Made by a program: the position numbers and the translations under genes | Shown: positions 1 through 64,000 of the stretch, piece by piece | Layout of the letters: every line of letters begins with the position of its first letter | Position numbering within the stretch: position 1 is the stretch's first letter | DNA from: Eledone cirrhosa | Lineage: Eukaryota | Direction: 5' to 3' | DNA length: 64,000 nucleotides | Assembly: GCA_964016885.1 (NCBI GenBank) | Contig: OZ024740.1 | Coordinates: 253,766,001 to 253,830,000 of the forward strand | Notes under the pieces: generated by a model | The model's database searches: none | The model's input: only the letters and a program-made list of their open reading frames with translations | Told to the model about the DNA's origin: nothing

Positions 1-994
1 TTGTTTCCTTTACAACGAACATTTTAAGCTATATTCTTCTATTTGCCAGTTTAAAAATTTACCACGTAAATTTGCCGTTGAAAACCGCGCATTTATTAAG
101 AATGCTTATTTCTCTGGTCGCTGGCCTCTTGACCCTTCCAGGTCAACGCATTCACAACATCAACAACAACAACACAGCTTCATCAACAACCAAAACCAGC
201 AGATCAAGCCAGAGAATTTATTTCTGCAGCACTCTGCCTGTGAGAAATTCCCTTCGGAAGTTGGAAATTTCACGTTATACCACAGACCAGAAACCGCCTG
301 CATTCATTCTCTGGAACACATTCTTTACTGCTGTCATGTGATTGCACACATGTGAACTGTATTTTGGATATTTGAACTTTGACCTCTTCTCTTACTTTTA
401 TATTACATTGTATCATAATTTTCATGCCTCTTACATGCTGGCCATCTTACTCCATGCATGCTTCTTTCGATTTTTCTGTTTTAAAAATCTGGCGGGTGAT
501 AATGTAGCAAGAGTTGCCTCCCTTGTCATGATAATCTCATCACCGCTCTCTAGACAGGAAGTAGCTGGAGTTGCTTCCCTTTGGGATTGACAGACTCCCT
601 GTTGGTCACTTCCGGTCACCCCCTATAAAAGGAACAGGTCACCACGATAACTCTCTCTCGCCTCCTGATTTCCGAAGTGGTAACACCTGCGACCTTAGCA
701 TGAGATTATTCCTTTTTGATAATCCTTCGCCACCAAGAAGAATGCAACATGCAGCCTGAGAGCCTAAGATGTTAACACCAGCTAGAAAAGATCTCTTCTT
801 TTCTATACACACTTCAGTCTGGAGTTGTGACCATCGGGTAACGACTCCTTTATATTTAATACCTTTGACTTCTATGAAGTAAAAACATTATCACAACACA
901 CACCGGTATTTACCTTCTTTTGTAATAATTTTATATGTACACCGATACTAATCTCCTAAAGTCTTCTTATCCGATTTCCTAACGCCGCCTTACA
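1..994 (+). mobile_element. 3' part of a non-coding LTR retroelement (internal region, PPT, 3' LTR 503-994)
   Basis: 24-500 aligns by eye to the internal region at 7381-8064. A purine-rich GGCGGGTGATAA is followed by TGTAGC (503); the LTR probably ends at TACA (994). The first ~140 bp of the LTR match the LTRs at 6207 and 8065. Confidence 0.7.
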
Positions 995-1125
995 TTATAT
1001 TTATAAGGTTCCATAAATTCTCTTTTTATGTGAAATATCATGATTATAGTATGTTTTCTTTTGATTTGAGTTTATATTTTAATGTAGAACATTAATGTAA
1101 TTAAGTATTGTATATATTATTTGTG

Positions 1126-1721
1126 GGCATACATGATTTTTAACGGTCTGAAAAATGAAAGTAAATTTATTTTCATTTTCGAACGTCGTGTTTACATTTT
1201 GTGTGCGTGTTTAGATTTAAATTAGTTACTGAGATTAAAGACAAAACCAGAGCCTCTGTCGTTTTAACTGATTATATATACATATGTGTGTGTGTAGTTG
1301 ACGGTTGAGAGAAGAATATTCAATACCGAAGTAATCTTGTAATGAGGCTTGCAGAATGGTGAGTCCGCCATTCTGGACGCTGCTGCCTTGTAGAAGTCCC
1401 AATCGAAGCTGTGACACTCGTCCCCATCATTCAGCAGGGATTTTGCCAGGCAGCCGCATCATCTCTGATGGTTGGGCTTCCTATTCGGAAATTGAAGGTG
1501 GGGTTTACGTTCATGATGTTGTGGTGCACGAACGGAACTTTGTAGATCCTGCGGACCCTGATGTGCACACACAGCTCATAGAGAACACATGGAGCCGTGC
1601 AAAGAAGAAGCTTCGTCGCCAGCATGTTTCGTTTAAACACGCACACAAAATGTAAACACGACGTTCGAAAATGAAAATAAATTTACTTTCATTATTGCGA
1701 CCGCTAAAAGTCATGTATGCC
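1126..1721 (+). mobile_element. Internally deleted Merlin (IS1595/ISXO2-like) DNA transposon
   Basis: ~90-bp TIRs (GGCATACATGA... / ...TCATGTATGCC). ORF 1356-1655 contains ILPGSRIISDGWASY and H..NFVDP...VHTQLIENTWSRAK, typical DDE_Tnp_IS1595 motifs. No clear TSD. Confidence 0.85.
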
Positions 1722-1799
1722 TTTATTACGAAAAACGACATAAACCATATCAAACCATATAGAGTTTTTCTTTTTATCTTTTTTTTTTGTCTTTTATAA

Positions 1800-1910
1800 G
1801 GGCGGTGGATTGATAAATAGTTAGAGCGTTTGACAAAATGCTTTGCGGCATTTAGTTTCGGGCTTTTATGTTCTGAGTTCAAATCTCGCCGAGGTCAACT
1901 TTGCCTTTCA
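1800..1910 (+). mobile_element. SINE 5' fragment (tRNA-derived head)
   Basis: GAGTTCAAATCTCGCCGAGGTCAACTTTGCCTTTCA is shared with the copies at 17317, 24185, 29284 and 32585; B-box-like GTTCAAAT. Confidence 0.75.
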
Positions 1911-1952
1911 AAAGCAACAGATGAAGGATGCATTACACAGTGTAGTTACTGA

Positions 1953-2180
1953 TAACGCCAGCATCAACAGTTTTCCAAGAGATGGCAACATGAATTGACC
2001 CGTTATTTTTTCCTATTCCGCCCTACTCGTCCCTTCAATCTTTCTAATTTTTCATTCTTTCTTCTGATGAAGGACTAGCGTCCGAAACGTTAAGACTCTC
2101 TGCTTGCTATTTCAAGCGTTAAACTAATATATTCCTTTCATATACTGTACCGATTGTGTTGTTATTTCTGTTTACCTTTT
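1953..2180 (+). mobile_element. Solo Penelope-like pseudo-LTR
   Basis: Homologous to the direct repeats at 17944-18185 and 20450-20675 that flank a PLE RT/GIY-YIG relic. Confidence 0.75.
2060..2095 (+). ncRNA. Minimal type-I hammerhead ribozyme motif
   Basis: tctt-CTGATGA-a-ggac(tagc)gtcc-GAAA-cg-TT-aaga: intact core, stem I tctt/aaga, palindromic stem III (acgt). Confidence 0.75.
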
Positions 2181-2186
2181 ACACAG

Positions 2187-2219
<33 letters not shown>

Positions 2220-2264
2220 GTGACGAAACATAAGTCAATTGCATGAACTCATAATCCTTTATTT

Positions 2265-2320
2265 ACTGCTATATATATTTCGATGATAGCCATTGAATGG
2301 CTATGACCTCATCAGGCAGT
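2265..2320 (-). ncRNA. Type-I hammerhead ribozyme motif
   Basis: Reverse complement reads actgc-CTGATGA-ggtc-atagccatt(c)aatggctat-catc-GAAA-tatata-TA-gcagt. Confidence 0.7.
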
Positions 2321-2627
2321 TAGTCAGTTCTTAGATATGCCAGCTCTGTGTTTATAGTGTTGATGGTATCAGAGCCTTGGGACATATGAGCTTGTTAGGA
2401 ATAATTTAATGTTGTCAGCAGGAATAGTCTTAATTCTCATTGGTCAGTTTGTAGATGCTAGTAGGGTTGGTATTTGACCTCAAAGAGGCAGGTGGTGTTG
2501 TAAAGTTCAAACCGTCAGGCAAGATGACAATAGTTCCATATGACTGATTTTCACAAAAAGCATTCCTGGTCAGATATATATTCAATTAAGGTTAATAGTA
2601 TGAAATAGATACTACAGGTCATTCTTA

Positions 2628-2930
2628 AATTGAGGAATTTATGTGGAGTGGTGCTACTGAAAATTATGGTTAGAGTAGAAAATTTACAAATAAAGAGACT
2701 TATGTAGGTTGGCTTCCACGTACACTCACACCCACCTCCATAGACACACACACATATCCACACATACAAATTGAGGAATTAATGAATTAATGTGGGGTGG
2801 TAATACTTAAAATAATGGTTAGTCAAATACTTAGTTTAGAAAATTTAGAAATAAAAGGCTTATGTTGGTTGACTTGTACATACACTCACACCTGCCCCTT
2901 AGACACACACACATCTACACACACAAATCC
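2628..2930. repeat. Two diverged tandem copies of a 140-160-bp unit
   Basis: AAATTGAGGAATT...TACACTCACACC...AGACACACACACAT occurs at 2628 and again at 2768. Confidence 0.7.
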
Positions 2931-3074
2931 ATACAGGTGTGTATATATATATGTACGCACAAATATATATATATAAAATATATATATATATATATAAAAT
3001 ACATAATATATATATATACATAAAATACATATATATATATAAAATACATATATACATACACACATACATATAAA

Positions 3075-3118
<44 letters not shown>

Positions 3119-3275
3119 TGGATTAAATGCTCTGAAATAGCGATATATATGTGAAGATAGACATAGAATATTCGAAAATATTCTGTATGTTTATAATAAA
3201 CATTTTGAAGACCTAATCGCTATAGAATAGAATACGTCACGTATTACAATTAGATTCTCGATAAAAGCAAGGGAA

Positions 3276-3318
3276 GTAACCTACGCGTTTCATTCTTATT
3301 AGAAATCTTCAGGATTAC
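3276..3318 (-). ncRNA. Hammerhead ribozyme motif (array copy 1)
   Basis: Exact reverse complement of 4229-4271. Confidence 0.8.
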
Positions 3319-3585
3319 ATATCCATTGCTTTTATCGAGAATGACACAGCTAGAGACTTATAGAATACTTAGCTGTGTACAGGAACTGGTTTGAAAGAGC
3401 GGTTGCCGGTCCGGCAGAAATTAGAAATTGGATTAAATGCTCTGAAATAGCGATATATATGTGAAGATAGACATAGAATATTCGAAAATATTCTGTATGT
3501 TTATAATAAACATTTTGAAGACCTAATCGCTATAGAATAGAATACGTCACGTATTACAATTAGATTCTCGATAAAAGCAAGGGAA

Positions 3586-3628
3586 GTAACCTACGCGTTT
3601 CATTCTTATTAGAAATCTTCAGGATTAC
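3586..3628 (-). ncRNA. Hammerhead ribozyme motif (array copy 2)
   Basis: Copy 1 plus 310 bp. Confidence 0.8.
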
Positions 3629-3895
3629 ATATCCATTGCTTTTATCGAGAATGACACAGCTAGAGACTTATAGAATACTTAGCTGTGTACAGGAACTGGT
3701 TTGAAAGAGCGGTTGCCGGTCCGGCAGAAATTAGAAATTGGATTAAATGCTCTGAAATAGCGATATATATGTGAAGATAGACATAGAATATTCGAAAATA
3801 TTCTGTATGTTTATAATAAACATTTTGAAGACCTAATCGCTATAGAATAGAATACGTCACGTATTACAATTAGATTCTCGATAAAAGCAAGGGAA

Positions 3896-3938
3896 GTAAC
3901 CTACGCGTTTCATTCTTATTAGAAATCTTCAGGATTAC
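3896..3938 (-). ncRNA. Hammerhead ribozyme motif (array copy 3)
   Basis: Copy 1 plus 620 bp. Confidence 0.8.
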
Positions 3939-4228
3939 ATATCCATTGCTTTTATCGAGAATGACACAGCTAGAGACTTATAGAATACTTAGCTGTGTAC
4001 AGGAACTGGTTTGAAAGAGCGGTTGCCGGTCCGGCAGAAATTAGAAATTGGATTAAATGCTCTGAAATAGCGATATATATGTGAAGATAGACATAGAATA
4101 TTCGAAAATATTCTGTATGTTTATAATAAACATTTTGAAGACCTAATCGCTTTCAAACCAGTTCCTGTACACAGCTAAGTATTCTATAAGTCTCTAGCTG
4201 TGTCATTCTCGATAAAAGCAATGGATAT

Positions 4229-4271
4229 GTAATCCTGAAGATTTCTAATAAGAATGAAACGCGTAGGTTAC
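4229..4271 (+). ncRNA. Hammerhead ribozyme motif (array copy 4)
   Basis: gtaatc-CTGAAGA-t-ttct(aata)agaa-t-GAAA-cgcg-TA-ggttac; predicted cut after GUA (4265). Stem I is extended by attctcgataaaagcaa/ttgcttttatcgagaat (4205-4293). Confidence 0.8.
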
Positions 4272-4538
4272 TTCCCTTGCTTTTATCGAGAATCTAATTG
4301 TAATACGTGACGTATTCTATTCTATAGCGATTAGGTCTTCAAAATGTTTATTATAAACATACAGAATATTTTCGAATATTCTATGTCTATCTTCACATAT
4401 ATATCGCTATTTCAGAGCATTTAATCCAATTTCTAATTTCTGCCGGACCGGCAACCGCTCTTTCAAACCAGTTCCTGTACACAGCTAAGTATTCTATAAG
4501 TCTCTAGCTGTGTCATTCTCGATAAAAGCAATGGATAT

Positions 4539-4581
4539 GTAATCCTGAAGATTTCTAATAAGAATGAAACGCGTAGGTTAC
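4539..4581 (+). ncRNA. Hammerhead ribozyme motif (array copy 5)
   Basis: Copy 4 plus 310 bp. Confidence 0.8.
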
Positions 4582-4848
4582 TTCCCTTGCTTTTATCGAG
4601 AATCTAATTGTAATACGTGACGTATTCTATTCTATAGCGATTAGGTCTTCAAAATGTTTATTATAAACATACAGAATATTTTCGAATATTCTATGTCTAT
4701 CTTCACATATATATCGCTATTTCAGAGCATTTAATCCAATTTCTAATTTCTGCCGGACCGGCAACCGCTCTTTCAAACCAGTTCCTGTACACAGCTAAGT
4801 ATTCTATAAGTCTCTAGCTGTGTCATTCTCGATAAAAGCAATGGATAT

Positions 4849-4891
4849 GTAATCCTGAAGATTTCTAATAAGAATGAAACGCGTAGGTTAC
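4849..4891 (+). ncRNA. Hammerhead ribozyme motif (array copy 6)
   Basis: Copy 4 plus 620 bp. Confidence 0.8.
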
Positions 4892-5342
4892 TTCCCTTGC
4901 TTTTATCGAGAATCTAATTGTAATACGTGACGTATTCTATTCTATAGCGATTAGGTCTTCAAAATGTTTATTATAAACATACAGAATATTTTCGAATATT
5001 CTATGTCTATCTTTATATATATATATATAAAATACACATATATACACATATAAAATATATATATATATATATATACATATAATATATTTATATATATATA
5101 TATAAAATCAGGTTCAATAAAACGTGGTTTTCATGACTCCTAACCAGTAGAGGATCTGGTGGACCCTCCACAAACTATGGGTGGTTGTTGTTGTCCATTG
5201 GTCATTGGTACGGGGTGTAGGGGACCTACAGAGGGGGGATGCCTTGACCGGGGTTTATCCATATAGCTTGAAGAAAGTTCCCGTCCTTAGGTGTCTGCAG
5301 GCACCGAATAAGTCGGCCCTTCTGTTTAATAGCTTGGTTTCC

Positions 5343-5403
<61 letters not shown>

Positions 5404-5444
5404 TTATTCCGGGTTCAATCGGGGGTAACCACAGTAAGTAAGGT

Positions 5445-5492
5445 ACTCCTGATGATTTCTCACGAATGAAACAGTTCTAGTCCTGTAGAAGC
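5445..5492 (+). ncRNA. Hammerhead-like motif with disrupted stem I
   Basis: CTGATGA-t-ttc(tcac)gaa-t-GAAA-cag(ttctagtc)ctg-TA-gaag; a degenerate relative lies at ~43113-43155. Confidence 0.5.
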
Positions 5493-6206
5493 TTTTCTAT
5501 TCAACAAAGTTAATTTATAACAGATTAGAAGCACTCAAGTTTTCTTCAGGAGTATAATATCAATAATATTAATAAATGGAAACTATCTTTATGAAACCAT
5601 ATTTATTTTATTATATATATTTCAAGGGTACCAGTATTTTAGTACGCTCTCATTAGATAAAATACAAAAATTGGTTTACAGATAGTGACATATCTACATA
5701 CGAACTTAATGTTATGAGTTCTATGTAAATAGTGAATAAAACTTCAAAACTAACAACTTTTATGGAATTGAAAAGGAAGACTATAATAATTTAATACTGA
5801 AAGAACTTAAAAAGAATTATAAAAAAAACTCTAAAGAAGATCTATCAACCTTAAACAAAGAAACTTCCGAAATTATCTACAAATTAGGTATCGAAAATAG
5901 GACTGAACCCTTCATACCAAGACAACCGAAGATAAATATGAAAGACCATAAAAACTCCGTAAACTAATAAAAATTAGAGTTATCTTTTCCTTTGATAAAA
6001 GCATGTTTACATCTAAACTTCACGAGACATTCAAACTTTATGTAAATATTTAAAAAAATTTTTAACTTATTTATAACTATAGAATATACAAAATAATATA
6101 CATCTACACAAAAATATAATTATTTCCACATTCTTAAGCTATATATTGAAAATGCAAACATATCTTCGCTCAACAAATCCTAACTGTTTTCATATATAAA
6201 GGAATC

Positions 6207-8450
6207 CGAAGCAGGAGTTGCCTCCCTTGTTGTGACACTCACATCCCCAATAGAGTAACGCTCTCTAGACGGGAAGTAGTTGGAGTTGCTTCCCGTTGGG
6301 GTGATAGAACCCTTTTTATCACTTCCGGCAGAACCCTATAAAACGAAGAACTTTCAGTTCCCTCTCTCTCATTTGCCCTTCCGGCACCTGGTTTCGCTAG
6401 GCGTCTTCTGCCAGCCACGTTCGTCTGGCAATCAAACGGTAACTAATAACTTTGCTTCATTCTTTCATCTATTTCTTTGACATGTTAACTATACTGTTCT
6501 ATATATATCCGCAAATTGTTTATTAAATATTATACACACAAACCAATCACGTCTCCTTGTTACATTCATACACACAAGTATTCTCGCTATAATTGGTGAC
6601 CCCGACGTGATACGAATACGCAGCCGTTCACTGTTATAAGTGGTGACCCCGAAAAAATAGCAGAATCTGATGTTGTGTGAGTAACATTACGAATACACAG
6701 CAAATTTTATTGACAAACTATGAAAACACTCAGTCAAAGAAACGCACACACGCACATGTGAAATTTTCGTGCAGACACTCTTTTTCCCTCACGCATCTAC
6801 TAACTGTCGCAGTTTGCTGTATATATATATATGTTTCTCCAAGAAACGAACACACCACGCACATGTGAAATTCGCGTTCAGACAGACTTTTTCTCTCACG
6901 CATCAACTAACTGTCGCATTTCACGATATATATATATGTTTCTCGTTTCTTACAACGAACACTTTAAAAACAACCAAAAAAAAAAAAAAGAAATTTGATT
7001 TTTTTTTTTTAAACATTACAACAGGAACATGTATTTTCGATGAACCTCAACCATTGCCTTTTTTTTTCATCGTTTTCTTCATCGTTCAAGTTTTTTTCAA
7101 AAATTCACACCAAAAATTAAAAAAAACAAATTGAACTCGCCATATTTATTATGCTAAGTGAAGCCTTTCTTTCTTTTTCATCATTGTCACTTTCACACAC
7201 ATTTTTTTTAAATGGCTGACAACGACCTGTTGCACTATCATTTTCGCGCCATTTTCTCGCGCATTAGAAATATTATTTTTTCAACTTAACCTTGTATTGG
7301 CACGTGTAGACTGCACGATTCTCGATTCACTGAGATAGCCACACGCCAGAGATAACGTTTCTCGCCAAGGATTCTCCAGCCTTAAGCTATATTCTCCTAT
7401 TTGCCGGTTTAAAAATTTACCACGTGAATTTGCCGTTGAAAACTGCGCATTTATTCAGAATGCTTATTTCTTTGGTCGCTAGCCTCTTGACCCTTCCAGG
7501 TCAACGCATTCTCAACATCGACCATCAACTTCGGCTGTTATTTCTAGCACTTTGCGCAACTAATTTTTTCTGAAAAAATTCTTTTACTGTGAATTTAAAC
7601 ACCGAATACGCTCACTCCGCGAGACAACAGCAACACAGCTTCATCAACAACCAGAACAAGCCAGAGAATTTATTTTTGCAGCACTCTTCCTGTGAGAAAA
7701 TCCATTCGGAGGTTGGAAATTTCACGATATACCACAGAACAGAAACCACCTGCATTCATTCTCTGGAACACACTTCTTTCCTACTGTCATGTGATTGCAC
7801 ACCTGTGAACTATATTTTGTACATTTGAACTTTGAGCTCTTCTCTTACTTTATTACATTGTATCTTTGGGTGATAGATAGATGTCCAGTCGTTCTCTGGC
7901 CAAGAGCGGTTGGCTACCATTGATTTTTGCAAACATTATCATTCATATCTATCATTGATTTTTGCAAACATTCTTTTTTCGTAATTTTCATGCCTGTTAC
8001 AACATTCTCGACAACTTACATATTTCATTCGATTTTTATATTTTAAAATTCTGGCGGGAGGTTATGTAGCAGGAGTTGCCTCCCTTGTTGTGACACTCAC
8101 AACCCCAATAGAGTAACGCTCTCTAGACGTGAAGTAGTTGGAGTTGCTTCCCGTTGGGGTGATAGAATCCTTTTTATCACTTCCGGCAGAACCCTATAAA
8201 ACGAAGAACTTTCAGTTTCCTCTCTCTCATTTGCCCTTCCGGCGCCTGGTTTCGCCAGGCGTCTTCTGCCAGCCACGTTCGTCTGGCAATCAAACGGTAA
8301 CTAATAACTTTGCTTCATTCTTTCATCTATTTCTTTGACATGTTAACTATACTGTTCTATATATATCCACAAATTGTTTATTAAATATTATACACACAAA
8401 CCAATCACGTCTCCTTATTACATATTACACACAAGTATTCTCGCTATAAT
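6207..8450 (+). mobile_element. Non-autonomous LTR retrotransposon (TRIM/LARD-like), 2.24 kb
   Basis: Near-identical ~385-bp LTRs at 6207-6591 and 8065-8448; PBS at 6594; PPT-like GGCGGGAGG at 8053-8061; GGAATC on both flanks (6201-6206, 8451-8456); no coding remnants recognised. Confidence 0.9.
6594..6611 (+). promoter_or_regulatory. Primer-binding site complementary to the tRNA-Trp 3' end
   Basis: TGGTGACCCCGACGTGAT is the reverse complement of the metazoan tRNA-Trp end (AUCACGUCGGGGUCACCA) and lies 2 nt after the 5' LTR. Confidence 0.85.
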
Positions 8451-8955
8451 GGAATCTATATCGAACCATAACTATTTATCTACTAAATAAATAAATTATA
8501 TATTCACCATAACTATTTATATATATATACAATTAATCTCTTATAATATAATAAAATATACTTATAACTACAATCTTCATAGTATTAAAACACACCCGAT
8601 ACACAAAATAAAGTACCAGTAATGTACTGGGTAATTGATGGCCTTGTGCCAAAAGTAGAAACAAGTATTAAAACACACCCGTAGAATACATCCAATCGTA
8701 TATATAAATATAAGCTATCTTTCACATATTGAATTAACAGTTCTCACTACATTAATTTATAATTTACATATTATATTATAAATACTTCCAAATTATATAA
8801 TTAAATAAATAAAAATAAATATAATTATTTCATTCTTTCTACACCCTTGCAAATATGTTTCGGACACTTATATACGTACATTTCTATATATTTTTTTTTC
8901 TTAAAATCTTTTCTTCAATTTTTTCTTCCAATTTAATAGTAACTTCTCTTTCCTT

Positions 8956-9693
8956 GGCGATATCCAATTTTACCGCCCGATTTGCTGCTGATGCTGCTTA
9001 CGTGCTGTAGTTGCTGCTTACTTAGTGGCTTACTGCTTGTTGCTAGCTGCTGCTATTGTTGCTTAACTTGTGCTACTTACCTGCTTCACTGTATGAGGCT
9101 ATTCCAACAAATTTACATTCCCTTTTTTTTAGCCGTTAAAAGAAATATAGATTTATTTATTTGCAATGTTTTTGTTTTTTTTTGCGATTTATTTGCCGTT
9201 TTTGTTTGTTTGTTTTGTTTTTTTGGGGCGATTTATTTGCCACTAGGGCATTAGGCGGGGGAAGTTTTTACAAAAATCAAGTACAAACATTTAACGAGTG
9301 ATTAAAAAGGAATATAAAAAATTAAGTCCTCAATAGATAGACAGCCTTTTGGGGTCACACACACCCCCGTAGAAAGTGTGCGACCTTTCTGCCAGGGAGC
9401 ACAGAGAGAGGGGGTGCTCCCTTCTTCTCTTACCTGTACAAGCCGATATAGGCAAATAAAGAAATCTATGCCCCAGTGGCAAATAAATCACAAAAAAAAA
9501 AAAAAACCCAAGAAACTAACAAAAACGTTGCAAATAAATAAATCTATATTTCTTTTAACGGCTAAAAAAAAGGGAATGTAAATTTGTTGGAATAGCCTCA
9601 TACAGTGAAGCAGGTAAGTAGCACAAGTTAAGCAACAACTACAGCACGTAAGCAGCATCAGCAGCAATTCGGGCGGTAAAATTGGATATCGCC
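8956..9693. mobile_element. MITE with long TIRs and 8-bp TSD (Merlin-like ends)
   Basis: GGCGATATCCAATTTTACCGCCCGA... / ...TCGGGCGGTAAAATTGGATATCGCC; arms 8956-9252 and 9468-9693; TSD CTTTCCTT at 8948-8955 and 9694-9701. Confidence 0.9.
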
Positions 9694-11555
9694 CTTTCCT
9701 TTTCTTCTTTAAAAATAATTCTAATAATTATTTAAATATACCTAGCGTCTAAACATAACGGTCTTTTTCAGTTTTAAAGTTTTAACGTTATCCTCATTAG
9801 CATATTCATCTCGATGTTTGAAGTTTTATTCACTATTTACATAGAACTCATAACATTAAGTTCATATGTAGATATGTCACTATCTGTAAACCAATTTTTG
9901 TATTTTATCTGATGAGACATATCTACATATGAACTTAATGTTATGAGTTCTATGTAAATAGTGAATAAAACTTCAAACATCGAGATGAATATGCTAATGA
10001 GGATAACGTTAAAACTTTAAAACTGAAAAAGACCGTTATGCTTTTGAGAGCGTACCAAAATACTGGTACCCTTGAAATATATATAATAAAATAAATATAG
10101 TTTTATAAAGATAGTTTCCATTTATTAATATTATATATATATATATGTGTGTGTGTGTAATTAATTTGAGTATGTGTTGGTTAATCACTGACACTTCAGT
10201 ATGCAGAGTATAGCACTCGGTGAAGTGCGCAGTAGGACCACACCACTGAGCAATCTACAAGTGGGAACACACTCAACAAAGGAATCAACACCACAACACA
10301 ACTACTCCTACCACTATTTGACCCGCTATACTACACATGAATATATCCATGTGGCGTTGACAATCGTGAGAATGAATACTCAATATTGAAATATTATTTA
10401 CAAGAAATATTATTTACAAGGTCTCTTTGCATTTTTTATTTTTTTGTTTTTACTGAATTAAAGTGCCAGAGATAGTTGAAGTCCCAAGATAGCTGAAAAC
10501 CTAGATGTCCGGCTATGGGTTTACATGGCTCTGCATTTAATGGCTAAGCAAACAACTAAATAAGTCTTTTATTAAACCAGCCCTAACAAAAAATATACAT
10601 CCCTTCCATTCTGGAGTCTGTAGGATTGTCCTGTAAGAAGAGGCTCGACGGGCTTACTCTTTTCTCTAAGGTAAAAGTAGATGCCTATGGCATACAAAAG
10701 TATACGATAGTTTTGCTCTTTCACATTCACTAAATGCTGTGATGGTGGTGAGAGCTACTACATCGTTGACCGAACAAGGTAGATAATGGCCATTACAAGT
10801 AAATTACACTGTTCAACTCTTGACATTTTAGGCGTTTGGAAGAGCAGGGCCATTAACAATGATTGGTGGTGGAGGTATGTCTCATATGATAATTATTTAA
10901 GTGAATTTATAATATAGAATTCGGTTTAAGTGCATTTCGTATTAATCATTACTAAACATCTAATATGAGATATTGAACATTAGCTTAAATAATTATTGTG
11001 TCGTCTTGAGTTCATAATGACTCTCTTTTTTATAAAAGGATGCCACAGAGTGTACGATAGATAATTATTACAATATTTTTGAGCAACAACTCTAGTCCCA
11101 CACTTTTGAAGGTTTATTATAACATTCTGTGGCTCTTTTGAGCTTGCGCAGTTTTCAGGTTTTAGTATATATATACGAGCAACGAGTGAAAATTTTTAGC
11201 TTTCAAGAAATACTGACAAATACAAGTATTTTCTTCTTTTATTTTTCAACATAGTCTCTTTTTGAGTCCACTCACTTCTTCGACCAGTACAGAAGTGTCT
11301 TTTATTATTCTAAAATATTTATACATTAATATTTATACATTTTTACAGGAGAAAATAGACAATAACAATGAAAATTAATCAAAACTCCCTCAATTGAACA
11401 CTAACAGGGAATACTGGTGTATGCTGCCAGTAAACATTCATGGAGTTCTTCAGTAAGCACTAGCTCTTATTAGATGGAGGCTATCTGAATTACATAACTC
11501 ACCAATGTTCCCCACATGGAAAGCATCTACGCAATCCTTAGAAAATTAATCACTC

Positions 11556-12007
11556 ACAGAATGCTGATCTGCTGATCAGATCACTAAAATACTGACCAGA
11601 TCACTAGAATACTGACCAGATCAATAGAATACTGACCGGATCAATAGAATACTGACCAGATCACTAGAATACTGACCGGATCAACAGAATACTGACCGGA
11701 TCAATAGAATGCTGACCAGATTGATAGAATACTGACCAGCTTGATAGAATACTGACCAGATCAATAGAATACTGATTAGATCAATAAAATGCTGATCAAT
11801 TCTATAGAATACTGACCAGCTCGATAGAATACCGACCAGATTAATAGAATACTGACCAGATCGATAGAATACTGACCATATCAATAGAATACTGATTAGA
11901 TCAATAAAATACTGATCAACTCTATAGAATACTGACCAGCTCGATAGAATATTGATCAGAGCAAAAGAATACTGAACAGATCAGTAGAATATTGAACAGA
12001 TCACTAA
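11556..12007. repeat. 20-bp minisatellite (TCAATAGAATACTGACCAGA)n, ~22 copies
   Basis: Direct 20-bp periodicity with point variants. Confidence 0.95.
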
Positions 12008-13020
12008 AAAAAAAGATGAATGAGTTAAAAATTATTCAATTGTAAATTATCCCGTCACAGAATGAACATATCCTGTTGTGTAACTAACAAACTAACAAAC
12101 ACAGCCCCTCCACAGTAATAGAACTTCAGTCATTCCTTGGCTGGAAATAATCCATGTTGAATAGGAAAAAAATGTTGCCCACCCAAGAGAAGTAACATGA
12201 ATAAAATAGGGGAAACAGGGTAGAAAAGAAGATTTACATAAGACCAACTCTACTGAGTCATTTTGGTATTGGAGCCTGTTCAAAGGAATTTGGAACAAGT
12301 TACCAAATTTTTTAGTTTTTCATAAATGAAGTTGTTAAAAGTTGAAGGGACAATGGGGCACTAATTGAGGCACTAGCCCTGGGAAATATGTAACAACTTA
12401 GGGATAAACAAATAATTTTTAAGAATAAAAACTACTTGATGAAGCTCATCTATATTTTTAAATAATTGTTTTAGGTTTGAATAAACGCCACTGATGATGA
12501 AAAAAAATCTTGAAATAGTAACATCTGACATTCTCACATAGCTACTGAAGTCCAACTTACGCCTGCATGAAAAGCAAACATAAAAAGATGATGGTGACCT
12601 TTGAGAAAAAAGTGGGCTTAAATGCAATATCAGAAATTGTAGCTCTAACATAACACAATTGTGAAATCAGAGGGGACATAATAGAGAAAATAGATCCATT
12701 GTAGCCTCATGATGAGAAAATAAATGATCCAAATTTTACATAAGAATCTTTAACTTGAAAACCCCTACAACAATGTTCCTCAGTTACCAATTTCCTTGTT
12801 GCAAGGACCTTTTCATAGGAGTTCCCTAAACATGCATCATCAAGCTATCAAAGATTCAAATCCAAGTCGGATCCCAATCTAGCAATATCGTCAATAACCC
12901 AACAGTAACAATGGGATCCCTCTGATGAACTAGGACAGAAAGAATAAATTAGACATCATCAGGTGTTGGCACAACATGGTTCAGAATTCCTAAAGCTATC
13001 ATGATTACAGGTTTTAAGGT

Positions 13021-16000
13021 TTTATTCCAATTTTCATTGACAATACAAAATTATGCCCACTTGCTATTTGTGTTGCCAGTTCACACATAACTTATGTAGT
13101 CTGCACCACCAATAGTTTCCACTGTTCCCTGCTGTTTTATACTCGTGTCACGTATGATGATAGAGTTACCGTTAGGGTTACTTTTTCAATCAGAAGATCC
13201 ATTTTATTTCATACATGAATTCTTTTTAGGACTTCTGTGTTCTTTTGGAGCAGATATTCAGGTAATGTCTGTCTGGGAAAGCTAAACATTTGTTCATGAG
13301 GTGTTTTATTTCATTGATATGCAGAGAAGTCCTCTTATACAAGATAAAGCCAGAGGTAGCACGCTTTCCCAGTGGTCTCTATCTAACTGTTTACTCCTGA
13401 GTTCAAAATTTAATGTTTTTAGGAGTACCTCATTGATTCTTTCGCACTGACCATTTCCTTGCGATCGATATGGTGTCGTGCGAGTCTTCCCAATGTTATT
13501 CAACAGAAGAAATCATCTGAGACATTCGCTTTCAAACTGTGCTCTTCTGTCTGAATGTATAGCCGAGGGAGCCCAAACAGACAAAACAAGTTTTTTTAGT
13601 TTTCTAATGATTGTCACTGAGGACATATCAGAACATGGATATGCAAATGGGTATCTGGAAAATTCGTCCACTATAACTAATATATATTTTTCATTCATGT
13701 AAGATGGAAGAGGGCCGATGAAATCCATTGATAACCTTTCCCATGGATGCGTTGCAGTGATCAACTTAGAAGGAACTGAATTATGGAAACAAGGTTTCAG
13801 CTCTTGGTCTCCTTAATTTCTCGTATTGAGAAAAGTAAATTTTGAGGTCGACAGAAATAAATCATCCAGGTCACACCTGTATGGCACAATCTTTCATTCA
13901 GAGCTAGCAATGTGTTCTGTGAATTAAGAGAAATTACAGCACATCTTGAAAGAGCATCAGCAGCCTTATTTTCAGACCTAGGTCTGTATGATATGACAAA
14001 GTGATATCTCAACAGTTCTAGTTTCCATCTGGCAATTTGATTGTTTTTTATTTTTGTTCAAGTAGTACTGTAAATAATGTAGGCCACTGATCTCTGATCA
14101 GTTATGATTGTGAAAAGTGGTACCATGTTTAGTATGTGCTTCTATTTTTTACAACATTCAACAATAGCCTGTGCCTCACATTCCACGGTTGATTGCCTTT
14201 GTTCTGAAATAGACAGAGTCTTAGACATGAAGGCAACAAGTCTGCCTTCTTGATGCAAGGTACCTCTTTTGCTACCCCCCAATGCATCAGTTTCAAGCAC
14301 AAGTGGTGTGTTCATACGAAGCATGTTCAGTGATGCAGACTTGAGTCGTTGTTTAATGAACTTGATAGCGTTTAAGCTTTCCGTAGATAGAATGAGACAA
14401 TATAACTTCACACAGTTATCTCTTGCCTGTATTAAAGGTCTGATCAAGTTAGCACATCCTTTAATCCATTTGGTGTAGTAAGCAACTAATCCAAGGAAGC
14501 TATTAAGTTGAGGAATCTTATTTGGAACAGTTTTAAATCATTCTGGGCCTGGTCTAATGTTACTATTTTCTATTTTGTGACCCAAGAAATTTAGTTTTGT
14601 CAGTCTGTATTCACATTTGGAGTCATTCACAGTAATTTTTGCTAACTTTGCCACTTTTATAAATTGAGATTTTGATCATGATCTGGGTAACCTTTTCCAC
14701 AAATAATTATGTTGTTGAGATATACAAAGGTATTGGTTAATGCATTAGAATTAATAAAATCATCAATTATACGTTGAAAAATGGGGGCTGCATTAATACA
14801 CCCTTAAGGTAACCTACAAATATTATATAACCGTCCATAGGCTTCAAATGCTGTAAATGGCATATCTCTTCCCTTCAGTTCAATTTGATGATATGCCGAC
14901 TTCAAATCAATTTTGCTAAATACTTTATTACATCTCACTTGTTGAAAGATATAATAGATGTTTGCAGGAGGATATGGTTTTAGAGTAGTCAACTAGCAAC
15001 CTTTTTTTTTTTGTGGTGTTGGTGGTTCCTTTCTTTGTACGACGAATCACTGAGCATGCAAAGCCTTTGACTCTCAGTTATGATTCCATCGTTAAGTAGG
15101 CAATGTACTTCTTTAGCTATAAATGGGTCAGTGATTATGTGTTGAGAAGGTGTTGCAATTGGCTTCAGTTTATTTATGCCTACTTCCAAAATGAGGTTGT
15201 ATTTCTTTCAGGTCATTGCAGAGAGAGTGAGATAATAGGTTATTGGTGGCTTTGATTCTCCCAGTTGAAAAGATACCAATGAGTGAGCATGGAGAATATC
15301 TATGTCTTTTATCAAAGGTACCACAAGAGATTTAATCAAATAAATTTACTGAATATAGTATATTGTTGCAGGTAATTTGACAACATGTTTTTTCCCAAGA
15401 TGTGAACTTTTGATTTGTCTGCCATAGAGATAATATTTCAATAAGGCTGGATACTGAAGTTACATTTTAATGCCATGTCTTTGTTATAAATGAAAGATCA
15501 GATCCTGTGTCCATAATTGTTTCGATAGCATGTCCATTTATATGTGATATTGTTTTATTTTGTTTATCTCAGTCACAAACTGGAGTTAGTATTCAACTGA
15601 ATCTGAAGTACCATCTTCAACTGAGTTATTTACGGTCTGTAGAGCTGCAATTTTCTGCTTAGACTTTGATTTGTTTTTGGCTAAGCATACAGATTTCCAA
15701 TGCCCTTTCTTATGGCAGTTGTTGCAGATTGAATCTTTTGCAGGACATCTTGAGCATTCATGCCTTCGCCCTCCACAAAAGAAGCATTTGCCAGTATTGG
15801 TACAGATAGCTGATATTGATGGTTGAACTGAAACTGAAGATGGCTGATTTTCTTAGTGGACAAGTGATTCAGCGTTACCTTGAGAGTCTTTAATTGCTAA
15901 CTCAAGTGTAAGAGCCTGTTTATGAATGTGTAAGAGCCTTTCATCAGTTGATTCTAATAGTTTTTGCCTTATTTGTGGGGATAATAGTCGAGAAATGAAG

Positions 16001-16527
16001 GCATCACCAACAAGCACATCATGATGTTGATCAGCAGCTAATGATTCAGTTGGACATTTTCTTGCTAAATGTTTTAGTTCATTCATGAAGTCGTCAACTG
16101 ATTCACCTTCCATTTACTTTTGTGTTCTTAGTTTGTGACACATCATTATGGCTGTAGATTGTTAATTAAATTAATCATCTAGTATGGTTATGGCTTGGTT
16201 GTAATTCACATAATTTTGAATGTAGACAAAAGTCTGTGTCCACATAACACAAATAATATTGAGAAATTATCCTCTTCTGATATTTCAGCTTTTTCCTTGT
16301 AAATCCCAAACATTTACGTCCAGTAGAAATATTCTTCCTCAGCAGGACTTTCACTGAGAGTGAAAGAATTTAGCACCCATGTCAATAAAGATTGGAATAA
16401 ATTGAGCACGCCAAATTCACAGTAGTAAGAAGTTTATTCCAATCTTCACTGACAATACAAAATTATAGCCACTTGCAATTAATGTTGCCGGTTCACACAT
16501 AACTTATGTAGTCTGCGCCAACCAATG
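13021..16527 (-). mobile_element. Degenerate Ty3/Gypsy LTR retrotransposon (gag-PR-RT-RH-IN)
   Basis: Gag GESVDDFMNELKHLARKC; CCHC knuckles at ~15700-15795; protease IMDTGSD at ~15510; RT FSKIDLKSAYHQI; RNase H LETDA; integrase PWERLSMDFIGPLP and TTPYRSQGNGQCER. Many stops and frameshifts. LTR-like direct repeat 13021-13113 ~ 16433-16527. Confidence 0.92.
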
Positions 16528-16569
16528 TGGTGGCAGCTGATTGGTTGATTAAAACAAATTTTATAACAA

Positions 16570-16700
16570 TCATAAAGATGGTTACAGAACTAATATTGTA
16601 AAGCTATGATGGTTTACAGATCTAATATCATAAAGCTATGATGGTTACAGATTAGATATCATAAAGCTATGATTGTTACATATTTAATATCATAAAGCTG
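16570..16700. repeat. ~30-bp tandem repeat (ATATCATAAAGCTATGATGGTTACAG..), 4-5 copies
   Basis: Visible periodicity. Confidence 0.8.
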
Positions 16701-17316
16701 GGATTCATCACAGTTTTCAGTGCTTAACATCTTGTGAGATAAAATTATTCGAGAAAAAAAGGTAAAATATTATGTATAAAGTTTCATATTAATTGAAACT
16801 ATTTTCACAACCCCTCTTTTCACATTGTTTCTTCAATGCGATGCTCTTCTTATCGCCAACCACTTTACAGGGTTTATTGAGTGAAGTTTTTGTGGCACCA
16901 GCACTAGAGAGGTTGTCAATCATTGACTCAACTGAAGAAAGTTCTCTACTCTTGAAATAATACAGTGACTATAGTCAGTCATGTATCTGTATATAGACTG
17001 TTATATAGCTTAAGTCAGCGGCTGTTGGTATATTTAATGTCAGAAACATTAACATTTAAACTAGAAACTAATACATGGTTAGGAAAATTACAACATTTAG
17101 TCGATGATTAAATATTTTTCTTTTTCTGTTTTTACTTTCCATCAATTTAAGTGAAGTTGTCTCCCCTTATTTATAAAATACCCATCAGTCTATGTTAAAT
17201 GTAAATAATTCTTTAACTAAAGTGTCATTTTTGTAACCATTTCGTGACTCTATTTCTAATTATTTTATGCTGAATTTTGAAACATTTAATATGTTTTGAA
17301 ACATTTAATAAAATTA

Positions 17317-17507
17317 AGGCGGTGGATTGGCAGTATCGGTAGAGGGTCGGACGCCATGCTTTCCAGCGTAGTTACGTCCCTTTACGATCTAAGTTCAAAT
17401 CCCGCTGAGGTTGACTTTGCCTTTCATCCTTACGGGGTCGATAAAATAAAGTACCAGTAATGCACTGGGTAATTGCTGGCCTTGTGCCTAAAGTAGAAAC
17501 AATTATT
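17317..17507 (+). mobile_element. Full-length tRNA-head SINE (~190 bp)
   Basis: GGCGGTGGATTGGCAGTATCGGTAGAG...GTTCAAATCCCGC...GATAAAATAAAGTACCAG...AGTAGAAACAATTATT; many copies in the window. Confidence 0.85.
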
Positions 17508-17943
17508 AATTATTTCATTACTAAGATATAGCATAACATATATATATTTCTTTAATACACCATTTGTTATCACACACACACTTGTACATTCACCCCTAGA
17601 TTCCTATGGCTCTCTTATGGTCAGAAACATATACTCTTATAACGAATACAGACCAACAAAATAAATACACTTTACTTTTCCCTTCACAGCTCTGTATACA
17701 CACACACACACACACACTTATATTAACATAATTTTGCTCACAGCTTCGTACTTACAAGCACTCACACACACTCCTTTACTTACATATACGCACACATATC
17801 CTCTTAGCTTCATATGATGTATAATAACACACACATGCATACACACGTGCACATTTATAGCTCCTATATACAAAATGTTTTTTTTTCATTTCAGGTAGAC
17901 GCGCTCCATCATCCACTTTTCAAAAAAAGTATATCATACACAA

Positions 17944-20675
17944 AACGCCAGTATCAACAGTTTTCCAAGAGATGGCAACACGAATGGACCTGTTATTTTT
18001 CTCTAAAACCATTTTTTCTGATTCTGCCTCGCCTATCCCTTCAATCCTTCTAATTACTCATTCTTTCTTTTGATGAAGAACTAGCGTCCAAAATGTTAAG
18101 ATTCTCTTCCTGCTATTTCAAGCGTTAACCTAATATATTCCTTCCATATACTGTATTGGTGTTGTTATTTCTATTTACCTTTTACATATATATATATATA
18201 TGACACCCATTTTTACCGCCTTTTATCCTCTGACACCGTCCCTGGCTACCAACAGCTTGTGTCCTCTACCAACTCATCTCCTCCCTCCCCCTCAGCTACC
18301 AGCCTTATAGTACGTACCCCTCACACACACCATCTACTTCCTCCCCAAAATACATAAATCTAATAATCCCGCTGTCCTATCATTTCCGCCTGTAACTGCC
18401 CCACCTAAATCATCTCACAATACTTTGATATCCTCCTTGCCCCCTTAGTTGCCAACCTCCTCTCCCACATCCATGACACCTTAGACTTTTCAACTACTTG
18501 TCCTTCTCTCTTGGCCCCTTTTGCCATCTCTCCACCCTGGACTTACCTGTCTCTATACCGTCATCTCTCATGATGGCGGCCTCCATACTCTCTGACACTT
18601 TGTAGACCTTTCCCCTTACCCTAGCACTTCCACTCTTTTCCATCTTACTGAACTTGTTCTGACCCTCAATGGGTTTTCCTTTTACCAACAGGTCTCTGGG
18701 TAGCAATGGGAACCAGAATGGGTCCGAACTATGCCAACTTGTTTGTTGGCTATGTTGAGTCCCAGATCTTCTCCCAGTACATTAGACCTAACCCTGATCT
18801 AAATGGTCGTTACATCAACAACTATATCTGGACCACATCTCTCGCCTGTGAACAGCTCAACTGCTTTCTTTCCTTCATCCAGTCTTTTCATCCTGCTCTC
18901 ACCTTCACCACCTCTGTCTCTTCTGTCCGATTTCTCAACATCTCTCTCTCACCATACCCTCTCTACTTCCATCTTCTACAAACCCACTGACCCCCACTCA
19001 TACCTTGACTTCACTCCTCCCACTCCACCCACACCAAACTCTCTATACCCTACTTCCAATTCCTCTGTTTTTATTGGCTCTGCATGGCTTCTCACTTCAT
19101 CCAGCATGGATATCCTCCCACCGTCATTCAAGCTGCCCCTTATATGCCCGTAATACTGACCACACCATAGCCCTCTCACCCCACCACACCCTTCTTCCTT
19201 TCCCTCTCACCTGCCACCTGTCTAATCATTGTTTCTGAACCTTCGTTTTCGACCACTTAACTTCTCGCTTCTTTCCCAACCTACCCATCACTGCCTTTAA
19301 GCACACCCATAATCTCCATGATCTTCTTGTGCACAGTTCCTTCTGCCTCTCCTCTTGGATGGACCCACCCCCTTGGTTCCCATCCTTATTCTTGTCCGCG
19401 CTTTAACACCTGCCACTACATCACCAGCCTCACCATTCTCACAGGTATGAACAAATCCTTTTGCATTCACCACTCCTTCATTTGCACCTCCACCAATATC
19501 GTCTATGCCCTCTGGTGTTCCCTTTGTGGGTCTATATACATTAGCATACTTATAAACATATGACAAGGTAAATACACTCCTGTCACTCATCACTTCTGTT
19601 TCTCCAACCACTCTCATCAAAACCTCACTGTCTAAGGCCTCTTTTACATCACAGATCCACAGCCACTCACACCAGGAGCAGGCAGAACTTAATTTTCCGC
19701 CTTGGAACCTCTTTTCCATATAGCCTCAATTCCCTTGCTCCACAATTCATTTAACCTCCCTTTACCCTTGCTCTCACACAAACACTCACACATATATATA
19801 CACACACACACAACTCCAGTCACTGCATAATACACACTCACATTTACAACCCCTGTATTTATATACCACTCCACACATATCTACTTCTGCACACACCTAA
19901 CCATCCACTCTACACTTTTGGATGCGTGCACCCACCCACACGCACACTACCGACACACTTTCCTGAGCTCACATCCATGTGTGCTTGATTCTCTTGCGCA
20001 CACCACGTCTGATTTTGTGTGGCACCCAGTGCCAGGGCTGTGGCGTTGTCAGTGGTGAATGTTTCCTAACATTTACTCTATCCCCACCACTTCCACGCTC
20101 CATCCACGCACGTAAAAACTTCACACCTGGCAGCTTAGCCGTTCACGGTTGTCACTGTATGCAAAGTCATGCAACTTCTCTTACAACCATACCAGATTAT
20201 GAAATATCTCGGCTGCTGCTATGTGTGTGTTTATGTACATATTTGTTGAAATTCATATACATTCTTATACACCCCTTACGTCGGTCAGCAGCCAGCTTGT
20301 CACACTTCAAGGCTTCCCCTTCAAACATATGAACACTCCTTCATGCATGCACGCACACACACACACACACACCAAGACACACACGTGCATACTCATTATA
20401 CATTAGTTATCTCCCTTCGTAAACCCCACTTTGCTGAAGATACCACTCATCAGACACTTTCTAAGATGGCCAACTGAATATGCACGTTTTTTCCCCCCAT
20501 TTTCCCATTTCCTTCCTCTCATCACACTTTATTTTCTATTTATCTTCTATTTCTAAATCTATCTTCTGATGAAGGACATTAAGACTCTCTTCCTGCTATT
20601 TCAGGCATTAAACCAATATATTTCTTCCATGTACTGTGCCTTTTGTTTTCTTATTTCTGTTTACATCTTTGACAT
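17944..20675 (+). mobile_element. Degraded Penelope-like element (RT + GIY-YIG) between direct pseudo-LTRs
   Basis: YFLPKIHK (~18335), AMGTRMGPNYANLFVGYVE, RYINN (degenerate RYIDD), FYKPTD.HSYL, and FICTSTNIVYALWCSLCGSIYI (GIY-YIG). The repeats at 17944-18185 and 20450-20675 carry mutated HHR cores. Confidence 0.85.
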
Positions 20676-20701
20676 ACATATATATACACACACACACACA
20701 C

Positions 20702-20755
<54 letters not shown>

Positions 20756-20757
<2 letters not shown>

Positions 20758-21915
20758 CGTTTCTGAATTTGTTTAGCAAGATTCTTTATCTGAAAACGTG
20801 TGTTGAAACCGATATTGTTATACACGTTGGGAGGGTCATGTTGCCAATAAGAAACACATGCGCCAATTGCTTTCACTTCAATTTATTATAATAAATTTAT
20901 AAATTTAGGAATTTATAAATTTCCGGTTGGTTGGTTGGTTCCACAACCAGATGGTTGTTTATATATTGTCAAAGTTCTTTCGTCACACATTCTGTGACCT
21001 CTTCAGTGACTGGGGATTCTTTTCTTTGTTTTTGTGCCTCTCCTTTGTTCTGTCCTACGCCATTTTGTTTCAGTGTGTGTGTTGTGTGCTCAGTCTGCGC
21101 ATGCACCACATCCGGGTGTCTGTGTGTGTTTATATTCGTTTATTTATTTGTTTATTTACATGTTACAGGTTGGTTGTTTGTTCTATGTGCGTGTGTGTTT
21201 TCATTTTGTCCTTAATTGTAAGTTGTGATGTTGCTGTTCCACTCATGTTTTCTATTTAATTTTGGTTGTAATTCTTTTATGTTTATTGCCTCTGTGATTT
21301 GTCTAAACATTGCGTCTTTTCTGTGTGTAGATTCTATTTTTATTTCTATGTTCTCTAATTTACCCTTATGTTCTATTTTAGCATGTTGGTAGAGTACAGA
21401 TGATTCTTTACTATCTTGAAGGTCTCGCCAGTGTTCATTTATCCGTTCCCCTACACTACGAGCTGTCTCACCTATGTACACTATATTTTTGTCTCTACAT
21501 TGTTCTTCAGTACATCTTATGCTATATACTACATTTCTAGTTTTACAGTTAATATGGGGGCTTAATTTACAGGTTATACATTTCTTATGTATACAGGGGG
21601 GTCTTTGAAAAGGGTATGTCTTGCTAATGAGTGTTTTTACGGAGGTACCTGGTCTTTCTACTATCTTAATATTGAGTTTATGTTTATCTGGGGCCCTTCT
21701 AAATTTATAAGCTAATTCACCTCTAGGGGTTGTATCGATGAACATTACACTCTGGTATTTATTGCTATCATACCATGAGTTTATTCTATTAGCCTTATTC
21801 CTAGTTCTTTCTATTCTATTCCAAAATTTGCTCCTATGCAAGGGGCAGGTCCCATTTGTGTCATTATTTACCATTTTTTCCCATTTGGTTCTGGCTCCTC
21901 TATACGCTCTGTGTA
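20756..21915 (-). mobile_element. 3' part of a Penelope-like element (GIY-YIG endonuclease + pseudo-LTR)
   Basis: ORF 21212-~21915 contains NCKTRNVVYSIRC...VYIGETARSVGERINEH...RQITEAINI..LQPKLNRKHEW. Confidence 0.9.
20968..21010 (-). ncRNA. Hammerhead ribozyme motif in PLE 3' repeat
   Basis: Reverse complement reads gtca-CTGAAGA-g-gtcaca(gaatg)tgtgac-GAAA-gaac-TT-tgac. Confidence 0.65.
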
Positions 21916-21916
21916 G

Positions 21917-23085
21917 AAGAGGAGGTTGCGTTGGTATGGACATGTGATGCAAATGAAGGATGATAGCTGCATAAAAAGGTGCAGAGCACTAAAAGTCGAT
22001 GGAAGCCATGTTGTGGGGAGACCCATAAAGACCTGGGATGAGGTGATAAAAGCCGACCTTACCCAATTGCACCTCTCAAAGGCGATGACACAGTAATACA
22101 GAAGACCTGACTTCCCACGGGTACAAGCCAAAGCTGAAGCATATAGACAATATTCTCCCATCCCCTCCCACTGTAAAGTGGTCGTGTAGGTGTCATGACA
22201 AAAAATCACCCAATCCACACCGTAAAGTGGATGTGTAGGGGTCACAGTAAAAAAGCACCCAGTACTCACTAAAAATGAGGTTGGTGTTAGGAATGGCATC
22301 CAGCTGTTGAAATCAAGCCAAAATCAGTTCCATATGAGCAAGACATGGTCACCTGACTTGGCATCACCCACAACAGGACAACCCGTCTAACCCATACTAG
22401 CGTGGAAGAATGGACGTAAAACGGTGATGATGATGATGATGATGATTATGATAATGAAATGAAGCTTCTATGCTCTGTTGGATATAGTAATTTATGTGAA
22501 CTGCAAAGCATAATCAAACTGAGAGAGAAACTAGGCATAAGAGGAATTGGATGCAGTGTGCAGGAAAGGAAACTGCATTGGTATGGATATGTGACGTGTA
22601 TGAAGGATGACAGCTGTATAAAAAGGTGCAGAGTGCTCAAAGTTGATGGAAGCCTCGGAGTTGGGAGACAGAGAAAGACTTGAGATGACTTTGTTCAATT
22701 GCACCTCTCAAAGACAATGACACAGGACCAGGAATTCTGGCGTTATGAAGTAATACAGAAGACCCACCTTCCCATGGGCACAGGCTGAAACTGAAGCATA
22801 CATATATATAGTATGCATTTCTCATGAGGTCAGGCTGTACCATACATCCAGTGAAGCCTCTAGCCCACACTGTAAAGTGGTCATGACGGTGATACAACAT
22901 AAAAGCACCTAGCCCACACTGTACATGTGGTTGGCGTTAGGAAGGGCATCCAGCCATAGAAATCAAGCCAGAAATAGTTCTGTGTGAGTAAGACACAGTC
23001 ATCTGACCAAACTTGTCTCAAACGGTAAAACACGTCAAACCCATGCTGGCATGGAAAAATGGACGTTAAATGGGGATGATTGTGA
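21917..23085 (+). mobile_element. Cluster of RTE LINE 3' fragments and RTE-tailed SINEs
   Basis: RLRWYGHV..MKDDSCIKRCR at 21920 and 22560; SINE core GGAAGGGCATCCAGC...ACCCATGC..GGACGT(T)AAA-(GAT)n at 22200-22447 and 22905-23085. Confidence 0.8.
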
Positions 23086-23754
23086 TATATATATTTATAT
23101 TTATATATATTATACACAATATATATATATATATATAATTTGATCGCCATTTAATGTCTGTTTCCCTGCTGAACTTCCGCAGTTTCTGTCTACCAACCTA
23201 CCAAACTCCACTCACAAATCATTGATATCCACCCAAGACTATAGTAAAAAATATTCACAAAGAGTGAACCCAGAACCAAATGGTTACAAAGCAAACTAAT
23301 TAACCACACATCCAAGCCTGTCTTCATAAAATATACTATTTGACATGTTGACATTTCACAGCAGTTGAAAACAGTGAAATATATTTGACAGATTACTTCT
23401 TCCTCCTGTCATAAAGTTTGATATTTTATATTTTATACATTCTACACTTCAAACAACAATGTTTTGTTTGTTGGTTTTTTTTTGTGCTGTTTAATCTGGG
23501 GGAAGGGGGGGACTTAACATTTTTATAGGGCCTCCAAGAGGTGATGGTAGTGAAGATTGTAGTGCTAATAATTTTGTTATTTATTTAAAGATAAACTTTT
23601 TAAACAAACATCTTTGTATGATAGGCAGAAGAGTGGACTTTATGGGGTTTGGTATGAAAAGTGTTAAATGTTGGGGTCAAGTAGGATTTCTCTGGGGAGA
23701 TAGAAAAATAAAACTTCAAGAATTAGTGGAATGGCATAAGTAGAGGAATTTACA

Positions 23755-24043
23755 GTGTCTGTAGAGGGAGGAAGAGAGTGGAAAGGTGGAAGTAGATGGG
23801 AGATGAAGGTGGAAGAGGGTGCAAGTAGGGTGATAGGGAAGTGGTGGTGGAGGTGGAGGCAGATGGGGAATATGAGAGGGTGAGGAGAAGGAAGTGATGG
23901 AGGAGTAGGAGAATGAGGGAGGAGAAAATGATGATGATGATAAGAAAATGATGAGAATGAGGAGGAGGAGGAGGAGGAGGATGAGGATGAGGATGATGAT
24001 GATGATGATGATGAGCAGCAGCAGCAGGAGCATCATCATCACC
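23755..24043. repeat. Purine-rich low-complexity and mixed trinucleotide repeats (GAG/GAT/CAG/CAT)
   Basis: Direct inspection. Confidence 0.85.
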
Positions 24044-24184
24044 ATTTTTTTCCCTCTATGATTTCTTTCTGTATGAAGTTCCCTCAGTTTTGAAGATTTG
24101 AAGCCAATAGCTTAGAAGAGTAAATAAAGCAGTTGACTTAAAGGAATTTGGAAAATTTGAAATATGTGTCCCAAAGTAAGTGAC

Positions 24185-24372
24185 AATAATTGTTTCTACT
24201 TTTGGCACAAGGCCAGCAATTACCCAGTCCCTTACTGGTACTTTATTTTATCGACCCTGTAAGGATGAAAGGCAAAGTTAACCTCGACTGGATTTGAACT
24301 CAGACCGTAAAGGGATGTAACTATGCTGGAAAGCATGGTGTCCGACCCTCTACCGATACTGCCAATTCACCA
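24185..24372 (-). mobile_element. tRNA-head SINE
   Basis: Reverse complement of the 17317-17507 family. Confidence 0.85.
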
Positions 24373-24708
24373 ATGATAGTTGATCACTATAAATGATGTG
24401 AGAAAGATTTTAAGCCTGGTGTCTCTGTCCACTGTTCTCTCTCCCCAGGAGCACTCTACATAATTTGCTCCACTATTATTTATAGAGGCAACTTTGCCTT
24501 ACGAGGTCGATAAAATAAAGTACCAGTAATGCAATGAGTAATTGCTGGCCTTGTGCCAAACGTAGAAACAATTTTTTATAGAGGTTGACTATTATTATGG
24601 TTATTTCCGTTAGGCCAACTACATTTCAAATTTCCTCAATGTTTTTTAAGTTAATCACTTTATATGTATGTTGTGTGTGTATAATGTGCATGTATCATCA
24701 TCATCATT

Positions 24709-26349
24709 TTACGTCCGCTTTTCCCTGCTTGCAAGGGTGGGACGGGTCTTATTCAGCACAGCATCTCTCCACTCGTCACGGTCCCTCGTCATCTCCACCG
24801 TGAGCTTCAATGATCTGAGGTCTGTTCTCACCACCTCCGCCCATGTTTTTCGTGGTCTACCTCTACCACGTCTTCCTTCAACTGGCATTTCCTGGCACTT
24901 CTTCACCCATCGGTCATCCTCCATGCGCATCACATGTCCATACCACCTCAGTCTCCTCTCCCGTACACTACATTCTATCCCTCTCAGACACAGTCTCTCT
25001 CTCAACACATTTATGCTGGGTCGTTCACGCACATTTACACTGCACATCCAACGGAGCATGCTTGCCTCATTTCTCTCCAGCCGTCGCATATCTTCTGCAG
25101 TTGCTGCCCATGTCTCACTACCATGCAGCCTCACGCTCCTCACACAGTCATCATACAACCGGCCTTTCGTACGCAGGGAGAAACCCTTCTTCGTCAACAG
25201 AGGAAGCAGCTCCCTAAACTTCTTCCAACCCGTCCTTATTCTAGATACTATGGCCTCGGAACACATTCCTCCCATGCTAATCTGATCTCCCAGGTACTGG
25301 AAGCTATCCACCATTTCTATAGCGCCCTCTTGCATTTGAAAAATGTGTCTATCAGTGCGACTTCTACTGTCTAATTTCCCTGTACATCTACTGCATACAT
25401 ATTTCTCCCTACCTGTTAGTTTGCCTGCTATCCCGCTACATCTCTTGTGCACCCAGGATCTGCATTGTGTGCATTTTATAGAATTTATGCCAGTTCCTTT
25501 TCTGCATATCGAACATGGCCATTTCCCTGATGGAATCAGGGTTTTGTCCTCTTTTCTACTCATCAACCCTTTTGTCTTAGCTAGATTCACTCTCAGTCCT
25601 CTTGCTTCTAACTGCTGTTTCCATAGCCATAATTTATTCTCTAGCTCCTCTACTGATTCTGCTATAAGAACCAGATCGTCAGCATAGAGAAGTTCCCATG
25701 GACAGCCAGTCTTAAACCCCTCTGTTATGGCTTGGAGGACTATAATGAACAAGAGCGAGCTGAGGACCGAACCCTGATGTACTCCTACTTGTATCTGAAA
25801 TTCCTCACTAAACTCCATTCCTACCCTGACTTTACTGAGAGTACCTCTGTACAAAGTTTGCACTGTCCTCACAAGCCATTCCTCAACACCTAGCTTCCTT
25901 AGGGACCACCAGATGACAGATCGGGGTACCCTATCAAAGGCCTTCTCTAGGTCAACAAAGGCTAAGTATAGTGGCTTATTCTTCTCTAAGAACCTCTCTT
26001 GCATTTGTCTCACCAAGAAGAGGGCATCTGTTGTACTCTTCCCAGGCACAAAACCAAACTGCATCTCATCTAGTTTGACCCTTTCTCTAATTAGTTGTGC
26101 TAAAATCCTTTCTGCCACTTTCATAACCTGATCTATCAGTTTTATACCCCTATAATTGCTCCTCTCCAAAGCATCCCCTTTACCTTTGTAGCAATTTATG
26201 AGAATACTGCTGCACCAGTCTTTGGGTATGACACCACCATATATAGCCTGATTGATGATGCGTGCAACCAGTTTAGTGCCTACGTCCCCTGATGCCTTCA
26301 GCATCTCAGCAACTATTCCCGATGGTCCGGCCGCCTTACCATTTTTCAT
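24709..26349 (-). CDS. RTE-clade LINE reverse transcriptase (5'-truncated, uninterrupted 546 aa) with an internal PHD-like zinc finger
   Basis: KAAGPSGI, NYRGIKL, QFGFVPGKSTTDA, FVDLEKAFDRV, GVHQGSVLS, LLYADDL, FQYLG and RRLRWYGHV; (ATG)n tail at 24695-24707. Transposon ORF lacking the endonuclease. Confidence 0.92.
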   Translation of the reverse strand: MKNGKAAGPSGIVAEMLKASGDVGTKLVARIINQAIYGGVIPKDWCSSILINCYKGKGDALERSNYRGIKLIDQVMKVAERILAQLIRERVKLDEMQFGFVPGKSTTDALFLVRQMQERFLEKNKPLYLAFVDLEKAFDRVPRSVIWWSLRKLGVEEWLVRTVQTLYRGTLSKVRVGMEFSEEFQIQVGVHQGSVLSSLLFIIVLQAITEGFKTGCPWELLYADDLVLIAESVEELENKLWLWKQQLEARGLRVNLAKTKGLMSRKEDKTLIPSGKWPCSICRKGTGINSIKCTQCRSWVHKRCSGIAGKLTGREKYVCSRCTGKLDSRSRTDRHIFQMQEGAIEMVDSFQYLGDQISMGGMCSEAIVSRIRTGWKKFRELLPLLTKKGFSLRTKGRLYDDCVRSVRLHGSETWAATAEDMRRLERNEASMLRWMCSVNVRERPSINVLRERLCLRGIECSVRERRLRWYGHVMRMEDDRWVKKCQEMPVEGRRGRGRPRKTWAEVVRTDLRSLKLTVEMTRDRDEWRDAVLNKTRPTLASREKRT

Positions 26350-26359
26350 TTCCCTAATG

Positions 26360-26409
<50 letters not shown>

Positions 26410-26411
<2 letters not shown>

Positions 26412-26830
26412 CTCTCTCTTAATTTTGAGTTTATTTTTGACTGGCCATGGAAATTGTTGTCTCTTGTGCATTCATTCATTCTATGAATTGTAAAAATGTT
26501 TTACAAACTTTGAAGGTTTCGGATATTGTGGCCATTTGGAGTTTATGAATTAATGAGTGGCGTTCTTTCTCCATAAATCTAAGTTCAGTTATACTTTGAT
26601 CCAGGTAGTTTGGTATATAACCTGTAGCTCCAATAATAATGTGTATGAAGTTGAACATGTATCTAGGATACTGGATCTGCAAACTCCTCAGTAATGATCA
26701 ATAGATGTCCTCCTTTTCTTACATTTTTCTTATCACATTGACATCATGTGGACTGTTGACTTCTACAACAGAGCATGTTTTTAATGTGCGATCCCAAACA
26801 ACAATATCAGGCCAGTGCTTTAATTTGGTG
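26410..26830 (-). mobile_element. 3' fragment of an R4/NeSL-type non-LTR element (restriction-like endonuclease), pseudogenised
   Basis: KHWPDIVVWD..KTCSVVEV..P.D.NV..K.*EK...Y...IIIGATG fits the PD..D/E..K RLE pattern; in-frame stops. Confidence 0.7.
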
Positions 26831-26852
26831 ACAGTGTATATATATATATATA

Positions 26853-27331
26853 TTAGAATTGGTGCTCTGAAATAGCCATATATATATGAATGTATATATA
26901 GTGTATTTTGCAATACACTTTATGCTTAATTAAAAGCATTTTGAAGACCGTATGCTATTGTTTTAGAGTAGTGACAGACTCACTTTAATTTCAGCAAACA
27001 GGGGGAGATAAAGCTGACAAGGCCTTGTTTCAGCATTTATTGATGCTTATCAAAGCTAACTACTCCTCCCGTCTGCTGAAATTACGGATGTTATGTTCTT
27101 ATAGAATTCTAGTAAATAATCAGGAACTGATTATACAGAGCGGTTGCCGGTCAAGCAGAAATTAAAAATTAGAATTGGTGCTCTGAAATAGCTATATATA
27201 TATGAATGTATATATAGTGTATTTTGCAATACACTTTATGCTTAATTAAAAGCATTTTGAAGACCGTTTTAGAGTAGTGACAGACTCACTTACTTTAATT
27301 TCAGCAAACAGGGGGAGATAAAGCTGACAAG
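26853..27331 (-). mobile_element. Diverged relative of the 310-bp retrozyme-like monomer (316-bp unit, 1.5 copies)
   Basis: Shares GCTCTGAAATAGC, CATTTTGAAGACC, CTTATAGAAT and AGAGCGGTTGCCGGTC..GCAGAAATTA in the same order. The HHR position (27012-27057) reads agct-TTGATAA-gcat(caataa)atgc-t-GAAA-caaggccttg-TC-agct, with the core mutated. Confidence 0.8.
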
Positions 27332-27962
27332 TTGTCTCCTGGGGGGTCTTGGATATTTCAACGCTTTAAAGACAGGGTGTTCGATAACTGGGTAAGTTAT
27401 TGGGAAAATGGAGGAGAGAGAGAAGAAAAATAGAAGGGAAAAGGGGAAAAGAGAAAACAGCGAAAAATAACAACAAACAAATGTGCAGCAACTGGAGAGA
27501 GAATCCAAGGCCACAGTGGTAACAGAACATAAGTTCGAGAGCGTGTGATCGAACGAAAAAGACGACTGACCCAAGCGAGTGTGAGTGAGAAAAAGACTGC
27601 TAGAAGGTCAGGTGAGGGAAAACAATGAGGTGGCAAGCAGAGAGAGGGTGAGTGAAAGTGAGAGGGAGAAAGGGAGAGGAAGAAAGAGGGGGAAGAGTAG
27701 ATAGTAACGAAGTAGGTAGGTAGAAGGAGAGAGAAGAGAGAGAGAGAAGACAGGTCACAGTGAAACATGATAAAATATATGGCAAATTTGGTGGCTATGT
27801 AGTTGCTAGTTAAGTTAGGCTTAAAAATGGAATGAGAGTAAGAAGAAAGCAAGAAGGGGGGGGGGGGAGTTTTCCTCATCAGATGTCTCCTGGGGGTCTC
27901 GGATATTTCAACGCTTTAAAGACAATATATCTACCCCCAGGGCGTTCAATAACCAGGTAAGC
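27331..27962 (-). repeat. ~550-bp unit with terminal direct repeat (probable PLE pseudo-LTR)
   Basis: TGTCTCCTGGGGG.TCT.GGATATTTCAACGCTTTAAAGACA at ~27334 and ~27884; the block TTTCA.CGCTTTAAAGAC is shared with 37103-37985. Confidence 0.55.
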
Positions 27963-28782
27963 TATATATATATATATATATGAGAATCAAAGAGTGTTTA
28001 ATCTTTCAAACATTTAATCACTGACAATCATTTTATCCTAGTACAAGGCCGTGACAACGTTTTGATCTTTTATTTGTGTTTGATTTTTGTTATCAACTCT
28101 GATGATTCCGGCTTTGTTTGAAAGATTAAACACTCTTTGATTGTCATTTACATTGATTGTATTTTGGCTCTGTATTATACTTGTTATTTTACATCGAGCT
28201 ATTTTTATACTTGTAACTGGGTAATATTTATTATTACCCACCATATATATATATTTATATATAGCTATACTTATATATGTTAACCTAATATATTCCTTCC
28301 ATATACTGTACCAATTGTGTTGTTATTTCTGTTTACCTTTTACTTATATATATATAAATGTTCTGAAAGTACAGTAGCCAGAGTTAGAATGGGATGGAAA
28401 AAGTTCAGAGTTAATACCGCTGTTGGCTACAAAAGGTTTCTCTCAAAAAATGGAAGGCAGATTGTATGATGCTTGTATACGAACAGCAATGATGATGGTG
28501 ATATGTGTATGTGTGTATGTATGTATATATATGTATAATGATATTCTTCTTCTTCTTCTTCTTCTTCTTCATACTGAGTTTATTTTTGACCAACCATTTT
28601 CACTGTGGCAAAATAGTTTAGATCATCATTATCATCTTCATGACCATTTACCATATGCTTTCTTTACTAGTAAGGGTTGGAAGGGTTTTCACAGACCGAT
28701 TCAATCCTGATGCAGGACTACTGATCTCCCAAACAGTTTTTCCAGAAGATTTTTCAGGCATGGCACCAATCGTACTATACAA

Positions 28783-28905
28783 GGGTTAGGGTTAGGATTA
28801 AGGTTATAGTTGGTGTTGGGGTTAGGTTTAGGGTTACGGTTGGGGTTGGTGTTGGGGTTAGATTTAGGGTTACGGTTGGGGTTGATGTTGGGGTTAGAGT
28901 TAGGG
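28783..28905. repeat. Degenerate TTAGGG-like hexamer tract with 36-bp higher-order period
   Basis: GGGTTAGGGTTAGGATTAAGGTTA...TTTAGGGTTACGGTTGGGGTTG occurs twice. Confidence 0.8.
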
Positions 28906-29283
28906 GAGCAAAGAAAACTCTTGGAGAGGGGGCATGTCCAAGGTTCCTCCTTCCCCATCTGTTTTCCAAGAAAAAATCCTTTGCTGCATATTCGGAGGTA
29001 AGATTAGTTGGTAGCACATAAAAAAAATCGAGCTAGAAAGCTAGTCATATCCAACTGGCTTGGAGGCCATATTTATTGATAATGTGTGAAAAAAATGGTA
29101 GAGAAAACTCCGGGGGAAAGGGGTGATCTGGAGGATGACGGGGTTCACTCCAGTATCCCTGCTACATTTCGAGGGGAAAAAAGTCGATTGCAAGCATCAT
29201 GTTGGAGATCGGATTAGTTGATGACACAAAAAAAATAATAATAATAATTTCCCACTGAAATCAGGAGGGGTGTTTTTCTATAA

Positions 29284-29474
29284 TAATAATTGTTTCTACT
29301 TTTGGCACAAGGCCAGCTATTACCCCAGTGTATTACTGGTGATTTATTTTATCGTCCCCATAAGGATGAAAGGCAAAGTTAACCTCGGCAGGATTTGAAC
29401 TCAGAATCGCAAAGGCCGAAACTCTATGCATCAAAGCATGGTGTCCGATCCTCTACCGATACTGCCAATCCACC
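29284..29474 (-). mobile_element. tRNA-head SINE
   Basis: Reverse complement of the 17317 family. Confidence 0.85.
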
Positions 29475-29647
29475 CCTCATTTTTGCCTTGCTGGGTGAAC
29501 TGGAACAACAAGAAATACACATTGTGCCACTAGGAATCGTACTGACGGTTGTGAACTGAACACCTCTGAGTGATTCACTTCACTTCACATTCCTCTCTCT
29601 AACTAATGTAGATAATAGATATAACTAGTACTCCGTTGGTTACGACG

Positions 29648-29839
29648 ACTAGTGTTCCGTTTGATACGATCAACGAAACAGCCTCCTCGTGAAATTAATG
29701 TGCAAGTGGCTGAGCATTCCACAGACCCACGTATGCTGAGAATTAAGTTTAGGATACGTGTGTCTGTGGAATGCTCAGCCACTTGCATGTTAATTTCACA
29801 AGCAGGATGTTCCGTTGATCATATCAGCTGGAACACTAG
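29648..29839. repeat. ~85-bp-arm inverted repeat within a SINE-like element
   Basis: CTAGTGTTCC...GTGGCTGAGCATTCCACAGAC / GTCTGTGGAATGCTCAGCCAC...GGAACACTAG. Confidence 0.85.
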
Positions 29840-29869
29840 ACAAGCTAGCCCTTCAAATTACAGGTACAA

Positions 29870-31345
29870 AGGTTTCTTCATACTCAGGAACTACCTGTCT
29901 ATTCCTAAGCTTCTCTATCTGCTCAAGGTCAGCCCCTCTCACAGATTTCCGTCCTGCTTCCAACACTTCGACGACCTAATCTTCGAGAGACTCGAGTGCC
30001 TGGTCAATGTTAGACTCTCTCCAGAGTTCCGCGATCAGGCTGTGTTGCCCTAGCGATTTGGAGGTCTTGGTCTTCGTAAGTGTTCGTCCCTCTCTTTCCT
30101 CTGCTTCCTTTCCTCCCCCCACGCTTGCTCCACCCTGGTGAGCAGCATCCTCTCCTCTCCAGCATGGGCTAGTTCCAACAGGGAGTTGGGTAAAGCTCTC
30201 CAGCAATGGAGTGAGTTGGGCTTGTCTCTTCCTGAGAAGGTGGAGTACAGTCGAAGTCAGAGAACTTGAGACAGCATAAGTTTGAAGGCCACCTTCGACT
30301 CCCTCTTCTTCCAGTCAGATCAGTTTGTAAGGTGTCGCTTACTATCTGCCAGCGCCAAATACTCAGGCGACTGGGTTGATGCCTTATCCGTGGCCAACGT
30401 TGGTGGCCTACTCAGCCTGGACAAACTTCATGTTTCCATTGCCCGCAGAGTGAGAGCTGACATCTGCATGGGTTTGAGGTGCCGATGCGGCAAACTCCTC
30501 AATTCCACAGGCCTCCACGGTCTTTCTTGCCGCCTGAATGCCGACCGCTTCATGCGTTACACGGAGCTAAACCTCATTCTGAAGAGAGCTTTGGCCCGGG
30601 CGAATATCCTCTCAGTCTTGGAACCATCTGGGTTGTCCAGAAGTGGCGGCAAAAGACCTGATGGCCTTACCCTGTGCCCCTGGTCGAGAGGCAGGTGCCT
30701 TGTCTGGGACGTCACTGTTAGTGACTCTTTTGCTATTTCCCACATCCTGGATGCTGCAGTTAGGATGAGAGCCACAGCTTCCACAACTGAGCGGAGTAAG
30801 ACCCTCAAATACTCTGATCTGTCGGCCAGCTACATTTTTAAGCCTGTGGCTTTCGAGACGTTTGGGGGAGTCGGGCCGCTGATTGCGAGGTTCCTCTCTT
30901 CACTGGCGGCTCGCCTAATAGAGGTAACTGGTGAATCTCGCGAGGCCGCTTGGCTGTTTCAGCGCATCAGCCTCGCCATCACCCAGGGCAACGCTACGAG
31001 CGTGCTGGCTTGCCTCAAAAATCATTAGAGAGGTTGCCCAGTACTCCTCGCGACGTTGCTGTCTTTTGCTCTGGTGTTGGCTCGGTTGTTCACCCCTTCC
31101 TTTACATTTTCTTTACTATTGTAACATTAAAAGAATATTCTTTCTGAATGAACCGCGAGCTATTTATAATGTTATCGAAGCATTTGTAATGTTATTTATG
31201 TATATATTTAAAACATATTTGTTATGTTATTCTACTGTAAATTTATTTATATGCTCTGTTTATATTTTCATTCTGAAAGAATCGCAAACGATTTGTAATG
31301 TCATTGTATCATTATATTTCTTTTTATACAACTGGGAATAAAATA
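29870..31345 (+). mobile_element. 5'-truncated CRE-clade non-LTR retrotransposon (post-RT region, zinc knuckle, restriction-like endonuclease)
   Basis: PKLLYLL, GGLGLR, CRCG....TGLHGLSC, KRPDGLTLCPWSRGRCLVWDVT, KY, FKPVAFETFG and LFQRISLAITQGNA; AATAAA at ~31338. Confidence 0.85.
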
Positions 31346-31836
31346 TCTATATATTGCTCATCTCAAACTGAAATAAAAGCTTATTTTTGCCAGCTGATTG
31401 AACGCAAACAACATTAAAATAAAATGTCTTGCTGAAAGACACAATGCGGTGCCGGAAATCGAACTCACGACGTTATGATTGTGAGAGCCGAATACCCTAA
31501 CCACAAAGCCACTCGCCTTCACTGGATATAATGACTTCTTTATCAGCCAGACGGACGAGCAGATAGATATAATTCGATGTGTTTGTTTGGTCAGCTGTAA
31601 AAATACAATCTGTAGTTAATTCGTTCGTTGTAACTGACTCATCCTTCCATATTTTTCACTACACTCGTTATTTCCCGACACTACTAAATACTGAAAGTCG
31701 TAAAGAGCCGAATGTAGAGAGCAACTGTTGGGTCATATCGCGTAGAATTGAATTAACTTGCTGTCAATTATTTTCTCTATGTTCTGTCGGAATAACCGGC
31801 TTCTGAAGGACATCAATAAATATTTCCCCTTTAATC

Positions 31837-31951
31837 ATGGATAATCACTTACTAAAGGATTTTAATACCCCGTTGTTTATTCCGGGTGGACGTACAACTC
31901 AAATGGATCAGCTACGAGCGATTATTAACCAGAAATATACCCAACATTTAG
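31837..31951 (+). CDS. AACS: Acetoacetyl-CoA synthetase, coding exon 1
   Basis: MDNHLLKDFNTPLFIPGGRTTQMDQLRAIINQKYTQHL-G, similar to vertebrate AACS NTQMDRFRA. 115 nt, phase-1 GT donor (gttgta), in frame with exon 2. Confidence 0.8.
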
Positions 31952-32584
31952 GTTGTATACCCGACTTTTTTAAAAATAAATATCCTAAACATGTGTGTTT
32001 TTCTACATTTTCGTTCACCGTGTAAATAGTATTGGTGTAGACTGTAAATATTTATATTTACTCTGTAAATATTTATATATACACTATAAATGATAATTTA
32101 TAGGCGAAATATGTATGTTATAATGAAATATTAAGACGTGAAAAGGATCTTATTTTTAAGGGGAGACAAACACGAGGGCTAGAAGACCATTCAGGAGTTT
32201 TCTTGGGACACGTAAAATAAGGGAAATTACTTTGACTGAATATTGAAACCGTGTCGCAACTTTTTCTTACTAACAGAGCTCAGAATTTTAATAAAGGAAT
32301 TTAATTCTTCTCTTATGTCACACATACATGCAACACACACATACAGTACACTCGTACACATACAATACAAAATGCCATCCCAGTCGTGACCATCTCATCT
32401 TTCTTCTAGGCATAGTATACTAATAGGACCTCAATGTATCCGTTCTTAAAATGGTAAAGAGGCGGTATACTTTGAGGGAAGCTGACTGTTATGTTTAGTC
32501 AATGAAGCAACCCCCCCAGAAGAGCCTCCTTCGTCAGTAATAATTGTTTCTACTTTTGGCACAAGGCCAGCAATTAAGGATTAT

Positions 32585-32773
32585 AATAATTGTTTCTACT
32601 TTAGGCACAAAGCCAGAAAATACCCAGTGCATTACTGGTACTTTATTTTATCGACCCCGTAAGGATGAAAGGCAAAGTCAACCTCGGCGGGATTTGAACT
32701 CAGATCGTAAAGGGACGTAACTATGCTGGAAAGCATGGCGTCCTACCCTCTACCGATACTGCCAATCCACCGC
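32585..32773 (-). mobile_element. tRNA-head SINE (AACS intron 1)
   Basis: Reverse complement of the 17317 family; a partial 3' duplicate lies at 32539-32575. Confidence 0.85.
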
Positions 32774-33581
32774 AATAATGTTAGAAAGCAGGCACTGTTA
32801 TTTCTATATAGTTACTTTAGTTCTTTGTTCTACGTGTTGATATCTTACCAACATGTAACATTCCAATTGTCTCTCTTTTGAATAGCTTCACTGGCTTTTA
32901 GTTATTTTATTTTTTATAGAGATCTTGGTGCTTACAGTTAAGTGCCACACAAAATACTTGGTAGTATTTATACGATTAAAATATTTAGACAGCATACAAA
33001 TAAACATAATAGAGAGAGGGCATACATAATACATAGTGAGTGAAAGTGGGGTTAGAAGAGAAATGTGGGACGTCAGAACGAGTATCCTTCATTTTGGTCC
33101 ATTTTTATTCACGTTGTCTTAGGGTGAGAGAGGAGAGTATTTATTATTTTCAAAATAACCAATTCAATACAAATAATGTATTATATTGTTAAGGTACACT
33201 ACACCTAGTTGTTCTCTCAACAAATATTGTATTATATTGTCGAAGTACACTACACTTATACTCAATTGTTCTCTCAACACACCTGTACTTTGTTGTACAC
33301 CATTTTTTCTCGAAATGTTTTATATTACTTTCAAGATTAAATGAAGAGTTAAACTAAGGAGAAATGTGATAACAACCGTATGATGTAAATCAAAAAAGAA
33401 ACAAAAAAAAGAATAAATTAACCAACAAAGGAAGGGAAATGGGTAGGACGGGAGGGACAGTTCTACCATCCAGTGGGTTCTGTCAGAAGCAACCGTCTCC
33501 AATTAACCCGGCTGGATCCCCAAGCGAGACCAGCTAAGCTTATAGCAAAGCTATACAAAAAAGAATTATGGACATTATTTG

Positions 33582-33698
33582 TGAGTTCAAATCCTGCCGA
33601 GATTAACTTTGCCTTTCATCCTTACAGGGTCGATAAAATAAAGTACCAGTAATGCACTGGGTAATTGCTGGCCTTGTGCCAAAAGTAGAAACAATTAT
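33582..33698 (+). mobile_element. tRNA-head SINE, 3' half
   Basis: GAGTTCAAATCC...AAAAGTAGAAACAATTATT. Confidence 0.8.
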
Positions 33699-34089
33699 TT
33701 GTTTGTTTGTAAAAGTAGAATTAAATTGTATTTATCAAGAAAACTTCATGAAGTTCACTGGCTTGGTTGAGAGAGAGAGCAAGAGATAGAGATTGAGTGA
33801 AAGAGAGAGAAGGCAAGAGTCTGTAAGACCCCAAGTGGTCTGTAGAAAGCAAATGTTTACATGTTTACTCTATTAAGACTCGCTCTGAATTTGCTTGGCC
33901 CGATCTAAGGCAGGCTATTTATCTATGTCGCTTCCTCTGTCTCCAAGACTTTAGAACAAAGGGCTGACCTTTCAAGGTCGTCCAATTTGAGACCCGTTGA
34001 CGCCCGAAAAGAGATAACCCATAAAACGATCGTTAAATGTCACCCAGGGGTCAACATGTGGACAGATTTCGCTACAAGTTCATGGATGT

Positions 34090-34800
34090 TATCCAACCAA
34101 TTTGCTCATGGTCTATTCCTGGATCTCTCCCTAGCGATTCTTTCCTGAGACATTCTAACCACATGTCCGTAATATCGGAGCTGTGATCTCTGTTTGAAGA
34201 AGAAGCGGCTTTCTCTGGAGCAACTCACTGATCTCCAAGCTATACACTCTATCAAATAACGTTACTCCAAAGATCCTTCAGAGGAATTTAATTTTGGCCA
34301 CTTGTATTCATGATCATATTCTTTCAGCCATTACCCAAGATTCATGACCATAGGTAAAGTTTGGTACGAATACTGAATTGAAGATAGTGAGTTTTGGTTT
34401 TTACACCTATTTTTGTGTCCCAAATAATAGGGGGTGTTGGAATAAGCATGGGGTGTGGAAAATCAATAATTTTTCTAGGCTGTCTCTGTTGATTTGTTTT
34501 AAAAATCAGAATTAGTAATTTAGTTTACATATTGAGACCCCCAACCCATCCTATTTATAATGTATGATATTTCTAGTAATATACTTTTTTTGTCATGTAT
34601 AATGTTTTTTAATGTCTAAAGAAATTTAATTATTGCAGGAATGCTACCATTTAAAATATAATTTTGCTAGAAACAGATTAGCAAAATTCAATAAGCAAGG
34701 GGGTTAGAAAAAATCTGAAAAATAAATAAGTGGGGCAGGGGAACATTATTCTAGACCCGAGAGTACCTCCCTTTTCCTGATTACTGAATGCTGAAGCTGG
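34090..34800 (-). mobile_element. RTE LINE fragment interrupted by a ~360-bp insertion (34407-34765, possible MITE)
   Basis: 34135-34406 and 34766-34798 are reverse complements of contiguous sequence at 36108-36405. Confidence 0.7.
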
Positions 34801-34837
34801 CCCATTAATAATCTATATTCTATCAATTCATATACAG

Positions 34838-34941
34838 GCACTTATGATGATTTCTACAAATGGTCATGTGATAATTATGCTGAGTTTTGGGAAGAAGTTT
34901 GGCATTTTACTGGTGTTGTTCACTCAAAGACATATGATGAG
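34838..34941 (+). CDS. AACS: Acetoacetyl-CoA synthetase, exon 2
   Basis: tacag/ (G)TYDDFYKWSCDNYAEFWEEVWHFTGVVHSKTYDE /gtaagt; 104 nt. Matches vertebrate [34 protein letters not shown]. Confidence 0.93.
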
Positions 34942-35419
34942 GTAAGTTATCTTTCTGTCCTTCACTCTTGTATATCATATTTTGTGGCTTATAAGCCGCT
35001 CCAAAGCATTAGATGAATCCCCAATTTAGAAGATAATAATCAACAAAAAAAAAAATGACAAGTGCCTAAGACCAAGTAATATTCACTGCACAGAAAGGTG
35101 GTGGATTGGCAGAATTGGTAGCATGTCAGATAAAATACCACTGTGGCATTTGTTCTGGCTCTTTATCAAATCCCACTGAGATCAACTCTCTTTCATCCTT
35201 CTGGGGCCGATAAAATAAAGTACCAGTCAAGTAGTGCGGTTGATTTAATCAACTTTGCCCTTCTCTGAAACCTAACCATATTTCAACTTGAAATCCTCAC
35301 AAACCAGGCTGGAGCAATACATTTATATTGACCATATGTCTAATGAAATGCACTTTATTTAAATTAGATAATAAAAAATGTTGAGGGATTTACTAAAATT
35401 ATCAATTATTTCATTGATA

Positions 35420-36570
35420 AGCTAGCTCGTGAACAGTGTGGTTTTGCCCTGGATGCAGCACAGCCAACTGAAGATTCAAACTGTGGCAGGTCTTTGAGAA
35501 ATATTGCCAAGGTATATATTCTTGTTTTGTCGACCTTGAAAAGGCATATGACCGCATTCCTCTGGACTTGCTGTGGAAGGTTCTGCAGGAGTATGAGATC
35601 GATGGTCAGCACCCTTGCTGCCCTGATGTCTCTATATGAATGCCCAAGTAATTGTGTTCGGTTAAATGGTGCTAAATCGAAACCATTCAATGTTGGACTC
35701 GGACTCCGCTAAGTGTTCAAACTGTCACCGCTCCTGCTAATTATTAACATGAACAGGATTGACATGCGCAGCCAGGCTGGAAGTGGTATCATGATTGGCG
35801 GGTGTAAAATCAGTTGACTAGAATTTGCAGGCGACATGGTGTTACTTAACTCGACAGAAAATGATTTCCGACTTGCACTTGATAGGTTTGATGCGAAGTG
35901 CTATGTGGCTGCAACAAAAATCAGTGTTGTGCTAACTGAGATGCTTGTCCTCTCGAGGAAGTTTGCGCAGTGTACTCTGCATGTAAATGGAGTTCCACTG
36001 AAGCGGGTGGAGAAATTCAAGTATCTCGGGGCTGTGTACAGGAGTGATGGAAAGCAAGAGGCTGAATTAAATGCAAGAATTGCAGGAGCTGGTGCAGTAA
36101 TGTGTCTGCTTCAGCATTCAGTAATCAGAAGGGAGGTGTGTGTAAAAGCCAAACTCACTATCTTCAATTCGGTATTTGTGCCAACCCTTTCCTATGGTCA
36201 TGAATCATGAGTAATGACCGAATCTTGAGTACAAGCGGCTGAAATGGGGTTCCTCCAAAGGGTCTTTGGAGTAACGTTACTCGAATGAGTGGATAGCTCG
36301 GAGATCAGAGAGTCACTCAAGATAGAGCCACTACTTCTCTGAATTGAGAGATCACAGCTCCGATACTATGGGCATGTGATTAGAATGTCTCAGGAAAGAA
36401 TCACTGGACAGATTTTATGGGCAAAACCAACCGGCAGAAGACCCAGCAAGATAGTTGGATAACATCCATGAGCTTAGCTGGTCTCATGTTGAAGATGGTT
36501 GCTTCTGACAGGACCCACTGGAAGGGGTGTTTGACAACCCTCCCAGAATTAAGTGAGCGAAGAAGAAGAT
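35420..36570 (+). mobile_element. Degraded RTE LINE 3' half with (GAA)n tail
   Basis: FVDLE.AYD-like motif, GLR*VFKLSPLL, EFAGD, EKFKYLG, PTLSYGHES and QLRYYGHVIRM. Confidence 0.85.
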
Positions 36571-37102
36571 AATAACTTAATGTAAGGTTCTCATATAAAA
36601 TTATGCTGGAAGATTTTGATTTAAATTGGAAACCTTTAAAACGGTTGATTTTATTTCATAGTCAGAGCTGGGTTGGTAACTAAAGGGTTATGGGACACTG
36701 AGTGGTTTTTAGAGACTTTTTAGCTGGAAAAAAGTGCACCTGATATGTGATGAAATATTGTAATGTTAAATTCATAGCAATCAGTTCATGTTATTGTTGT
36801 AATGGCTCACAAATTTCTATGTGATTGCAACACATAAGAAGTTACTTGGCATCATCATCAAGACTTTACATCTGTTTTCTATACTGGCATGGGTTGGACA
36901 GGTTGTCACAGTCTGACACAAGATATAGTTGGATATTCACATCTTGTTCAAGTGCTTCATATTTTAGCATGGTTTCTATAGCTGGATGCCCTTCCTAATG
37001 CCAACCACTTTAGAGTGTATTGGGTGCATTTTATCATGGCACCAGCACTAGGAATGTTGTTGTGACTTCAGCAGAGTGAAGAGAGAGGCAATAATATATA
37101 TA

Positions 37103-37985
37103 TATATGAATATGAAAACATGGCGTGCTGCATTTGCGTGGTTGCAAATGGGTTACATATGAATAAATTTAGTCCTTATCAGTGATCTTCCAACCTTCAT
37201 TGGTATTTCATCGCTTTAAAGACCATATACCTCCGGTTGGTGCGAGCAACGGCTAAAGAAAGTCGTTGGGACACGTAAATAGGGGGAACATGTGAGACAG
37301 TAAACAATCAAAGATGGTAATGCAACGAAAAGTGAGGAAGAAGGAGTCAAGTCCCTGAAATCGATGAACATAAGTTCTGTGAAATCGTGGATGAGAGAGA
37401 ATAAAGACCATCAAACCTGGTTGAAATGTGAATGAGGAAAGAATTTCGCACAGGTCAAACGGGAGGAAGAAGGAGTCAAGTCCCTGAAATCGATGAACAT
37501 AAGTTCTGTGAAATCGTAGACGAGAGAGAATAAAGACCATCCGACCTGGTCAAAGTGTGCATAAGGAAAGAATCTCGCACATGTCAAACGGGAGGAAGTA
37601 GGAGAGGGAGTAGCAGAGAGTGAGTGAAAGTGTGAGGAAGAGGCTAACAGAGAGAGTGACTGTTAGCGGGGGTAAAAGGAAGTGAGAGATACAGAGAAAA
37701 GGGGAAGCAGTAAGAAAGAAAGAGACGGGTCACAGCGGAGGAAATTATATATGAATATGAAAACATGGCGTGCTGCGTGGTTGCAAATGGGTTACATATG
37801 AATAAATTTAGTCCTTCATCAGTGATCTTCCAACCTTCATTGGTATTTCATCGCTTTAAAGACCATATACCTCCGGTTGGTGTGAGCAACGGCTAAAGAA
37901 AGTTGTTGGGACACGTAAATAGGGGGAAAGGGTGAGACAGTAAACAATCAAAGATGGTAATGCAATGAAAAGTGAGGAAGAAGGC
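37103..37985 (-). repeat. ~645-bp unit in tandem (1.4 copies) with an internal ~120-bp duplication; probable PLE pseudo-LTR
   Basis: ATGAATATGAAAACATGGCGTGCTGC at ~37106 and ~37751. The - strand has CTGATGAAGGAC but no matching GAAA. Confidence 0.6.
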
Positions 37986-38094
37986 GATTTCTGTAGAACC
38001 CATTTCTTTATAAAATTTGTATATACTCTACTAATGTATTGAATACCTTACTTACTGTGGTTACCCTGATTGAACCTGGGACTCATATATATAT

Positions 38095-39975
38095 AAGAGA
38101 AAACACAGGTAAGCATTAAGAGAAGGATTTTATCCAGGTATTTACGACCGTTTCATTGGTAAGTGCAACCTTATATTGTTATACTGCAAATAGCAGCCAC
38201 TCAATTATAATTGTTGTTCACAGTCCAAATTTTCATAATAGTGAGTTACTCTTGAAATAATTCTTAATATATAGAGAAAAACATTTATTTGGAATTGTAT
38301 TTACTAGTATAGAGAGAGAGGAATCAGAAGGTGAGGGGACAGACGGAATAGTATAGAGAGAGAGGAAGGGGGAAGAGGTAGGAAGTAGAGTGACAAACTG
38401 AGATGGAGGGAGGAGTAGAGGTGGAAGGATTCCTTGGTCAGTTTTGATAGCAGACTTCATGTCGTGGAATGTAGTGAATTAAAGAGAACTAAATTGATCA
38501 TAGTGGGAGGGATGGATAGAGAGGGAGAGAGAGAGAGGGGGGAGATATAAAGAGATAAATATATATATATATAAAGATAATAATGACAAAAATAAAAGCA
38601 AAGAAGATACATAACAACACCAGAACACAAATGTATAACAATAACAATACAATCACCACCGAACACAACAGAATATCTAATACACAACCACCCGCTAATA
38701 GGCAAATAAAACGTAACACACTTGTACAGGCATCGCAGCCCACAAATAATGCCAAAGTTGCCCATGACAAGAACTGTAACTGCCACCTACCTGAAACCTG
38801 TCCATTACAAAATGAATGTATGCAGTCTAACCTGGTTTACCAATGCACAGTGGAATCAGACAACCAGAAATGGTATTACATCGGAGCGACTGGGAATACA
38901 TTTAAAGCCTGTTGGTATACATACCGTTACGCAATGAAACATTCCCAGCACCGTTATGTAACTACCCTTGCAAACAAAACTTGGCAACTGAGGGAAAGTA
39001 ACCATCAATACACCCTGAAGTGGAAAAAATTATCGAACGCGCCCCCATATCGGAGTGGTATGAGAAGCTGTCGATTATGCGAGTTTGAAGAATAAGTTAC
39101 TCAACAATAAAATCGAGAGATCAATTTATTGTAACCATAGACTCAAAGAGAAGTTTTCGCACTACAAATCGAACCCTTAACCTCTCACTACCAACTGACA
39201 AACTGCATATACTTAGACTTTATACCCTCTTGCTGTATCTAAACCCTTTTAATTACACACAAAACCAATACATATATCCCCTTCTTCTCCCTCATTCCTC
39301 TTCTATTTCTTCGTTTTCTTCCTTCCTTCCCGCCCCTTCTTGGCTATCTTTTCTTTTCTTCTTTCTCACCCCCTTCTTTGCTTTTATTTTTGTCATTATT
39401 ATCTTTATCTTTTATATATATATATATTTATCTCTTTATATCTCCCCCCCCCCCCTCTCTCCCTCTCTATCCCTCCCTCCCACTATGATCAATTTAGTTC
39501 TCTTTAACTCACTACATTCCATGACATGAACTCTGCTATCAAAACTGACCAAGGAATCCTTCCACCTCTACCCCTCCCTCCATCTCAGTTTGTCACTCTA
39601 CTTCCTACCTCTTCCCTCTCTATACTATTCCGTCTGTCCCCTCACCTTCTGATTCCTCTCTCTCTATACTAGTAAATACAATTCCAAATAAATGTTTTTC
39701 TCTATATATTAAGAATTATTTCAAGAGTAACTTACTATTTTGAAAATTTGGACTGTGAGCAACAATTATAATTGAGTGGCTGCTATTTGCAGTATAGCAA
39801 TATAAGGTTGCCAATGAAACGGTCGTAAAAACCTGGATAAAATCCTTCTCTTAATGCTTACCTGTGTCTTTTTCTCTTTTATACTTTATACTCCAAGATT
39901 GAATGGAATTCTTACAAACTTGTGGAGTTACCCCTAACCGTACGTTGAAACGATCCATGAAACTGGCTTTCTTAA
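38095..39975 (+). mobile_element. 5'-truncated Penelope-like element: inverted pseudo-LTRs flanking a GIY-YIG endonuclease fragment
   Basis: Arms 38095-38606 and 39373-39878 are reverse complements. ORF 38583-39095 contains CNC..CPLQNEC..NLVYQCTV..YYIGAT..FK..CRLC. Confidence 0.9.
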
Positions 39976-40012
39976 CCAAAAACTGGATCACAATAAGCAA
40001 TTTTTTGCTTCT

Positions 40013-40086
<74 letters not shown>

Positions 40087-40097
40087 ATACATATATA

Positions 40098-41820
40098 TCA
40101 TCATCATTATTTGATGTCCAGTTTCCCTGCTGGCAGGGTTTAGATGGGTCTTCGTAGACTGAAGCGGTGCTACTGACCTCCCAAAAATGCCAGGGTTTTG
40201 CATTTTGCATTTCGCTTACATACAGTTCCACATTCTGCTGAGTGCATTTTATTCTGACACCAGTACTAGAGAAGTTGTCATGTTTTTGACTGAAGAGTCC
40301 TCGCAACCCTTTGTTTGGCAAGCATTCTATGGCAGGATGCCTTTCCTAACACCAAACACTTTACACCATATATTGAGCGTGTTTATCATTTAGATTAGGG
40401 AGGTTGTCATGTCCTCGATACAACTGAAGGGTCCTGCCTATATGTATATATGTATGTGTATGTGTATATGTATATATACACATGGAGCTACTGCCACTGC
40501 TAGCTGCAAAAGGCTTTTCCCTCAAAATGAAAGGCAGACTGTATGATGCGTGTATACAAACAGCAATGCTACATGGTAGTGAGACCTGGGCTTTGTTTGT
40601 AGAAGACTTGCATAGTTTAGAAAGAAACAAAGCCTGCATGCTCCGATGGATGTAATAGTAATATAGGCGAACAGCAAAGTATAAACGAATTGAGAGAAAG
40701 ACTGAGCATCAGAATCAAATGGTGTGTGCAGGAGACACGGTTGCGTTGGTATGGACATGTGATGCGTATGAAGGATGACAGTTGCATAACAAGGTGCAGA
40801 GCACTAGAAGACGATGGAAGCCATGGAGTGGGGAGCCCCAAGAAGACCTGGGATGAGGTGATAAAAGCCGACCTTACCCAATTGCACCTCTCAAAGGTGA
40901 TGACACAGGACCGTGACCTCTGGCGTCACGCAGTAATACAGAAGACCCGACCCCCCACAGGTACAAGCCAAAGCTGAAGCATATGGACAATATGCCCCCA
41001 CACCCCCTCCACCACCACTAAGTGGTTGTGGAGGTGCCACGGCAAAAAAAGCACCCAGCCCACACTGTAAATGAGGTTGGTGTTAGGAAGGGCATCCAGC
41101 TGTAGCAATCAAGCCAGAATCAGTTCCAGTATGAGCAAGACAAGGTCAACCGACTGGACACTGCCCACAACAGGACAACTCGTCTAACCCATGCTAGCGT
41201 GGAAGAACGGACGTAAAACAGTGATGATGATGATATATGTATGTATGCATATGTATGTACATGTATGTGTATGTATGTATGTGTGTATGTATATATATGT
41301 TTGTTTGTATGTGTGTGTAAGTATGTGTGTAAGTATGTATGTATATATATATGTGCAGTGCCTTTGCTCACTATAAAAGCTTCATGGCACAGGCATTGCT
41401 TTATATCTGGAGATCTCTCTGCACTTGTCGTCACATGGTACCATGGGCCCAGCACTATGTGTCAATAATTGTCACAAGTGTAGTGTTTGTACCAGAGTTT
41501 TCAAGTCGCTGGCTGGACTAAAAAGTCACACTTGTTCAGCACATCGGTAGGGGTTCTCCTACATGGATATAAAGTAGTGGCCGTACTCGAAAACGAGTTG
41601 GCAGCCGCCATATATATATATATATATCATCATCATCATCATCATCACTGTTTAACATCCATTTTTCTACACTTGCATGGGTTGGATGGGTTGTCCCCAC
41701 TGGGAGGCAAGTCTGGCCAGAGTTGGCCATGTTACACCTTGCTCAGGTGAGGACTGTAAATCTGGTCAGGTATTTTACAGCTGGATGCCCTTCCTAACAC
41801 CAACCATATTTACAGTGTGG
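40098..41820. mobile_element. Cluster of an RTE 3' fragment (40484-41030, +) and RTE-tailed SINEs (40098-40390 -, 41040-41232 +, 41627-41820 -)
   Basis: KGFSLKMKGRLYDAC...RLRWYGHVMRM; GGAAGGGCATCCAGCTGTA and (GAT)n tails. Confidence 0.8.
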
Positions 41821-44124
41821 AACTGGATGGCACTACTATGAGGAGGACAAGCCAGTTGGCCGTGCCAAACCCGTCTCACAAAGTGACCATAGTTTTCGGG
41901 CCTGGTACTGGATGACGCCACTATGAGGAACCACAGTTTGGGAACCTGGGGCTGGGTGGCACCACCAGGCAGAGAGACAGGCCAAACCCTTCACACAGCG
42001 GAGCCGGGCACTCTCCATGCAATGAACACTTCTCAATATAAAACTCCATTTTGGGAGCCTAGAACTGGATTGCACCACTTTGAGGAGGGATAGGTCAGTT
42101 GGCCGCATATACATATGTATATGTGAGTTTATATGTGCATATGTCTTTGCACATGTAAACTTGCATATCTGACAAGATGTCAAAAAAGAGTCAGGCCCCA
42201 TCATCTTCATTGTATGTTGAGCTAATTGATATCGAAAAAAATTGTAATATGCCAATGAAGTTTGTAAATATGCTGCAACACTGACCTCAGTTCTTCTTAA
42301 TCTATCTCCATTCTGTGCACTACAGCCGCCTTAACTCTGGAATACAATCCAAATGAGACAGACTTAATTACAGCATTGAGTGCTTTGAACAGTGCACCAT
42401 CTTTAACTGTAGTTACACACCTAACACACACACACACAGGTGTGGGAACAAACAAAAGAAAATAGCAATAAACGCGTAATGTGGATATTGTGAGTATTTA
42501 TATTAAGTCTGACATATTTCTACATTACCAATGGTTTCAAGATGTAACCTTTTAATAACTAGATTTATACCCTGATAAGTTTTATGAAAAACTAAAGTGT
42601 TAAATACAAATTATAAATAATGGTTTATTATTATAGTTTTTTACTCAAGGGATAGACAGTGTTCTATTACATCTTTTGAGATTTATACTTTATTAATATA
42701 TTATTAATATATTATCCTATATCATCATTTCATCATCATTTCATTTTACGTCCGCTTTTTTCCTGCTTGCAAGGGTGGGACGGGAACTGATTCTTGCTTG
42801 ATTTCTACAGCTGGATGCCCTTCCTAACACCAACCTCATTTACAGTGAGTGCTGAGTGCTTTTTTTGCCGTGGCACCTCCACGACCACTTTGCAGTGGAA
42901 TGATAGGGACCCTAGTCCCTATCATCTCATTTCTACAGCTGAGTAAACTGGAGCAATGTGAAATAAAGTGTCTTGCTCAAGGAAACAACACATCACCCGG
43001 TCTGAGAATTGAACTCACAACCTTTCGATTGCAAGGTCAATGCTCTAACCACTAATCCATGTGCCTCCATATACTTGTATTTATATCTATATACTTATAT
43101 TTATATCTATACATTCTCGATGATTTCCTATGAATAAAACAGTCCTGTAGAAGTCATTTCTATATAAAATAAAGATGCTTATTCTCTACCGATATATTTA
43201 GTACCTTCTTTAACTGTGGTCACCTCTTGATCCCCTTCAGGAATCTACCTATTATCAAACACTAAACCAGGCCCTTAACAACCACCATGACAGAATTATG
43301 GTTATCAAACTGGACATGAGGTGTGGACTTCAATGAAAAAAATAGCGTTCACTGCCCTGAGGTGTGGTCTTCAAATATAAAAAGCTTCATTGTCCTGGGG
43401 CATGGTCTACAAATATATATTTGTATATTTTTATTTCAAATATAAAAAAGTTCATTGTCCTGGGTGAATAGTGAGTGTACATAAATTTTCTTCCCATGTA
43501 TATACAATGTGTTCAATCACTGAGTTATTCATCTAAGAGGTCAGTGATTCTGCTTGAGTACTGACTGGTCTATGACAACACATCCAACTCTTGCTAACAG
43601 GGAAAAATGGACATAAACCCTTTCACAACCGCATTTCTAATGGCATATACACTATTTTAATTAATGTAGAATTTTGAAGGATTTACTAAAATTATTAATT
43701 ATTTCATTACTAAGAGAGTAACTTAGTGTAAAATTATGTTGGAAGATTTTACTTTAAATTGGAAACCTTTAAAATGGGTGGTTTTATATCATAGAACCAG
43801 AGCCAGTTTTGGCCGGGCTGGTAATTAAAGACTTAAACGGTGAAGATAATGATGATGATGTTGAAAAGCGCATTTGTAAGGAAAACAACAATAAATTTAC
43901 TTCTTATACAACAACATTCAGAGTTACTAAAATTGTCAGTTTTTAGAATTTTCATTCTTTTGTTTTCATATTTCTGATATAAAACACTGTCTATGATTTT
44001 CAAATTATTTTGAAAATAATCAAGAATTTATTGGTGTTTAGAGTATAACTTAACAAAAGTTGTTACATAAAATTATGATGGTTTTTTTTTTTTTTTAGAT
44101 ATATATAAATATTTAAACAGCTTT

Positions 44125-44340
44125 CATCATCATCATCATCATCGTTTTATGTCCATTTTTCCACACGGGTTAGATGGGTTCTTCTCAGCACAGCATCTTT
44201 CCACTCACCATGTTTCTTCATCATCTCCTCTGTGAGTGTCATCAATTTGAGGTCATCTCTCACTACCTCTGCCCAGGTCTTTCTTGGTCTACCTCTATTG
44301 TGGCTTCCTTCCATTGGCACTTCTTCATCCATCACCAACA
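44125..44340 (-). mobile_element. RTE LINE 3' end
   Basis: RGRPRKTWAEVVRDDL followed by a (GAT)n tail. Confidence 0.8.
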
Positions 44341-45453
44341 TGTATCATAGAACCTGGGGTGGTTTGAAATTATTTTCCTTCTACTTAATAAGAATTCAGG
44401 TTGTACTGTTTCAAAAATGAAAAAATATTTATTCATTTAATCAATTTAAACGACTGTATAGAGGTAGTAAGCCATGACTGACTAGGAGAGGTATCTAATA
44501 CTCCTGGTAATTAAGAAACAAAAACAAAAGAGACAGAGAAAGCAAACAAGGACCGCTATAAAGCTGCTAAATATTTTGTCGAATCTTTTCATAGATTCCA
44601 TGTACTGGAAAATCTTGTTTATAGTTGGTAGATCCTTGACAATACACCATCAGTCTTGGTAATTTTTTAGTAGTTTTAACATTGTAACAAATAGTGTCAT
44701 AGAGTTTCTAGATAGTCTCCACAAAACATAGAGTTTAAGAGTATATCGCCCATTTGAAGCCAACAATGTCTTTGTATTAGCGATGGAAACTAAACACTGA
44801 TCTCTGATCTTGATCAACAACCTGAGACCAATTCATATGCAAGAAGGAGGTTGGACTAACTCAGGGATGAGAAGGATCCTTGGTCATTAAGACCCTTCAG
44901 TGTTTGGCCTTCTGAACAAAATCTGGTCTTTGAGGCTCTCCAGTGTGTAGCCTTCTGAAAAAAGTCAGGTCTTTGAGGCCTTTCAGTCTGGATTTTGAAT
45001 TAAATATTACATTTTTGTTTACAACAAAACTTATATAGCCATTCATTAACCCTTTCATTACCGTATAACTTATGAAAGATACTGCTTACAATTTTCAAAT
45101 AATTTTGAAAATCTAGAATTCTGAGGGCTTTAGTAATATAACTTAAGCTGGTGTTAGGAATATAGCTTAACAAAGGCTCTTACATAAAATTATTATGGAA
45201 GGGTTTTTAGATAAATATTAACACTTACCAGCTAAACTCACACAAGTGTGAGCTGTAACAACATGATATGACTGGGGCCCCTATCATTAAAACACTTAAG
45301 AAACCTATGAAATACAACCTTATAGGCGGCCATCTAAACCTACATAGGTATGAGCTGTAACAACATTTTCATTTTTTTTCTTTTACGACTTTATCTGAAC
45401 TTATCTATTATGTTTTGTGATGTTATTTTTCTTTAACCATTTTAATTCCACAG

Positions 45454-45571
45454 GTCATTGACAAACCGTCCAACATAGTAGATATTCCTGGCTGGTTCTC
45501 AGGGTCAAAACTAAACTATGCAGAGAATATATTACGCTTCAATGATGACAGAATAGCAATTTATGCAACAA
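45454..45571 (+). CDS. AACS: Acetoacetyl-CoA synthetase, exon 3
   Basis: ccacag/ VIDKPSNIVDIPGWFSGSKLNYAENILRFNDDRIAIYAT /gtatgt; 118 nt; the WFxGxxLNYAEN motif of AACS/acyl-CoA synthetases; phase compatible with exon 2. Confidence 0.95.
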
Positions 45572-45960
45572 GTATGTTACATACATTATTCTTGTATTCT
45601 TTTACTCTTTTACTTGTTTTAGTCATTAGACTAAGGCCACGCTGGAGCACAGCTTTGAAAAGATTTAGTTAATCATATTGACCTGACCACAGTATTTTTT
45701 TTTGCTTTGTTTTTTCATGTCTGGTACATATTTTACCAATCTCTTATGGAACTGCTAAGTTGCAAGATATAAACAAACAGTAAAACACAAACATGAACAC
45801 AGACTCACATGTGACCATATATTTAATGTGTGTAGCTGTTATGTTCAGCTTCTTTTGTGTTATTATCTTGTGTATCTTCAATCATCATTTAACATTTTTC
45901 ACTTAAAGTTTTAATTATGTACATAATAATTTTGTCATCAGTGAACAAACAGATAAAGCA

Positions 45961-46075
45961 CACATTACTGTTAGGGTAGTAGTATATATACACACATACT
46001 GTTAGGGTAGTAGTATATACACACATACTGTTAGGGTAGTAGTATATACACACATACTGTTAGGGTAGTAGTACT
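45961..46075. repeat. ~29-bp tandem repeat (CACATACTGTTAGGGTAGTAGTATATA) x4
   Basis: Direct inspection. Confidence 0.9.
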
Positions 46076-46656
46076 GTTGGCATCTGAAGGTGGTGAATAG
46101 GCAGTTGTTAGAATGTCATATAGAATGCTTTGCAGTATTTGTTCTGGGTCTCTGCTTTCCAAGTTCAAATCCTGCTGAGGTCAACTTTGCCTTTCATTCA
46201 TTTGGGGTAAAATAAAAAAGTACCAGTCAAGTACTGGCGTCAATTCTTCCTCTATATCTCTTTCTCACTTCCATTCTCTCCCTCTCTATCTCTCTCTGGA
46301 AGAAATCTGCTCACAAACATAGCTGAAATCTATGATTCAAGCTTACATTAGCCTCAGCAAAGACGGGAAAATATGTAGTCTCAATAACCACTAATAAGTG
46401 AGAAATGCGTTGATTACTCTGTTTTTGCTGAGGCTGGGTGTGTTATGATGATCACAACCTTAAAAATTCATAGCAAAAGGCCTTCAAATGTTTTTCATGT
46501 GGTTGGTGTTAGGAAGGGCATCCAGCTGTAGAAAACCCACCAGACAGTCCTATGCGAGCAAGACAACCACTCTTGCCTCAAGTGGGAAAACTCCCGTCCA
46601 AACCCATGCAAGCGTGGAACATGGACGTTAAACGATGATGATGATGATGATGATGA

Positions 46657-48686
46657 TTAGAGACAAAAGACTGGCATGGAATGCTTGAAAAAATGGTGCT
46701 AGTAGAGATTAATACACAGCCGCTAAGTGAGAAGCTAGATGTCAGGTGTACTTAGCACGCAGGGAGGCTGAGAGTAGGAGGTTTGCCAATGTTCTGCGAC
46801 GGGAAGATCAGAGGTGTGCGGTGTTCCACATTGCAAGGCAGTGTGTCAATGCAAATCAGGATATTGTTGGAGATAAATGTGTGCGGAATGATGCCGGTGT
46901 ACTTAGTGTCACGAATGATCAGAAAAAGGAGGCCTGGAAATGTCATTATGAGAGACTGATGAATGTGGAGAACGAATGGGAGAGAGAAATTAATCCCAGT
47001 AGACTCGACAGAGGGACCAGCTATTGAGATTGACGAATATAGGGTACAAGAGGCAATTAAGGAAATGAAGAATGGTATAGTTGCTGAGATGCTGAAGGCA
47101 TCAGGGGACGTAGGCACTAAACTGGTTGCACGCATCATCAATCAAGTTATATATGGTGGTGTCATACCCAAAGACTGGTACAGCAGTATTCTCATAAATT
47201 GCTACAAAGGTAAAGTGGATGCTTTGGAGAGGAGCAATTATAGGGGCATAAAGCTGATGGATCAGGTTATGAAAGTGGCAGAGAGAATATTAGCGCAACT
47301 AATTAGAGAAAGGGTCAAATTAGATGAGATGCAGGTTCGTTTTGTGCCTGGAAAAAGTACAACAGATGCCCTCTTCTTAGTGAGACAACTACAAGAGAGG
47401 TTCTTAGAGAAGAATAAGCCACTATACTTAGTTTTTGTTGACCTTTGATAGGGTACCCCGATCTGTCATCTGATGGTCCCTAAGGAAACTAGGTATTGAG
47501 GAATGGCTTGTGAGGACAGTGCAAGCTATGTGCAGAGGTGCTGTCAGTAAAGTGAGAGTAGGAATGGAGTTTAGTGAGGAATTCCAGATACAAGCAGGGT
47601 TCGGTCCTCAGTCCACTCTTGTTTATTATAGTCCTCCAAGCCATAACAGAGGAGTTTAAGACTGGCTGTCCATGGGAACTTCTCTATGCTGACGATCTGG
47701 TTCTTGTAGCAGAATCAGTAGAGGAGCTAGAGAATAAATTCTGGCTATGGAAACCAGTTGGAATCAAGAGGACTAAGAGTGAACCTAGCTAAGACAAAAG
47801 TGTTGATAAGTAGAAGAGAGGACAATACTCTGATTCCATCAGGGAAATGGCCATGTTCGATATGTAGAAAAGGAACTGGCATAAATTCCATAAAATGTAC
47901 GCAATGCAGATTTTGGGTACATAAGAGATGTAATGGGATAGCAGGCAAACTAACAGGTATGGAAAATTACATTTGCAGTAGATGTACAGGGAATGTTGGC
48001 AGTAGTAATCGCAGTGATAGACACATTTTTCCATTGCAGGTGGGTTCTATAGAAGTGGTTGATAGCTTCCGGTACCTAGGTGATCAGATCAGCATGAGAC
48101 GGGGGGGGGGGTGTTCCGAGGCCATAGTATCTAGAATAAGGACGGGTTGGAAGAAGTTTAGGGAGCTGCTTCCTCTGTTGACAAAGAAGGGTTTTTCTCT
48201 GCGTACGAAAGGACGGTTATATGATGCCTGTATGAGATGCGCGATGCTGCATGGTAGTGAGACATGGGCAGCAACTGCAAAGGATATGCGGCGGCTGGAG
48301 AGAAATGAAGCATGCATGCTCCGTTGGATGTGCAATGTCAATGTGCGTGAACGACCAAGCATAGACGAGTTGAGAAAGAATCTGGGTATAAGAGGGATAA
48401 GTTGTGGTGTGCAGGAGAGAAGACTGAGATGGCATGGACATGTGATGCGCATGGAGGATGACCACTGGGTAAAGAAGTGCCAAGAAATCCCAGTAGGAGG
48501 AAGCCGCAGTATAGGTAGACCACGAAAAACATGGGCGGAGGTGGTGAGAGCAGACCTCAGATCGCTGAATCTCACAGAGTAGATGACGAAGGACCGTGAC
48601 AAGTGGAGAGATGCTGTGCTGAATAGGACCCGTCCCACCCTTGGAAGCAGAGAAGAGCGGACGTAAAATGATGATGATGATGATGC
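46657..48686 (+). mobile_element. RTE LINE, same family as 24709-26349, 5'-truncated and frameshifted
   Basis: ORFs 46963-47448, 47574-47792 and 47758-48582 are nearly identical in protein to the 546-aa ORF; (GAT)n tail. Confidence 0.93.
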
Positions 48687-48723
48687 CATATATTATTTAA
48701 TATACAATTTGTACATTTATATA

Positions 48724-51070
48724 CAGGTAAAATTCTGTTATACATCATTATAAAAAATTTTTCAGAAAAACATTTTTTTCAATCCCTGGCCACAAGCTTA
48801 TTAAAACAACAATAACAGAATCTCATTATAATGAAATTCATTACAATGAATGAAAATTGAACCCCAAGAGAAAAAAAAAATGTTGACACTCCTTTTTGCA
48901 GAATTGTCATCCAACCAAAATACTTAAACCCCAAAATGTTACTTCAAATTCCGCACATGGTATTTTTTTCTTGCACGCATGTTATTTCTACTAGCACAGA
49001 CGTGATTATTCAAATATCGATGTTCAGACACAATAGATGCGTCATTTACAAACATCTCTCTCTCTTTCTTGTTCTTAGAAGACTCAGTGAAGTTCTTAAT
49101 CTGTAATATCAGGACTAATTTAGTACAGTATTTCTACTGCAACTTTTCAATATCTTTGTTGTTATTATTTTTATTTAATATTCTATCTGCATTGTCCTCA
49201 TTCTTATCACACACTGATTTTATAATCTAAAAACATTTTTGCTATAAATCAGTAAAGAATATTTATTTGAAAAAAAAACTGATTCATTCTTACTAATTTG
49301 ATTGATCTTTGCTGACCTACCATTGAATTTGGATACTTTTGCACACACAAAGAACAAAGTAAATTGTACTGTTTTGTTTTGTTTGGGTTTTGCAAAATTT
49401 CTATTTCAGACCCACTGTGGTTTTATATAAATTATAGAAAACAAAGCAAAAAAAGGCGACATGTTTTTGTTACATGAAAAATTGAAAATTCTGAAAGCTG
49501 TTGATTCTGGGAAAGAAAGACATTGCATTATTGTTTAACATTACTCCATCGAATTTGTCCACAATTGTTAAGAATCAGTCTAAATTTAAAGAAAAATCTA
49601 AAGAGGCAAATATTGGTCCACAATGAAAATGCCTAAGGGCTGCGATGTTCAAAGATATCGACAAAGCAGTTTTTGTGTGGTTTACAAACCAGAGAGAACG
49701 AAATATACCAATTAGTGGTCTACTTTTTCAAGAGAAAGCTTTGGATATGGCGAAACTTTGGGTCACTTGGATTTTCAGGCCAGTGTCGGATGGCTGAATC
49801 AATTTCGTCATCGATTCGATATAACAGCCCGAATCATCTGTGGTGAAGGAGCTGATGTTCCAGTAGAAAAGATGATTGAGTGGAAAAAAGGGGAAATAAA
49901 AAATATTTCTTCTTACAGCAAAGAAGACATATTTAATGCAGATGAGACAGTTATTTTATATCAGTTGTTGCCTCATCAAACTCTCGCAGCCAAAGGAGAT
50001 CGCTGCAAAGGAGGAAGGAAGTCAAAACAACACTTAACTGTTCATGTTTGTTGCAACTCAACGGGAACTGAGATATTTCCTCCTTTTGTTATTGGATGAT
50101 CAAAAAACCCAAGATACTTTTAAAACATAAAGTATCTTCCAGTTAAATATGATGCCAACAAAAAGGCTTCGATGACAAGAGAATTATTTACCAACGGGTT
50201 AATTGAACTGGACAATAAAATGAGGAAGACAAAACGGAAAATATTGCTGTTGGTAGACAACTGTTATGTACATAGCAAACTGCCTTATTTAGATAATGTT
50301 AGGGTTGAGTATCTTCCACCAAATTGCACCGCAGTTTTACAACCACTGGATCTAGGCATAATACTACATCTTGAAAACTCATAACAGAAAAAAGCTGTTG
50401 AGAACAATGCTTTTTTAATATGAACAATGGTGAGGATATTCCAACAATTGATGTTAAACATGCAATTGACATGATAGTAGCAGCATAGTAGAGTGAAAAA
50501 GGATACAATTGTAAAATGTTGGCAAAAATCTGGTTTATTTACAACTTCAGAAATAGTCCTTAGTGATAAAGAAATAGATTTTGAAGTAAACAAATGTGAT
50601 GAAGAAATTCAACAGTTGTGGAATTCAGTTTCAGCTATAAAAGATTTTCCACAAAATCTAAGCTTTCAGACATTTATTACTGTAGACGATTGCTTGTTAG
50701 TATCTTATGAGCTAAGTGACTGTGATATAGCCAATGGTGTTAAGAAACCAGAAGAAAATGAAGAAATTGAATCAGGTGCTTCAGCTCAACAAAAGATAAC
50801 TTTGTCAGAAGCATATTCTTGTAATGAAAAAGTATGGCAATGCCTTTTCCCTTTCTCTGAAATATTGGATACTGTGTTACAATATATGACAGGAATTGAA
50901 GACCTTCTGTTAAGTCAAAATGTTGAATCAGCTCAATCCAAAATTATTGATGTTTCTTTTCAAAACCGAATTGTTCACATGATTCTTCAACTGATTATTC
51001 TTACATACAAATGCATGAATAAAAGTATCTTTACGATTTGTGGCTCTTTGTTATTATTCATCATTTTAAT
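48724..51070 (+). mobile_element. Degraded Tigger/pogo (CENP-B-like HTH + DDE_1) DNA transposon
   Basis: FQASVGWLNQFRHR, DIFNADET..YQLLP, GGRKSKQHLTV.VCCN.TG, ILLLVDNC..H and YLPPNCTAVLQPLDLGII. Ends uncertain. Confidence 0.88.
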
Positions 51071-51412
51071 TTAATATTCCAAATTTCAAATGAAAGAAAA
51101 TTATTCAAAAGCACGTATCTGAAACATACATTAATAGATACATACATATATATATGTGTCAGGTTACTCTTGAGTGCTACTGGTAACATGTAACCCAGTA
51201 CAACCTGTCGCATGGTCGGGTCGTCGGTGACTAAACTGGCAACCCCACCAAGATTACTTGGTGAGGAGGGTGATTTTGGACACCTTGCAGGACAAAAAAC
51301 AAAACCTGACAAAGGGCGGAAGAACTCATAAGAGTGAAAGGCCATCCAAAAATGTGTAAATATGTATATACACATGTACATATGTATGTGTATGTATATA
51401 TGTGTGTATATG

Positions 51413-54400
51413 CCTGGGGTGTCAGGGAGGGGCATGTACCTCTGTAGGGGGGCTAGCCATGCCCTTTTCAGGACAGTTCATCCTGCATTGGGTCCCACCT
51501 GACACTCAGCTCTCACCTGTGGCCCCAAGAAGCTGTAGCATGTGACAGCGGCCACACCCCGGTAAATCGCCTTGGCTGGTCTGAAACCCCCCGGTGAGTG
51601 AGATAGGGGATGCCTGCTCCTGCATGCGAAGACTGGACCCGGTGGAGTGAGTGGAGGAGGACAACGGTCACGAAGGCGGCGACAGCAAGCGGTGTGGAGC
51701 GCTAGGGCACGGCAAGTCACTACAGACGTCGTGGCCATCCACTGCAGCCAAGGAAGTTCCTGGTTGTGACGGTCCTCCGTACCACCGGATTCTGGCTTCT
51801 GCGACCGAGTGAGTGGGACCATCACTGTGCACTCGCCCTCCCACTATAAACCTTTCCCGCACAGGTTTCTTCTTTAGTGTGCACTCCCAAAGCCCTGCGG
51901 CGATGAGCGAGAGGCGGAGGTAACAGGTGGAGGTAACCTCTGGGAGTTGCCAGTCTCAAACCCACACGTGGGCGGCCTGGATGCGCAACTTGTTCTCCTC
52001 CTGACCCTGGGATGACAGAGGAGATCAGGCATTCCACCGGGCGACTGAGCAGCCCTTTTCAGGGGAGCACTGCTCAACCTCGCACGAGGGGAGGGGCGAT
52101 AAAAGCAGCCCTAACCAATTGCTTGTCCCACACAAAGCCGGCCAGTCTACCACGGTTGCCGGTTTTACATTTCCAAGTAGTCGAAACCAACACAATAGAA
52201 AGAAGAACTTGATTCTTGGCACATGGATAGGGAAACTTTGAGGCCAGAGAGAATAACTGCCCTCATAGCTCGCTACTGGATCGTCATAGCCGCCCTCAGC
52301 GAGACCAGACTCGCTGAAGAAGGATCAGTAGCAGAACCGAAAGGAGGCTACACCTTCTTCTGGAAGGGCAATGCAAAGGACGAGGACAGAATCCACGGGG
52401 TAGGCCTGGCCATCAGGACTTCGTTCTGCAAGCAGCTACCAGACCTCCCAACACCTGTGAGTGAGCGGCTGATGAAGCTCCGCTTCCCCCTTGACCCATT
52501 TCGGCATGTCACAGTCATCAGCGCGTACGCCCCCACTCTCACCAGCAGCAATGAAGCAAAGGATGCTTTCTACAGGGAACTCAACGCACACGTGAATGCC
52601 CCCCCCCCCCCCAAGTGATAAACTCATCCCACTGGGGGACTTCAACGCAAGAATCGGGTCTGACAGCAGCAACTAGAGAGGCGTGCTGGGACCTCACGAC
52701 ACAGGGAAGCTGAACTCTAACGGCCTCATATTGTTGAGTTTCTGCGCCGAGAACGACCTCACCATCACCAGCACACTGTTCCGCCAGGCAGACAAGTTCA
52801 AGACGACATGGATGCACCTCAGATCCAAACAGTGGCATCTGATTGACTTTGTCATATGCCGCAGGAGGGACATCCGTGACGTCAAAATCACCAGGGCCAT
52901 GCGTGGTGCAGAGTGTTGGACCCACCATCGCCTTGTCAGGACCATCCTGTCACTGCACATCACCCCGACGCATCGGAAGACTCCGAAAGTCTGTAGGCCA
53001 GCTTTCGACGTTGCACGACTCAAGCAGCCAGAGCATCGTGATGCGTTCGCGGAAGACCTGGACAGCCAGCTGACTGCCCATGGACCACTGACCGGACTCC
53101 CAACTCAACAGTGGGACCAGTTCAGGTCACTGGTGACAGTCAGCCAAGGCAACCATTGGGCCGAGGGAGAGAGTCCACCAGGACTGGTTTGATGAAAACG
53201 ATGAGCGCATCAGACAACTCCTGGACGAGAAGAGGAGGGCTTTCATTGAGTGACAGAATGACAGCTCCTCCACCTCGAAGCGCGACCGCTTCAAGCACCT
53301 CCAGAGGCAGACCCGAGCAGCGCTACGCAGAATGCAGGTGGGAAAAGAAGGTTGAAGAAGTCGAGAGATACGCTGACACAAAGAACTCCAAGATGTTCTT
53401 GAGCGCCATCGGGGACGTCTACGGACCCCCCCCCCCCAAGCCTGTCACCACACTGCTCCTGTCTGCTGACGGCTTGATCCTGCTGAAGGAGAAGCGCAGC
53501 ATCAACTCGAGGTGGAGAGCGCACTTCAGTAACTTGCTCAACAGGCCCTCCACTGTTGACCCTGCCGCCCTCGACCAGGTCCCACAGAAACCCGTATTCG
53601 GCAGCCTTGACCCCCCCCCCCCCCAACGTTGGATGAAGTCACGAAGGCAATCAACCAGACCAGCTCAGGAAAGGCCCCTGGGAAGAACGGGATTCCTGTC
53701 GAGATCTTCAAGTCGGCCGGTCCAGCTACCCTGGGGGCCTTCCACACCTCGTCAGCATATGGGAGGTAGAAGAGGTGCCCAAAGACTTCAGGGATGTCAC
53801 AGTTGTCTCGCTTTTTTAAGAACAAAGGCAGCAAAACTGACTGTGGCAACTATCGGGGCATTTCTCTCCTGTCCATCGCTGGGATGGTCCTGGCTCGAGT
53901 CATGCTCAACCGCCTCATTGCCAACATCTCGGAGGACAACCTGCCTGAGGCCCAGTGTGGGTTCCGCCCAAACCGCAGCACAATCGACATGATCTTCTCT
54001 GTACGCCAGGTGCAGGAGAAGTGTGTCGAGCAGAACATGGACCTCTTTGCCGTCTTCATAGACTTGATGAAGGCCTTCGACACTGTCAATAGGGAGGCCC
54101 TCTGGTTGATCCTGTTGAAGTTTGGATTCCCGACCAAGTTTGTGAACCTGATACGGCCATTCCATGACCACATGACCGGGCAGGTGCACTCGAGCAGAGA
54201 GGCATTGGAGCCGTTCGGAATCACCAATGGCGTCAAGCAAGGTTGCATGCTGGCTCCCGTCCTCTTCAACCTGTTCTTTACCCGCACACGCAATCATGCC
54301 GTAAGGGACCTTGAGCACGGACTGTATCTGCGATACAGATTGGATAGCTCCCTGATTGACCTGCGGTGCCTGACGGCCAAGACAAGGACCGTGCAGAGGA

Positions 54401-55412
54401 TCGTCCTGGAGGCACTTTTTGCTGACAACTCTGCTCTCATTCATCTCATGGCCCACAGGGAGTCTGACCTCCAAGTCATCGTCAACAAGTTTGCTGAGGC
54501 CTCCTGCCTCTTCGGTCTCACAATTAGCCTTGGCAAGACAGGTACTGTTCCAGCCTGCACCTGTCTCCATCACCCACCCTCCTTCCATCTCCATCGGAGG
54601 TACCCAGTTAAAGATGGTGGATGACTTCAAGTACCGCGGCAGTATCATCAGCAGCGATGGAAGCCTCGACAAGGAGATAAACGCCAGGATCTACAAGGCT
54701 AGTCAAGCCCTTGGCTGCCTGAGGACACACATCCTGAACTAGCAGTCCACCAAGCTCAAGGTGTACAGGGCCGGTGTTCTCACCAGCCTCCTCTACGGAT
54801 GTGAGACATGGACCCTGTACAGAAGGCACCTGAAGCAGCTGGAACGGTTCCACCTGCGCAGTCTGCGGTCAATCATGAACATCAAATGGCAGGGCAAGGT
54901 CTCCAACCTCGAAGTTCTTGACATGGCTGAGACAACCAGTGTCGAAGCTGATACCGAAGAGCCAACTTCGATGGGTAGGACATGTCATCCGGATGGACGA
55001 TCACAGGCTTCCGAAGCAACTGATGTATGGGGAACTCTGTTCGGGGAAACGAAAGTAGGGCAGGCCTTTCAAGAGGTTCAAAGACTGCGTGAAGTCCAGT
55101 ATCAACAACACTGGAATCGCCCTAAAACAACTCGAGTCCCATGCTCAGGACAGGACTGAGTGGCGAGCCCTTACCAGACGCGCCTAAGACTCTTTTGAAG
55201 AGAAGAGACTGGCAGAGGTCACTGAGGCCCGTGAAAGGAGAAAGGCATTAACAGCTGCCCCAAGCGACTCCGGTCTCTTCCCTTGCCCCCACTGTCCCCA
55301 GACCTGCAAGTCAAGGATCAGCCTCCACAGTCACCTTCGTGTCCACGGCAGACAGGAACTAAAATAAAGATGTGATCATCATTTACAATGGTCAACCAAC
55401 AGAGAGAGAGAC
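51413..55412 (+). mobile_element. Near full-length RTE/BovB-like LINE (5' UTR, APE endonuclease, RT, C-terminal C2H2), pseudogenised
   Basis: IAALSETR, GYTFFWKG, VISAYAPT, LGDFNAR, TTWMH..SKQWHLID, NYRGISLLS, QCGFRPNRSTIDMIF, GVKQGC.LAP, LFADN and CPHC...H; (AG)n tail. Confidence 0.93.
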
Positions 55413-55619
55413 ATATATATCATCATCATCATCACCGTTTAACGTCCATTTTTCCACGCTGGCATGGTTTTGATGAGTTATCCTGTTGTGAGCAATGCTA
55501 ACTCAGGTGACCATGTCGTGCTCATACAGAACCGATTTTGGCTTGGTTTCAATAGTTGGATGCCCTTCCTTGTGCCTACCTCATTTACACACATTCACAC
55601 ACACATATATATATAATAG

Positions 55620-57935
55620 AAAAAAACGGGGAAGTTTCGTTTACATATGAAAAATATTTATTGCATAAGGAACTGAAGGATGTGAAATCACGTGTGAGGC
55701 AGAGGCTTTCTCAGATGAAGGATAAGTGGTGGAGTGAGAAGGCTGATGAGATAGAACCTGCATCAGATTCCAATAACACAAAGCTGTTGTACAATCTCTT
55801 GCGTGAAGTTTATGAACCATCTTTTTCTCTGGTGACACCGCTTCGCAGCAAGGATGGCAAGGAACTTCTTCGTGACTCACAGGGAATTCTATGAAGGTGA
55901 CGAGAGCACTTTGATGAACTTTTAAATCAGCTGTCTGTCATCATTAAAAATTTCCTCAATCTCATTCCTGAAAAACCTGTGAAAGTAGCTCTCACAGAAC
56001 CACCAACGTTTGAGGAGGTTGCAGTATCTGTCTCGAAGCTGAACAGTGGAAGGTCTCCAGGTATTGATGGCATACATGCAGAGCTCTTACAATATGGTGG
56101 TGAGAGACTTCTGCGACATCTTCACTCTTTGTTTGGCAGGATATGGGCTAGTGAATCCGTACCTAAGGACTAGAGAAATGCAGTAATGGTAGTCTTGTAC
56201 AAAGGAAAGGGTAACAAGAATGATTGTGGAAACTACAGAGTATATCATTGCTTTTTGTCGTAGGAAAAATTTTATGTAGGGTGCTTCTGGACCATTTGCT
56301 GACACACATTGCAGATTGTGTTCTTCTTGAAAGTCACTCTGGTTTTCGTGCTGGGCGCGGCACTACTGATATGATGTTCTCAGCTAGACAGCTCCACGAG
56401 AAGTGCATGGAACGAGGTTTGGATCTGTATCAGGTTTTTGTCGATCTGACAAAAGCTTTCGATACTGTTAACAGAAATGCATTGTGAAAGGTTCTCCAGA
56501 AACTTGGTGGCCCTGATAAGTTCCTTGCTTTGGTCAGGTCTTTCCGTGACGACATGAAGGCTTGGGTTAATGTGAGAGGTAACATGTCGGAGCCTATCTC
56601 AGTGAAAAATGGAGTGAAGCAGGGGGATATTCCAGCACTGACCCTGTTTGCTATATACTTTGCATTCAGGAATTGCAAGCATGGTATTTACATCTACTAT
56701 CGAACCTCTGATAGAAGATTGCGATCTTGTAGCAGACAGAGATTGATATGCAGCACATTTTGAATGCATTTTCTGATGCTTGCACTGCCCAAGGATTGAC
56801 TGTCAGTGTCAAGAAAACCGTCATCATGTACCAACCTGCCCCTGGTAAGCAGTACAGTGAGCCAAATATCTATGTGTATGGTAAACGACTTGGAGTAGTT
56901 GATCAGTTTGTCTACCTGGGAAACACTGTCAATCGATACAGCAATCTTGATAATGAAATTCCACTCAGATTAGGAAAGCAAGTGATGCTTTTGGAAAGCT
57001 AGAAAGGCGACTCTGGGGTTGGCGAGACATGCAAGAAGACAAAGGTAAAGGTGTACAAGGCATACGTGCTCTCTTCTCTTCTTTATGCTTGCGAGACCTG
57101 GGTCATATATGGACACCACCTTGAACAGTTGAAATGTTTCCATCAGATGTGTCTTAGATGGATCCATGGCGTTCACTGGAGGGACCACATCAGTGATGTC
57201 CAGATTTTGGAAAGCTCTCTGTGTGAAAGTATAGAAGCTCTTGTGCCTAAGCAAAGACTCAGATGGAGTGGTCACCTTGCCAGGATGAAGGATTTTAGAA
57301 TTCCAAAACAACTCTTTTATGGGGAGTTAGTTAAAGGAAAATTACCTCCACATAAACCAAAAGAGAGGTATAAGGATTCATTGAAAGCCTCCTTGAAAGA
57401 CGCTAACATCTCTGCTGATACAAGGGAAAGTGTAGCTGCTGATCGTAATAAATGGTGAAAGACTGTATATGAGGGGAAAGTTGCTTTTGAAGCATCTCAA
57501 ATCGCATACGAGAAAGTAAAAAGGGATGTCAGGAAAGGCATTGCTGTTGCATTTCCAGACAGCAAAGGTTCTCCTATGGTGCTGCATCTGTGCAAGACTC
57601 TGCTTCAGCAAAGCTGGACTCCAAAGTCATCTTCACAGTCATAAAGTGAGACCAATGGCTGACTATCAGGCTGCTGTCGAAGATGCTGCTCATCATACCT
57701 GCCAAGCATGTGGAAGAGAGTGTAGATCAGCAGGAGGGCTCAAGCGACATGCAGAAGTACAGGAAATCCAACCACAGCCGGCTATTGCCAGTGAATGTTT
57801 TGGTTGCCAACTATGTCCAAGACAGTTTAGATCATTGGCTGGGCTTAAAAACCACATTCAATCGCAGCACCGTTAATTGTTAATATATATATATTTTTGT
57901 GCAATGACCAATCTCGATAACGATGGAGCAGCCAT
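55620..57935 (+). mobile_element. Second RTE/BovB-like LINE (different subfamily), 5'-truncated, with three C-terminal C2H2-type fingers
   Basis: SPGIDGIHAELL, GFRAGRGTTDMMF, FVDLTKAFDTV, GVKQGD, LLYACETW and RLRWSGHLARM; CARLCFSKAGLQSH, CGRECRSAGGLKRH and [14 protein letters not shown]. Confidence 0.9.
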
Positions 57936-57936
57936 A

Positions 57937-57968
<32 letters not shown>

Positions 57969-58525
57969 GTATATGTGTATATGTATGTATGTGTATATAT
58001 GTATATATTTATGTATGTGTATATATGTATATATTTATGTATGTGTATATATGCATGTGTATATATGTATGTGTGTATGTATGTATATGTGTGTATGTGT
58101 ATATATATGTATATATTTGGATATATGTATATGGATGAATATATATGTATGTATATATATGCATGTGTATATATGTATGTGTGTATGTATGTATATGTGT
58201 GTATGTGTATATATATGTATATATTTGGATATATGTATATGGATGCATATATATGTATGTATATATGTATATATGTTTATATGTATGTGTATGTATGTAT
58301 ATGTGTATATATATACATGTATGTATATGTATATATATATGTATGTATATGTGTATATATATGTATATATATATGTATGTATATGTGTATATATATGTAT
58401 ATATATATATGTATGTATATGTGTATATATATGTATGTATATATATATATATATATGTGTGTATATATATATGTATGTATATGTGTATAGTATATATGTA
58501 TGTATATGTGTATAGTATATATGTA

Positions 58526-58556
<31 letters not shown>

Positions 58557-59083
58557 GTATGTATATGTGTGTATATATATGTATGTATATGTGTATATAT
58601 ATATATATGTATATGTGTATATGTATATGTGTATATATATATATGTATGTATATGTGTATATATGTATGTATATGTGTATATATATATATATGTATGTAT
58701 ATGTGTATATATATATATATGTATGTATATGTGTATATATATATATATGTATGTATATGTGTATATATATATATGTATGTATATGTGTATATATATATAT
58801 GTATGTATATGTGTATATATATATATATGTATGTATATGTGTATATATATATATGTATGTATATGTGTATATATATATATGTATGTATATGTGTATATAT
58901 ATATATGTATGTATATGTATATATATATATGTATGTATATGTGTATATATATATATGTATGTATATGTGTATATATATATATGTATGTGTATATATATAT
59001 ATGTATGTATATGTGTATATATATATATGTGTATATATATATATGTGTATATATATATATGTGTATATATATATATATATGTA

Positions 59084-59125
<42 letters not shown>
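57937..59125. repeat. Compound (TA)/(TG)/(TATG) microsatellite
   Basis: Direct inspection; the source of spurious long ORFs. Confidence 0.97.
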
Positions 59126-59131
<6 letters not shown>

Positions 59132-59845
59132 TTAGTTAAGCAAAACAAGACCACAAACTTCACAAGGAAGACATTATTAGGTATGTCTTTCTGTACCGGG
59201 TTTTTTGTGGATTTAAGTGAGATTCTGAGTTCCTGTTTGCTCAACATGGTGACTTCTAACAGTAAATAGCTCAACTACGGGAGCTCAAGTATACACAGTT
59301 CAAGATTAACCAGTCTTAAAGAGAGAGATGGAGATGAGAGGAAAGATTGGTGAGTTAGTTAGAAGCCAAAGCGTAAAGGCATGTGCTCAATGTGCAATAT
59401 GCAGTAGAAAGCAGCTAGGTGGCTGGGTTCATGCAGAAGTTAGGTGTGCAGAGCTGGAAATATTCATTAGTTAAGCGAAACAAGACCACAAACTTCACAA
59501 GTTTACTGTGTATACTTGAGCTCCCGTAGTTGAGCTATTTACTGTTAGAAGTCACCATGTTGAGCAAACAGGAACTCAGAATCTCACTTAAGTCCATAAA
59601 AAACCCGGACAGAAAGACATACCTAATAATGTCTTCCTTGTGAAGTTTGTGGTCTTGTTTTGCTTAACTAATGAATATTTCCAGCTCTTGCACACCTAAC
59701 TTCTGCATGAACCCAGCCACCTAGCTGCTTTCTACTGCATATTGCACATTGAGAACATGCCTTTACGCTTTGGCTTCTAACTAACTCACCAATCTTTCCT
59801 CTCATCTCCATCTCTCTCTTTAAGATTGGTTACTCTTGAACTGTG
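59126..59845. mobile_element. 335-bp monomer in tandem (1.1 copies) plus an inverted, circularly permuted copy, inserted in microsatellite
   Basis: TATTCATTAGTTAAGC at 59126 and 59461; 59505-59845 is the reverse complement and reads through the unit junction. Confidence 0.8.
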
Positions 59846-60680
59846 ATTATATATATGTATGTATATGTGTATATATATATATGTATGTATATGTGTATAT
59901 ATATATATATATGTATGTATATGTGTATATATATATATGTATATGTGTATAAATGTATGTATATGTGTATATATATGTATGTATATATATATATATGTAT
60001 GTATATGTGTATATGTATATGTGTATATGTATATGTGTATATATGTATATGTATGTATATGTGTATATATATATATGTATGTATATGTGTATATGTATAT
60101 GTGTGTATATATGTATATGTGTGTATATATATATATGTATGTATATGTGTATATATATATATGTATGTATATGTGTATATATATATATATATGTATGTAT
60201 ATGTGTGTATATATATATATATGTATGTATATGTGTGTATATATATATATATATGTATGTATATGTGTGTATATATATATATATATGTATGTATATGTGT
60301 GTATATATATATATATGTATGTATATGTGTGTATATATATATATGTATGTATATGTGTGTATATATATATATATGTATGTATATGTGTGTATATATATAT
60401 ATATGTATGTATATGTGTGTATATATATATATATGTATGTATATGTGTGTATATATATATATATGTATGTATATGTGTGTATATATATATATATGTATGT
60501 ATATGTGTATATATATATATGTATGTATATGTGTATATATATATATATGTATGTATATGTGTATATATATATATGTATGTATATGTGTATATATATATAT
60601 TATATATATATATATATGTATGTATATGTATATATATATATATGTATATGTATATATATATATATGTGTATATATATGTA

Positions 60681-60761
<81 letters not shown>

Positions 60762-60782
60762 ATGTGTATATATATATATGTA

Positions 60783-60823
<41 letters not shown>

Positions 60824-60844
60824 ATGTGTATATATATATATGTA

Positions 60845-60891
<47 letters not shown>

Positions 60892-61368
60892 ATGTGTATA
60901 TTTATATATGTACGTATATGTGTATATATATATATGTATGTATATGTATGTATATATATATATATATGTATGTATATATATATATATATATGTATGTATA
61001 TATATATATATATGTATGTATATGTGTACATATATATGTATGTATATGTGTATATATATATGTATGTATATGTGTATATATATATGTATGTATATGTGTA
61101 TATATATATGTATGTATATGTGTATATATATATGTATGTATATGTGTATATATATATGTATGTATATGTGTATATATATATGTATGTATATGTGTATATA
61201 TATATGTATGTATATGTGTATATATATATGTATGTATATGTGTATATATATATGTACGTATATGTGTATATATATATGTATGTATATGTGTATATATATG
61301 TATGTATATGTGTATATATATATGTATGTATATGTGTATATATATGTATGTATATGTGTATATATGTA

Positions 61369-61399
<31 letters not shown>

Positions 61400-61878
61400 G
61401 TATGTATATGTGTATATATATATATATGTATGTATATGTGTATATATATATATGTATCTATATGTGTATATATATATATATGTATGTATATGTGTATATA
61501 TATATGCATATATATATGTATGTATATGTGTATATATATATATATGTATGTATATGTGTATGTATATGTATATATATATATATATGTATGTATATGTGTA
61601 TGTATATGTATATATATATATATATGTATGTATATGTGTATATATATATATATGTATATGTGTATACATATATGCATGTATATATATATGTATGTATGTA
61701 TATGTGTATGTATGTATATATGTGTGTATATTTGTATATGTGTATGTATGTGTATATTTGTATATGTGTATGTATGTATATATGTGTGTATATTTGTGTA
61801 TGTGTATGTATGTGTGTGTATGTATATGTATGTACGTATATGTATATATATACATACATATATATATATATACATACA
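59846..61878. repeat. Compound (TA)/(TG)/(TATG) microsatellite, ~2 kb
   Basis: Direct inspection. Confidence 0.97.
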
Positions 61879-62076
61879 CTACGGGGGCACAAACTTCCGC
61901 TGAACCTTTTTTCCCTTCAATTTATATGAAATTTAAACCATAGGTAAATGACAAGATCTGATGCCTATTCACAACAATTCAGCAAATTTCAATAATATTA
62001 AGACACCCTAATGGGGTTAAACCCCTTATAGTGAAAATGTTGGCCAATAAATGGAACAAGATGTGTTGTAACAAGA

Positions 62077-62754
62077 TTGCATGGGAACTTGATTAAAGCA
62101 ACCATTATATTCGAGACTTACAAAGGTCAGGCTCTCCTCATTCCGAGGATTCCACTTATACCAAGTGATAGGGAGTTGCCTTTTACATTTAAGAGTCTGT
62201 CGTTTCCAGTGAGGCCATGCTTTGCCATGAGCATCAATAAGAGTCAAGGTCAAACTTTCAAAACTATTGGTATAGATCTGACAAACCCATGTTTCAGTCA
62301 TGGCATGTTTTATGTGGCTGTTTCAAGGACTGGAACTTCAAAAAATCTCTACATTTTAGCCAATCAAAGTAAGACAAGAAATATTGTTTACCCTGAAGTT
62401 CTTCATTAGGACAAAGTATGAAATATATTTTCATGTATTTATTATGTTAAGAAATAAATAATTAAACTTTGAATTTCTAATTTGAAAATAATGCTTTATG
62501 AAATGATCAAGTTTTGAATTGATATTTAAAAAAAAATTATTTACAAGAAACAAAATAAGAATAAGATTTAATAATGTAATTTTGATTTGATATATTACAA
62601 AAAATAATGTTTTCCAATTTTTCATGCATTACATTTTACATTGAGTAATATGCAGAGTTTTTCTCCATAAATTATATCACTGATTTAAAATCAATCATTA
62701 TTTTCTTACAAAATAAATGTGTGAAACGCAGTAAGGCGCGGGTAATTCGGCTAG
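62077..62754 (+). mobile_element. Helitron 3' end (Pif1-like helicase C-terminus, 3' CTAG)
   Basis: LIPRIPLIP..LPF.F...FPVR.CFAMSINKSQGQT...GIDL...CFSHG..YVAVSR...TRNIVYPEVL; GC-rich subterminal stretch, then CTAG at 62751-62754 followed by T. Confidence 0.9.
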
Positions 62755-62770
62755 TATAAATATATATCTG

Positions 62771-62801
<31 letters not shown>

Positions 62802-62804
62802 GTA

Positions 62805-63842
62805 TTATGAATTTGTTTTGCAAGGTTTTTGATATGAAATCGTGAGTCGAAACAAATATTGTTATACTTGGGGAGGGTCATATTGTTGTAATAATATTGC
62901 CAAAAATAATAACAGAACACACTCACTGTTTGGTTGGTTTTCGCTTCTGTATCTTTTATATCTCCATAGTTAATTCATTTGGCCATCAATGTTTATCACT
63001 GACTGACCAGCAGTCAAAAATACAGATATAAATACATATATATAGTCTAACAAAGTTCTTTCGTTGCACATCCGCAACATCATCAGTGGTACTATTATCA
63101 TGTTTCCCCTACTGTATTGTATGTATTGTAGTGTCTACGCTATTTTTATTTTATCTATTTATTTATTTATTTTTGTCCTCGTGTCTGCGCATGCATTTGT
63201 GTGTGTGTGTAGTGTTTGGTGTGTGTGTTTGCGTTTGGGTAACTGTGTTTTGGTTATTGTATTCTATCTTAGTTTATTAGTGTGTGTTTATATGTGTTTG
63301 TTGTTATTGTGCTGGTGTATATATTTATTTATTTATTTATATTTCTCTTAGGTCAGTATTGTTTGTTTGGGTGTTATTCCATTCATTTTTTCTGTTTAGC
63401 TTTGGCCTTCTAAGTTCTATTTCACTTGCCTCTCTGATTTGCCTATCTGCTGGGTCATTTCTATGTTTAGATATTATCTTAATTTCTATGTTGTCTATGT
63501 TACCGTCATGTTGTTGTCTAGCGTGTTCGTATAGTACTAAACCATTTTTTAGTCCTTTTAGTCCCTCCCAGTTTTGGTCTATCCTTTCACCTATACTACG
63601 AGCTGTCTCGCCTATGTATGTTGTTGTCATGTTTCTGCACATCTTATGCTATAGACTACGTTTCTAGTTTTACAGTTTTCCAGGGATTTACTTCACATAT
63701 AATACATTTCCTATTAGTACAGTGGGTTTTTTTAAAAGGGTATGTTTTGCTGATCAGGATTTTATGGTAGTTCCTGGCTTTTCTACCACCTTAATCTTTA
63801 AGTGGGTCTTTCTCAGGGCCTTTCTACACTGGTTAGCTAATT
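62805..63842 (-). mobile_element. 3' part of a Penelope-like element (GIY-YIG), related to 20756-21915
   Basis: YIGETARSIGERI...RQIREASEI..RPKLNRKNEW; homologous 3' repeat. Confidence 0.88.
63048..63091 (-). ncRNA. Hammerhead ribozyme motif in PLE 3' repeat
   Basis: Reverse complement reads tacca-CTGATGA-t-gttgc(ggatgt)gcaac-GAAA-gaac-TT-tgtta; stem II differs from 20968-21010 yet stays paired. Confidence 0.65.
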
Positions 63843-64000
63843 TCAACATGAAATATAAAGGGAGACAAAATAAATTAAAATAAATTAAATTAATGAAACC
63901 CAAATAAGTTAAAGATATAGAATCACGAAAGATTTATATAAGTTGATTTTAACTGTAGGTATCGGTTTGTTTACAAATATACTTTCAAATTAAAATAACA

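Follow-up and report, generated by a model that had tools for sequence, protein, structure and literature searches.

How does a short repeat with no coding capacity come to stand in two inverted, perfectly identical tandem arms inside a microsatellite? We asked this for a locus at positions 3115 to 5013 of a 64,000-nt stretch of the Eledone cirrhosa genome (contig OZ024740.1, positions 253,766,001 to 253,830,000; hereafter, the window). The unit is 310 bp long, has a GC content of 34% and is non-coding, with a longest stop-free frame of 59 codons. Tandem Repeats Finder delimited two arrays (3115-4151 and 4150-5024), which sequence comparison resolved into two divergent arms, each exactly periodic and the reverse complement of the other, with 6.1 units in total and 100% identity across both arms. 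A preliminary description, made from the sequence letters, had reported about six copies of an ORF-less unit with no visible differences, and this agrees with our counts; it had also taken the copies for one array of 310-nt monomers, and here the unit and the copies stood but the head-to-tail layout did not. The main features are listed below, with unit positions numbered from the base after the predicted ribozyme cut (4266 = position 1) and with A and B denoting the two sites at which outer ends cluster in the family.

2963 to 3114, no strand: left half of the (TA)n-rich target microsatellite
3115 to 4151, minus strand: left arm, 1037 bp, 3.35 identical units
3115, minus strand: outer 3' end of the left arm, unit position 167 (site B)
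3932, 3622 and 3312, minus strand: hammerhead cores, with predicted cuts at 3902, 3592 and 3282
3946, 3636 and 3326, minus strand: sites of the position-266 allele in the minus arm
4150 to 4151: inner junction of two 5' ends (unit positions 61 and 195), with a 2-nt microhomology or overlap
4150 to 5013, plus strand: right arm, 864 bp, 2.79 identical units
4205 to 4293, plus strand: 17-bp helix beneath the ribozyme, in which 4205-4221 pairs with 4277-4293
4221, 4531 and 4841, plus strand: sites of the position-266 allele in the plus arm
4229 to 4271, plus strand: type-I hammerhead motif with predicted cleavage, with copies 310 and 620 nt further on and three more on the minus strand
4235, 4545 and 4855, plus strand: hammerhead cores (CUGAAGA), with predicted cuts after 4265, 4575 and 4885
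4266 to 4575, plus strand: one cut-to-cut monomer of 310 nt, the predicted circle
4344 to 4382, plus strand: two adjoining hairpins at unit positions 79-95 and 98-117, a short way before site A
4703 to 4742, plus strand: the 'tail' in one internal unit, from site A (positions 128-139, an A/U tract) to site B (165-167)
5013, plus strand: outer 3' end of the right arm, unit position 128 (site A)
5014 to 5104, no strand: right half of the (TA)n-rich target microsatellite

The sense strands of the two arms point outward, so that both outer ends are 3' ends, each lying against (TA)n. After 5013, the (TA)n sequence continued in register with the A/U tract of the unit, and target-site duplications were unreadable inside the microsatellite. 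All of this belongs to a single insertion; the repeat concerned is young, very abundant and non-coding, and its RNA carries a motif predicted to cut itself.

To describe the family, we searched the host assembly (3.0 Gb, 1796 contigs). A degenerate pattern of the hammerhead core was found 12,626 times (6266 forward, 6360 reverse; 0 in the control), and the unit itself gave at least 299 matches from the best 40 of 397 candidates. The best 150 listed matches were 99-100% identical and lay on eight large contigs. Loci were sampled in three sets: 39 regions drawn from these 150 matches and biased toward the sub-lineage of the window; 31 from the first 100 places of a family-allele pattern on contig C1; and, ordered by position, all 15 clusters among the first 100 hits of the general pattern, plus one chance array. 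The units, 308-312 bp long, fell into nested sub-lineages. Those of 310 and of 311 bp alike carried the alleles at positions 259 and 211, which means either that sub-lineages recombine or that a one-base insertion in stem I recurs.

The genome search, proposed in the preliminary description as a check on copy number, returned dispersed young insertions in large numbers. In the 31 loci scanned for ORFs, no PLE (Penelope-like element) ORF adjoined the unit, and two-armed copies had (TA)n on both sides; the possibility, raised earlier, that the unit occurs only as the terminal repeat of a coding PLE does not fit these loci. The tandem low-GC unit, the consecutive type-I motifs and the dispersed copies are all characters by which retrozymes are recognised. 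As to the earlier remark that the family was not known as described, it is indeed a very young family of its own, but its class, the non-LTR retrozymes, has been published.

Each of the six hammerhead-like motifs in the window (three per arm) carried the full type-I core, at a regular spacing of 310 nt, as expected from the earlier claim of one hammerhead, of predicted activity, in each unit. In the motif at 4229-4271, stem I is formed by the pairing of 4229-4234 with 4266-4271, the core starts at 4235, and the cut is predicted after 4265; stem II has four base pairs on a U-U pair, and stem III two, in a palindromic arrangement. A covariance search, suggested at the same time, gave a mixed answer: the Rfam model Hammerhead_HH9 was placed on the exact coordinates and strand of the motif, but with 18.6 bits against a gathering threshold of 52 (E 0.054), and an Rfam scan of 10 kb gave no hammerhead match at E ≤ 1. 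Rfam miRNA matches in the window were dismissed as noise from AT-rich hairpins. Stem II also lacks the G10.1-C11.1 pair, described as typical of PLE hammerheads in passages of PMC4209133, and the long helix II of the minimal PLE hammerhead.

Predicted folding of the monomer was more stable than that of 100 out of 100 shuffled sequences (z -4.7), and folding of the ribozyme region more stable than that of 200 out of 200 (z -5.9). All hairpins named in the preliminary description were present in the sequence and in the predicted minimum-energy or centroid fold. The 17-bp perfect helix was likewise found in the window insertion, but it is not a trait of the unit, as the 38 other close loci have 16 bp and a mismatch. 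Stem III was absent from the minimum-energy fold of a single hammerhead motif, while in a two-unit transcript the double-hammerhead fold was only 0.3 kcal/mol above the minimum. These models agree with the earlier idea that the ribozyme acts as a dimer, and dimer dependence is expected of type-I hammerheads (passages of PMC4209133).

Changes in the ribozyme at the level of lineages affected stem I, the free core position, the base of stem II and loop II, and spared the invariant core; stem I remained paired in every sub-lineage. This pattern is counted in favour of a ribozyme that may be under selection. The stem II closing pair was A-U in younger sub-lineages, giving a 5-bp stem, and otherwise stem II had 4 bp on U-U. 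The closing U-U pair, given earlier as a caveat, is thus real in the window, but it carries less weight because the younger sub-lineages close with A-U. In an alignment of 11 sequences from two families, pairing upstream of site A was kept in 95.9% of cells, and three base pairs of the two hairpins were altered on both sides. As this alignment counts essentially one family split many times, and three of its rows end in unrelated sequence, the covariation lends modest support to these hairpins, which are likely to form part of the reverse transcriptase (RT) binding site.

The ends of the insertions are strongly patterned. Sense-strand 3' ends clustered at two sites, A (about 125-139) and B (about 156-172), whereas 5' ends were scattered. 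Complete divergent insertions with arms of 40 nt or more numbered 60, and 58 of them had one end at A and one at B, in equal numbers of the two orientations (29 AB and 29 BA), with A and B ends 26-37 nt apart, a spacing that corresponds to the PLE 'tail'. None of the 60 was of the AA, BB or convergent type; the other two had an off-site end (L059 and L066). With the same 40-nt cut-off, 28 insertions were one-armed, of which 24 ended at A or B. One of those counted as one-armed, L045, has a 13-nt second arm also ending at B and is a possible B-B exception. Two insertions cut off by the fetched stretch were excluded from the end count, and two further A/B insertions (L145 and L146) were found beyond the 60.

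Nearly all A and B ends lay against (TA)n, with a single case of (TAA)n (L058). At A, the flanking (TA)n was in the register of the unit's A/U tract in 64 of the 74 ends and never in the other register (10 unclassified); at B, one register was found in 54 of the 71 ends and the other in 14 (3 unclassified). This agreement of register is as predicted by target-primed reverse transcription with some RNA-DNA pairing. The inverted, 5'-truncated arm, the tail of 30-40 nt at one end and the AT-rich or microsatellite target are characters of non-autonomous PLEs. Mobilisation in trans by a PLE, as first suggested, is well supported by these PLE-type ends in (TA)n, together with the dispersed young copies and the lack of an adjoining PLE ORF in the scanned loci.

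The inner junctions differed from the outer ends in being variable. Arms were joined directly in 35 of the 60 insertions and with filler, often derived from the unit, in the remaining 25; a microhomology of at least 2 nt was present in 18 of the 35 direct junctions, versus 18% expected by simulation. Only 4 of 120 inner ends lay within 3 nt of the ribozyme cut (2.7 expected). Sequence over the cut was clean in nearly all of the 483 units, and arms extended over many units, up to 14 kb. A single pair among the 60 shared an inner junction (L135 and L142, of different haplotypes), and this junction lies on the unit's own 16-bp inverted repeat.

Two candidate origins of the inverted arm were considered and rejected. 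Fold-back self-priming was dismissed on the uniform offsets of the inner ends (KS p 0.58; 6 of 60 within 15 nt). Priming of the L1 twin type was dismissed as well, the inner end of one arm lying near the start of the other in 8 of the 60 insertions, with about 12 expected.

To determine whether the two arms of an insertion share a template, we compared them at 18 lineage-defining variants in 61 insertions, including the truncated L144b. The arms were concordant in 59 insertions, versus about 20 expected on shuffling, and discordant in two (L084 and L086), versus a mean of 41 after shuffling (minimum of 33 in 1000), an expectation that is exaggerated if sub-lineages were active at different times. 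Discordant arms numbered 0 out of 12 in the position-ordered subset (8.5 when shuffled), 0 out of 13 in the young clade (8.7) and 2 out of 11 in the older 312-bp clade (7.9). Moreover, 21 of the 61 insertions, spanning 32 kb, showed no difference at all between units.

Private alleles were examined next to these lineage variants. At unit position 266, all six units of the window, in both arms, carried A, and all 38 other close loci carried C. A 28-mer with this allele was found in the whole assembly only in the window's six units. A 20-mer that ignores the lineage background was found at 25 places, namely these six, all 17 units of one insertion on contig C3 that belongs to a different sub-lineage, and two single units; since 266 A perfects the long helix, this may explain its recurrence. 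Similarly, an allele of L087 was present in all three of its units, on both arms, and otherwise in two single units. The source locus of such private alleles could lie on a haplotype outside this assembly. Three of the five alleles probed were rejected as insertion-private and are markers of sub-lineages, present in 808, 812 and 77 units genome-wide. Pure sub-lineages of this size require that a change in one unit reach every unit of a daughter insertion. These observations support a monomer bottleneck, best explained by a circle.

Longest pure arrays were also the youngest (L109, about 18 units; L131; and L145, 17 units), with no unit-private change. Older arrays (L038, L042, L046, L050, L064 and L070) were mosaic, with repeating variant blocks (irregular in L038, L046, L050 and L070), which points to later expansion in place and thus to a contribution of expansion at the DNA level. 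Variants that differ between units were rarely common to several loci (7 among 39 loci). Two particular cases were recorded separately: at 217.79-217.81 Mb of C1 (L113 and L070), a 15-kb two-armed mosaic array of about 48 units was apparently reshuffled in place; and L068 and L069, which lie on C8 at a distance of 52 kb, have their 5' flank and a side fragment of 165 bp in common, indicating a segmental duplication, with arms of 8.7 and 1.7 units, respectively.

We probably see here a non-LTR retrozyme for which a PLE protein with RT and GIY-YIG domains, acting in trans, wrote both arms from one 310-nt template, most likely a circle. The parts of this reading differ in strength. That the family is a PLE-mobilised retrozyme is very likely, and that both DNA ends were primed on one template is only slightly less so; rolling-circle copying of a monomer circle is favoured with more reserve. 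In the proposed sequence of events, a read-through transcript of a tandem arm would be cut by dimeric hammerheads and the monomer ligated; with a single palindromic stem III, the resulting circle would be re-cut slowly. A PLE enzyme dimer would then bind the hairpin and tail region and nick both strands of a (TA)n tract. One DNA end would prime at site A, paired to the A/U tract, and the other would use site B of the same RNA molecule, 26-37 nt further downstream; the footprint of this step is seen in the ends, and its chemistry is presumed. Both RTs would proceed around the template with strand displacement, giving multi-unit cDNAs identical to one template. The two cDNAs would stop at unrelated positions and be joined through short microhomology or filler, a step whose footprint is seen in the inner junctions, and older arrays would afterwards be shuffled and expanded in place.

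Few ends at the cut, clean sequence over it and long arms, together with the uniformity of the arms, imply a uniform template with no free end at that point, that is, a circle or a uniform uncut multimer. Under the second possibility, the enzyme and its two-site priming are unchanged, but the template is a linear multimer, left uncut, that comes from transcription of a homogeneous source array or, in a variant, from rolling transcription of a circular RNA or DNA; neither version needs rolling-circle reverse transcription. Such a template would account for the A/B ends, the concordant arms and the few ends at the cut no less well than a circle, and sub-lineages of hundreds of units mean that genomic copies act as sources. 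In vitro, moreover, an anole PLE takes unprocessed, uncut RNA as its main template and can dispense with its own hammerhead (passages of PMC11167929), which favours linear multimers and counts against the circle. However, a linear route copies mosaics, and a new change must fix in every unit of the source before pure daughters can arise; the rarity of unit-differing variants shared between loci (7 among the 39), the lack of a source for the 266 A allele in the assembly, as judged by the 28-mer, and the one shared junction pair in 60, which falls on an inverted repeat of the unit itself, all speak against it, and we regard it as rather unlikely. The same monomer bottleneck would arise if the RT re-copied a cut linear monomer by jumping from its 5' to its 3' end, as telomerase does, with no covalent circle. 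PLE RTs are related to telomerase (passages of PMC8557442), unit-sequence filler is common at inner junctions (25 of 60) and L066 has three units altered at the first base past the cut; but the cut-spanning sequence is clean in nearly all of the 483 units and inner ends do not pile up there (4 out of 120), making this a very improbable route.

Growth after insertion was weighed on the same data. A short start of about one unit per arm could be followed by unequal exchange or slippage in place, with gene conversion between the inverted arms spreading alleles. Such growth is suggested by the repeating variant blocks of older arrays (period 10 in L064, period 4 in L042, and the mosaic of L070) and by non-fixed variants common to both arms at four loci, and local amplification is a scenario offered in parts of 10.64898/2026.07.22.740005. 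As the main origin of the arms it is nevertheless unlikely, since the longest pure arrays (L109, L131, L145) are the youngest, and for an allele to spread through the window's six units while nothing else changed, several conversions would have had to precede any new mutation. Perfect tandem and inverted repeats are also hard to assemble, but an assembly error behind the identity of the units or behind the inversion is barely credible: dozens of loci on several chromosomes have the same layout with locus-specific haplotypes and junctions, and contigs of a public run, which may be the source of the assembly, run out into (TA)n at positions 139 and 165 of the unit, leaving loose ends at 4714 and 4740. 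Finally, a free circle or horizontal spread had been suggested by one 340-nt contig (310 + 30, a closed graph cycle of depth 10-34) in each of three runs filed under other organisms. It was rejected, as these three runs and a fourth also hold low-depth pieces of many other repeats of the window, so that trace host DNA with a collapsed high-copy repeat explains the contigs. Among the 24 runs listed as holding the sequence, none was of RNA, which speaks neither for nor against expression.

The partner element was sought among coding PLEs, in which this genome is rich. Searches gave 53,103 and 8,683 candidates for two families, of which 150 each were scored, and in the 26 coding loci compared, no sequence common to the unit and these PLEs was found beyond microsatellite. 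Having no ORF, the unit lacks the RT and GIY-YIG ORF of an autonomous PLE. We take the two coding families to be Neptune-like on the basis of their motifs; their ORFs had no match in Pfam or PDB. Some coding copies (L115, L118 and L128) were themselves two-armed and longer at one end, also in (TA)n, and the terminal repeats of L115 and L118 carried a minimal hammerhead. In L115, L118 and L128, a short purine-rich motif before the longer end loosely resembled that before site B.

A second hammerhead family was found in the window at 26850-27330 (minus strand), also in (TA)n, with further copies at L076, L078, L080 and L122. It was 75-78% similar to the unit over positions 59-212 and had a different hammerhead, with 5-bp stems II and III. 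The block shared by the two families looks like a swappable RT-binding module. Other repeats of the window included fragments of one coding PLE family at 5402-6100 and 9800-10140, with a 195-bp palindrome at 9800-9994 and, at 5449, a hammerhead core whose stem II resembles that of the retrozyme and likewise sits on U-U. Two fragments at 21006-21988 (minus strand, with a hammerhead-like core downstream) and 38559-39095 (plus strand) presumably correspond to PLE GIY-YIG domains of differing types, and those at 24709-26418, 46963-48582 and 52199-55159 to RTE-like LINEs. A degenerate interstitial (TTAGGG)n-like array was present at 28782-28905.

The core idea of the preliminary description stands, with its architecture corrected, and the inversion and the two fixed priming sites, absent from it, carry most of the mechanistic information. 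Passages of PMC8557442 call the origin of tandem or inverted PLE copies with a tail at one end undefined, the role of retrozyme circles as real transposition templates is still a proposal in those of PMC7229834, and 10.64898/2026.07.22.740005 leaves the mechanism open and leans to local amplification. In the present family, one 310-nt substrate has been inserted naturally, and recently, thousands of times, leaving ends and haplotypes that can be counted, and the unit is a ready substrate for in vitro testing. Also of interest for gene-writing tools would be an RT that uses both DNA ends and a small circle to write kilobases of repeats into (TA)n. We give about even chances to a broader reading, in which each insertion of the family is the fossil of one rolling-circle reverse transcription and the genome archives a viroid-like quasispecies circle by circle; a PLE dimer would load both DNA ends on a single hammerhead-made circle, with one subunit on each side of the tail. 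If true, this would be the first genomic evidence of animal retrozyme circles as a transposition template, and the tandem arrangement, the inversion and the one-sided tail of all endonuclease-bearing PLEs would be traced to a single mechanism.

Several elements of this account are already in print, as passages of the papers cited here attest: the retrozyme class, its proposed dependence on PLEs, the model of circle to tandem cDNA, and the inverted arm and one-sided tail of PLEs. In the openly available literature covered here, we found neither a count of strict A/B pairing across retrozyme insertions nor a description of retrozyme arms that are haplotype-pure.

In L1 twin priming, both target ends prime on one RNA, and the inverted 5' part is joined by microhomology. 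The family described here is similar in its proposed two-end priming on one RNA, its inverted 5' part and its microhomology join, but its second site is fixed and not random, and its arms copy overlapping sequence repeatedly. With hammerhead viroids and viroid-like circles, the unit shares a size of about 300 nt, the lack of coding sequence, extensive pairing, a hammerhead motif and nested sequence variants; unlike hammerhead viroids, it has the hammerhead on one polarity only, and all evidence is of genomic insertion, with none for RNA-to-RNA replication or a free agent.

Endonuclease-bearing PLEs are closer. They have an inverted 5' copy, a tail of 30-40 bp at one end and a preference for (TA)n (passages of PMC8557442 and PMC3846280), and in vitro their protein, a predicted dimer, was shown to nick AT-rich DNA on both strands and to extend each of them, using two neighbouring internal starts, one at either edge of the tail (passages of PMC11167929). 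Head-to-head arms, a one-end tail, 5' truncation, AT-rich targets and a hammerhead upstream of two priming sites are common to these elements and to the present family. In contrast, the unit described here has no ORF and no sequence link to the 26 coding PLE loci, and its arms are tandems of many units. Pairing with the target occurs at site A, but the start used by the anole PLE has no homology to the cut DNA (PMC11167929), and the inner junctions are not fold-back palindromes, as passages of PMC3846280 propose for PLEs.

The closest relatives are the metazoan non-LTR retrozymes (Cervera and de la Peña 2020, PMC7229834; review, PMC7761336; Li, Clavereau and Pollet 2026, 10.64898/2026.07.22.740005). 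Like the present family, they have a tandem non-coding unit of 150-450 bp with less than 50% GC, a single type-I hammerhead in each unit, its stem III short and palindromic, and thousands of dispersed copies in genomes that also hold PLEs. Their stem II is closed by G-C, against U-U or A-U here, and the excerpted accounts describe them with no inverted arms (the word 'inverted' occurs 0 times in the text of PMC7229834 that was covered). Circles and cleavage were demonstrated for them, whereas the present family is known from genomic sequence. In vitro, eight of nine Xenopus retrozyme dimers were uncleaved (10.64898/2026.07.22.740005), which counts against the proposed reading. Circles as templates for tandem cDNA were proposed for retrozymes in passages of PMC7229834 and PMC7761336; in these accounts mobilisation is left as a hypothesis, whereas the insertion ends and the haplotype purity of the present family address it directly.
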